DNA of 58,004 bases, counting the filler, from Dirinaria sp. TL-2023a (Eukaryota), in NCBI GenBank assembly GCA_051941275.1. It is 8 parts of 8 records of this genome, joined end to end, with 100 filler letters (N's around TTAATTAATTAA, not from the genome) between each part and the next. Parts side by side here need not be neighbours in the genome. Positions count along the whole stretch, not along the records: positions 43,628 to 50,773 come from JAVEBF010001361.1; 7 more parts are not named here. The stretch is one strand, 5' to 3'. Each line of letters begins with the position of its first letter. Within the stretch, counting starts at the first letter, position 1. The notes under the pieces were generated by a model. It was not told the DNA's origin, did not search any database, and saw only the letters and a list, made by a program, of their open reading frames with translations. Both the position numbers and the translations under genes were made by a program. Of the stretch, positions 1 through 58,004 are shown piece by piece.

Positions 1-3000
1 AGGGAAGCGAACCTTGGATTCGTGCGTCCATTGATCCCGAAGCTCGTCGAGCATGTCAATGTCCCCGAACGGGCTGAGGATTCCGCCCATCAGGCCGGAT
101 TTGCCAACCGCCTTCTTCACGGATTGGAAGCCGGAACCGACGACATCTTTGGCGCCTACCACTCCGGCGACGGAGCTAGTCACTTTACCAAGAAGGTTGT
201 AGGTGCCTGTCACGGCTTTCTTTCCAGTAGCTACCGTGTGAGCGATTTGTTCGGCGGCATCAAGGCGCGGGTAGATGATGGGCACGGTGATCAGCCAGAT
301 ACAGTGCTGCACGCTTGGTGGAAGCATTGCCACCTTCGGGAACAGACCTTGATACGTTGGGCCGGCCATGACTTGGTAAGGGTTGCGCTCAGAGCGGCAG
401 TCTGGACCCACAACGACAACTGCTGGCCCCAGGTACTTGACAAAGTGCCAGCCAGTCCCAGTGATGGTGAAGATGTCCGTGTCGGTGCTGACGTTGCGGA
501 GGATTTCGAGAGTGGTGTGATGCTGAAAGAGTAGATACATGTCTATACCAATGCGACCAATATTCTTGAACATGTTCGAAAATTGCATGTACTCGGGATA
601 GGATCCGAACCCATCAAAGCTTGACCCATGAATGTCAGCTTGCTTTCTGCGAACTGGCGCCGGAGAACTTACATGTCATGATCGTCAATCTGCAAAATAT
701 GTGGTATCTGAGCAAACGCTTCTCTTAAGTACGGCTGATCAAAATGGCTAGTATAATAATGAAAATATGCATGAGAAACGTCTTCCTCGTGCTTAGCCGT
801 CCATTGCGCATTCTTCCTGTTCTCCTTGCCGCTCATTGCAAGCCACTGTTTCAGTAAAGGAATCTCTTTCCATATCCGGTCCGCGTATATCTGGTCACCT
901 AGACCGAGCTGCGTATGGAAGCCTCCGCAGTCGACATGCTTTTGCATAATATCTTTCCACATGTATCCGATACCGCCCAGCTTGGCTCTTTCATTCGCGT
1001 TTACGCTCAAGGAGAAGTCATTTCCCGAAGTGGCAATAAAGCGCCAACTCGTCTCATGCCGGCCCGCCACGAGAAACTCATACCGTGTGCAGCCAAGGTG
1101 TGATGTAATGGCATAAGTCCATTTAGCGCTACCTTCTTCCTCCATTTGCAGGTCAACATCGTACCTATAGAACGTCCATCGCTGGTGCACGGAAATAGCG
1201 TTTGCCTTTAACTGTCGCGGATTTGGGGATAGATCGACGCTTTGATGAATGTGTATTGTCGGAGGCTGGGGAGCATCCGTGACTAGCAAGATCGATCCTA
1301 GCCAGAGGCCTCGTTCAATATCCATGTTAGTATACCTTAGGTACGGCCCAAAATACACTCCATTGGTAGGCGCGACTTTGTACATATCTACCCCAGCGCT
1401 TGGCGGAGGACCAGAGAAGCCTGCTACTGTTGGCGTTGAAGACTGCATACTCATGACACTCTCTGGATAACCAGGAGTGGAAGGCGCGAAACCCGGAGAC
1501 GCCATCGGCTTACCGAATGCGCTTATACCTGGTGAAGCCAAAGGATGAGCAAAATTGCTGGCAGCCGGTGACAGTGGCTCGTTGAGGTTCAGCGGTGTTG
1601 GGCCCTTGGGGAATTCCCATTGAGTAGATTGAGTGGGCAAATGAATATAGTAGTATTGCCCGGAATTGGAATCTAGGTGCGCTATCCAGCCTTCTGGCAA
1701 CGGCGGCGGCGAAGCTGGACCAGGAGCAGCCGACACTGAAACTGGTTTGGTAGCCTGCTGTGGCACTGGTTGCGAATTGCTTTGTACCGCTGGGTGCGGC
1801 GGCTGACTCGAATGTCGAGGGTCGTTTGCAAATGCTGGGTGTCTTTGATTTTGTGCCTCTGGTGAGAGAGCTGCCCCAGTCGCCGCACCAGCCACTGCAC
1901 CGGCGGCTGTATTTGGCCCTTGGCTTTGCTTTTCGTTCGGATAGCCTTGAGCGGAGCTTCCGGGGGCGCCACCTTGAGATACGCTCGAGTAAGCGGGCGG
2001 AGGCGAAGCTGATACATGCATTCGTTGCATATCCTGCTCCAGAGCTGACGGCTGAGAGCTCCTGCCTGGCTGCCGTGATGGTGAAGCCAACCGTCCTTGA
2101 GGTATGGGTGCTTGTACTGGTGGAGAATTCGAAGTTTGGCCTGGGCCCTGGTAGACGGTGGGTGGTCCATGAGGTTGCGAGCCAGGTTGCTCGGTTGGCG
2201 TCCAAGGCCGCCTCACCGGTTGCTGCTGTTGGTACTGTTGCGCTCTTTGCTGAGCCGCCGCATTTTGGGCTTGAAGGCTTGTCAAAGTCGACGTACCAGC
2301 GATTCCCGACGCTGCATATCGAGCCTCGATATCTCCTGGTACTTCTCCAGATTGCACGATAGGAGTCTCTGGCGGAGGCGGAGAACCTCTTTGTGCTTTT
2401 GTAGTTGAAGTAGACGCAGTGGAGCTCAGTCTATTTACTCCCGGGTTCGGTACCTGCAAACCATTTGCCGGCGCTGTTGTATTGCTGGACGAGCTCTCCC
2501 CTGGTGGAGGCCAATACTGCTGATAGTAATTCGGGTATGGATTGTTGTCCTGCTGGGAAGGCTTCCGCGCATTATTGGAAGCTTCTTCACGGACGGGCAA
2601 CTTCTGGAACAGCCCTTCCTTGTCCGGCGTATCTGGCCCTGGTGAGTCTGGTAAAGGTTTCGGTATGTTGTTCCGCCTCTCCGCCAGTCTCGACGAATTT
2701 TGAGATGATGCGCCGTCGCGCCCTTGCAAAGGCCGTAATGAAGGAGGAGGATATTCAGGTACAGCGGATGATCTCGGCTCGTTCGATGGAGGAGGGGACG
2801 TCCTGTATGGTCGCGGCGCCCTACCTCGTCCCGAGTCCACACGTGTAGCTGATGGACGCTGCTGAACCGGTGCCGGGTCGTCCGGGTATGGCAATGGGGC
2901 AGGCGAGCTAGATGCGCCTGGAGGTAGTGGCAAGATGGGTTGCTGCGCATTATTACCAGGGCGGGGATGATTTGGTTCAGGAGAGCGCGAGTCTCGCTTG

Positions 3001-3098
3001 TAGATTCTCAAGGGCTCGACAGTCGGCGAATCTGGGTTTGAGGGCCTCTGGAGAAACATTTCCTCCTCTGGCTTCCCATATCGAGACCCGGACGCCAT
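1..3098 (-). CDS. so: SO (SOFT)/PRO40/HAM-1 hyphal fusion scaffold: Pro/Gln-rich N-terminus, WW domain and PhoD-like domain; 3' end runs off the window
   Basis: The WW domain PPPLPEGWIAHLDSNSGQYYYIHLPTQSTQWEFPKGP is typical of SO/PRO40. PhoD-like motifs GDQIYAD and DDHD|IFDGFGSYP are joined across a GT-AG intron at 672-620. The frame continues toward position 1. Confidence 0.88.
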
Positions 3099-4784
3099 CT
3101 TAAGGCTTGAAAGCGGACTGGAGCTGATTGTCGAGCGAAGGTTTTACAATGGCGAGGTAATCGATTTGACTAGTAGGGGGACAATCATCGCCTCGTCAAG
3201 TACATATATGGTTGAAAGTATCAGTACAGTGAAGCCAGCAACAGGCTACAGTAAGGTAGGTAGCAGAGGAGGAGTGAAAGCTGTAATCATAGGTTCATTG
3301 CGTTCGTCAAAGAGAGGCATGCGCTCCTGGCGTCATAATACCTTACCTTACCTTACGGAAGAGACCCGCTCAGGTAAGGTAGGGTTCGGGTACGAGTAGT
3401 GTGAGTATGAGCTGTCGTTCGTAGCCGCCCGAGGGGCCCTTGGTGGTGCCGAGGTGCAACTCCCAGCGCTTCCAAGGCTGAGCCATCTACAAACGGGCCA
3501 ATCAACGCCGAGCCAACCTCCACTCACCACTGACACCAGGAAGAAGAAGAACGTCGCCATACCATGCTTGTCACGAAGTCGGCTTTCACCTTGAGAGCTC
3601 CATTATTCAAGTAGCCGAGGACAGATCAAAAGGGCATCTGTTACTGCCCGTTTATACACAACTGAAGTCCAGGCAAACAAAAGTGACGTCCTTGACGGTT
3701 CTCCTCTTGAAGCTGTTCGTCTCCAGAGCTGCTGAATCATCGTCTATAGAATTCTGAGAGTCACTATAGAGGGTGACGATGGCCTCGTTCTATTCCTCCC
3801 GCTTGCCTAGTCATGCAGGCTCGTCTGCTTTGTCTGCGTGTGATGGAACCCTCTACCGGATTTTGGCAAACCTGACGTTGTCGCCGTCGACGTGTGCAAC
3901 TACAGGAGGAAAGTCAGGACACCAGACCTGAAGCCTTGCCACCTCATTCTTCCAGGGTTTCTTCGTGTTTTTCTAGACTCCGGTGTTCAGCCAACAAGTT
4001 GATTCGGACTTCAAAGCTTGAAATGCTAGAGCAAGCAAGATGGCTCTTGGCTATGTCATTCGACAATTTCAACTACTAAGCTCCAGCAAGTCATCTCTTG
4101 GTCCATTGGTGCGAACATGCGCCTGACAACTTGTAGCTTCATGCTTTACGCCGCCTTCTTATTACAAAACGTGATCCTCCTTCGAGCTATCAGCCGGGAA
4201 GCGAGCAGCCCTTGCTGTGAACTACTCCGGCCTTGCCTGCTGCAATTTTCGACACATTCAAATAATGCAGCAGCGTCTGGAGCATGCAAATCAGCAACGA
4301 TCCAGCGCCCATGTTGTCAAAGCACAATTGCATACCAAAGAGGCTTAGCGCGCTAGGGCTGCGCTAGTCCCAAACCTGTCTACAAAAGACCTCCAATTAT
4401 ATCAAGATCGGAATTCACTTTTGGATCCACGACATAGAACTTCAAAGAAGCTTTGTGTTGTTCTCTAGTAGATCAGCTCGAGCTGAAACCATTGTATCGC
4501 AGGAGAAGGTAGGAGTAGGCTTTTCCTCAGAAGTCGAAGGGTCCTCGTCCGGACTCGTATGCCATGCCATTGACGAGGCCTTTGACAATGTACGGTATGC
4601 GTCAAAGGATGATCTCGATGTCTGAAAGGTCGCTTCTTAAATTAGACCAATCCGCAGTACTGAGTGTGCTGTGTTGGCATTCTCAACAGCAAGTGACAAG
4701 TACCTACCTCACGGATCTCGAGAAAAGTCGCCTAGAACAGGCTTGTCTGCTCTTTGATATTCTCACATTCACTGTCCCTGGCCT

Positions 4785-4977
4785 TATTGGGTATTGACAA
4801 AGTGAAATGTGCCAGTACTGCCTGTTCAAGGGGTGTGACCTTGGTCTTCTTGGTCACCTTTTCTTATTGAGTATCAAGTCTTTATCTTACGGACAAACCC
4901 TCTTCACTATAGCCTTATTGTTGAAGTCGGTGTCGAAGAGCTATTGATACCTTGATCGAGCAGTGATATCATATAAA
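4785..4977 (+). promoter_or_regulatory. Putative promoter of the pheromone-like precursor: five TATTG cores plus a TATA box
   Basis: TATTG at 4785, 4792, 4865 (CTTATTGAG), 4916 and 4942 (CTATTGAT); TATAAA at 4972-4977; pyrimidine-rich tract before the ATG at 5138. Confidence 0.5.
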
Positions 4978-5137
4978 GCTCCTGCTCTCATAGCTCCTCT
5001 CTTTCCATCCCTGAAATTTTCTTCCAACAGTCCTTCACTCCAACCTTTACATCAATCCCCACATTGGACAACAGTACATTTATTCGAGCATCTTTCAGCA
5101 AAGCATCCATCATTCTAGCAATTATCCAAATATCATT

Positions 5138-5834
5138 ATGAGACTCACCTCTATCCTCTATACCGCCATTTTGGCGGTCGCTTCAGTCGACGCCTTACCG
5201 GGACCTCAGCCGGATGCTGCCGTGTTGAATGAGGTTTGCCATCAACCTGGCCAACCATGCCACAAGTTGAAGCGTGCTGCTGAGATCGTCAATGACCTCC
5301 TAGCAGAGACCACGACAGAGCCCACCGCATCCTCTACAACGCAACCGAATACAGCTAATAGTTGGTGCCACGGCACGGGTGAGGCTTGTGCTAAGGCCAA
5401 ACGTGACGCTCTCGCCCTCGCCGAAGCTGTTGCTGACGCGCGTGCGGCTGCGTCTGCGGGACCAGCACCAGGTAAGACATCCTCAGTTCCAACTCACATT
5501 GACCTCATATTGCCCACACCTCGGTGTTGGACGAGACCCCTTACCTGAATGTCTGTGATGAATTGCGCTAACATACATTGTAGACGCTGAGGAAATTCAG
5601 CGCTTCTGTTACGAAGATAATCAGCCGTGCGCAAAACTCAAGCGTGCTGCGGAGGCCGTCGCTGAGGCGATAGCTGAGCCCACTGCTGCGCCAGAGCCAG
5701 AAGCCCATCGCCATCACCACCACTACGACGACAATTCCGCCAACCAGCATATATGGTGCGCTATGGCCGGTCAAACTTGTGCCAAGCACAAGCGTGCTCT
5801 GGATGATTTGAGCGCTGTGGTTGCGAAGATTTAA
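5138..5834 (+). CDS. ppg1: Alpha-factor-like (Ppg1/PpgA/Ccg-4 type) pheromone precursor or Kex2-processed repeat protein, 194 aa
   Basis: Exons 5138-5471 and 5584-5834 (GTAAGA donor, GCTAAC branch, TAG acceptor). Signal peptide MRLTSILYTAILAVASVDA. Four C-x6-C units, each followed by KxKR: VCHQPGQPCH, WCHGTGEACA, FCYEDNQPCA, WCAMAGQTCA. EA/EP/AP-rich spacers. Confidence 0.8.
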
Positions 5835-7185
5835 GCATGCTGTTCTCGCCAGCCAACAACTACACACTCTTCAGCTCCGGTACATCACGGAGCATCCTGG
5901 GGCCGTTCGTACCCCTTATTTTCTATAGCTATCACTGGATTGGTTTTGATGTCAGTCGTTTTACTCATAATTCGACTCACATCTATAACCGGGGGGTTGC
6001 ACGGCGTTTTGCAAGGTAGTATTGTTTGTTAGCATCTTTGCCTGCGTCTATTACTATGTCCTCGGCGGGGATCCCGGAGGCAACTTTCATTTACGTCCGG
6101 GTTCTGGCCCGTGCGAAGGGCCATAATTCACACCGACATTCTTTCGTTTGGAAACGGTGGGCTCATTGGGGGATCTGGGAGGTAACCCGGTTGCATTTGC
6201 TAGGAGTTTGGTTTTGCGCAGTGGGAACTGGCTGATCTGGTGGAGCTGGCTGGAAATCTACTCTACTCTAATTCAATGATAATCATATGACATTTCGGGA
6301 GCTAATCCGCCAATGCCACCTGTGTCCAAAGTCCTGTTGTGAATGTGATGACATCGTCAAGGAAAGGGGCTCGCTTCGCTATTGAGGACTCGGTCCGTCG
6401 TTATTGAGTACCGAATCCGTCCATGCCCTAAGGCGGGTGTTGAGGTGATTTTCCATGCTTTGTCTGATGAAACAAGTCCTTGTGCATGTCAGGCTTGCCA
6501 GCTCCGGCTCGGAACCACGGCCGATAAAGCGGTGCGCCAAGTTGAGATGACAGAGACGAATTGCAAATGACAATTGCAGATGTGATCTGGTGTACCTCGT
6601 CTATGGGTTACAATTGGTTCGCTCCACAAGTACCTGACTTTATCTACATGTAGGTAGGTATCTTTTCGCACACCCAACCAGGCTTTGTGTGAATTGTCCA
6701 TAGCAACATCTCTCTGGTGCTGAGCCCGGTGGCCAGCGTTGGGATGGGGCTTGCTCGAGGGGCTGTAGACATCGATCGCTCACCGATATCGTTCCCCAGC
6801 CATTCTCTCCTTTGTCCCGTAGACGATTGATTACCTCATTACCTCGACGATGACGGGGGATGCGGTTTACAGGTGAAACATGCAAATGCTAATGTAAGCT
6901 GTGTAGCGTTGCGCGCGGTCAACAAACACTTATGCGGCAGGGGAGCCCAGGGACGCGAAGGGAAGGAATGGGCTTGGTCGATCCACTCCATCGAGCCAGC
7001 CCGCAGCCGTTGATCCAGTCATCTCGAGCGGGCGTTTACTTCCCAATGCACGGCGGTGGATGAACGGCACGATGTCTGGAAGTTTCCAGGATGTTGGACA
7101 GGATAAACGGTGACACGAACCAAAGCCCGCCGAGCTCGCAGAGAACATCCGAGGTGGAATCCTGGATTCCGGGACATGCATATTC

Positions 7186-7285
7186 NNNNNNNNNNNNNNN
7201 NNNNNNNNNNNNNNNNNNNNNNNNNNNNNTTAATTAATTAANNNNNNNNNNNNNNNNNNNNNNNNNNNNNNNNNNNNNNNNNNNN
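7186..7285. other. Artificial contig linker
   Basis: 44 N + TTAATTAATTAA (stops in all six frames) + 44 N. Confidence 0.99.
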
Positions 7286-7758
7286 ACATACATACATAAA
7301 GGAGAGTTCAAGGACGGTACTTCGATGGTTACATAAACTTGGTTTATTTCTTATTCTCCATTCCGATTCCAGGCGGGTGGTTCTAGAGTGTCAAAGGCAC
7401 CTGGTAGTTGTTACCTTATAACCTCGAAAGAAAGAAAAAAAATCTTATTTTTTGGGGGGGGGGGGGTTGGAATTCCCCTACCATACCTACTTTAGTCCTA
7501 CACTACCTAGGTACCTACCAGTCTTAAATAATGTAGTAGACTACCTTAAGGTAGCTTTGCATTAAGACCAAGTTTTTTATATTTAGAAAACCCAGTAAGG
7601 TATCGAATCATTATGATTAATCATGTAAAGTGTGAGACCAGATCGTGAGAATGAAAAACGAAGCGTCGGGCTCTGAGGAGAACGGGAACGGAGGGAGGGG
7701 GAGCAGGTGAGAAATTGGAAAGAGGAGGTGTGTTTATTGTCTGTCCATGTCTACTAAT

Positions 7759-7790
<32 letters not shown>

Positions 7791-8817
7791 CCTTCTTTTC
7801 TTTTTTAAAGGTTTTTCGGGGGTTTACTGGATTCATTTTTCTTCTTCTGCGTAAATGTAGATGCTTGCAAGAGATGCAATGATACAGAACTATACAATAT
7901 TTCATGGGGAGTTATTTTTAGGGTTGTCAAGTTGTGGGTTTGGGCCCTTGGGGGAGGTGGTAGGGCAAGGAAACCAGATTTAATCTTCTTCTTCTTCTTC
8001 TTCGACGACTGCTTAGGTATACATAATGTAGTTTACATACATGCCCCTGGCACTGACAACGCGATATACCCGAAAGAGAGAAAAAAAAAAAAGATTTGTG
8101 CAGGGAGTAAGTGCAAAAGCAATATTTATTTGATGAAAAACATACAGTAATTGACGTTGAGATTGATTTGACTTGAACGCGGAATAATACCAAGATTATT
8201 ATCGATCCATCCGTAACAGATAGAAAAACACCCGTTCTTGACGCCGTTTTGGCTAAAGTGGTATTCCTATCCTTCGGCTATGATTTATGAATATTTCTTG
8301 GTCCGAGTCCGATGTCCGAGGCACCTCTACCAACTAACTGAAGGGCCCTATCTGCTGCCAAATCCGTCTACCTAAACGCCCAATCCCTGGGCGTTTAAAA
8401 GGTAGGTGAGTGGATGACAATGGATATATTGGTCTCCCACGGAATTTCGTGCCATTGCCACTGTATGCTGAGTATATCTTGTGATAATACTGAAGTGCGC
8501 GGGGTTGCTGGAGAAGCTGAGGATGTCACGTGGTCTGAGAACGTCATCGGATGGCTCACATTTGTCGGAGTGACTGTATATGCGACTCGGGGTTGATTCC
8601 GGGTGGGTTTGCCGCATCTCGACTCTGCCGAATTTGGCTGGTTCCCACACATAAGATACATGTCCTGGAACTTGGGATGGTCGCCTGCCTTTGCGTGTAG
8701 CAATGATAGGCCACTCTGCTGTTTGCCTCGGCTCTCTCTCCATAATATCCTACTCGAACTTCGAGCGCTGTTTTTATCTGTGCACAGGAATTGGCGCAGG
8801 GAGTGGTATTACCAACT

Positions 8818-10785
8818 TCAATCGTAGCTCATCCGCTGTCTTGGGTTACGTCTCACACTAGGACCAGTGGACAACTCCTGAGGCTCGACATCGGCTGTCG
8901 CGGTAAGCTCCGGTGTTACGGCCGCTTCATCGGAAAGCTGATAGCGCATCCGCCCTCCTACTTCATGCCTTGCGTCTTGAGAATGTAGCTGTGCAATGTC
9001 TCCGCCTCCCAGCTCTGTCCTGCCCCACGCAGGTTGGCCCTGCATCCCCTGTACCTGGCTATACGCTGGATTCGACGCTTCTCTTGCCGTTTTCTTCCGT
9101 CGCCAGATCCAAAACGCGACTAGAGCGCTTGCAATGACAGCTATTGGCACGACGACGCCGATTGCAGCCTTGCCGCCCGTGGAGATTCCAGAGGAGCTGG
9201 AAGGAAGTGGGGTGCTTGTTGAAGAGACAAGCCGACCATTGCTGGTCGACACAGCGGCAGGAGCAGTAACAGTGACACCACTGGTTCCCGAGAGGGTCTT
9301 GGTTGGAATTACGAGGTTTTTGATCGTAGGAAGGGGAGCATTCCCGTCAAGCGTCCAAGATCCGCTGGCAGAGGAAGCAGGGCACGAGGGTGTGGTTCCT
9401 GTGAAAGTGTACTCGGAGCCAGGAACACCAGTTGGTGTCAGGGTATCCCATTGGCTGCGATGTGTCAGTCCATGTATCACTGTATACATGCTTAGAGCCT
9501 ACCTTTGCAGGTTGTAGAAGTCGGGTGTAATAGGCGTAGGGGTACCGGAGGCTCCAAAGGCAGTTGAGGTACCACCATTAGGGTATGACACTATGCCGAA
9601 TTTGTTCTCTTCTTCGCGCCATTCGTATCTAGGAGGAATTTCAGCATTTGATACTAGCGAGCGCGATGGCATAGGCTGTAATAGGGACGTACATCACAGC
9701 TCCACTCCATTGCTGATTCATATCAGGTCCAAGGACTGCTTCTTGGTCGCCAAATGTACGATTACCGACCTCATTACATCCTGTCTCGGAGAAGAATTGC
9801 GGCAGTGGAGAGCCGAGCGACGCGTTGTACAGCTCATCGTACCCGGAAGAGGTAAACGAGCTCGGGCCACACCAAGAGTAACGATTCAAGGCGAAGAAAT
9901 CGATAGTAGTCGAATTGTCGCCACCGCAGCCTAGATAATCCCTCAGAGTCGATATGAAGTCGGTACCTAGGTCTTCTGAGCAATATCCGACAGGGATGCG
10001 CCGCATTTTTTGGGCATCTCGGTATGCTTTGACGTCTCTTGCTGCGGCTTTGATGTACGGTGCGGCTTCGAGAGCGGATTCTAGATTTGTTGAGTATAAG
10101 CTAGTTCGAAGCTTGGCTTGCGAGGATGAGGACTTACTACTGGCGATGACCTCGTTTCCGACGTCAACCGCAAGAAGATTATCGTACTGAGAGAACTCGG
10201 ACAAGGTCTTGGTATAATGATTGAACAGATCTTTTGTCCAAGTTGGTTGCGTCTAAGATGTCTCAGTCAAGGTTCACGTCTTGATGCACAAGGCTGCTAA
10301 AGAAATCCAGGTTTCTGTGGGACGTTTCTGTAGGACGGAACCTCGAAAGATGCCCAACTTACCGCCACGATGCGCGTGTCGACAGTAGTCAAGCTTAGAA
10401 GAACGTAGATGCCATGACTCTTAAACGTACTCATACACGCAGTATGATTAAGGGTATTGTTGACCGTGTACACGCGAATGGTGTTGACGAGTAAGGTCTG
10501 CATCAGCGGTGCATCGAGAGCGCATTGATCGGCATCGGCTAATTTGTCTGTAGAGTTGACCCCTCCATAGGCATATACCATGCCTTGTATTTCATCAATC
10601 ATTTATATATGAACATTTCTGGATCGCGACGTACCTTTGATGTAGAATTGTTTGCCCGAGGTGTCGAAGAATTTCGATCCTTTGGCAGTCACAGGCAGGA
10701 GAGATTGCGCTTCTACGCTTAATGAATGGAGGAGCCATATCAAAAGACTCAACGTGAGCCAGGCTGAATGGAGAACACTGGCCAT
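8818..10785 (-). CDS. GH72 (Gas/Gel) beta-1,3-glucanosyltransferase with a C-terminal transmembrane helix and cytoplasmic tail; multi-exon
   Basis: Signal peptide; KGSKFF...QFYIKG, NTIRVY, NHTACM; catalytic-site motifs VGNEV and FFSETGC; YSWCG, WSGA. These are followed by a Ser/Thr-rich region, AAIGVVVPIAVIASALVAFWIWRRKK and a tail of about 90 aa. Confidence 0.88.
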
Positions 10786-12000
10786 GACAGGCGCGTGGGT
10801 CTGCAGGAGGTTCGCACGACAAAGGGAAAAAAGGCCGGAAGTCGGCGAGTGGACAACATGATCAACGCTAAAAATGACTGTTGGTGCGCTACGGATCCTT
10901 TGCCAGGGTTGGTTGCGAAGGGAAGGAAATTAAATCCTGAGGATGCTAAAGTTATCAGAAACGAAGCTAACGGACGATCGAATCCATCGTGGTCTGGACG
11001 AGGCGGACAAGGGAAAAGATGAGATTTATCTTATCGCTATCGCTTCTTGGCAACATCTGGGGTTTGTCTTCAACCACGACGTGATCATTAGTCTGAGCAT
11101 CAACAAATGATGATGATGATGTATTTTTGTCGATTGAATTCCCCGAAATATGACCGCATGGTCGTTTCAAGCATACCAGCAAATTCTGACAGAAAGAGAT
11201 CAACGCATCGATGACGGACTCGATCACCGTTGCAGCACCGTTTTCAAATAGGCAGATCGTGAATGTTGTATCAGTACCGAGTACCATAGCCAGAAAATAT
11301 GGAGATAAGACTTTGAAGAGGGAAAGAAGTACAGGCGGACTATAGTAAGACAATAATTCGTTGAAGTGAAGAAATTCAAAAACGAACCTAGCATTCCGCA
11401 AGAAGAAAAGTGCCAAGGACCTAAGTTACATGAAATAATCTTACATGCCAAGACCCGTTGCTTTTGCCTTACCGCCTAATCTACCAAGACCGGTCTAGTT
11501 CAGTGCGGCGACTGCGTAATGAATGGGGATGTAACATGTACAGTATTCGTAGCCATCATCTTTGATCGTGGACATGCATCAGGTAAAATATCCCATCTCC
11601 ACTTCTTACAACATACAGCGCGACAACAGATGCATCGTAATCTGACTGACGGCTTCTCCGATGCCAGTGCACAGATCTGGAATATCAGTAAGCGGAAGAC
11701 GCCGGTGCCCGAGCATTAAACCTCCCTGATACCGCTTAGTCCCAAGGCTCCGACTTCTATTTCGAGGTTTCGAGCTCGCTCATCTTATCTCGTTGCCTCT
11801 TCTGCTTTCATCCTGCTGCGTCTGTCGGAATGGGCGACAGCACGCGCAGATGACCCTGGGGCCTAAGGCTTAGAATGATCTATAAATTGGTCATTGGCCT
11901 CAATTAAAAATCTCGACTTCTATGATAAATGTGTGGCAGCTTATAGACGAATCTTTTGATCTTGTGCTTGCTATCTTGATTGATATTTCTATCCACTGTC

Positions 12001-14195
12001 ATGACTATGTCACAGAAGCCGCCTGTAAGGCGGACAGTCTATACCGGCACCTTTGTACATACCCCTTCACTGGGCAAGCTAGAAGTCCTGAAAAATGCTG
12101 CAATTGGTGTTGATGAGCACGGCGTGATTGCTTTTATCCATAAAGGTTCACACTCGGAGGACCTGAATCCGGATGAATGCCCTTCGGACGTTACGCTGGA
12201 GTCAGAAGTACGCTCAAGGGTTCAGTCTCTAGGATGGGGAGAACAATGCGAAAATGAAGAACGCATCTCTGAACGCAATCATCGAGGGTGGAAGCATGTC
12301 AAGGGGAGAAAGGATGGGAAAGGATGGTTTTTCCCCGGATTCATTGGTACGTCTATCTCAGACTCGGCTCGCCACATTACTGTATTATTATGTTCCTCTC
12401 AAATGGTCGTCTCACCATCTTCTCTTGGAGAGATTTATCACTACAATGTTTCTTCCATTCAGAATCAGCAAGGAAAGATAAAATATTTTTCTTGTTCCAT
12501 CTTTCGTTGCTCCCCGAGGGCCCAGTTGTAGGCATTTCGACAGCCACTGGTGGTGAACAAAGCAACGCAGACCTGATAGTGTACTTCACTACCATGTGCG
12601 CAATGCTCTGGTCTCAATCCACTCCCATCTTCACAATTAGTTTTTCTATTCCCCTGAAATGCGCGAAATTCCACATTCAAGAGCATGTTCTCCCCTCTTC
12701 AACAGCTCTTGCCGGCAAGCTTCAAAGCAACACAATGCACCCAAAACTATGAAAACTATCTACTCCATTTGAGATGCAGAGTCTGTCAGGGAACCTTTTT
12801 CAGAGTCTCGAGCAATCTTGTAAACCATAAATCCCTTTCTGAAACCGAATTTCTGCATTCGCTATATCGAATTCATAGTATCGGCAACGACTGACTGCCT
12901 TACTAGACACGCATACCCACGCCTCTCAATATCCCAACACAGGCTTGTTCGGCAGCAGCACCCTACTGGACTGGCTCAAAAAGTACACATTCCCCATGGA
13001 ATCCTCCTTCAGCCGCATCACCCGTGCGCGCCACGTCTACACCCGGGCCATCACCCGCTCTCTAGCCCACGGCACCACGACAGCAGCCTACTTCGCGACG
13101 ATCCACGTGCCAGCAACGAACCTCCTCGCCGACCTTGCCTACTTCCACGGCCAACGCGCCTTCATCGGCCGCGTATGCATGGATTCGGACCAAAACGAGC
13201 CGTGTTACAAAGACCCGGACGCCGCCACCGCCATAGAGAAAACGAAAGCAACGATCACGCACATCTCCACCCTCGACCCGTCCCACTCGCTCATCACACC
13301 CATCATAACCCCGCGCTTCGCGCCCAGCTGCACGCGTGCGTCGATGAGCGCGCTCGGCGCCCTCGCCCATTACGAGTCACTGCCAATCCAGACACACATC
13401 TCGGAATCCCCCGCCGAAGTCGAGCTCGTGGCATCGCTCTTCCCTGAGTCCTCGTCCTACGCCGGCGTCTACGACGACCACGGCCTTCTTACCCCCCGCA
13501 CAGTCCTGGCGCACGGGGTGCACCTCACCGCAGACGAAAAACAACTCATATCCACCCGCGGCGCAAGCGTAAGCCACTGCGCGCTGAGCAACTCATATCT
13601 CAGCAGCGGTCTCTGTCCCGTGCGCTCGCTGCTCGACTTTGGCGTCAACGTCGGTCTAGGGACGGATATCAGTGGGGGTTACAGCCCGAGCATGCTGGCC
13701 GCAGCCCGAGAGGCGGCGGGGGTGAGCCGGATCCTCGCCTCACAATTACCCTCCGCAACAAAAACAGAAAAAGAAGAAGTCGAAAGGGTGAAACTGAGCG
13801 TGGAAGAGACATTGTTCCTAGCCACAGTTGGCGGAGCTCGAGCTCTCGGTTTAGAAAAGAAAGTAGGAACGTTCGAAGTAGGCAAGGAATGGGATGCGCA
13901 GGAGGTCGAGTGCGGGGATTGGACTTTCCCGGAGGAGGGGAATGAAGAAGGAGGCGTAGTAGAAGTAGAAGAGCCAGCGCAAAGCGGAAGGAAAGAACGA
14001 AAAGAGCAAGAGACCACCAACCCCGTCGAGCTCTGGGGAACCGAGAGCTGGGCGGAGAAAGTCGCCAAATGGATCTTTACGGGCGATGATCGGAATGTGA
14101 ACCGGGTTTGGGTCCGAGGCGCGCTGGTGCATGAGCGTGAGCGAGAGCGCGGACCAAAGCATCTCGGGAAGTCCTTCGATTTGCAGGCCTGGTGA
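12001..14195 (+). CDS. GUD1: Guanine deaminase (amidohydrolase family)
   Basis: Exons 12001-12346 and 12907-14195. Motifs GTFVHTP, PGFI|DTHTHASQYPN, LLDWLKKYTFPME, ITPRFAPSC, QTHISE, LAHGVHL, GLGTDISGG, GDDRN. Confidence 0.93.
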
Positions 14196-14384
14196 TTACG
14201 ATCACCCACCGACAAGGAAATTCCTTGAATAGCGATACATCGCCACGACTTTCTTCCAAAACTTATCCTCAACCTTCTTCTCTCTCTGTCTCTCAATAAC
14301 CACTCGAGCTGTGTCAATAGCGCTTTACCATATCTTCCAATCGTCTCCTTTTCGAACAAAGACTCGCATTTTTAAATTTTTTTC

Positions 14385-14419
<35 letters not shown>

Positions 14420-14469
14420 GAAATTAAGGTATAAACGTGCTGTACCCATACTTATGTATGTATGTATAT

Positions 14470-14569
14470 NNNNNNNNNNNNNNNNNNNNNNNNNNNNNNN
14501 NNNNNNNNNNNNNTTAATTAATTAANNNNNNNNNNNNNNNNNNNNNNNNNNNNNNNNNNNNNNNNNNNN
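14470..14569. other. Artificial contig linker
   Basis: 44N-TTAATTAATTAA-44N. Confidence 0.99.
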
Positions 14570-14799
14570 CTCCCTCCCCTCTGCAAACCACATAAAAGGA
14601 ACCAGGATGGAGTCCATATGTATATTTCATCGCTCGCAAATGGTGCCATTATCTACATATCTCAGTTTTATTTACACTTACAGGCCAAGTCTGACTTGCA
14701 CTACGGTAAAGACAGGTCCTTCTCCATGATTTACAAAACAAACAGTCTCCCACCCGCATTGCTTTCCCTGGGAGGACGTACCCCCCATGCTACGAATAT

Positions 14800-16981
14800 T
14801 TACAATTTCCTGTTCTGGATCTGAATGGGTGGAGTGTAGTGGAAGCGTCCGTATAAGACATAGTAGACGGTACTGAAGATGGTGATGCCACCGAACATGC
14901 TGATATTCCAATTCATCGATTGCGGCATGACGGGCGTCGCAGTGGGGAAGAAGCAGAAAATGAAGAAGGCGGCTAGAAACACCAGCGCCGCCAGATTGAT
15001 CGGCAGTCCCCAGCGGCCAAGGGAGAATTGAGCGTGCGGTAGCGGGTATCCCCGTAGGCGTTTGACGAAGATGCAGCCGATCGAGACCATGTAAGATGAG
15101 ATCAACGAGGAGATGGTGAGGGAGACAATAGCGTTGAGGGCGACAGTGGAGCCCAGGTTGAGGAGGGAAATGAGAACGCCAAATGCGAAAGAAACCCAGA
15201 CAGCGTTGAGGGGAATAAAGGTATTTCGGGAGACCTGTTTACTTCAGTCGTGCTATTGCTGCTTTTGACGTCAGGGTCAAGTACCTTCCGGAGAAAGGGT
15301 GAAAATGGAAATCCTTTGTCTCTGGCGAACGACCAAACCTGCCGCGAAGCTGTTGCGATCTCTGCGATGACTGAGCCAGTAACAAGTCAGCTTTGCAATC
15401 GCGCCGAATGTGTGAGGGGACGGCTTATGTCGCTCGTAGCGTTTCTTTCACATCTGAAACATGCCAGGATGACTCATTTCAGGAAAAGGTCGATTACTCA
15501 GACTTACCAGCAGCGACTAGGGTTATTATGATGATAGCAACCATGACGTTGGTTCCTGCATGGCTTTTGGTGACGTTGTAGAAGAGCTGGATGAAGGGAT
15601 AACCCGTTTTACCGGAAAGGATCGCCTCCGGATCGTTAATGGTGAAACAGAGTGTAAAGATGGCAAGATATCCAAGAACTGCATTGAGCGCTACGCCCCA
15701 GAACAAGGCCTTGGGGAGTGTTCGCGAAGCATCGTTAACTTCTTCGGCCCTAGAAAATTGAGGACAGAAAAGGTTAAATTGCTTGCATCAGATGTATCTT
15801 TTGGAGGGGGCAAATCGTACATATGAACCATACAGTCGAATCCCATCATCGAGCCCAAAGGGGTCAATAATCCTATCATGACCGCAGTCCCCATTGTGCT
15901 CCAATTTCCGGCATTGGTGAACTGGAGTAAGGCCTCTTTACCCGAATTCTTCTTTCCCATAACTAACAACGGGATGATCACGGCGAAGAGACCTAGGGCG
16001 TGGACAAATAGAAGCATGTTCTCAATCAAAGGCAGCCTCTTGGCCAGAGTCGTATTGAAAATTATAGCGAAAGCCACAACGCCGATGACAAGTAGAGTGC
16101 CATGCCATTGATGAGCCTTGTATGAGTCATTGTTGAGTATTATCAAGCCTTCGATGATGGTTCCGGCTGCAAATGAAAGACCGACTACAGATCCCTGCCA
16201 GCCCATAGCAAGTAGCCAACCTGGGTTTCTAAGTTTAGATGGAAGCGGCCAGTCTTAGGGCTTTTCATCCTTACCAGTAGTGTAGCTCAAGTATTTTTGA
16301 CATGAGGATGGTGAAAATTCAGATACCCAATGGTACTGGCCACCTGCCGTTGGAGACCTGTCCCAATCACACTCAATAATGTGGCCTGGTTTTTCTCGTT
16401 GATTCCTTACATAGAAGCCATCTCTCCGATGCTTAGGTAGATAAATGTAGATGCGATGATTGTTACTGTAAATCCCCAGAAAATGCCGGCTGCATGCCGG
16501 CTCAGTAATGGCCGCCTCGTCTGAGGACAAGAATACATAGAAAGCGTCCAAGACGACATTAGGAGACATGAAACTCACCAAGGCCTCCATCTGTCAGGGC
16601 AAATAGAAGATTGCTGCAGGGACTCAATGACATTGTACAGTTACGGGACAAGACAGGACTCACGCAAACAAAAGCTCCCATGTGCAGATGAGTATGGTGC
16701 TGAATCCCAATATAGAAGTAAACTTGAAATTCCGCTATATACATGCCTCATCAGCGAAAATACCTGAGTCAAGAGACATGGGCGAGTTTTACCCGCAACA
16801 CCTGTTGCCTTCCCAACATCAACATGTCTTCCTTGTCTCTCTCGGATCCCATATACTGGGGTGGAGGTGCATTGTCAAGCTGGATGATTTGTACGGTATT
16901 GCCGGAATGCTTCTCGTCGACTGCGACACTCTGCAGATGGCCATTGTCTGGCTCTGTTGGGGCCTCCTGAGACCACAGCAT
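14800..16981 (-). CDS. APC-family amino acid permease (GABA/choline permease-like); multi-exon
   Basis: LGRQQVLR|RNFKFTSILGF, EMASM|SPTAGGQYHWVSEF, EEVNDASRTLP, SRQVWSFARDKG, FSLGRWGLPIN, MNW; multiple hydrophobic helices. Confidence 0.9.
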
Positions 16982-18226
16982 GATAGCGAAAGTTGAAGAT
17001 AATGGCAGAAGTGCTAATTGGAAACTAAGTTACGAACGCCTGCACTGGCTGAATTGAGGAATGAGTAAGAAAGATTGAGTTTCTGACATTATCAGGTTGA
17101 CGAGGGGAGTCCCGTCTGTATGAATAAAATCTGCGTCGTAGCAAATAGCACCAAGGCGATGGATGAATTAAGACATGGTAGACTATGAAAAGGCGTGCAT
17201 ACCAAGCTTGCCTGCTGGAATGACACAGAGCCAATCAAAGCGAGATGTTCAGCGTGCATATGCATCTAAGTGGTGCGCCATCTCTGACTAGCCACCTCGA
17301 CCACGAGATGAGCCGTCTTTTGACTCTTTGAGCCATCTAATGTCAAAGGGTATCTGCCTATCTTCACTAGACACGAGCGGCGTGTGAAAGCATATCCCGT
17401 GGATCCTACCTAGCTTGAAATTCTCGAACCAGTCCGCAGCTCCGACACCGGTATCTGGGCATGAGACCTGGCTCGGTGGGGTTTTCCAATCCCCATATCT
17501 GATTAACAACAAGTAGCACATGGCGATTGGAATCAGGTACAGAGTAGTGGCCGATCTGGAACATACTTGCACCAGAAAGGTCTGAGCAGCTTCGTGTTCC
17601 GTGTAGGTAATAATTTCACGAAAGGCCAAGGATGTAGATCCTGCGGCCGAGACTCGCGTTAGATCATTTTCGTGCCGTTGACCGGTGCCGGCCAACTGTC
17701 AAAATCTAGGTACGAAGAGAAGATCGATTAAGCAGCGCACGAAAATATTTTGAACGTGAAATGAAGGATTTCACCACAGTGTTTTTGTCAGCAAGCGGAA
17801 GTTCGGCGCCCTGCTACCTAACTTTTTATTACCATCATTGGTAGAGTGTTGTAGGAACTAATTTTATCAGTCTCAACCTGAGAGGCCAAGCTTCGTCAAA
17901 TGATTTTGCCGAGTAAGTAGAATCGTTAGATCCGAAAAATTTGGTCGGCAAGAACAATAATGATACCGAAGGATGAGCGCCCAAGTATTGATCAGGGAAG
18001 GAAGATGCGCAAACCACTCATCTTCAAGTCAAGTAAAGAAGGTATTGGGTATCATTAGGGTACCAGTAGAGAACAATGACGTCAACTTCTTTACTCTCCA
18101 AAGTACAGACGGATGCAGGAACACAGACTGCAGCGAACAACTCCTCACACAGTACAAACTTCCGTTCGGAAGGCGTCAGATCAACCTGCTTCCCACTTCT
18201 GGTAATCTTTCCCACCACCAGCTATT

Positions 18227-19706
18227 ATGTCCGCGTCAAAGCCTATTCTTGCTTTCGCTGGCCTCGGAGCGATGGGTTACGCCATGGCTTCTCATCTCCT
18301 CAAGTCGGGCTTCCCCGTGGTCGCCTATGATGTCTATGCTCCTGCCATGCACCGGCTCGCTGCCGAGGGTGCCAGCTCTGCGCAGTCGCCCCGTGATGCA
18401 GCCAGCAGTGCTGAATTCTTGATATGTATGGTAGCAAACTCACAGCAGGCAACTCGATTGTTCTTCGATCCCGAAGCAGGGGCCGTCAAAGCATTGCCCA
18501 GAGATGGGACGATCCTCATGTGTTCCACCGTAGCTCCTGCTTACATACACAAGGTTAGACAAAAATTGAATGAGTTAGGAAGATCAGACATTCGCTTAAT
18601 TGATTGCCCAGTGTCTGGTGGCCCGTAAGTAATGTTTCAATACGTGTTGAGATCCAAATCTTTGAAGAGTTGTTGCTATGTAATCCTGCTCACCATCCCG
18701 AACTATGTTGATTTGGAGGAAATTCTTTTAGAGCTCGGGCAGCCGATGGCACTCTTTCGATATTTTCTTCCGGAGACAAGGTTCATCTTGATTATGCTCG
18801 CTCAGTACTCGAAAGCATGAGCAGCAAGCTTTACATGGTCCCTGGAGGATTGGGTGCTGGCTCCAAAACGAAAATAATACACCAAGTCTTCGCAGGCGTC
18901 AATATTGCCATGGCTTCCGAAGCCATGGGCCTGATAGCAGCGGCAGGAATCAACACTCAACACGCATTCGAGGAGTTGAAAAATAGCGAAGGCGATAGCT
19001 TCATGCTTCGAAATCGGGTACCTTTTATGTTGAACCCTGACTTACCAACTAATTCCGCGATTACGATCATCGCTAAAGACGTGGTATGGGTGAACCCAGA
19101 ATGATCTGCTGAGGATTGGACTGACACACGCTTCTGTCCCTAAGGCCATGATTACAAAGATGGGGCGAGACTCTAGACTAGCACTTCCCCTTGTGTCAGC
19201 TGCGGAGCAGCTGTATAGGGCATGCATATCGGCCGGCTGGGGGAAAGAAGACGATTCTGTTTTGGTGCGCCTATACTTGCTTGGCCAGTCTGACCTGGTA
19301 GCCAAGCTAGCCTCTCGACCCGTTGACATAGGAGAACCTCTCTTGTCAGTAGGCAATGTAGCAGACCTCATGGTTGGTGTGCATCTCGCAGTGACAACGG
19401 AGGCTATGTCTTTGTGCGAGCATCTGGGTATCGATTGCAACATGATGTTCGATGTTGTCAGCAACGCTGCCGGAGCAAGCTCGGTATTCATGAAATTATT
19501 CTCAAAATTACAAAAAGCGAATTGGAAGACCAAGAAAGTGGATGGAATAGAGCAAATCAGAGCAAGACTGGTATGGTTTCCAAACTTTGATCGTACTACG
19601 AACTTACACTTCTCAGGCGAACGCTATTGAAAAGGCTTTCCCGTTGCAATACCCATTGTTTTTGTCGTCAGCTGCTCTTCAAGAGCTCAATCGTCAAATG
19701 GAATGA
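18227..19706 (+). CDS. Beta-hydroxyacid dehydrogenase (3-hydroxyisobutyrate/L-threonate dehydrogenase-like) with an extra C-terminal helical module
   Basis: FAGLGAMG Rossmann motif, CSTV, DCPVSGG, GAGSKTKIIHQV (catalytic Lys). About four exons, ending at TGA 19704-19706. Confidence 0.85.
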
Positions 19707-20621
19707 CAGCCGAATGGTTTCAACCAGTAAACATCATTGAAATAGATCTGATGAATCGGAGAATTCCTTGCTTTCCACGTGATTGTTTCAGCTACATTGT
19801 TGGTGGAAAAGAGTTAATATGGTTCATCAACTGTCACATGTTGCTCCTGACGAACAGCTTTCAAGAGGTGACCGAAGCTGCACCCTCGTACCCATCTCCA
19901 ATCATCATCAGAGCCTACAGTCAAACTTGGTGTCAAGGAACCTCAGGTGCACCTGTTGCTGTCTTACATGAAGTTTTTATGGCTTAAGATGGCACATTCT
20001 CCTTCTAGGACCACCTGCAATCTCCCTCCGTCACTTCAATGGAGTTCAAGCATGAAAATGAAAGCCGGGCGGCCCTATCTCCTCAAACCTCTCTTGTCTT
20101 ATGACAGTAAAAAGAGTAGCCCCTCGCACGCAAGCGTGGCGATCGAGATGATCGGAGATTCGCTGGAGAACAGACTTTTCGCAACGCTGAAGGTCTCTTG
20201 ACCGCCGACGAATTCGCGAAAATAATCTCAAAGCTTTCCAACTTGACGATTTCAACTCAAATGACTAAATTTCTAATACATGCACACATTCACTACAGAG
20301 GTGCACACGTAGACTTCCGAATTTGAACACTGGCCCATGTTCTTCTCAGAATTCGTAAAGATATGCTCTTTCATGGGGGAACTTTGGCGACACAGAATCC
20401 CTCACAAGGTGGCGAAGCTGCGTGCTTTTGCTCATCGGTCTCAGACCAAATGAACCGGCACACGGCTTCAGCCTGACTTCAGCCTTGAAATTAACGACGA
20501 CTTCGTGTGCCACTTATTAGCATCTGGTTCGCTAACTCGAAGCGGCCGGATGTAGCATCTCTACAATCTAGTACCCCGATGCCAATGCCTGTCACAGAGG
20601 TCGTGACCAAACCCAGAAATC

Positions 20622-21264
20622 TCACACTTTATAAGAGGAACCACTTCCAATCCTCGTCCCACTCTCGTTTGCGAACTCAAACCGACACAGCTGCAACCAA
20701 CACGCCATCTCCAACCCTCTCAGTAAAGCCTGCATATCCCCCCACGTGATCGAATACGGTCGGACATTCTCGACCTGAAGATCAATCCCGTTGTGTCCGC
20801 TGTTCCAGAACCTTTGCGCCCCACCGCCGTCCATGATGAGCTGTGCGTTGATACCGTGCAGGGAAATTTGATGCTCAGTGATGGCTTTGGAGCTGGTGAG
20901 AAGGGTTTTGAGTTTCGCTTTGTAGGTCAGCCAGCTTGCATGGGCGTAGTAGAGGGTCATGTCCGTAGCAGGGATTTTCATTTTGAAGGGAAATCGTTTA
21001 TTAGCGTCCAATGGCCTGCGGTTTGCGCATGTTAGTGTGGGAGGCGGATGGACGGCGGTTATGAGTGGGGGTGTAAGGTAGCGAGGGCAGGTAGGCTTCT
21101 TACGCGGTGGTGTTGCCGGTGGTATTGACCCCGAACAGCAACGTCTGATTGGAAAACGGATCAGAGGTCTGTACGATCGAGACGGGATCTAGAGTAGTAG
21201 CCGGAAGGGAGACGACGGATTGGAACAATGAGAAGATCAGCAATGCCATCCGTGAAATCATCAT
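20622..21264 (-). CDS. Small secreted protein of unknown function (~184 aa)
   Basis: Exons 21264-21104 and 21015-20622 (GTAAGA...CTAAC...CAG) splice in frame. Signal peptide MMISRMALLIFSLFQSVVSLP; N-glycosylation sequons NQT and NTT. Confidence 0.72.
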
Positions 21265-21742
21265 TTTGGCTTCTTTTGCTGAATAGAAAACTGCGGAAGT
21301 TGTGAAGACTTGGGGAAAAAAGAACCCCAATTTTCTGGCCGGGACGTATCACATTAATAGATAGATATTTTACAGATCATGATAAAACCCTTCGGGTCGG
21401 TCTTCAGAACCCGTTCGCGACCAAGCGCGGCACATAGGAAACAGACGGACAGGACAGAAAAAAGAGAAAGGCGCAACCTATCTTCACCACGCGCTTTTTC
21501 GCGGGATTCTGCAGTATTCCGAAAGGGATTTGGAGATAGATCCGCTGTGATCACTTGAGATAAGAATATGATATCGACGTTCGCAAATAAAAGCTGGCGA
21601 TTTCCTCATTTGAATGACTCAGTCGAGTCTCATTAGGACTCGTCTTTCTATGACTGGACTTAAAGTAAGCCTTTGCTTTTTTTTTCAGCACTCAGTTTGT
21701 TTTGAAGCGACATCCTTTTTTGTTTCTTTTTCTTTTCTTTTC

Positions 21743-21842
21743 NNNNNNNNNNNNNNNNNNNNNNNNNNNNNNNNNNNNNNNNNNNNTTAATTAATTAANN
21801 NNNNNNNNNNNNNNNNNNNNNNNNNNNNNNNNNNNNNNNNNN
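21743..21842. other. Artificial contig linker
   Basis: 44N-TTAATTAATTAA-44N. Confidence 0.99.
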
Positions 21843-23624
21843 GTGAAGGTGTGGGGTGTCAGCAAAGTAAGTAGGGTGGTGTGGCGGTAAATAGTAGTTG
21901 CCGAATTAAAAATGAAATTGAACGAACAGAAAGGGATGTTCGCTTCTGTTTAAGTAAGGTATGAGATGCGTAACGTAAGGTAAACCCCAGCATGTACGTA
22001 CTTTTTATAGACACACACTCTCTCTGTCTCTCTTTTATATGCAGGCAGCGTAGGAGCGAGAGGTCCATAAGATAGATCTACAATTCGACAGGAGTCGAAA
22101 TGTAAAGAAAATAAATAGCATTGCATTCGAGAAAAAAAAGGGGGAGAAATAGGCAATAGAGAGAGAAGAGAGAGAGAAATCAGAGGCCGAGACTGATGAA
22201 AATGTTCCTTTTCTAATATTCTGAGCAGGGGAAGGTAAACTGACTTTTGTTATGTGTATGATAAAGTGATTCCTGGCCCCCTTGCCATTTCCTCCCAAAA
22301 AAAAAAAAAAAAAAAACTGGTGGAGGATTGCTTAGGATGGAATACTAAGGTATAGATATGGGGGTCCCTGGGTGGGTACCTTAAGTAAGGTAGTGACCTT
22401 ATCTACTAAGGTATGAGATTGTAGAATTTTTCCTTTTCTTTCATTTCTTCTTTCTTGAGCTAGTAGTTGGTACTGTATCAAGTAAGTAGTACCTAGTAAA
22501 AAAATTTTCGGAAGATCTACAGTAGTATGCTCAAGAGTTTACTGCCTAGAGAGATCAGGTGGCCCCCCCAAAGCGCACCTGTAGGCAGCTGGACCTGAGT
22601 ATCATATATCGCGCTAGCTGGCCCGGAACTTCGGTACGGCACCCTCTAGGCTCGCCACACTCTCTGTGCTGGAGTCAGTCGTACTAGTGCCACCAGCTGA
22701 ATGTTGAATGAGGTAATGTCGCCCAGACCAGCTAGCAAAATCTCCTAAACCGCAGCAATTTGCTGCCTAGGTATGATATGCCTGAGATCCATGAAGCTCA
22801 CCTGTAGTTCGCCTGGAGGACGCGGTCTTGGCGCGCATTACGCTAGCCAGGACTCGAGGCATCGACGCGCGGAGTTCAGTACGAGTACCTAGGACGGAAG
22901 AATGCGCTATGCCCAGGACTGCTTCTTTGGGCGAGCCAGACGGCGGCCTCAGCTGTCAATTGGAGCGTCTAGGTAGTCATTCTAGGTGATCCTCCAGGTG
23001 GTTACCAGCTGACACAATCAGTGGTAATCGGTCGCGCTAGCCAAGAGGGACAGTAAACACAAGGTACACATTTTAAGGCTCGGCAGGGTCCTCAAGTTCG
23101 ATAGCGGGATGATGACATTTTGCAGATTACGTGATCTTCAACCGTTTTTGTTCGTTTTCACGTGGGACTTGGATTTTCCGAGCTTCCTTTGTTGTGTAAG
23201 TAATAATGCCCTGTGAATGATGGTTTCGAAAGCAGCCTGTGTTCTAATCTCGTTCTTTCATAGGTGTTATCATTGGAAAATTCAATGCTTGTACTTATTG
23301 TTGTGGAATGAAGCTGTCAAGTATCAGTAGGTACGGAGTGAAGCCTAGACCTACCTTAAGGTACCTACCTTAAGGTACCTTAGCTGCTACTTTAGCTCAC
23401 TACGTTAGTTTAGAGGGCGTTACAATGCTTTGTAATCCGTGTGCGTCAGGTAGGTAAATGTAACCTTGATAATGTCTGCAGGGTTGTTTGTTACCGGCGA
23501 TCTGCACTGAAGCTCCCGTCGTTTATCGATACGGTGCGCCTTCTTGCCTTCTGGCGGAATTCCTTTGCGGACCCAGTCACCTACAGATTTTTCAATCTCT
23601 GGGTTGCTGGTACATTTGGTGATC

Positions 23625-25475
23625 ATGATGTTTGATCCCAAGGGTCGCGCGTTGCAGAGCTGCGTGGTAGCCGTTACCGCGTTGAGCTTCATGCAAATAG
23701 GCTATGATAATGGCTTGATGGGCGGCTTGGGTCAGTTCCTTATCCACCAATTCAGGATCCGGCCAAGCATTCTAGTCTAACAAAAGGGCAAGTGACGACC
23801 AATGCCTTCAACAAAACTTTCAACAAGCCGTCGTCCAATATGGTCTCCGTCATTGTGGCAATTTTCGAAGGTAGGTGGTCTGTACCAAGCGTGCGGCCGA
23901 AACCTTTTAACATGGCTGAAGTCGGTGCTTTCTTCGGTGCGGTCACATCGGCTTTCTTCGGTGAGAGGCTGGGCCGTCGAGTCAGCATCGCCATCGGCAC
24001 GGTTGTGATGATCATCGGCGCTCTGCTTCAGGCAACCGCATACGCTCGATCTCACCTGATCGTAGCTAGGATTGTTGCAGGGTTTGGCCTAGGGATCACA
24101 AACTCGACGGGACCGGTGCTGCAATCGGAATTCTCGCCAAAATCGAATCGAGGATTGTGTGAGTACTCGTAACGACCCAAGGGCTTGCCCCGGACCTGAC
24201 GAGAAATAGTTGTCTGCGTTCAATTGACGACTCTGAACTTTGCTACGGCACTTGTCTATTGGATAGACTTCGCCTTCAATCAAGATGGGAATTCTCACAG
24301 CTATAGCTGGAGAGTCCCATGTATTCTTCAATGTGTCTTCTTGATTCCCATGTTGCTTTTCATCCTTGTCATCCCTGAAACTCCAAGATGGTTGGCGTCT
24401 CACGACAGGCACGAGGAGTCATTAGCGGTCTTAAGACGGCTGAGAGGCTTCAAAGAGGATGACGAAACCATCGTAGCCATTCACAAGGATATAGTAGCGA
24501 CCGCTGCGTGGGAGAAATCAATAGGCGCTGGATCGTGGAGGGACTTGGTGAAAAATGACCGGATCAGGAGTCAGCGAAGGCTGCTCACTGCGTGCGCTGT
24601 ACAGATATTCCAGCAGTTGGGCGGCATTAATGCCATTATATGTAACTCTGACTCTTGCCACTACTCTTCAGAAGGCGCCTGACGTTGACCTAGATTATTC
24701 GCCCACCCTCTTCCAGAGCAGTCTGGGTTTCGATCAGCACACGTCGTCATTGATGGCAGGATGCCTTCAGACTTGGTATTTCGTTGCGTCTTTCATTCCG
24801 TGGGTGTTGATTGATCGTATCGGCCGACGACCGTTGGTATGAATCCAAGTGGCTCCGCTGGAAGATCGATTTGACTGACATATCCAGTTCATTTCCATGA
24901 TTAGTCTTATGGCCGCCGTGATGGCTGTTCAGGCCGGCTTGGTCCGGCAAGTCCAATACAATACCTCGGTCAAACATGCTGCTGGTGCTGCGGCGGCTGC
25001 AATGCTGTTCATCTTCCAAGGCGCCTTCACCATAGGCTTCCAAGCCACGGTTTGGGTCTACCCGTAGGTCTTCTTACTTCTGGCTCAGAACCTGTGTGCT
25101 ATTCTTGTGTTCTTAACCAGTGCTGAACCACTCTACAATAGTACCGAGGTATTACCCCTGCGTCTTCGGCAGCGCGGTTCATCCATCAGCACTGCTGCCA
25201 ATTGGATATGTAATTACGCAGTTGTCCAATTTACTCCGCCAGCCATCAGCAACATCGGCTACAAGACATATATTATCTTTGCTATCTTGAACGCAACCTG
25301 GGTACCAATCATATATCTGTTCTTCCCAGAGACGAAAGGGCTGGAATTGGAAGCGGTAGACCGTATTTTTGATGTGGAGACTGCGAATCCAGTCAAGGAG
25401 TCATTGAAGGCAGAGAGGCGTGCCGTGTTGCGCTTGAATGACAATGAGCGGATTACGAACGAGCTTGGCGCATGA
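23625..25475 (+). CDS. MFS sugar porter (STL1-like); multi-exon
   Basis: GYDNGLMGG, GERLGRR, ARIVAGFGLG, SWRVP, PETPRWL, QQLGGINA, IDRIGRR, EVLPLRLR, PETKG. Confidence 0.93.
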
Positions 25476-26982
25476 CGATGACGCTGACGCTGACGTTTCC
25501 TGATGACTCAGGCACCGGTATGAAGGCTTGACGGACCCGTACTCGTATAGAACATTGCCTCTACGCTTCTAGAACGCCATGAATGGAAAAATCAGAAGGA
25601 ATTTTTCAATCATCCCGAGAGTTGCTCGTCGACATCAGCATTGTGATGACTGTTTCCACTAGTATGGCGGAAGGAGAGGATGATGTAATGAAGCACTCGG
25701 CATTGCCTTCCAATGGCCTGATGAATCGAGGCAGGACTGCGATCAGTGCCTAGGTAATCGGAATACCCCGAGCCTGTGCAGAAGTGCTTTTTGGCCAAAT
25801 CGGATGACTGGCATCTGGAGCAGGTCATTTGATCAAGAGGTTATTGGAAAGCGATCTGGACATTATTATTATTATTACTACTTCTCCAGAGACCGAGACT
25901 TCCCTCCTTGGCCGGGCTACATGTTCGGTATGCAGGGAATGTGCAGCCGAGATGCAGGGGAACCGTTAGCTGGGTTGACAGATCTTCACAGTTGGCCACC
26001 AATCAATGATATACTCGATACCTTATGCAAAGTCCGCGATAACTTTTAGTGCCTGGGACCAATGTTGAGCCAGTAGATGCGAAGGTCCTGTACTATTCGT
26101 TGCAGATAGCGTCCAGTGCAGCTGTCTCATTGTACAAGTTGCACGACAATCGATTCCACCGGGCGGCAATAATAGTGAACCAGTTACATAAGACGCAGAT
26201 CGCCTTTGGGTCAACAAGAGCAGGAAAAAGCGATCAGCTCTCAGCAAAAAACGGATTGCTGGGCATTTGCAACCCCTCAATTGGGCGGCCTGACGTCCCG
26301 AAACGATCGACGGCGTTTCGGGAAGGCGTTCCGTGGTAAGGTAACAAGTAACGGGTCCGAATTGAGATAAGCATCATCCAGGTGACAGGATTGCGGGAGC
26401 TAAAAAATCACTTAAGCTCACTTGGTCGGTTTAGGGGGAGGGAGACGGAGAGGGAGAGAAGGAGGGACAGAAGGAAAGCACTACCTAGATGATCATCGTG
26501 AACAGTGCGTATTATTCAAGCGAAGTCCCAACGGCCAACAGCCAAATTCAAGGACAAGTCCCAAGCCAAAGCCCAAGCCACGGAGACCGCCTTTGCTTAC
26601 CCCTCAACATAACTTTTGTTGATCAGGAGGCGACTCATCATTATTTTCTTTTGCGGATACGTCTTTTCGCGACAATATTATTATATTAGCATTACAGTCC
26701 CTCACAGTGCTCAATTGTCCATTGTGTACCCTACAGTAGACGGCCTTTGTCCTTTGACCGAAAGCGTAAACACAATCGGGCCGACGTCATACCCTCCTGC
26801 AGGGTGTTGTTACCTCACCTTATATCCCATCTCCGGATCTCACTTCGCCAACCTCACTCGCTTTTGACCCCCTCGGATACCCACCATCAATCCTATTCTT
26901 ATCCTGCCCCTGTTGAAAGCATACCGTCCGTTGAAATCATTATTGCGCTTTATTCAGTCTACTATACATCTTGAACATCAAG

Positions 26983-28243
<1,261 letters not shown>

Positions 28244-29014
28244 GTTTCAGAGAGAACCTCTTTCGGCACTTCTGGTCTTCTAACAACGAGATGCTTTCTT
28301 TGCCTGTTTTTTATTTGGCGGCATGAGACAGCAGGGACTGTGTGGTGGATGAGCCATGGCACACGAAAGCTCTTTCTTTTGGCAATGGCGACTCCCTCAA
28401 ACTGGCCAGGTAAGTGAACTGGATGGAAAATGAACAAGGCGGGTTTCGGTTTGTGCTGGCCATATCATAGGGCCTCTTTTTTCCCCCCTTTTTTTCTTAA
28501 CACAGAGCAGCCGCGATTTCCAAACCGTCTCCATGAGATTAAGAGACGAAAGTCGAAAAATCAGGCGCGCATCTTTGACTCATAGCTCGGTAGTTAAGGA
28601 GTTTTCTTGTAATTGCACACACAAATCGAACAAAATACGAAATCTGTCGAACAAAAATTAGAAATCCATGATCCTTGCCATTCTTTCTCCTCCTATCCCT
28701 CTCAACAACGATGGGCAGTTGTTCTTAATCCTAGGTCTTCTATATCTATCCCAACATTTTAATAATCAGTAAAACCTAAATCCCAACACGAAAAAGCCTC
28801 GAATCATAGAGGAAAAAGAGAGAGAAAAAAGAAACCCCCCTTTCCACCATCCCTTGCCTTCTCTCTCGCGCACACACAACCCCTGCTTGCTTAAGGACTT
28901 TCCTTTTGTATCAAGCCAATCGAGATTCACGGCGCATAAGCAGCATAATTAGTTGAGCTCCCAAGGAAAGGCTTTGTATATCCACCCTGAGCGTTGGGAG
29001 AATAGACTGGTCGC

Positions 29015-29114
29015 NNNNNNNNNNNNNNNNNNNNNNNNNNNNNNNNNNNNNNNNNNNNTTAATTAATTAANNNNNNNNNNNNNNNNNNNNNNNNNNNNNN
29101 NNNNNNNNNNNNNN
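29015..29114. other. Artificial contig linker
   Basis: 44N-TTAATTAATTAA-44N. Confidence 0.99.
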
Positions 29115-29146
29115 GGAGGAGGGGGGGGGAGAAGTGTTTTTATATG

Positions 29147-29187
<41 letters not shown>

Positions 29188-29650
29188 AACTAGGAGGTTT
29201 TTGTGCGGAAGAGGGAGGTAGTTGAATACCTAGGTAAAGGAGCGAAGAGAGAGGAGAGGAGAGGAGAGGAGAGGATATCCCTGAGTGATTGCATGTATGG
29301 ACTTTTTCTTTTTTTTTTTTCCCCCCCCCTTCTCATCCAACGTCCGTATCCATCCATATACATGGTTCAGATAAAAGATACGAGTACGATGCCCCCCCTT
29401 ACCTATGAACAGACCGAACCTCCGTGGCCCGCTAAATTATCTGAATCCATCCTTCCCAACGACAGCAAACGAGGAACGGTATATAAACGACGGTATAAAT
29501 GTAAATAAAACCTCCGTGCTTCGCTAAATATCTGAATCGATCCTCCCACCACCAACAACAACAACAACGGGACATATGTAAAATGACGGTAGATGAACAT
29601 TCACCGCTCATATACCCAATCCTCTTCGGATTACATCTGTTTCCTAAGAT

Positions 29651-31227
29651 TTACCAATGACAGATCCCGCCCGTATCTTCATCCATCGCCCACGTGCCCG
29701 CCAGGCCGACAATCTCCGTCGCGCCATCGGCGTGCTCGCCCATCTTGCCCAGCGCCGCGAAATTCGCGCCTCCGTCCCCGGGCCCGTTGCTCAGGATGCG
29801 TCGGGCCCAGGCGTCGATGGCCGGCTCGCCCGTTTCGTCCCTCGCTTGCTTCAGGAAGGGGATCAGGGCCGTGCCTCCTGTTCCGCGCAGCTTCTTCTTG
29901 CTTGCTCCTCCAGGCCGCGAATTGCTGTTGTCTCTCGTCGCGGCTGCTGCGGCTCTGTCGGTGGCGCTGGCGAGGTTGTGGACGATCATCTGCTTGGGTG
30001 CCTCGCGCGGGCTCAGCGAGCGGGAGTGGGACCGCGATTCTCGCGACTTGACGATGATGTACCGGGATACCATCTGGATGTGTTTGTCGCGGAGGGCGCG
30101 GAGCATGGCGAGGCTCGCGTCGTAGGCTATGCTCAGCGCACGGTTCCATTTGCGGGAGTCGACGTACTCTCGAATATTGGCGACGTAGGAGACGTCTTCG
30201 AGGAAGCGTCGGTGCGGGCCGGGCATGTATGAGCGCATATCGTGGATGAAGTTCTGCCGGGGCGGAGGGGCAGCTCCTCCTTCGAATTCGCTCTCGGAGC
30301 TGCTGTGGCCGTGTTTTTCCCCTGTAGGGCGGTGCTCGATGCCAAGCACGATATCGAAGAATTGGATTAGAGAACTTTGTGCGTTGCTACCGCCACCGTA
30401 TTGACGGTAATGTTCGTGGCCGCTGCCGTCTTCGTAGATGACGCCGTTAGGGAGGCCGGCTTCGGCCATGTTCTTGCTCCCTGCCAAGAATGGTCGGATG
30501 CGGTGGTAGAAGACGTGGGGATCGCAATTCTCGTACATCCGGACGAGCAATGAGCCTAGTTCATCAAGAGTCTCGGCGAGGGTATGCAGGCATTCTATCA
30601 CAATCCGGCTGTCGTCTCGCTGCGCGGCTGTTATTGCGTTCAGCATCAATGGTAGCAAAGGCGCGCCCCTGGCTTCTATTGCCACCGATACCAAGTAAAA
30701 CCATGATTCGTCCAGCGAGCCGGTGAATGTGAGCAGTGTAGATAGGTTTTCCAATGTGTCCATAGGCTCATCAGCGAAGATGGGCTTGAAGTTCCACAGG
30801 CATACACCAGAGTATGTCGCAACCGGAGGCAGTTCGAGATAGTTGCACACTTTCAGGAAGGGAATGGAGAGCGAAGGTGGCACTCTCTGAGTGAACAATT
30901 AGCTGCATGCATGCGGGACAAAGAGTGGATACGAACTTCTTCAGGCCTGTCTCCTCCCCAGATGTATGCATGGGTCATGAAAGCCAACAGCACATAGGCT
31001 CGTCGCCACTCGGCTGGATGCTGCAGTCTCGACGTCGATAGCACTGGCAGCCCTTGTATGACTCCTCTCAGACGCCTGCTCAGGACGAGTGCTTGGAGGT
31101 TCTTCGTGATGGCCTCCCATTTGGCGTAATACGAATCTGGGAGAGCCTCCAAGGGCAGCTCCATAGGAAGAAAGCCATAATCAGGTGAAATGCCGTAGTC
31201 TTCCAAGATTGGCACGGGCGGGATCAT
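29651..31227 (-). CDS. BNA2: Indoleamine 2,3-dioxygenase
   Basis: Exons 31227-30937 and 30886-29651. GFLP, HAYIWG, LELPPVATY, TFTGSLDESWFYLVS, FYHRIRPFLAG, GGSNAQSS, MRSYMP, HIQMVSRYI, GTGGT. Confidence 0.93.
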
Positions 31228-32263
31228 AATCCGTCGAGTAGACGCTCCGGCTGCCAACCACGCAAGACTTGAGGCAGAGTCTGGCTTGTCTTCGACAAAG
31301 AGATGGATTTACCGGAGTTAAGCCCTCCACAAACTCAGCTCTATACAAAGTGGCAATTGAGCACGTGCTTCGAGGATTACCTTCTGCTTCGAGGACTTCC
31401 GTTGTCAGAAGATTACGGCAGCAGGACTCAAAGAAGAAGGGAAGAAGAATAGAGGACGAAGGAGACCGCCAGTGTGTTGACGGGTACGGCGTTGGGTGGG
31501 ATGAAAGTGTTGACTGATTATTCAGCCGCGGAAGCTGCTCAGTACTGCAGAGAGAGATCAATGAATAAAATATGGTGACGCAAAGTAGATGGGTTTCAAA
31601 TCATCAGATTTGCATTTACCCGTGACAGAAAAGTAGAAGTGGATGACGTGGTTACGAATAATGCTAGGGAAGTAATAGAGCAGGAGGACGATGGACGAAA
31701 AAAAAGCCCGACCGAGATCGGATGGCCTGACGAGGGAATTTCCGGGATAAAGAGCGATAGGAAGCGCTAGGAGCGCCTGAAGAGGGCACATCCATGGTGA
31801 CAGAGACTACCTTTAGTAATGATGAGGAGCTTGACATGACGGCGAAGATGCGGCTTAATTGTTTGGACGTTGTGGAAGAGGTTTGAAGTCAGACCATACG
31901 CGTGGATCGAGATGCAATGCACCTGCTGGCATCTTGCAGGAATGGGATTCCTTCAATCACGTGATCTGATCGAGACTCAAGGTCTGCGGAAGGGAATATC
32001 TAGGTAAGTTCAGGGAGAACCTGACCTAGACAATCTGACTGCATATGGACGGGATAGTCCAGTATGATAACATACTGGGCCCAAAGAGTGGATGATATCG
32101 GTTACCAAAACGATAAACATGATCGAAATGGAATCGTCCCAATATCCACAGGCCAAACCAGGCCCTGAACCTCTGATTACGGTCTTGTACAGGGAAATGA
32201 ATGTCACAGGAACGCCATATCGCCTTTCATCAGATCATTCATCACTGCGCGCTCCCTTGCAGG

Positions 32264-33868
32264 TTAGTGCTGGCTCCACTCAATGCTGTCCAAAGCTACA
32301 CCTTCCTGCACCAATTCCCACAGCGGGCTCAGCTCGCGGAGGAAGCTGACCCTTTCCTTGACAGCTTTCAGCACATAGTCCACCTCGCTATCGGTCGTGA
32401 ACCGTCCGATGCCAAACCGAATGCTGCTATGGGCACTCTCGTCGCTATTTCCTAGCGCTCGAAGGACGTAGCTCGGCTCAAGCGAGGCTGAAGTGCAAGC
32501 GCTGCCAGACGACAATGCGATGTCTTTGAGAGCCATGAGCAGGGATTCGCCTTCCACATACGCAAAAGACACATTGACGCATCCAGGATAATGGCGATCC
32601 GGATCTCCGTTTCTCGACGTGTGTTCGAGCGAAAGGAGGCCTTTCAGCAGCTTATTCGAGAGGGTTTTGATCCTCAGCGAATCATACTGTCGACGTCAGC
32701 CGCTCTTAGTGCAATCCTAGCCCAATATTCACAGGTGACTTACAGCCATCTCCTCCTTGGCTATGCGGCAAGCCTCGCCAAACCCAACAACCAGAGCCGG
32801 GGCAAGAGTGCCGCTTCTCAAACCCCGTTCTTGCCCTCCACCACTGATAATGGGATCGATCCGAACCCTGGGCCTTCTTCTTACGTAGCAAGCACCGATA
32901 CCTTTGGGTCCATAGATCTTGTGCGCGGAGATCGACATCAGATCCACATTCCACCGATTGACATCGATCGGCATCTTCCCCACTGCTTGTGCTCCATCAG
33001 TGTGGAAGAACACCCTTTTCGATCGGCAGAGTTTCCCAATCTCCTCCATGGGTTGAATGACACCAATCTCGTTGTTGACAGTCATGATGCTCACAAGTGC
33101 CGTGTCGGGGCGTATGGCAGCTTCGAGTTCTTGCATATCGATGAGGCCGCTGTTCTTCACCGGCAGATATGTTACTTCGAAACCTTCGTCTTGCAAATGC
33201 CTTGCGCTGTCTAAAACGCACTTATGTTCCGTTTGCGTTGTGATGATGTGCTTTTTCTTCCCGGAACGGCCGAAGAATCTTGCCACTCCTTTCAAGCTCA
33301 TATTGTTACTCTCTGTAGCCCCGCTGGTGAAGATGATTTCTTTTGAGTCAGCACCTATCAGATTCGCCACATGCTCTCGGGCCGTCTCTGCTGCCTTCTC
33401 CGTCTCCCAGCCGTAAGCGTGTGTTCGTGAATGAGGATTGCCGTAAAGGCCGGTGAGGAAAGGTAACATTGCGTCGAGCACCCGAGGATCTGTAGGAGTT
33501 GTCGCCTGCATATCGAGGTAGATAGGCCGCATGCCTTGGTCCATGACAGTGGCTTGCTTCAGTATACCTGCAGCGGGACTCATCATCGCGTCTCCAGGCA
33601 TGCTAGTCGTAGGCATTCGTGCCTGCTCTGGCAAGATCCCGGTCTGAGCTGTGAAAGCATGCTGGTCTGCTTGTATCACAGTATCGACGTTGACTTGAGC
33701 TTTCTCTGGCTTTGTTCCAGAGACATAGGTCCTGTGCGTTCCTCTGCTTGTGGAGGCTGCTATAGCTCGAAATCCAGATGTATCCCGAGAAACGGCATGT
33801 GAGGCGAAAGGCCGCCTGGAAGATAATCTCAGCGCCTGACGCAGAGCTATCGGAGCTGGGTTCGACAT
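32264..33868 (-). CDS. NFS1: Mitochondrial cysteine desulfurase
   Basis: Presequence; [41 protein letters not shown] (PLP Lys), [23 protein letters not shown]; one intron near 32690-32742. Confidence 0.97.
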
Positions 33869-34381
33869 CCTGCGTTTACAAGGTCGTCGAGCAAGATGAG
33901 TGCAAGATGTACATGTTCCAGCCTTGCTTTGCCTAAATGACGACGATGGAGGAGGCAAATTCGCAACCCGATCGAGCCGATCTAATCTGATGGCGCTAGC
34001 CGCTTGGCATTGAGCTAGCCAATATCAGACCGACCCAGACCCGAAAGCCTTCAATGAGGCAGGCAAAAGTACTGGACTATGCGCTCTCGATCTGTCTAAT
34101 CTGACGAGTGCGCCACTTGACCGAGGGAACCGAACTCACGTATAGGATTAGAGGGGTCTCTACTCTCACAGACCTGACTAGCCATCGGCTGCCTTCAATC
34201 GACCACAGCTACGTACTGCGGCGAACCTTGCAGCCTCTCCGGCGTCAATCAGACCCAGCAGAGCCGGCTGCATAGTCTTACGCCGTCCTCAGAGGACTAC
34301 CATTGTCTGCTGCATCACGTTTTGCGTCTCAGCGTGTTACGAGTCGAGTGCGTGCTCTGTTAAGGTTCCTAAGGTGCCGCA

Positions 34382-36092
34382 ATGAGTTTGAAAGGGTTTG
34401 GAAAGGCTACTGCAAGAGTATGCAGCTCTCACATCGAGTAAGAGGCACAATGGGACATAACAGTCTTACTGATCGGCTCTCTACAGGCGCCGCAAACTTT
34501 CAAGCAGAGATTTAACATTGTAGGCTATCACTGGGTTCCCCACCCTGCCCTGATAGCTGAATAAATATCGCTGCCTAGGGAGAAAACACCAAAGATGCAG
34601 TATTCATTGACGCCCAGCGACGGTTCGAAGAGTTGGAAAAGGTATAGAACTTTCCTTGCCCAAAGCAAGGCGGCTCGACTGATAGGAACGTTGGGTCTAG
34701 GAGACGAAGAAGCTCCACGACGAATCAAAGAAGTAGGTTCTGGAAGTCTTACCCTCAAGCTGGAACTACATACTGACAACGCTAGATACTTCGACGCAAT
34801 TAATGGTCTGCTGGCCGCTATGAAACCCCAAGTCACCTGCTGGACTGACATGCGAACCAGGTATGTTGGGTCACCAAATCGAATTCTCGAAGGCAATAGC
34901 AGAGATATACAAACCCATTTCTGGGAGGGTGTCGGATCCCGACTCGATAATACCCGAGGGTAATCCCGAAGGGATCCAGGCATGCGAAGAGTACGAGAAC
35001 ATCGTTCGGGAATTGCAAGCGTCGCTGCAGCCTGAATTGGAGATGATCCAAGCCCGAGTCATCGGGCCAGCAGACGAGCTTCTAACGGTCATCAAAATCG
35101 TTCAAAAATCCATCGTCAAGCGCTCCCACAAGCAATTGGACTACGATCGCCACCGCGCGAGTCTGAAGAAGCTGCAAGACAAGAAGGAAAAGTCTCTCAA
35201 AGATGAAAAGGCCCTCTTCAAAGCCGAAAACGATGTAGAGCAAGCAACGCAAGACTTCAATTACTTCAACGATCTACTCAAAGATGAGCTTCCTAGACTT
35301 TTCGCCTTGGAACGGGAATTCATCCGGCCGCTGTTCCAATCCTTTTATTACATGCAACTCAACGTCTTCTACACCCTGCACGAGAAAATGCAAAGTATCG
35401 ACATTGGATACTTCAATCTGACGCTCGACATCGAGGATGCGTTTGAAAGCAAGCGCGGCGATATCAGGGAACAGGCCGAAGGCCTATCGATAGTGCGCTT
35501 CAAGACCACCGGTGGAAAGAATAAGCCGGTGTCCAAGTACGGGCAAAACAAACAGCGTCTCCTCGAAGGGCGCAAGTCGTCGGATGCATCCTCTCAGCTC
35601 GCTATTGAAGGCGGCCCCTCACGCTTGGCCATTGAAGGCCGCCATTCCGTCGACACGCCCCCCTCCCGCCGTCAGACGCACGACTTCCTCGAGAATCCTC
35701 CACCGCCTTACTCATCACCACTGCTGAACGGCGACACCTCCCTAGGCCGCTCGGCGAGCACAGGCAGCTCATGGGGCGCAGCGGCGAAGTCCAAGGGCCC
35801 AGCCCCGCCACCACCAAAACCCAAGCCATCGGGTCTGCGAAGTAATCCAATGAGCCCTCAGATCCCCACTGCTACAGCTTTATACGACTACGAGGCGCAA
35901 GCGGCGGGCGATCTGAGTTTCATGACGGGAGATGTGATCGAGGTCACGCAGAAAGGGGCGACGGAGAATGAATGGTGGACGGGCAAGCTGGATGGGAGGG
36001 AGGGCCAATTTCCGGGTAAGAATGCACATCCCTCCTTCATTAATTCTCAGCTGATATTTGTTGCGATAGGTAATTACGTGAAAATGAATTAA
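34382..36092 (+). CDS. RVS167: N-BAR plus SH3 amphiphysin (Rvs167/Hob1)
   Basis: Five short 5' exons give MSLKGFGKATAR|APQTFKQRFNI|GENTKDAVFIDAQRRF..., then HQIEF..IYKPISGR. C-terminal SH3 ALYDYEAQAAGDLSF...EWWTG...GQFP|GNYV. Confidence 0.93.
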
Positions 36093-36275
36093 TTAGGGGG
36101 CGTTCTTCCAAAGTGCCCGATGTAATAGAGAAGAAGCAGAAGAAGAGAAAGCATGACTAAGTACAGTATGAGTTTAAGTACTTTCTACCATTAGGCCTTT
36201 TTGCATTACCCATCTATCCTGTTCGATGTTCACTATTCTGGAGCTGCATGTAGTACGTAGTAGTGTACATACACC

Positions 36276-36375
36276 NNNNNNNNNNNNNNNNNNNNNNNNN
36301 NNNNNNNNNNNNNNNNNNNTTAATTAATTAANNNNNNNNNNNNNNNNNNNNNNNNNNNNNNNNNNNNNNNNNNNN
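36276..36375. other. Artificial contig linker
   Basis: 44N-TTAATTAATTAA-44N. Confidence 0.99.
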
Positions 36376-38919
36376 GGGGGGGGGGGGGGGGGGGGAGATT
36401 ATCGCTGTTGAGGATGATGTTGGCGGTGGATAAGGAGCAGTAGAAGATGACGAAGGCGTTTGTAGAGCTGCTCGGCGGTAGCGAAGAGCGCGATGATGGT
36501 GGTTATACGCTTCCTGCCTGCGCTTTTTTTTTTGATGGGCAAATAGTTATTTTGTCGTATTCCAGAGAAAGGTAGGCAAGCGATCGAAGCATAAGAGGAA
36601 GAAGAAGGAGCGTACATACCCCTACTTTGATGCCTGTAATTCATTGTATATGGTTTGACCTTGTAACGTCAAATATATCTATCCATCGCTGTGCTGAGAT
36701 TCCGTAGAGCCCCTTTCCATCTAGCCTCAACTGATTGGCCTTGATTTCCGCCTCTTATCGGGTCTCCGTATCATATAAAGCCAGGAAGAAGTCCACGAGA
36801 CACACTTTCATTTCAGTGGGCGATGCTGTTGGGCTAGATAGGATCGGTCGCGCGCGTTGGACAGACCTAAGGTACTCTTTGAATTAGTATGGTTGAGCGG
36901 ATTATCTAGGCAAATGGTACCTACAGTTTGAGGTTCATTTTCTAGGTATAATTAATTGCCTGTGCAGGAATTTCACTGCTGATCGTGGCTCATGAAGGAG
37001 ATGATGCAGTTGGAGATGGCAATTGGGTTTTTTGCTCGATCTGAGTTCTTTCCCAATTTCTTTTCTTGTTCCGTGGTAAGCCAGAAGAAGCTTATATTCA
37101 ATGGCTTGAAAAGAACGGGTGGGGGTTTTCTTTGGAGGATTCTTCAACCAAGTGTGGTATCTGCGATCAAATTTCACGTAGAGCAGCAAAGCTGGAGGTA
37201 CACGCCACAAATATGGAGAGCTGGGAATGGAATTTGGGAATGGAATTTGGGAATCAGAGCTACTCTTTGGGCTGCAGACTGTCTCTAGAGGCAAGAGTGT
37301 GGGGCACGCGCACAGACCAAGCCGGTCCTTCTTTCGGCCGACTGCAGTCACTTCATCCAGCATTGATTGTTTCTCTATGTGCCTTTTGCCTGTGACTGCT
37401 TTCTGGAATTGATATCGTGTCCCAGCTCGCCCAGAGCTACTTGACTAGGTAGAACTTCGGGTGATGGTGAGCTGTTCTTCTGCCTCCAACCATACCGACA
37501 GCTGCCTCTGGATCCTTTATTTGAAGTCTGCGAGGGCGCCGGCCGCCCGTTAGCCAGGAAACCAAAGCGACAGGGAAGAGGGGGCCGACCAAGAGTTGTC
37601 CAATGTAGCTCCAACGACACTTGATGCTGGCAACACCCTTCTCCTAACTCTCCTCCTCCTCCTGAATATCTCCCTTCTTGATCCATTTTCCTTTCCTCAC
37701 GCTCAAAAAGATCTGGCGAAACTTCTGTTTGAGTTTCGACACAATCCCTCTCCGAAATCTCATGCTTCGCGGCTCCTCACGCCCTTCATTCTCTTCTTCA
37801 TGAGCGTGATTCACGTCGACAAAGCCGCTATATCTAAATTAGTATAAGGTGTCTCCTTCCTCCCCCGGCCGAATCATCTACGTACAACGTCGCTAATCCT
37901 CTGGCCGATTCCTCTGGGTCTGCGTACAACGGCACGTATTGTGCTCGAACACCTGCGAAAACTTTAGAGCGCCTGGAGCACCAAGTGGGCAGCCATCATA
38001 CCGGGCGACGGACTGCCCGCGCGGAATCTCATCGTGTCTTCTGACATCTTCTAGATGTCCCATAGTCAGTTCATGGCCACATATAATAAATAATCAAAGC
38101 CATTCTCAGGAGAAAGAGAGAAGCCATAGCAGGAATTTCAAGAGCTCGGGGAAGAGAAATCACGAATAACGTCGAACTTGATGATCTATACTCGCTGAGC
38201 GAGCAGCAAACCAAAGTCCTGTCCCCGAGCTTCGCAAGAAACATGCTGGAACACCGCATCCTGAAGACTATATAGGGATATATTGAGTCCATCTGAAATG
38301 GCAAAGCCATAAGAGATATAAAACGTACGGCTCTCTCACTTAAACAACGGCGCCCTCACTCGGTCCGGCGGACTTTGCAGTAACTGCGCTGTGTTTTAGT
38401 TCCACTGAGTTTGAATAGTAGTTGGAGTCGATGGTCGTCGGTATTACCAATAGCAGAGCAGACTAGCAAGGAAGATCGAATCCAAGTCGAAGTGCTGTTG
38501 ATGATTTGTGACACTCCTTAGACAGAGGTTGTTGTCTCAAGGGCTTCTCGGCGCCCACCACAAACAGCTTAGACCGAATCACGAACGGGGATGCTGAAGA
38601 ACAAAATTTAATAAGGGGGTCCTTTGAAGGTATGTTGTTCACTCCACCTTGCACACAAAACTTTCCTGTCATATTTTCACTCTACCCTGCCACCCACTCT
38701 GCGCTTGTTGTGGTTGTAGCTCTACCTCGAGCTATACTCTCGAGTTGCTTCATCATCCTCCGGCAGCGAGCTTCACATCTTCTGTTGCTGGTAGCGCTAT
38801 TGCTCTACCGTTGCTACGATCAACTGAAGATCAGGCATTATGCTTGGGTGGAAATCCGAGCTTGCACCATCAGCACTTTGTTGACCAGCTCCTCCAACAC
38901 TTCCCTGCCCTGAATCATC

Positions 38920-41900
38920 ATGTCTTCTCAAGAGAATATCCCTTTTGCGCCAGACGATGATGTGTCTGGCTCTCTTATCAATGCCACAAGTGCTGATCCA
39001 CCTCATAGCCAGCAGCATAGAGACACTGAAAGCGGCGCTCAGCTTCAGTCCCCGAGGGTCGTCCCCAACAGCCAGGAAGAGTCGCCATTAGCCGACCTTA
39101 CCAGCAACGACACCGAAGAAGACGAGGTATATCAACCAGCGCAAGGCGTTGCCCAATTTGAACTCCCCTCTGACGACGAAGAATCTTTGAAAACTATCGA
39201 CACTGTCCCTATCCCTGGTGGGGCCAAGGTCAGACATGTAAGTAAATGGCTTTTCTCCTTACCCAACATAACCACTCTCCCTGCACGTGAAAAGATCCGG
39301 TTTTCTAGGTACTTTGAAATAAGCGGTTTGGATGCTCTACGTCTTCTCTTCCCAGTTCCCCTTGATTATACTTTTCCATATCAGTAACCGTGCTACGGTT
39401 TCGTTCGTGCAAATCCACTTTAAGCGGCTCGGCTGACTGAAAATTTGCACTAGCCTCTACACAAGGAGGGCTTCAACGTCAACGGGCGACTCGCACAGGA
39501 GCATCCTGATTTCAAAGATATGGAAGAGGTCAGCACCCAGCAGGCTACTCAAGAAGCCTTCGACCAACGACGTCGTGGCGGCGCACCTGTGAGCCTTCGT
39601 GACGAGTCAGATGTTCTCTGTATCCTCCATCCAACCACCCCTCCAGCATACCGTGCTGTTGAATTGATAGCAGAAACCTGTCCCCAACACATCTTGCAGA
39701 ATGAAGACCTGCCGAAAACCCTCGAACATGACGTGGATTCGTTCCACGAGGCCATGGAGACTCGGCCCGACGCGCCAAACTCCGAGGATGGCGAATCTCA
39801 CGAGCAATCTGGAGAAGATACACAGGAGATCTTCGAGCCTCGGCCGTACGCAGCTGCGTCTTCTTCGAGAGACATCGCAATACGTTTCTCCTCCAGGATT
39901 CACGACGTATGCTTAGGCTGGGTTTTTGGAAGGAATTCCAACAAATGTGATCTGCTCCTTGTCCGCCCAAATGAGCAGACAGGGACTATGAAGATCAGCA
40001 ACAGCCACTTTCGTATATTCCTCAACGATAATGGCATTCTCATGCTCGAGGACATTTCTACTAATGGGACTTGGGTCGATCAGACGCTCGTGCAGCACAA
40101 GTCCAACATCCCAGACGTCAAGTCAAGACGTATCCTTACCAGCGGAAGCATGATTGAGATTATTCTGAATGCGGCCGATCGTATGAAGTTTGTTGTTATG
40201 ATGCCACCGAGAGACCGAGGAATGGCCAAGTACTCTACGAACGTCAACGACTGGCTCGCTTGTGTGAAACAATTGGAGCACCAGAAGGCAATGGCTGCCG
40301 AAGCGGCGGCACAAGGTAACATCATGGCGCCTCCAAAGGTAAAGTCCATTATAATGTATCCAAGTCTGTGAGATTAACGCTGGATTTAGGTCATACCTTT
40401 CGCACACATGCGTCAGAATGCACCTGCACCATCCAATGTAGCCCCAAGCATCATTGCTGGGAATGAGCAGTACAATTATGGTATGCGTTGGAATGGCGGT
40501 GACAAATACAACGTCGTTGGCCACGTTGGTAAAGGAGCGTTTGCCGATGTCTATAAACTTGCAACCAAGGACGACGGAGAGTTATTTGCGGTAAAGGAGA
40601 TTGAGAAGCGTCGTTTCTTGAAAGAAGGCGTCCTGACCCACAAGGCCCATAACGAGATCGAAGTCATGAAGAATCTGAACCATGTAAGACTCCCCACCTA
40701 CTAAGCAGTCAAAAGTAACCTAAAGCCCACAGCCAAATATCGTCGACTACGTGGGCTATGCAGAGCTTCCGAACCACCTTTACATCATCATGGAGTTCGT
40801 CCCATGCGGCGACCTGAGTCAGTATGTCGACAACGATGCCGCTATGCCCGAGTACATGTGTCGTATGGTCGCGCATCAGATAATGTCGGCCCTAGAGTAT
40901 CTCCACAGATCGAACGTCACACATCGAGATATCAAGCCGGATAACATTCTCGTTGCTAGCAACGATCCTTTCAGGGTCAAACTTTCGGACTTTGGTCTTT
41001 CCAAAGTTATTAAAGACGATGATACTTTCATGAAGACGTTCTGTGGTACATTGCTGTACTGCGCTCCTGAGATCTACCCTGGCTATGCCAATTTCAAGGC
41101 CGGTTTGCCGCAGAGGCGCCGCCGTCGCGATGACGAGGCGTAAGTGTAGAATGTGCCAGGCTGGAGGTGAGACTATGCTAACGCTGCCTTGCAGTGTGGG
41201 TCGGAGAACTTCATATCAGCAGTCTGTCGACACATGGGCTTTTGCTGCTGTTATGTTCCATTTGATGTGTGGCAGACCACCTTTCACCGGATCTTCAGCG
41301 AATTATGGTGCGGTTATGCTGGAGACCATCATGTCCAGCACAGTGGACTATGGCCGGCTCACTGCTGCTGGTGTGTCGCCAGAAGGGATTGATTTCGTGA
41401 AAAACATGCTTGTCCTCGAGCCAAGCGAACGCTCCAGTGACGCCGAGTGCCTTGCGCATCCTTGGATCATTGATCTGTCACGGGCCGCGAAGGCTGATAT
41501 GGATATGGGAGACTTTGCAGGGGGAGATCAGGAGTTGGATGCTTCGCAACTCAGCATACAAGAAGACCAAGCTGAACAGCCGAGGGGTGACGGTAATGAA
41601 GGTGAAGGCCTTGATGCTGAAGAGATTTTTCAATACCGTAGACAAGAGCACTCCCAGTCCGGGTCCGAAAACTCGCATCCAGAGGAACCACAGCCAGAGG
41701 AATCTCTCGCCTCCGTACCCTCGTATGAAACCATTCCGATGACTTATAATTTCGACAACGACAACGTAAGACGCAGGCCAGATGTGTCGGCAGGCAATCG
41801 ACTCTTTGGAGAGATTGGAAGCTCTGCACTTGATAGCTCCGGCATACTGGGCCAAACTGCTTATACTGCACTGGATATAGATATGGAGGGCAACCGCGAT

Positions 41901-43382
41901 GAGAGTGTTAGTGTGTCTGGAGGTGATAAGGTGGAAGCTACTGGCGGCGCTACTGATTCACATGTGACATATGGGGAAGTCGCACCACAACAGCAACAAC
42001 AACAACACCAAGGCTCCCACCGCTCTGATCACCCTCTTCCCCCACCTCACTCTCCTCGCCAATCTCAAGTCCCAGAATCTTCTGTACCCGCCGGGCCAGC
42101 TACTACCCTCCTAAGCACAGAAGTACAAATTGGTCAACTAAACATGGCTTCTCCTGGATCCACCCACTCGATGCCTTCGCCTGACAACAAGCCCGAAACC
42201 CCTTCAGCTTCTGCCAATACTGGCTCCAAGCGCCCTAGCATGGATGTCCAGTCCGCTGACGAACACAACACAAAGCGTGCTAAGACACATCGTTCCAGCA
42301 GAAAACCTCGAGCTCATCATGGATCGGCAGAAGCATCCATGAAGCAGCGTCGATCTAGAACCAGCGGCTCTCACGTCAAAGACGGTCAAAGCTCTCGCCA
42401 AGCAGCTCTGCAGGAGTCTCAGCCTCATCAAATCGCCTCAGGAGAAGGTGCAGGGGACTCCCAAAGGCAACAGCCACGCGAGAGCGCTCAAGATGCTCAT
42501 TCAGAGGCTGTTGTTCCCGGTGCACAAGAACATCATCAGCGAAATACGGCTATCTCTCGATCCCGAGCCAGCAAGCAGCGTCATAAAAGCTCGACTGGCG
42601 ACAGCAACTCCACCTCAACATCCACTGTCCAAGATAACCCAGCGCCAGCATCGGAGTTCAAGGTACCACTAGTACCAGAGCGGCCACCCCTCGGCAAGCT
42701 CCAGGTTGTCCCTGGTTCCGTCTGCGGCTTTCTCCAGAAAGCAAAAGGCGCGGAAAAGACAAACCGAGATCGCCAGAGCAAAGACTTCGATGAACAATTG
42801 GCCATCACCTTCAAAACGCGCTGGCTCTTCTTCGGCCGTCTCAGCGAGGAGGAGATCCCATACCCTAATGCCACGAAACTCGACTATACTCACATCACAC
42901 ATGCGGACAATTGGGACACCCGCGTGGGAAAGCAATGTATCGACCTCGCGTTCTGGCGCAACGGCATCGAAAGCGACGAAGCTGAGGGCAAAGACTGGGT
43001 CCGGGCGAACGACTTCTGGGCGATCTTGATGAACCGCTCATCGATGTCGCTATTCGTCAACGACGTCCGGCTCGAGAAAGGGAAAGACAGAGCCTTGTAC
43101 GGGAAGCTGTACACGGGGGACATCATCACGGTTTTCGAGCAGGAGGAACCGGGCAAAGGGGCCGAGTTCCTGAAGTTCGAGTGCGAGTTCTTCCGTGGCT
43201 TGAGCAGGCAGCGCCGTCCCGAGCGACGGCCGTTCACCATCGAGGAAGAGAGCGAGAGGCTGTACCGGTGGCGGTTGGATGAGGAGAAGAAGTCGCGGCG
43301 GCGCAGCAGCACCGCCAGCGGGAATCATGACGCTGCCGCTGCCGCACAGGACACTGTTTCTGGCATTGAATCGGCTACATAG
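38920..43382 (+). CDS. RAD53/CHK2-family checkpoint kinase (SQ/TQ cluster, FHA, kinase, long disordered linker, second FHA-like domain)
   Basis: STQQATQ; FHA motifs FGRN, ISNSHF, DISTNGT; kinase motifs GKGAFA, AVKE, HRDIKPDN, DFGLSK, TFCGTLLYCAPE; C-terminal FFGR...DTRV...YGKLYTGDIITV. Exon 1 (38920-39228) splices in frame to 39454; an alternative start lies at 39520. Confidence 0.88.
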
Positions 43383-43527
43383 TCGGAGAGCACAGAAGAA
43401 GTGGTCAACCCGAGAACTCAATTCAATTCAGCACGTCAATCAAATAATCAGCATTTCATTTCTTCCTACACCACCAGCCTCATTGCAGCGGATACCAGCA
43501 TCATCTCTTCCCTTCTCCCTTCCCCAT

Positions 43528-43627
43528 NNNNNNNNNNNNNNNNNNNNNNNNNNNNNNNNNNNNNNNNNNNNTTAATTAATTAANNNNNNNNNNNNNNNNN
43601 NNNNNNNNNNNNNNNNNNNNNNNNNNN
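43528..43627. other. Artificial contig linker
   Basis: 44N-TTAATTAATTAA-44N. Confidence 0.99.
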
Positions 43628-44077
43628 CCCACTAGGGGCCTATGCGAGATCTATGTACTTGTGTCGACGCTGTGCTGACGATGCGTCCACTTCCTCTATA
43701 TTACATGCCGTTTCATCTATCCGTAGTACTAGGAAATCCTCCATGCGAGGACTCTATGGGTCTAAGAATTTGAAGGATCTGAATCTGAAGGACCAGCGAC
43801 TGCCTGAAACTGACTAAGTAGACCAGTGGATAGGATCATTCGTATCGCTGCGGTGGCGCCCGCGGCGCTACCTAGCAGCTTCCTCACGTCTGTGGTATTG
43901 TTCGTCCTTTGTTGCATCTCTAGTCTCTCTTGCCTCCATGTAGGGCACGTTAGTAGCACATGTCTAACTGTCATGCGGCCCTGTCCGCAGTCGCAGGTTC
44001 CTGTAGTCACTCCGGGAACACGTCGCTCGCTCAAGAATTGATTAAAGCCTATTTTGCCCGTCCTCAACTGTGTGAGC
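43628..44077 (-). mobile_element. 3' fragment of a non-LTR (Tad1-like LINE) retrotransposon ORF2, 5'-truncated
   Basis: QLRTGKIGFNQFL...CDCGQGRMTVRHVLLTCP...LL...TGLLSQF is the C-terminal CCHC knuckle region typical of fungal LINE ORF2. It begins abruptly next to AT-rich DNA. Confidence 0.85.
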
Positions 44078-44625
44078 CGCTAATCGTATTACTCATTCTA
44101 TTAATCCTAATTAATGATTCTATATCTTCACATTCCTAAACCAGATATCTTTATAAAAGCAATCACAAATCTATCAAATACGCAATTGAGATAAAATTAA
44201 CGTTCTTTATAAAACAATGCACTTTTATTCAACGATAAATAGAACGGGGCCCATCTGAGGCGATACTCCGAGGTTGACGACCATAGAGAATGGAACGGAA
44301 GCATCTTTGAGGTTATGGTCTAACGGATGGAGCAACACGACGGTTAATGTGATTGATTTGAGCGATGAACTGATTGAGAGCAGGAGTAGCGGTGGAAATG
44401 TGGAAACGCATAGCGTTGGGACAACGTAGAGTCCGCATATCTTCTGGACTATTACCCTTGGCCAAATACGCTGTACCTAATTTCGGCTGCGAGGCGGGTA
44501 GAAAAGAGCTCCTAGCTGTTGACAATCTAGTGATAAGCATTTGAGACGCTGGTTGATCACCATCTATATAGGCCTATACTAGTTTCGTTGCCTCACTTTG
44601 CAAAAAGATTTCATATGCTGCACTT

Positions 44626-46396
44626 CTACTCTCTTTGATTCTTCACCCTTTTCACTCGCGCTGGAAAGCCGTCGCTGGGACGTGCGCTTCCTAACTGGAT
44701 TTGATAGGCTCTTTCTCCATTGACAGCCTTTACCCCTTTCTGTTTTCGTCGGGAAGTGCTATCCCATTCTTTATATGCGTCGAGCACCTCAAATTCACGA
44801 GCCGTAGTGACCAAGACCAGTTTCAGCTCCGTAAGTGCCAATTCCTGACCGATACAGCTCCTGGGCCCAAATTCAAACGGTCGCCAGGCGTTCTTGATCG
44901 GGTAAAGGGGATGGCCTTCAGTGACCGTAAAACGCTCAGGGAGAAATTCCTCAACTCGGGGCCAGAAGAGAGGGTTGTTGTGGAGGCCGTGATGGTTGCT
45001 CCAGACCAGACAGTGCTCGGTGGGGTATTGGCGACCGTCGGTGTCTGTGAGCGAGAAATCAGGCTGACCGGCACGGGGAGACGTGACTACGGGGAAAAGC
45101 CGCAAGGTTTCCCTAATCACAGCGAGCGTATAAGGGAGCTGATTCAACAGCTGTGGTTGAGATAGCAGTACACGCGTTGCTTTGGTAGGATCAGTTCCAA
45201 ATACTAAGTCGTGTTCAGCACGAAGCTTTTTGAGCACAGTCGGGTTGCGAGACAAGAGCAAGTAAAGATAGCAAATAGTAGTCGCCGTCGTGTCATGACC
45301 GCCAAAGATAAAGAGTTTAATTTGGCTCATAGCATGTTCATGGAATACGGGATCAACAGCTTGAACAGGTTTTCCTTCGGGCAAATCCTGAAAGTAGCTT
45401 TTCAAGGCAAGATCAATTATCGTCTTACTAGCCAGCTCTTTAGTGCTAATGCTGGTGGCGTAGCATTCCTGAAGCTTCTTTGAGATATATCGGTTCATTC
45501 TATGAGCGTTATACCATTGATAGAGGGGGCGTAACGGATTCAACTTGTCAAAAAAGTTGAGCTCAGAGCCAAATTGGCACCACCGGATTTGATCGCGTAA
45601 TGCTGCCGTCATATCGTTGTATTTGCGCTGCGCATCAAATCGATCGTCGCTGAGCATAGTTAGTGATGTCACAGAAGTAGAAGACCTTGTTTCAAGATGC
45701 TTACAGTGCAACTCTGCCGATCACGTCTATCGATGCATTGATAGCTGTTTCGTCCAAGAAAAATATATCTCCTTTCTCGGCGTGACCCTCGAGAATGTTT
45801 TTGAAGATCGATAATTCTTCTAGCATACGTGGAACAAGGGTCACCATGTGGTTTGCGCTGAACCCAGGATTAAATATCTTCCGCCAAGTTTTCCACGTCT
45901 GACCTTCCATAGATACCAAATCAAGACCTCCTGTGACCGGACGCATAAATCTGCGGAATCCAGGGTGTTTGGGAAGCAGATTATCGGCCTGACTGAATTG
46001 GGATACGACATTGGGTGACGTAACAACCAGCATTGGCTGAGCCAATGGCCAAGCGTCGAGATAGTAGACGGGCCCTAGGTCAGGATACCGACGTCGTATT
46101 TGATCGGGCAGATAATGAGCGTGGGCATCGCGAGGGAGTTGTAAGACGAGACTAATGAACAAAGGAATGTGACCTAGTAAATGGTGATAAGGAGGCATTG
46201 CCTTCGGTCCTTAGCGTAACGTGCTCGATGTTTAGAAAATCAAGCTTACCAAACCTTGTTTCCTCAAAAGCCTGAAATGTCGACGCACGCTGTATAATCG
46301 TACGAGAAAGAACGCTATACCGATTCCTGTAAATGCTATGATACTCCGAGCTGTTGGACCGGTTCCTTCCCATCTTTTCGTTGCCGAAGCTGACAT
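44626..46396 (-). CDS. Cytochrome P450 (StcS/VerA-like lineage inferred); three exons
   Basis: N-terminal anchor; PPYHHLLGH; FGGHDTT (I-helix); ETLR; PERF; FEFGPRSCIG heme motif. Confidence 0.93.
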
Positions 46397-46958
46397 TGTA
46401 CCGATGGCAGCATGGAAGTATTGTAGTATGTGCAGAGCCAAAGGTATAGCTCCCCTCTATAATGTGAGCTTAGTGTTGATCGGCACTGAAGATTGATCTG
46501 GATTTAGCAAGGCATCACTGACCATCTTTACAGAGGTCAGCTTCTGTATGTTCCCGCTAAATTGTCCGCTAGTGCACAAGAAGTTTAGCACTTGATAAAT
46601 GACTTACCTTAAATGTCTTTGACACACGATATTAGGAAAATTTGGCAAAGCCACCTGGACTTGAAAGAAGCACATAACAAGGGTGAGTAGAGAAGAAAAC
46701 TTCGCATAGAGGAACAATGGGCGTGCAACCAATCTTACTTCGCCTCGCGGACGTTCTGATGGAAATCGCTTCACTTTTTCAGCCGGACGATGAGGCGACC
46801 AGGCAACCGGGCCTAGCTGAAATGGTTGGTCAGCGCACTCTTGTGTGCACTGGTGATGTCAATCTGGTGGCTTTCGGGTGTCCATTCAATGGCGTTCCTG
46901 CAGCATTTTCTAGCGCTTGGCGCGTTGACTCGGCGATCATCGCTCGATGATACGCCAT

Positions 46959-47091
46959 TACAGATACCTAGCAGAGCGGTTGGGAACGCGCCTGTGTAGC
47001 GTGATATGATATACGCCGAGCCAGCTGCAAAAAGACCCTTGTATTTATCCTTGAATGCGGCGGGCGCGTACCAGCCGCTGTGCTATCTGTA
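46959..47091. mobile_element. Putative MITE (Tc1/mariner-pogo type ends)
   Basis: Left end TACAGATA[CCTA]GCAGAGCGGTTGGGAACGCGCC versus reverse complement of the right end TACAGATAGCACAGCGGCTGGTACGCGCC; TA at both ends; 133 bp, non-coding. Confidence 0.55.
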
Positions 47092-47353
47092 GAAGTTGCA
47101 TGTTATCACGTTTCAGAGACTGTGGGTGTGCACTATCCCTGCTAACAGAACGTTGCGGCATTTGCGTTTTTGAAAACATGTATAGAAAATGTAACGTAAG
47201 GGGAGAAATCGATTCTGTATATTTCACAACTTTGACTTAGTTACGGATAAGATCTGGAAGTGAAAGGTAAGAAGTGAGCTTGAAATGTCATGATTTATTG
47301 AGATTGGTGACCTAATTGGACTTCGCATGCTGTCTATTTCTTCTATGTATGTA

Positions 47354-48141
47354 GGTTGTTATCTAGGTGTTTACACGACAACCCTTATGAGCGGAGGTCT
47401 ATGCCCCAATTGAGCCTAACGCTGGCCTTGCCGGGTACGGTATACCCTGCCGCACAGAGAACTTTTTGCTCAAAAAACACTATTTTTGAAATAACTCAAC
47501 AACGAAACGTGCAATTGACTTTATTAACGCGTTATTCGACCCGTCTGATTATTGCGCATCGGCCTCTGTGCGATAGTCACGATGGGGAGATCTGATTGGC
47601 CGTCAATGAGGCAAGAGAAGCCTGACATACGCGAGCATGACACAATGCTGCTTGTTAATACGAAAATCATGCAGATCAGAGCAGAGAAAGAAAACGTATC
47701 ACAACCGACTATAAGAGCATGGCTTAACGAGATAGTAGACTATCTGGAACGAGCAAAAGGCCTTACAATGCAGTTAGAAGCAATGAAGGCCATCAATCAA
47801 TTGATCATTAAAGTAGAACGCAGTCACGAAAGAATTGAGAAAAATACAACGATCATACGCAGTCACATAACAGAAATCGCAGCAACATCTGCTGCATTCT
47901 CATCGACGATCCTCATTGCTCTCAGAATCTGAGCAGTAGTGACAGCGAGCGCATCGTCATCGACGTCAAAGTCTTTCATCAACAAAAATATCGAGATTAT
48001 AGTTCGTCTAAACGATAGCAAAGTCAAACAAAAGCTTAGAGATCAGAATGCAGAGCACATTGTGAACAGCGTCAACGAAATCATCGCGAAGACGAATCTC
48101 ACAGCGAAAAGCATCAGAGCAGTTAAGAAATTGCTCAGCGA
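47354..48141 (+). mobile_element. Degenerate LINE 5' region with ORF1 (gag-like), cut off by the mini-LTR element
   Basis: ORF from ~47582 with a coiled-coil-like segment, an in-frame TGA at 47930, then EIIVRLND...IRAVKKLLS, which resembles the fungal LINE ORF1 motif I.AV.KLPSGD. It ends exactly at the LTR at 48142. The 5' boundary is approximate. Confidence 0.65.
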
Positions 48142-48610
48142 TGTCAAAGACCCAACCTTGGTTAGATAGGTTTCCCAATGGTAAAAGTCCCGGCAGCGCC
48201 AAAAGACTAACTAAACCAAGTCAAGGGACTTGGTGCCTATCTTACTACTGAGGTGTTCCAGGGTCGTAACACTACCCGGGGCTCTCTCCGAGCTTCGTCC
48301 CGAAGCTCAGCAAGCTCAGAGCCAATGGATAGGAGGTTCGCCTTAAGTGGAAAGGTTAAGTAGTCGCCCCGAGCTTAGATAAGCTCTCAGCCACAAGTCC
48401 TCGCCGAAACCCGAAAACCCTTCAAGCGTCCGGGCTGGGAGTCGAACTCAGAACCTTGCGACCGGGTTGACTTGGTTTAATGTCAAAGACCCAACCTTGG
48501 TTAGATAGGTTTCTCAATGGTAAAAGTCCCGGCAGCGCCAAAAGACTAACTAAACCAAGTCAAGGGACTTGGTGCCTATCTTACTACTTAGGTGTTCCAG
48601 GGTCGTAACA
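48142..48610 (-). mobile_element. Miniature LTR retroelement (TRIM-like): two 130-bp LTRs and a 209-bp non-coding core
   Basis: Direct repeats 48142-48271 and 48481-48610, bounded by TG...CA, with 2 mismatches. On the minus strand a PBS-position 13-mer is complementary to the LTR, and a weak purine tract precedes the second LTR. Confidence 0.8.
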
Positions 48611-50773
48611 GATCGTGGCGAGCGGAGTCTCAGAAATGAAATATGGCGAGAAGGATATTTACTTTAGGGACATACACCTCTTTCTTATCAGGGTCAAAGA
48701 GATGGTCGTTATCAGAGAAGCACAAAAGGTGAGAGATAATCTGTGATTGAGCTTAGCCGGCACATCGCAGAAATGGTACACAGGAGAGCTATCGGACAAT
48801 GAGCGTAGAATGATTAGAATGATCATGCCCGAAGCAATCGACGAGTTGGCGGAATGATCGAGCCTCTTGCTCGAACAGTTTCGAGCTTCTCACAATGTTG
48901 CTCTACAAAGTGTTCTTCGCGAGCGATACACCGTCCGCGATGTCGTCAATCGTAGAGAGTCAAGAGAATACGCTCAGAAGATATTGAGGGGTGTCAGAGA
49001 TGCCAAAATGAACGTTCTCAATCAGCTTGATATCATCTACAATGGTATAGACATGAAAGTTCGACTCGAGGATCTGAGGATGCCTTTCGAGAGCACAACG
49101 GTGAACGGATTTCTCAAACAGATGAAGAAATTCAAGCATGATTGATGAGTCAAAGAAGCTAAGATTATGCGTGATACTGCTCAAGATCAAGACAGTCACA
49201 CTGAACAAGACAGACAGTCTGATGACAATCGATCACTCTACGGTCAGTATAATATCAGTAACCGTCAAAATCAGTTTCAGTTCAGCTATTCACAGTCAAG
49301 GCAGCAATACTATTCACAGTCTTTTCGAGCGAACCCGTAAGAAGTGATCAATACTACGATGAACACTTCTTCTCAGCGGTTGCAAATTATCGCTGAACCG
49401 ACGCCAAACCCAGATCAAGTAAACGCCGCAGAGTCGAATTCGAATTATCAGAAACCTTATACAGCATCAAGCGTCATCGATTTCAATAACCCACGATACC
49501 CTCTCTATCTCACTACTGACAATAGAGATGGATTCAGTTACTATGATAACAATAATCGTGAGGGATATCAAAACAGCAATCGTAGTGGATATGAATATCA
49601 GAATAACAATCGTGGCGGATACGATTATCAGAACAATCGCGACGGATATCAGTATGATAATAATCGTCCTAGTTATCAAGGCGGTCAGAGAGATCCTCAA
49701 AACCAAAATCGATTTCAAGAGCAAAAGGCATATAATGTCACTGTTTTGGACGATATTGAAGAACTCATTACAGAGAAACATCCGATCAATAATGAGGAAC
49801 AAGAAGAATATCATGACGAGAAAGAAGAGAACTTGAAGTCAGAGAGAGAAACGAACGATGAGTTTTCTCAATACAGTGACGAATGATACAACGACGAAGA
49901 TGTCAATTTCATCATCTCTGATAACGATCAAAATATTCATCGTTGCGAAAAGTGCGATGACATTTTTTCATTCAAAAATCAGTTGTTTAAGCATTTGCGA
50001 CAACAATGTTGAAAGGATTCGATTTCATCATCAACGAATTCATCGTCACTCTCGATAGTAGAAACAGTGATCAACTCAGTTGAGCTTTCGACTCTTATCA
50101 AATCATCGTCAAGAGTGAACAACTCATCGAAGCAATCTTCTGAGCATGCGTTTAGGGATTGACATTATGCCATCACTAAGATTGATTTCGATAGCAACGA
50201 TAATTTTGAGAATGAAATCTGTTTGAATTCAGAATGCCCGATTACTACTGACGATAAGCAATTTATACTTTCTAAGCTATCAAATGCGAAGATCCACACC
50301 ATGTCGACCTCATTACCAATTAGAGAGGTAGGCAACAAGGTGATCAAATCAATCGAATACGTCATCGTTTCAGCCTACTTTAAGGGTAAGTGTAACGATA
50401 AATCGACTATCGCGGAAATCAATATGAAGATACATCTTATAAACGAGCTCAAGACAAAGCTACTCGTTGACGTCGATATTATTGCTTCGAAAGATATCAT
50501 CTTGACGTTTTCGAAGAATCGTCTTATCATAATCTCGTGTGAGAACTTTGAGATCATTATGAAATTCAAGACACGACTAAACTCGAACACGCGACGCATT
50601 ATTCGTGCGAAGAAAACATTCACTGTCGTCTCAGATCAAATGATGAACGTTTCAGTGATTTATCACGAGACGTTATCAGACGATCGTGATTTTCTTTTCG
50701 AGTCACAGTGCTCGATCGACATGAGTCTGAACGATGAAGTACATGCTCATGTGATTGATTCGACGTTACATAT
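48611..50773 (+). mobile_element. Mutated Ty3/gypsy-type gag-protease relic
   Basis: KDIYFRDIHLF..VRDNL..KWYTGELS..ERYT..RE(S)REY..NQL..YNG gag; C2H2-like HRCEKCDDIFSFKNQLFKHL; degenerate aspartic protease CLNSEC (from CLDSGC); many TGA stops at Trp positions; runs into the gap. Confidence 0.8.
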
Positions 50774-50873
50774 NNNNNNNNNNNNNNNNNNNNNNNNNNN
50801 NNNNNNNNNNNNNNNNNTTAATTAATTAANNNNNNNNNNNNNNNNNNNNNNNNNNNNNNNNNNNNNNNNNNNN
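50774..50873. other. Artificial contig linker
   Basis: 44N-TTAATTAATTAA-44N. Confidence 0.99.
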
Positions 50874-51059
50874 GTGGGTGGGTGTGTGTCTACTGTCTAT
50901 GTGCGCCAATACTCTCCATTATTATTATCCAAGCCAACCATTCTTGGACATGGGTGTCGCTTGTTCTTGACGACTCTGTTGTGGCCCTACAAAACACGAA
51001 GAGATGTCTTCAGATGACCCCAGATTGTATACAATAATCACTTATCTACGGACATGGAG

Positions 51060-52215
51060 CTAGGATTCTAAGTCCTCATCATCTGACGGATCTGCGTCTT
51101 CCTCCTTCTCGACTCGAACCCCGTCAACGTTCTTCTCTACCTCCGGCGCCAACTCTTCCATGAATGCCTTATCACGTCCCACGAGTGTCACCGTGTTCCT
51201 CTTGTGGCCCCATCTCGGATACGAGCCCACTTTGATGCCCCTGGGTTCCGCCTTGGCCGCTAATTCGGTCAAATACCCTGCGACGGCACTCTCGGCCATT
51301 GGCGTCGAAAACAGCATCCGGTACACGCCTTTGCCCTCCGGATCCGTCAATCGTGGCACCAGGCGTGGCTTCAGACCGTCCAGTAGTTGTACGAATAGCC
51401 TTGGTATACCAGGTAGGATATGTATATTTCCATTGACCACGTTGATGGGAACCCAGAGACTTTCATCTACAAATAGCACTTGGTCCTTATCATCCCTCGA
51501 TTCATCGATGGGGAGTCTGATCATACGCAGTTTGGCCTCGAGAGCAGGGGAGGGTTCATCCCACGAGAAATTGGGTTGAGATGGATGTGGCTTGGAAAGC
51601 TTTTTCATGCGTCGGAGAGCATCCTCGTGTAATCGGAGCTGCAACCCGAAAGCCTTGCCAATGGATTGATATGTAATATCATCGTGCCTATCACGTCGTG
51701 AGTACACAGCGCCAGAACTGTCAAGGGCACGTAGATGGCATACTAACGTCGGACCAATCCCACCGCTGCGAACGACATAAATCAGCAGGTAAACTCATAC
51801 GCACAAGTCCCCCGCAGCCTACCTGGTCACTACAAAGTCATAGTTCTCACTCATTCGCCTCGCTGCTTCCCCGATTTCGGCTTCATCATCGGCGATCACC
51901 TCGATACGCTTTAGATTAATGCCAAGTGAAAAGCAGTATTTTGCGAAATGGGCGGAGTTGGTGTCAACGGTCTAGGAGAGGATTGAGCGATTTACATAAG
52001 AGAATATTCTGCGGAATCCTTACCTTCCCACCAAGGACTTCATCGCCGATGATTAGACATGCTGCCGTATGGATCATTCGATGCGTTCGCTCTTCTGCAG
52101 ATGATGTCATGATGCTGCTCCCAATCGCCGGTCGCACACCCAATGTGGCGCTATGAGCGTGATATAGTCGAGGCCGTGCAATGTGTTGACTTAATTGACT
52201 GAGACGAGCCAACAT
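51060..52215 (-). CDS. Molybdopterin-binding (MoCF/CinA-like) protein, FAD pyrophosphatase/YMR178W-like
   Basis: TAACLIIGDEVLGGK|TVDTNS, VTS|GGIGPT|HDDITY, ILPGIPRLF, KVGSYP; presequence-like MLARLSQLSQH. Confidence 0.88.
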
Positions 52216-52467
52216 CGATGCCAATGAGTGTAAGGTCGTGTATGAGTGCCGGCGGTTCTAGGCTGAAGGTAGGATAAGGTAAGTGGATGGGAGAGGCTAA
52301 CGTATCTTACCCATCACGCGGGGGCGAGATCTGCACGTGAATTTATCATAATAATGCTGCGCTCATGATACCTTGCTCTACAAATACCCAGTCAGAGCCA
52401 ACAATCATGAACGACAAGTAATACGACAAGCGGACCTAACAGAATTCCCTTTCGCATTTGTCACATC

Positions 52468-53002
52468 ATGGTCTGTGCGATACTGTACCTATGTTCATTC
52501 CAGCTGCAGATCCTGACTATGACAGTCTTCAGAGTCTCGACTGTACACATTCTCTCAAGAGACGCAGGAGAAGCTCCGAAAGTTCAGACTCGGGACGTCA
52601 AGAGCCAAAGATCCGCAAGCAGTCGTCTATCAGATTGACAAGAACACGCTCGAGATCGCTCAAGCTGGCGATGAGACCTACACAGATATGCAAGAGCTTG
52701 CGGACGAGCTGCCCGACCACTCTCCCCGTTACGTCTTGCTGAGCTACCCCTTGACGCTGGCATGTCCTTGGGACAGACAGTATTACGTATTGTCACTGAC
52801 TCTAGGCTAGCCTTCAGGACGACTATCTGTACCCTATGTTCTACTCTATTACCTTCCCGTCACTTGCAATTCCGAGAGTCGCATGCTCTACGCGGGCGCG
52901 AAGGAGCTGATGAGGAATACTGCTGAAGTCGGCAGGGTCATTGAATTGTCGGAACCTGAGGAATTGGAATCAATAGAAGGGAAGCTTGGAGGAGAGAGCT
53001 GA
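52468..53002 (+). CDS. AIM7: Glia maturation factor (ADF-H family, Arp2/3 debranching)
   Basis: Missed by the ORF track. Exons 52468-52470 (ATG only), 52526-52759 and 52811-53002 give MSSESRLYTFSQETQEKLRKFRLGTSR...ELPDHSPRYVLLSYP..SGRLSVPYVLLYYLP..RMLYAGAKE. Confidence 0.92.
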
Positions 53003-53183
53003 TGGAGCCGATCAAGGCCCGCTATGGGGGCCTCTCGATGAGGGAATATCACGCTAGGATATCAAGGTCTCCGCATTAAATACTAAATTACATCGAATTC
53101 TGCAAAGCCGGATCCGATGCTCTCAACTTTTTGCAGTGGCTCTCCAGTTACGTCTGTCCTACAGAAAGCCGATATCGTCAATC

Positions 53184-54407
53184 TCAAGACCTCTTATGCA
53201 TTACAGTGGCCGCTGCCTACACAAGATGGTTAGTCGGGTACAAATCGTTAAAATGGAAGCGGATTTCGGTCACATGTGGCATTCATCATTGAAGGAGGCT
53301 ACTCACTTGGTGGTTCGGGAAGATTAGTGTATCAGCCACCACGACATTCTCCCGTCTACCTGCGTTGAAGACCACGACTTCCGCGATATCATCCGGCGTC
53401 AGTGGCTCGCATCCACTAGCATTTGGTCAGAATGGCCTGCCGGTGTGGAGTAACTACTTACGCATAGACAGCGTCGGCCTTCGCCTTGTCTCCGTAGAAG
53501 CGAACAATGGAGAATTCCTGGACTACTGATGAACAGTGTTTGGTCAAAGCATATATCAGACTTACAGTTTCGACTTGACCGGGGTCGATCTCCATCACCC
53601 GTATCCTCGTGGCGATCAGTTCTCGCCGCAGTGCGTCAGTGAAAGTCCGCACAGCGGCTTTGCTGGCGCAGTAGACCGAGCCTCCTGGATAACCCTCCCG
53701 ACCCGCGATACTCCCAATATTAATGATGTCTCCTCGACCGCCCTCATCACGCTTTTTGAAAATCGGTAGTATCGCTTGCGTCATGTTGATCAAACCCGTA
53801 ACGTTTGTGGACATCATTACGTTGATGTCCTCTTCTTCTATGGCTGGGGCTTGTGCCGTCCCCTTCACGAGTCCACTAGAGCCTCCAATCATTAGGGTTG
53901 ATAGGACTGGAGATGGAAATGACCGTGGCATACGCGTTGTTGACAAGTACATCAACGTCTTTGAATTCCGCAGGGAGCGTTTCCACAAAACCTCGAACCT
54001 CATCTGGTTTGCTTACGTCCAGCCTTAGAGGAAGTACTTGGACACCTGCGCCTACTTCCTCCTTAATTTTATCTGCTAATTGCTTCAAAGCATCGACTCT
54101 CCGCGCAGTCAAGATTAATTTCAGACTTTTAGGAGATGTCCGCGCAAATTCCAACGCTGAGAGAAATTAGAGAAGTGTAGATGAAACTCTACAAAACAAA
54201 TGAATGACCTGTGCTTTTCCCAATGCCAGAGGACGCGCCCGTGATGATTATCGTCTTCCCCTCGAGACGTTTGGCCATTGCCGAAGCCATCCTCTGTCCT
54301 CGAATCCAGGACCTTGAGATTGTGCGGAAAAAGTGTCCTTCAATGAGCGGTCCGCGGAGCTTAGCTGTGGAAGCGCACAAGTAACCACGGAAACTATTTG
54401 CAAGCAT
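53184..54407 (-). CDS. NADP-dependent 3-hydroxy acid dehydrogenase (YMR226C/YdfG-like SDR)
   Basis: AKRLEGKTIIITGASSGIG, LVNNA|GLVKG, GSIAG, YCASK, IDPGQVET, PLTPDDIAE. The conserved start is 54290, with an upstream in-frame ATG at 54407. Confidence 0.9.
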
Positions 54408-55465
54408 AAGAATAACGCAATAGTTAAAATTCTCAGACTCGGTTTCAAAGATATGAATCGCTTACAAGAAGAAACGCCAGAAGCGGACCCTAGCCAGTGA
54501 CGTAGCTTTGGTCGCTTATTTTTGCCGCGCTGTTTGTGGGCATACCTTATGCACATATTGTTGCTCCTTTAACGTCGCCTTTTCAAGCCATGAATTATTA
54601 TAACAAGAGTGAAAGCTTAAGCCACCAAGCCATCCCAGTACTCTAAAATCAGACTTCGAAGCATCAAGACTTACGAAGACCATGATCCTTGGTTTACCCG
54701 ACAGCTCGAAAGAGACTCTACATGATGTTCAGCTGCTACTCCATCCCTTGCATCTGAGGCAATGTGAAGGACACGGGGATCATTGAGTGTGTGATGGGCG
54801 ATGATGATCGGATAACCTGTAAGACAGTACGGGCCAAAGGATAGAATGTAGCATTACCAGAATCATTCTCCCCCAAACTTTTAAGCAAAATTTTGACGAG
54901 TTTGCTACAGGTCTAAATATTCCGCAGTTTAAGGGCTTCGCAGTCATGCTCGACTCATGTGAATTCATGCCAAGGCTTCGTGTGCTGCGTTCAATGAATT
55001 CGCCTCCTGAAATTTGCCTTTGTCAGCCTCCTCAGTGAACACATCGCAGCCACGTCTTGCGCCAAATGATCCGGCTTTAGTAGCAATTTGAAGGTACAAG
55101 TCATCATCAAACATCATATCTTTTTTCACAAATTATCGTAGTATATCGTATATACTATGGCAATCCGTATCTCTTGTTGGCCTCGTCTTTTGGTTATGTC
55201 CCGAGTTTGCGGATCCATGAGTGTCATTGAGGGTTGGAGTTCTAGAAAGGCTGTTTCTGGGTACAAATTCCCTGGGTACTCATACTGCCTACAAGTGATC
55301 AAACAGTCAGGGAGTGATCTTCTTAATGCTGCTGTACATCACAATGTGAACTTCAACACATTTAAGGATTACTCTGGGATAGTACACGCTTTCAAAGGCT
55401 CAGTGCAAAAACACTGCAAATGCCTTTACACCCCCACGGAACATCACTCTATGGTAGCAACTACT

Positions 55466-55534
55466 TTCTACACAGACATTCTACACAGAGCTTCTACACA
55501 GAGCTTCTACACACAGGCTCTACACAGACACAGA
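55466..55534 (+). repeat. Minisatellite with a ~13-bp unit TTCTACACAGAGC, about 5 imperfect copies
   Basis: ttctacacagaca-ttctacacagagc-ttctacacagagc-ttctacacacagg-ctctacacagac. Confidence 0.8.
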
Positions 55535-55850
55535 CGTAGGACAACCGGTAACTATATATACCTGCCTCTCTCCTACTTCGATGAGATCTTTCTTCCACCA
55601 AGTTACATCCACATCGATCTTGAGCCATCAATTCACAGACACGCAAATATCGAGTCATCATTCGCAACCTTCAAGACTTGCCTTGCATCGATTACCCAAC
55701 CCCCAAATCTTTCTTGTTCTTCCAATAACCAGCCTGAAGAGCCACTTGCTGTGTTTGGAACCCTAGTATTCGCGTACTGTCTACTGTACTCGCTATTTCC
55801 CTTACCCCAGCATTATTAAGTATTGCCACCACAACAGACTCATCAGCAAC

Positions 55851-58004
55851 ATGACTTGTGCGTGGGCTCCGTTGATCGAGCAGACGCTCAAATGCCAGGT
55901 ACGAACCCAGAACAAGGAACTGGGCTATATCCTGTGCTTACTAGTTCTAGGCTTACTGGACCCGTTCGTATGTGTCCTCCTATGCATCATGCGAGATATC
56001 AAAGTTCTTCCAAGTAAGTCATCACTGTTACTGGCTTACTAGTGTTAGCTAACTTGTGGTAGACGGAAGAAGCTTCGAGTCTTGATGGCACCAGCTTAGA
56101 GAAACTATTCTACGTTAGTGCCGCTCTACATAATCTTGACCATGGCACACCGGCATCGGCCACTTTCATGATGCCCTCTACTCTTCCGCTGGGTGGTCTT
56201 TCGAGATACACAGCACGATGGTCCACTTATGATAATGTATATTGGATCCTACATGTTGATTTTGTGTCTGGACGCCACTCACTTGGGACAACTCCTGAAC
56301 GCGTCGTGAGCAATTCATCTTCGGGAGCGACTCTCTGCAATTCCGCCAATGCCAACCTAAAGGAAAACCGAATTGTCAGCAACTCCTCGTCCGTAGTCAC
56401 TGTCTCCGATCCCGCCATTGTACGGCAGGGGCCAGTCACTAAGAAGACATCCATGCGCCATGCTAGCGCCGATAGCAACGGATCACAGCATACAGATGCT
56501 GACAAAGCTGTCCTGGCGGAGCAGTCAAAGGCTTTGTTCAGTTTAGTCAAGTCTTCTTGCTCCAGTGCTGTGTCAGCTGATCCAGAATCGGGTGCTGCTG
56601 TTGAGGTGCAGAAGTCTGCCTCCCCTGTCATAGCTACCACAAGCTATATAGATGCTCTCGATCTTGCCAAGCCTGGTCGTATCGCAGATACCTTGCGGGA
56701 GCCAGACTATCTAGATCTGGCATTAGACGACGTTCAGAAGGAGGACATGATAGGCACACTTGAAGCCATCGAACGTGGACGCCTCAGCACTGTAGCGGAG
56801 ACTTTGACGGAAGCATATGCGACAACTCCAACAATTTCTCTGCCCAACAATAGCGGCAACCTTCGACAACCCTCAGTCACTTACTGCTCGGTCGCTTCTG
56901 GCGAATCAGAGGCCATAGAGCCTCTTACACGAGAGCCCGTCGTTGATGAGGGTGACAAGGGTAAGGTAAATATATGCCTACCCCCTGCGACTTTCACCAA
57001 GTCAGTATGTGATTCTCTGCCAAGCATCAGCAAGCTTGGGAGAGTCCAGAAATCGCCAACCACGGCCACTATCGTTGAATCACCGGTAGCAGAGCCGCAA
57101 ACAATCGCTGAGAAGGTCGTGGACAAGGAGAAGAAATTGAGCAAGTCGCAAAAGAAGCGGCAGCGTGTTGCGAAGAAGCGCGCAGCTCAACGACTGGCGA
57201 AAGAACAAGAAGCGGCCGGGGATAACACCGCACCCACCGTCGAGGGCTCATCCTCATCGCTTTCCCGATCTTGCCCAGATGAGGCCAATCACGATGAACC
57301 CAAGGATCTCCAAGCAGTCAAGACTGACGCAGAACCGGCGAAGACGAATAGCTTGCCCAAAGAGCTCGACCAGGATTCAATAATGATTGAGGCTGCACCT
57401 ACAATTCCGATGCTTCTTCAAGCAGATTCTGAAGCTCTCCCAGACTCCATACCAACTGAAGCGTCAGATATAGCCTTGGAATCCGCAGCTTCTGAAACTG
57501 CGGGCTCAAGCTATACACCTCCATCATCCGATAGCGGCGAGGAAGTAGTCGAGCCGTTCTCCACTAGTGCAGAAAAGCCCCAGCTACCTCTCGGGTCGGG
57601 CACTGCTACTAATGCATCCGCTCTGTCCCTACTACCTGATCCAAACTTGGTCTTGGGACCATTGCCAGAGCGCTGGGAAGATTCGGAGGACGACGAACCT
57701 CAATCAAATAGCATCATCCATGGTCGTGAGGCCGCCAACGAGGGTAACGTCACCTATCTCCATGTGTACTTTGCCATACAGCACTTGCGGCCGCCATACT
57801 TTGTACAGATTCGAATACTGCAGGACGCTGATCGGTCACTAGACTGGTTCCTTAATTCCTTCCATGGGGCAAATGCACGCGTACAAGGATCTGTGGCAGT
57901 TGATGAGACTGGTGACCAAGAAGACGTGGTCGATGTTATCCAAGACCGGTCTGAGCTTCCACAAGGTGCTGCTGAGGAAGGTGCTGCTGCGCCAACGTAT
58001 CACC
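55851..58004 (+). CDS. Large hypothetical protein, low-complexity and acidic with a basic NLS-like patch; 3' partial
   Basis: Exons 55851-55898, 55951-56013 and 56063 to the window end splice in phase with canonical GT-AG sites. The last exon is open for about 647 codons and contains KKLSKSQKKRQRVAKKR. Confidence 0.65.

Follow-up and report, generated by a model that had tools for sequence, protein, structure and literature searches.

What has stripped the CC and GG dinucleotides from long stretches of a retroelement remnant in Dirinaria sp. TL-2023a, and left CA, TG and CG in place? The remnant lies on the seventh of eight contig pieces that, joined by artificial linkers, make up the 58,004-nt stretch of DNA analysed here (the window). 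The original prediction was that the element had suffered RIP-like hypermutation with a preference for CC>TC (GG>GA) instead of CpA. Its compositional basis holds: 47941-48141 and 50416-50773 contain neither CC nor GG, and CA/TG and CG are abundant and undisturbed in both (CA 23, TG 4, CG 15, TC 19 and GA 19 in the former; CA 24, TG 22, CG 28, TC 35 and GA 41 in the latter). Mononucleotide shuffles of the two stretches retain a mean of 17.5 and 25.9 CC plus GG, respectively, and zero was reached in none of 5000. The lowest CC plus GG counts in the rest of the window are 7 (5232 intervals of 201 bp) and 20 (5106 intervals of 358 bp).

The depletion extends over most of the element (table 1), including a further CC/GG-free run of 240 bp at 47912-48151. 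Five of the seven 500-bp segments from 47501 to 50773 have a CC/GG observed/expected ratio (O/E) of 0.41-0.49. The remaining two, 48001-48500 (0.97) and 48501-49000 (0.74), are less depleted because the one is mostly an unmutated nested insert and the other combines the end of that insert with a lightly mutated stretch. All other 500-bp segments across the 58 kb have ratios of at least 0.67. The element as a whole has CC/GG at 0.4-0.5 of expectation, an excess of TC/GA (1.4-1.7), CT/AG at about 1, TA at 0.65 and CG at 1.27 (1.3-1.6 in the mutated 500-bp segments), and its GC content falls only to 0.40. Expressed as (CC+GG)/(TC+GA), the element scores 0.17 versus 0.85 for contig pieces 1-6 and 0.79 for a neighbouring cytochrome P450 gene, and by the same ratio the flank at 46211-47548 is undepleted. 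Some CC/GG is retained at 47549-47800, 48611-49100, 49400-49800 and 50290-50400; this unevenness could arise if short-read assembly had merged copies with different mutations into a mosaic, and the 65 CpC sites, as inferred, showed no significant patchiness in a runs test (z = -0.83).

Table 1. Features of the contig piece carrying the depleted element; positions count along the window.
Feature	Position	Strand	Basis and remarks
Cytochrome P450 gene	44626..46210	-	ORF; match to Ascomycota P450; same contig piece, unmutated; negative control
Ty3/gypsy gag-protease remnant	47549-50773	+	Carries hypermutated tract; nested insert inside
N-terminal gag frame part	47549..48142	+	Translation; 198 codons, one in-frame TGA
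Nested insert, not hypermutated	48141..48610	+	470 bp; two direct repeats around 208 bp
Gag, C2H2-like zinc-finger stretch and aspartic-protease region, Ty3/gypsy	48612..50773	+	Homologues, frame; main hypermutated tract
CC/GG-free run, second in element	49797..50015	.	Dinucleotide scan; 219 bp
CC/GG-free run, longest	50415..50773	.	Dinucleotide scan; runs to contig-piece end
Artificial linker (N run, TTAATTAATTAA, N run)	50774..50873	.	Closes contig piece 7

No Pfam family matched the gag-protease part of the window itself. Three full-length relatives (P0009, P0022 and P0001) that align with the element over gag and protease carry RVT_1, RT_RNaseH, Integrase_H2C2, rve, SH3_Tf2-1 and Chromo domains, as expected of a chromovirus-type Ty3/gypsy LTR retrotransposon. 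The element in the window extends from gag to protease only, with reverse transcriptase and everything beyond it falling past the contig end; because an artificial linker follows, the element is cut at 50773 by assembly and not by biology. Downstream of the insert the frame runs for 720 codons (2.16 kb) without a frameshift, and its in-frame stops comprise seven TGA, one TAA and no TAG. In the element, 8 of 11 Trp codons now read TGA. No relative in our set aligns upstream of the insert, so the N-terminal part of the gag frame was assigned to the element because it is open and runs on into the frame downstream. It is lightly mutated at its start, 47549-47800 (2 and 7 CC/GG per 100 bp around 47601-47800), and near saturation over 47801-48140 (0, 1 and 0 across 47801-48100). 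Neither self-BLAST nor tblastn with 156 relatives found a second copy of the element in the window, and single-protein scans of metagenome, viral and genome contigs found no related DNA.

The nested insert is not hypermutated, with CC and GG at 1.27 and 1.23 of expectation and a (CC+GG)/(TC+GA) ratio of 1.34. Its direct repeats, 131 bp each (48141-48271 and 48480-48610), are 98% identical; the insert contains no tRNA, no credible Rfam family and no definable target-site duplication. Elsewhere in the element two snoRNA matches to Rfam were obtained, both far below the gathering score.

To reconstruct the mutations we took ancestral states from 74 relatives with normal Gly and Pro content, using alignment columns with at least 8 aligned sequences and at least 60% consensus. 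Inferred C>T changes, derived from proteins only 22-49% identical to the element and thus blind to synonymous sites and non-coding parts, fall on 30 of 65 CpC sites compared with 4 of 63 CpA, 2 of 46 CpG and 2 of 44 CpT (Fisher odds ratio for the CpC excess 15.5, p = 4e-12). C>T or G>A accounts for 38 of the 58 inferred changes, the 20 of other kinds including ordinary divergence from the distant relatives. CpC sites are mutated at equal rates on the two strands (12/26 on the plus strand, 18/39 on the minus strand). The same method applied to the P450 gene, which lies 1.3 kb from the element, yielded 1 of 70 CpC, 0 of 69 CpA, 2 of 64 CpG and 1 of 61 CpT, so that within the contig the mutation is confined to the element. 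This gene, 96% identical to P0160 (Dirinaria sp.) and matching Ascomycota, marks the host as a lichen-forming ascomycete. The contig also carries a possible LINE-tail ORF, which is unaffected too.

The amino acid replacements carry the same signature. At 13 conserved Gly columns the element has Glu (6), Asp (2) or Gly (5) and never Ser, Arg, Asn or Lys; at 16 conserved Pro columns it has Ser (8, all encoded by TCN), Pro (7) or Val (1) and never Leu; and four of five conserved Trp columns contain TGA, the fifth TGG. When all aligned cells are compared in the direction from relative to window, G>D/E outnumbers its reverse by 515 to 36 and P>S by 479 to 28; the replacements diagnostic of CpA or CpG mutation are balanced, with forward and reverse counts of 52 and 74 for H>Y, 3 and 4 for C>Y, 5 and 9 for R>C, and 49 and 37 for R>H. 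The homologue-guided reconstruction, the direction test and the clean neighbouring gene together bear out the predicted spectrum of CC>TC and GG>GA, not CpA.

The individual substitutions that had been proposed from the DNA largely stood up. REPREY to RESREY is backed by Pro in 39 of about 49 relatives aligned there, the codon in the window being TCA, and both residues of a WW pair have become TGA TGA. In the protease motif, CLDSGC to CLNSEC, the Asp is present in 51 of 52 relatives and is now AAT, and the Gly is present in 50 of 52 and is now GAA. The proposed change of FRGW to FRD followed by a stop is supported for Trp to TGA but not for the preceding residue: of about 50 relatives, only 16 have Gly there. 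Against the closest relatives (53-69% identity), 196 of 355 differences fit a single transition. Of the 61 cases with the derived base in the window, 34 have C as the 3' neighbour; where the closest relatives are derived the context in the window is CC 30, CA 39, CG 35 and CT 31 times, with 82, 286, 246 and 255 such sites now available, respectively. This tabulation points the same way as the CpC spectrum, with the qualification that its counts are non-independent and have ordinary divergence mixed in.

The element is not alone in this condition. Public protein sets contain 1468 relatives (E<=0.001), and 54 of 153 have at most 0.5% Gly and at most 0.5% Pro. These proteins, P0001, P0012 and P0159 among them, come from several independent sources (ENA, Logan, JGI/IMG and NCBI), and their frames stay open for as many as 1641 codons. 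Every relative recovered falls within a single retroelement family, the search having been made with that family alone. At conserved Gly columns the Gly/Pro-free relatives have Asp (42%), Glu (26%) or Asn (11%), and at conserved Pro columns Ser (54%), Phe (12%) or Leu (12%), and they keep Cys (87%, Tyr 1%), His (80%, Tyr 6%) and Arg (73%, Cys 1%). Trp, too, survives in these relatives, at 87% of the conserved columns, a retention that fits a CpC model only if gene callers read their TGA as Trp. Four Trp-free ORFs end exactly ahead of a Trp that P0030 reads through; ORFs ending just before a Trp make up 10 of 50 mutated versus 5 of 45 unmutated sequences, an ambiguous comparison; others end before Gln or Arg.

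We think it probable that the tract records RIP-like, CpC-targeted C>T inactivation, on both strands, of the 5' part of a Ty3/gypsy element in a lichen-forming ascomycete. Under this reading a burst of C-to-T mutation would have struck both DNA strands almost only where a cytosine was followed by a second C (CpC>TpC, or GpG>GpA when the opposite strand is read), converting Gly codons from GGN to GAN, Pro codons from CCN to TCN and Trp codons from TGG to TGA, and leaving CpA, CpG and CpT sites nearly untouched. The process would be a genome defence acting on double-stranded repeated DNA, presumably dependent on duplication and premeiotic in its timing. The enzyme may be a deaminase or a cytosine methyltransferase-like protein comparable to RID/DIM-2 in Neurospora, with a preference for C instead of A at the +1 position. 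A scan of 24 window ORFs across the eight contig pieces found no methyltransferase.

An APOBEC-like single-strand cytidine deaminase with a CC preference, editing the replication intermediates of the retrotransposon without any induction by repeats, might leave a related pattern. The substrate is indeed a retroelement, the Gly/Pro-free relatives found are all of this one retroelement family, and the nested insert, the P450 gene and the possible LINE-tail ORF are spared; yet with the relatives drawn from a search with a single family, a restriction to retroelements does not follow from them. Editing of cDNA gives plus-strand G>A, at odds with the equal strand rates. APOBEC3G hypermutation likewise targets CC on retroelements and turns Trp codons into stops, but APOBEC3G acts on a single strand and deaminates the 3' C of CC, giving GG>AG and TAG stops. 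Here both strands are affected, the change is GG>GA and it is the 5' C that mutates: Pro>Ser is found 8 times and Pro>Leu never, Gly>Asp/Glu 8 times and Gly>Ser/Arg never, and there are seven TGA and no TAG. The signature differs from that of APOBEC3G-like editing (none of the 8 changed Gly columns shows Gly>Ser/Arg, none of the 9 changed Pro columns Pro>Leu, and none of the 8 stops is TAG), and we consider deaminase editing in general unlikely. An alternative is that a silenced element decayed slowly, with no dedicated mutator, as 5-methylcytosine placed preferentially at CpC deaminated spontaneously. Such decay would also produce C>T, and the unevenness along the element could track methylation density; methylation outside CG contexts is common in fungal repeats. 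This alternative has to contend with a 2.16-kb frame that has no frameshift and a single non-TGA stop, with saturated stretches of 219-359 bp, and with other changes numbering 20 to the 38 C>T/G>A, many of the 20 necessarily being ordinary divergence. Relatives that lack Gly and Pro yet remain open over as many as 1641 codons likewise argue for a fast, specific burst, and we doubt that gradual decay accounts for the tract.

There remains the reading that no mutational event took place and that the pattern reflects native family composition, chance, or an artefact of sequencing or assembly. The assembly is fragmented and metagenome-derived, the contig ends inside a repeat, and mosaic assembly could give patches. 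Chance is countered by the shuffles, none of which reproduced the depletion, and native composition by the 74 relatives whose normal Gly and Pro content means that the family is not natively CC/GG-poor. The changes are directional and destroy both catalytic-motif residues of the protease, conserved in 51 (Asp) and 50 (Gly) of 52 relatives, and the Gly/Pro-free state recurs in several independent sources; we regard this reading as very improbable. UV-type damage, which targets the 3' base of dipyrimidines and would deplete TC, was rejected, TC being enriched and the mutation confined to the transposon. Also rejected were canonical RIP (4/63 CpA versus 30/65 CpC, with no TpA excess) and CpG methylation-deamination decay of the Microbotryum/Tuber type (CG O/E 1.27, CpG changes 2/46).

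RIP-like inactivation, the reading we prefer, has close counterparts among known fungal systems. As in the RIP of Neurospora crassa and most Pezizomycotina, C:G to T:A transitions are overwhelming, both strands of the duplex are affected, the mutation is dense to saturating, the base that mutates comes first (5') in a CpN dinucleotide, and in a filamentous ascomycete host the damage is limited to a transposable element and spares the gene next to it. The CpA>TpA preference of the RID/DIM-2-dependent process in N. crassa is absent; instead the 3' neighbour is C, nonsense codons are nearly all TGA, there is no TpA excess and GC is reduced only to 0.40. Clutterbuck (Fungal Genet Biol, 2011) reportedly surveyed contexts in 49 ascomycetes. 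The dinucleotide context of C>T in repeats does vary between fungal lineages: the available text of PMC2621366 and PMC4352252 describes CpG-biased RIP-like signatures (TpCpG) in Aspergillus, Tuber and Microbotryum and CpT-biased ones in Magnaporthe, Botrytis and Sclerotinia, and in that text CpC is only a formal class of the RIPCAL tables, the named signatures being CpA, CpT and CpG. Unlike these signatures, the element is enriched in CpG and changed at only 2 of 44 CpT sites. Our search of article texts returned no report of CpC-dominated RIP, and we could not find such a target preference of repeat-defence-like mutation described; the supplementary k-mer tables of PMC12543289 might have a bearing on Lecanoromycetes.

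RIP has been reported from lichens in Cladonia rangiformis (PMC12542154) and Xanthoria (bioRxiv 10.1101/2025.11.25.690456), which resemble the present case in being Lecanoromycetes whose LTR/Ty3 elements are the chief victims, with sharp gene-space boundaries. In their available portions these reports take low GC (10-20% in Cladonia) or the presence of large RIP-affected regions as the mark of RIP and give no dinucleotide context, in contrast to the CpC signature at a GC of about 0.40 found here. Ripped repeats at 10-20% GC, as described in the accessible part of the C. rangiformis report (PMC12542154), are not producible by CpC-only mutation and speak against the reading preferred here.

The original prediction that standard RIP indices would overlook the tract proved correct: TpA/ApT is 0.51 and (CpA+TpG)/(ApC+GpT) is 1.29, neither reaching its cut-off (>=0.89 and <=1.03, respectively, in the available text of PMC2621366). 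RIP surveys score CpA>TpA or AT-rich k-mers, and because standard indices read the tract as unripped, RIP would be under-counted in any lineage with a CpC form. A 2025 kingdom-wide survey (PMC12543289) concludes, in the text available, that a preference for CpA is common to RIP-like defences, a rule to which the CpC form would, if true, be an exception. It would also offer a natural specificity variant with which to ask which part of a RID/DIM-2-type enzyme reads the +1 base.

A broader proposition, which we advance tentatively and hold to be slightly short of an even chance, is that the Lecanoromycetes, or at least the host lineage, run a CpC-specific RIP that erases Gly, Pro and Trp codons with CpA and CpG intact, and whose products are common in metagenome protein sets as long Gly/Pro-free frames. 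Such a process would cause only modest GC loss and create only TGA stops, and would therefore be invisible to TpA-based indices and AT-isochore scans. Since CpC tracts make only TGA stops, gene callers that read TGA as Trp may turn them into long spurious proteins, and the proportion of Gly/Pro-free relatives (54 of 153) suggests that bogus frames already pollute protein collections. For the fungus itself, a CpC form would, if true, suggest a different balance of cost and benefit, in which the loss of Gly, Pro and Trp codons inactivates proteins at little GC loss and, with GC so little reduced, perhaps no AT-rich heterochromatin islands are formed.

The hypermutated tract at the end of piece 7 belongs, by homology, to a Ty3/gypsy element: it covers gag, the zinc finger and the protease, beyond which the assembly cuts the element off. 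This identification rests on its reading frame, on 1468 relatives retrieved at E ≤ 0.001 by an exhaustive HMMER search with the read-through translation as query, and on the reverse transcriptase, RNase H, integrase and chromodomain of the full-length relatives. An insert within gag interrupts the frame, which then runs on without a frameshift through seven TGA, one TAA and no TAG stops. Neither self-comparison nor the relatives' proteins located a second copy of the element inside the window. The 58,004 bases comprise eight ~7.2 kb pieces and artificial linkers (N run, TTAATTAATTAA, N run), and no feature can be read across the latter because the pieces do not form a single genomic stretch. 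Genes in the remaining pieces are ordinary fungal ones, and sequence comparison identifies the host as a lichen-forming ascomycete. The long exon of the P450 gene in piece 7 has 96% identity to P0160, a protein from a metagenome-derived assembly of a Dirinaria sp. lichen fungus, and the next named P450 matches are from other lichen-forming fungi.

Features of piece 7 and positions of the artificial linkers
Feature	Coordinates	Strand	Size	Remarks
Piece 7	43628-50773		7146 bp	hypermutated tract at its end
Cys-, Gly-, Pro-rich ORF	43762-44079	-	105 codons	opposite end of piece 7
Cytochrome P450 gene	44626-46210	-		piece 7
Reading frame, first part	47549-48142	+	198 codons	one TGA
Insert interrupting the frame	48141-48610		470 bp	two direct repeats
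Direct repeats of insert	48141-48271, 48480-48610		131 bp	2 mismatches, 208 bp between
Reading frame, resumed	48612 to contig end	+	720 codons
Tandem repeat	49546-49679			five copies, ~27-nt unit, between gag and zinc finger
Artificial linkers	7186-7285, 14470-14569, 21743-21842, 29015-29114, 36276-36375, 43528-43627, 50774-50873

Dinucleotide counts bear out the original observation: 47941-48141 and 50416-50773 contain no CC or GG, but CA, TG and CG persist in both. Shuffled versions average 17.5 and 25.9 CC+GG, respectively, with zero reached in 0 of 5000, and background windows of matching sizes, more than 5000 in each case, never fall below 7 and 20. The ratio (CC+GG)/(TC+GA) is 0.17 in the mutated part, 0.85 in pieces 1-6 and 0.79 in the P450 gene. 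Observed/expected values for the tract reveal an excess of TC (1.63) and GA (1.35), no excess of CT or AG, low TA (0.65) and high CG (1.27). Standard RIP indices do miss the tract, as had been anticipated: TpA/ApT (0.51) and (CpA+TpG)/(ApC+GpT) (1.29) both class it as unripped by the cut-offs quoted in the RIPCAL paper (≥0.89 and ≤1.03; PMC2621366). Density along the element is uneven, ranging from 0 to 10 CC/GG per 100 bp, and part of this may stem from an assembly that merged several copies into a mosaic. In the tandem repeat, which is Asn/Tyr/Gln/Arg-rich (NNR-GY-YQ), GG has survived better than in adjoining stretches.

Ancestral states were taken from protein relatives rather than DNA copies, using 153 sequences (149 from the HMMER search and four from another search), of which 74 have normal Gly and Pro contents (both ≥3.5%), 54 are nearly free of both (≤0.5% each) and 25 are intermediate. 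At columns conserved among the 74 normal relatives (at least 8 aligned, consensus at least 60%), the tract has Glu at six, Asp at two and Gly at five of 13 Gly positions, Ser (always TCN), Pro and Val at eight, seven and one of 16 Pro positions, and TGA at four and TGG at one of five Trp positions. Gly>Ser/Arg, Pro>Leu and TAG do not occur at these columns; the mutated base is therefore the 5' one in CC, equivalent to the 3' one in GG. With the nearest codon for the consensus residue taken as ancestral, inferred C>T changes number 30/65 at CpC, 4/63 at CpA, 2/46 at CpG and 2/44 at CpT (odds ratio for CpC 15.5, p = 4e-12), beside 20 changes of other kinds, in agreement with the predicted preference for CpC>TpC over CpA. 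Rates of CpC change are alike on the two strands (12/26 and 18/39). Over all aligned cells, G>D/E is seen 515 times in the forward direction vs 36 in reverse and P>S 479 vs 28, whereas residue changes diagnostic of CpA or CpG are symmetric (H>Y 52/74, C>Y 3/4, R>C 5/9, R>H 49/37). The same procedure applied to the P450 gene with 119 relatives gives 1/70, 0/69, 2/64 and 1/61 for CpC, CpA, CpG and CpT; the bias is therefore not made by the method, and the neighboring gene is untouched. Most of the residue changes first proposed hold up, including those in the protease motif, where an Asp (present in 51 of 52 relatives) and a Gly (50 of 52) are both lost. We consider the mutation spectrum of the tract well supported.

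Among the 54 relatives nearly free of Gly and Pro, the longest of which has 1641 residues, the same CpC-first spectrum is seen at the protein level: conserved Gly is replaced by Asp (42%), Glu (26%), Asn (11%), Lys (6%) and Ser (6%), and conserved Pro by Ser (54%), Phe (12%) and Leu (12%), with Cys kept at 87% (Tyr 1%), His at 80% (Tyr 6%) and Arg at 73% (Cys 1%, Trp 1%). Encoded on contigs of 2-18 kb in records of ENA, Logan, JGI/IMG and NCBI, they do show that the phenomenon extends beyond the contig of piece 7, although 54/153 is not a frequency, since a mutated query favors mutated matches. Conserved Trp columns are kept at 87%, for which the simplest account is putative reading of TGA as Trp by gene callers, because CpC>TpC yields only TGA stops. 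Public protein collections hold many long frames with no Gly or Pro and normal Trp (P0001-P0004, P0011-P0013, P0072, P0076, P0102, P0111 and others); evidently, these frames represent Ty3/gypsy polyproteins in hypermutated form, predicted from metagenome contigs, and gene calling with TGA=Trp may have produced them. The mutated relatives P0118, P0142, P0093, P0117 and P0126 end exactly at a Gln or Arg of longer relatives, as expected from CAA/CAG>TAA/TAG or CGA>TGA, which hints at a minor CpA/CpG component otherwise hidden by an ORF-based sample.

Artefact or native composition would leave the shuffle results, the relatives with normal Gly/Pro and the directional loss of catalytic residues unaccounted for. 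Single-strand deaminase editing of retroelement cDNA is at odds with the strand symmetry and with the 5'-C target, and slow deamination of CpC-methylated DNA with the clean frame and the saturated CC/GG-free runs. The observed changes are directional, restricted to transitions, dense and equally frequent on the two strands; they do not extend from the transposon into the clean gene beside it, and they accumulated fast enough to leave a frame with no indel and almost no stop other than TGA. RIP behaves in this way, and we lean toward a RIP-like process with a preference for C at +1. As in RIP, the base that changes is the 5' one of a CpN dinucleotide; unlike RIP with its CpA context, the context here is CpC. 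The mechanism is plausible, with repeat dependence, enzyme and timing presumed.

In the relevant passages of the RIPCAL paper, CpC>TpC is present only as a formal class (PMC2621366), and those of Amselem et al. 2015 (PMC4352252) give CpA, CpT and CpG signatures. The portions of a 2025 kingdom-wide survey bearing on context describe CpA preference as common to RIP-like defences, and place strong repeat-directed signatures in 130 species of four ascomycete classes, Lecanoromycetes not among them (PMC12543289). Lichen studies, in their sections on RIP, describe it by GC content or RIP-affected regions without context (PMC12542154; bioRxiv 10.1101/2025.11.25.690456). No CpC-dominant case of RIP was found in the literature searched.

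The insert in gag has normal CC/GG content ((CC+GG)/(TC+GA) 1.34) and looks like a miniature terminal-repeat element; it matches neither a tRNA nor an Rfam family, and a clear target-site duplication is lacking. Of its features, one of the two mismatches between its repeats is C/T at a CpC site. Its unmutated state reflects either later arrival or a length too short for targeting. At the opposite end of piece 7, the Cys-, Gly- and Pro-rich ORF has no Pfam match and may represent a non-LTR retrotransposon tail; in its nearest family-carrying Atlas cluster, 16% of members have zf-RVT (score 0.89, a weak lead). If it is such a tail, it would represent a repeat fragment spared by the CpC process.

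Follow-up and report, generated by a model that had tools for sequence, protein, structure and literature searches.

The window, by which we mean the whole analysed stretch of 58,004 nt, is interrupted by blocks of N at 7186-7285, 14470-14569, 21743-21842, 29015-29114, 36276-36375, 43528-43627 and 50774-50873, each of which consists of TTAATTAATTAA placed between 44 N on either side and has the look of a six-frame-stop spacer. The pieces between these blocks become shorter from one to the next (7184, 7173, 7172, 7161, 7152 and 7146 nt), and the window as a whole looks like a series of separate, size-ordered contigs of a fragmented draft joined by spacers. On this reading, genes separated by a spacer are not adjacent in the genome, and the neighbourhood of the element described here is confined to positions 43628-50773. 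The open reading frames of the window match PhoD, GH72, IDO, P450, FAD synthase and further families, and the atlas clusters nearest to the IDO frame belong mostly to Ascomycota; both observations support the fungal host presumed in the first-pass annotation.

Within the piece at 43628-50773, a unit bounded by LTRs (48142-48610) lies between the truncated remains of two unrelated elements, both of which read on the plus strand. To its left, the 5' part of a gag-like CCHC ORF1 (47585-48141) is cut at the LTR edge, while to its right the gag-protease region of a chromodomain Ty3/gypsy element (48611-50773) is 5'-truncated at the LTR and, at its other side, cut by the end of the contig. Further upstream, the minus strand at 43762-44079 carries an open frame of 105 aa with a cysteine/histidine pattern which is not matched by any Pfam family and which we take to resemble that at the C terminus of ORF2 proteins from non-LTR retrotransposons.

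The unit comprises 469 bp, namely an LTR of 130 bp, a core of 209 bp and a second LTR of 130 bp. Repeat detection returned direct repeats at 48141-48271 and 48480-48610 (131 nt, 98%), within which direct reading delimits TG..CA units of 130 nt each at 48142-48271 and 48481-48610. These differ at two positions (C at 48175 versus T at 48514; G at 48250 versus T at 48589), corresponding to an identity of 98.5%, so that the two 130-bp repeats with two mismatches noted at first inspection are confirmed by both approaches. In element sense, which is that of the minus strand (see below), 48481-48610 is the 5' LTR, whose minus strand starts with TGTTAC and ends with TTTGACA, 48142-48271 is the 3' LTR, and 48272-48480 is the internal domain. 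The latter is indeed non-coding as had been proposed, since the only ATG-initiated open reading frames of the unit, of 36 and 42 aa, both lie within the LTRs. All of the hairpins previously recognised are present as well. In the 5' LTR, ACCAAGTC-CCTT-GACTTGGT (48554-48573, minus strand) contributes its 3' arm to the primer proposed below and has a twin, ACCAAGTC-n4-GACTTGGT, in the 3' LTR (48215-48234, minus strand); within the core, a hairpin of 8 bp with a 3-nt loop is found at 48290-48308 and one of 7 bp with a 2-nt loop at 48371-48386. No further copy of the LTR or of the core occurs elsewhere in the window. A tandem duplication of a 339-bp unit was considered as the origin of the arrangement and rejected, as the LTR also stands alone with other flanks. 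By eye, the minus strand of the core at 48424-48455 resembles a tRNA T-arm and 3' acceptor strand followed by TTTT, a likeness supported by neither ARAGORN nor Rfam.

Directly after the 5' LTR, the minus strand shows a spacer of a single nucleotide by direct reading (48480), followed by TAAACCAAGTCAA at 48467-48479, the candidate primer-binding site (PBS). Read on the plus strand this site is TTGACTTGGTTTA, the 100% complement of the TAAACCAAGTCAA found at 48212-48224 and 48551-48563. Hence, the claim that a 13-nt exact complement of an LTR-internal segment lies 1 nt past the LTR on the minus strand proves correct. The segment in the 5' LTR (48551-48563, minus strand), which reads TTGACTTGGTTTA in element sense and occupies LTR positions 48-60, is the proposed self-primer and is taken as the start of R; 48212-48224 (minus strand) is the same segment in the 3' LTR. 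To judge this complementarity we shuffled the core and counted exact complements starting no more than 5 nt from the LTR edge. A complement of at least 13 nt arose in none of 20,000 shuffles, the longest one, seen in two shuffles, amounting to 12 nt. The presence of a 13-nt complement at the position of a PBS is thus not due to chance.

At the opposite end of the core, the 20 nt preceding the 3' LTR in minus-strand sense contain 13 purines including a run of eight, compared with ten purines and a longest run of three in the 20 nt considered for the opposite orientation. The polypurine-tract-like stretch GGAGAGAGCCCCGGGTAG (48272-48289, minus strand) borders on the 3' LTR; it is interrupted by CCCC and does not adjoin the LTR cleanly. 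With a PBS-type site bordering the 5' LTR and a run of purines ahead of the 3' LTR, the minus strand is the sense strand of the element.

No TGG directly follows the LTR in either orientation. The PBS is therefore not of the tRNA 3'-end type, and priming by the 3' end of a tRNA is out. An internal segment of a cellular tRNA, as used by Copia and Ty5, could nevertheless serve as primer, in which case the match to the element's own LTR would be a by-product, for instance of a tRNA-derived piece within the LTR. There is precedent for such priming insofar as the accessible text of PMC10886601 describes a PBS matching the tRNA anticodon loop for most fungal Helenus TRIMs and for some Copia families, and excerpts of PMC5445492 describe the use of an internal tRNA region by FunCo1 Copia elements. 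For the present element, however, not one of 35 windows of the primer strand passed an anticodon stem-loop test (5-7-5 stem-loop with at least four of five pairs formed, U as the second and a purine as the sixth loop nucleotide), ARAGORN predicted no tRNA gene, and Rfam returned no tRNA-like match at E values up to 1 or up to 10. Moreover, an exact 13-nt partner within the element's own LTR needs no extra assumption. We thus regard a primer taken from the interior of a tRNA as improbable. An Rfam match to mir-551 (E = 3.1, 14.8 bits compared with a gathering score of 51) was rejected as a chance hit.

To learn whether the unit belongs to a repeat family, public sequencing runs were searched with the 469 bp and the contigs obtained were aligned to positions 47600-49200 (1601 nt). 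The share of query words in the best runs amounted to 0.17, 0.15, 0.15 and 0.05, no run reaching half; run matches carry no claim as to habitat or strain, and stretches of the 1601 nt which are not covered by any contig were not counted as absence. Contigs of four runs originating from four studies (referred to as X1 to X4) contain the LTR in the context of other flanks. In X1, a unitig of 130 nt corresponds to 48481-48610 from end to end with two differences, two different left flanks enter the start of the LTR (at 48141 and 48142), and one flank leaves it at 48610. A diverged X1 contig covers the end of the LTR and part of the core (48242-48364) with 13 differences and four gaps; its changes within the purine run, at 48283, 48287 and 48289, are all transitions which retain a purine on the sense strand. 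In X3, the last 69 nt of the LTR are identical to those of the window and lead, from 48610 onwards, into yet another right flank. X4 provides a single contig of 391 nt consisting of 48142-48277, of 81 nt which replace the 56 nt at 48278-48333, and of 48334-48510. It thus contains an LTR, a variant of the core and 30 nt from the start of an LTR, and its depth is 7.55 as compared with about 2 for the other pieces from X4. X2, an RNA library which may contain DNA, contributes a contig of 189 nt covering 48365-48553; since assembled contigs cannot show RNA starts, its end at 48553 is not to be read as one.

Taking the window, X1 and X3 together, three left and three right flank contexts are seen, the flanks of the other copies being visible only as single ends in run contigs. 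The presence of other flanks together with the 130-nt unitig demonstrates that the LTR ends are true element ends and that the LTR is dispersed, while the X4 contig places the core between LTRs under another organism label. Accordingly, the suspicion that the unit might be a single copy or a unique internal deletion is dispelled by the contigs of the four runs and by the LTR-core-LTR order in X4. In the two other contigs covering the site, those of X2 and X4, the 13-nt PBS is free of listed differences, and the same holds for its LTR partner at 48212-48224 in X4, the sole other contig which covers that segment whole. The expected conservation of the complementarity among copies is thus borne out as far as the site is covered, although no covariation is seen. 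As the copies are 95-100% alike, the complementarity is invariant rather than covarying and has no bearing on selection either way.

Two changes, G>A at 48441 and G>T at 48465, are common to the contigs of X2 and X4, which belong to one subfamily distinct from the window copy. In a further X4 contig, aligned at 48479-48512, an LTR end is followed by 13 nt and then by the beginning of a diverged LTR, an arrangement which could reflect near back-to-back LTRs, a smaller derivative or nested solo LTRs. Scanning metagenomes for the initial 20 nt of the LTR yielded one locus (L001), the rest of which is unmatched. It was discarded as a chance match, as BLAST reveals just those 20 nt to be shared. 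Scans of genome contigs (two patterns) and of viral contigs (one pattern) gave no match. Neither the window nor the metagenome, genome-contig and viral-contig scans revealed an autonomous element sharing this LTR or PBS. Short TG..CA LTRs, a short non-coding core, a total length below about 1 kb and an LTR-adjacent PBS, here a 13-nt site of the self-priming type 1 nt off the LTR, are all present, and the assignment of the repeats to a TRIM family is well supported.

The flanks of the window copy deserve closer consideration. The left-hand frame, which is interrupted by a single in-frame TGA, represents the first approximately 165 residues of a gag-like protein. The homologs of this frame measure 507-529 aa and show CCHC-type cysteine patterns but align only up to 48139-48142; none of them is matched by a Pfam family. 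Presumably, the frame is ORF1 of a non-LTR retrotransposon. One X1 contig crosses 48141 without any LTR and continues in the same frame with ..LSEDIAIHTINK, as the homologs do. By virtue of this empty site, the edge at 48141|48142 is recognised as that of a true insertion. The 21 nt with which the contig continues occur nowhere in the window, even if up to three mismatches are allowed, and the missing part of the gag-like protein has therefore not simply been moved downstream.

On the right-hand side, 48612-50771 (plus strand) can be read as one frame of 720 codons including eight stops, seven of which are TGA. Its seven homologs are polyproteins of 1376-2194 aa, among which P0032 gave matches to the families of RT, RNase H, integrase, SH3_Tf2-1 and the chromodomain. 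In Pfam searches, the flank open reading frames themselves gave nothing below E = 0.04, and neither P0004 nor the read-through translation of the right-hand frame was matched. Judged by its homologs, the right flank is a chromovirus relic. The homology begins at 48609-48636, which corresponds to residues 69-273 in all seven homologs; the residues upstream thereof have no counterpart in the window, and a conserved W-N-x-x-D-x-G/D-F-F-D block present in the upstream part of five homologs (P0030, P0032-P0035) is likewise absent from it. Since these residues are missing, the gag of the relic must be truncated at the LTR. At the stop in codon 45 homologs have W (P0030, P0034) or L (P0031), and at that in codon 82 all three aligned homologs (P0030, P0031, P0034) have W. 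The GC content of the relic is 40% compared with 50% for the TRIM, and five of six differences of an X4 contig over 49121-49166 are G>A. From its sequence, the relic looks as though it had undergone repeat-induced point mutation from which the TRIM was spared.

The element is preceded by AGCGA and followed by GATCG. The target-site duplication of 4-6 bp which had been anticipated is thus absent from the window copy, and with two unrelated flanks this copy cannot display one. From the unrelated, truncated flanks and the lack of a duplication it follows that the window copy does not represent one clean insertion event: either two insertions, one in each of the flanking elements, later recombined, or the repeat led the assembly wrongly from one locus into another. 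The LTR identity of 98.5% can therefore not be used to date a single event, and the view of this copy as one young insertion cannot be upheld. These very features, i.e. flanks stemming from two unrelated elements and no target-site duplication, in a fragmented draft and on a contig which ends inside a repeat, may be taken to suggest that the unit as such is an assembly artefact or a local rearrangement and that the real objects are solo LTRs or the LTRs of a longer element. Yet X4, which bears another organism label, contains LTR, core and the start of an LTR within one contig of 391 nt, and the core-LTR and LTR-core junctions recur in X2 and X1, respectively. Because these junctions place the core truly between two LTRs elsewhere, doubt attaches to the pairing of the flanks only, and we consider it very unlikely that the unit itself is spurious. 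It is scarcely credible that the plus strand is sense, with 48481-48610 representing the 5' LTR of the neighbouring chromovirus and the TRIM a tandem-LTR artefact of the latter: while the gag frame does open on the plus strand directly at the border of the LTR, TGGCGAGCGG beginning 5 nt past the LTR with a TGG that would then provide a tRNA-type PBS and an ATG lying at 48636, the alignable part starts at residue 69-273 in seven of seven homologs, so that gag is truncated at the right-hand LTR, which is hence not its 5' LTR, the same LTR end leads into other sequences in X1 and X3, and in plus orientation the TRIM possesses neither a PBS nor a purine tract.

We return to self-priming, for which the RNA was folded from its presumed start onwards (109 nt, minus strand 48563 to 48455). 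The fold-back expected from pairing of LTR and PBS was indeed predicted, the 5' end of the RNA forming a 15-bp duplex with the PBS. The duplex comprises 13 Watson-Crick pairs followed by G.U and U-A, the last two of which run through the spacer and the last base of the LTR. It is present in both the MFE and the centroid structure and persists when all 469 nt are folded; the z score of -2.15 is modest, with eight of 200 shuffles folding equally well.

On this basis, transcription would start within the 5' LTR at or near TTGACTTGGTTTA (48563), TTGACTTGG being the presumed start; the first T of the 13-mer lies 47 nt inside the LTR, with an AT-rich stretch upstream of it. This would imply a U3 of about 47 nt and an R plus U5 of about 83 nt. 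The first 13 nt of the RNA are predicted to fold back onto TAAACCAAGTCAA, 1 nt past the LTR, whereupon, by analogy with Tf1, the RNase H of a helper RT would cut the RNA behind the duplex and the element's own 5' end would then prime minus-strand DNA synthesis. The purine stretch in front of the 3' LTR may prime the plus strand. Gag, protease, RT/RNase H and integrase would have to be supplied in trans, probably by a chromovirus of the Tf1/sushi type. As the plus strand would copy the RNA primer, the PBS would be regenerated from R at each round, and such a renewal would explain the perfect 13-nt match. A U3 of 47 nt, on the other hand, is very short for a pol II promoter and counts against the model. 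The chromovirus relic beside the TRIM demonstrates that this class is present in the genome; any link to the LTR or role as helper is only putative. We infer self-priming as the best-supported mechanism of priming, and consider a TRIM with Tf1-type self-priming which borrows its proteins from a chromovirus to be the best reading of the locus, to which we assign a probability of roughly 0.6. Of the original designation as a young, self-primed fungal TRIM, the TRIM unit, its occurrence in multiple copies, the fungal host and the predicted fold stand, whereas the single young insertion and the target-site duplication do not.

With respect to novelty, fungal TRIMs have already been described (PMC10886601, accessible text) and self-priming is already in print for coding Ty3/gypsy elements. 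A full-text literature search, covering the main-text portions it returned, produced no description of a self-primed TRIM; a family deposited, for instance in Repbase, but undescribed is conceivable. In the portion of a bivalve paper retrieved thereby, self-priming is raised as a possibility and no more. Apparently, self-priming in a miniature element has not been described before. Still, the gain is incremental, since mechanism and element class are both known and it is their combination which was not found in print. A more far-reaching proposal, which we put forward as a speculation with some doubt of our own, is that the family constitutes the first miniature parasite to be described of self-priming (Tf1/sushi-type) chromoviruses, and that it is active, transcribed and common to several organism labels. 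If this were true, a family 95-100% identical would exist across differently labelled organisms and also in a freshwater RNA sample, and a 130-bp LTR would work with a U3 of about 47 nt and with a PBS restored from R at every round.

A PBS of the tRNA type is the feature by which TRIMs are usually recognised. Annotation tools which demand such a PBS will overlook those that prime themselves, and these may be more numerous in fungal genomes than thought. An element of 469 bp in which all cis signals of self-primed reverse transcription are combined would furthermore be a compact substrate with which the minimal RNA required for Tf1-type priming might be defined, and could help to find the chromovirus which supplies the proteins.

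Compared with known systems, the element agrees with TRIMs in its length below 1 kb, its short TG..CA LTRs, its short non-coding core, the presence of a PBS and a PPT-like stretch, and its many dispersed copies. Classical TRIMs, however, have a PBS of the tRNA type, while that of the present element is of the self-priming type; in addition, the window copy is devoid of a target-site duplication. Among fungal TRIMs, the closest comparison is offered by Helenus (TRIMp3; Kojima 2024), whose LTRs contain the tRNA boxes A and B. The accessible text of that study (PMC10886601) describes the PBSs of Helenus and Ajax and states that the Helenus PBS has no complementarity to the LTR. To the extent that Helenus is covered there, both are fungal TRIMs of similar size with a PBS which is not of the tRNA 3'-end type, but the element studied here shows no tRNA-like match and its PBS matches its own LTR. 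In line with this, tRNA- or 5S-derived LTR sequence with pol III boxes was not detected (no ARAGORN gene; no Rfam match at E up to 1), and no ribozyme family, such as the hammerhead ribozyme characteristic of retrozymes, was matched in the LTRs by Rfam.

GalEa Copia elements are characterised by a Conserved Hairpin Site formed by 9-nt motifs, CTGATCAGT or CTAATTAGT, the CHSeq1 motif being located directly after the 5' LTR and pairing with a partner which lies within the internal region, 12-41 nt further downstream (PMC5445492, in excerpts). As far as these excerpts describe them, GalEa elements resemble the present one in being LTR elements of Pezizomycotina which have no tRNA-type PBS and possess structured RNA directly after the 5' LTR (PMC5445492). 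In contrast to GalEa, the sequence after the LTR is TTAAACCAAG.. here and not one of the 9-nt motifs, and the pairing partner lies in the LTR.

The system which corresponds best with respect to the priming site is that of the Tf1/sushi group. In Tf1, the RNA's initial 11 bases anneal to the PBS and RNase H cleaves between bases 11 and 12, as set out in the accessible part of PMC7175516; for Tj1, excerpts of PMC4600332 report the same self-priming as for Tf1. Unlike Tf1/sushi elements, the element described here carries neither gag nor pol, so that it cannot be placed in an RT phylogeny, its LTR measures only 130 bp, which implies a U3 of 47 nt, and both its RNA start and the RNase H cut are proposed by analogy. 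It nevertheless shares with Tf1, Tf2 and Tj1 of the fission yeasts a fungal host and a PBS beside the 5' LTR which is complementary to the element's own LTR, and with Tf1 a predicted fold-back, extending over 13 nt here as compared with 11 nt in Tf1 according to the portion of PMC7175516 available.
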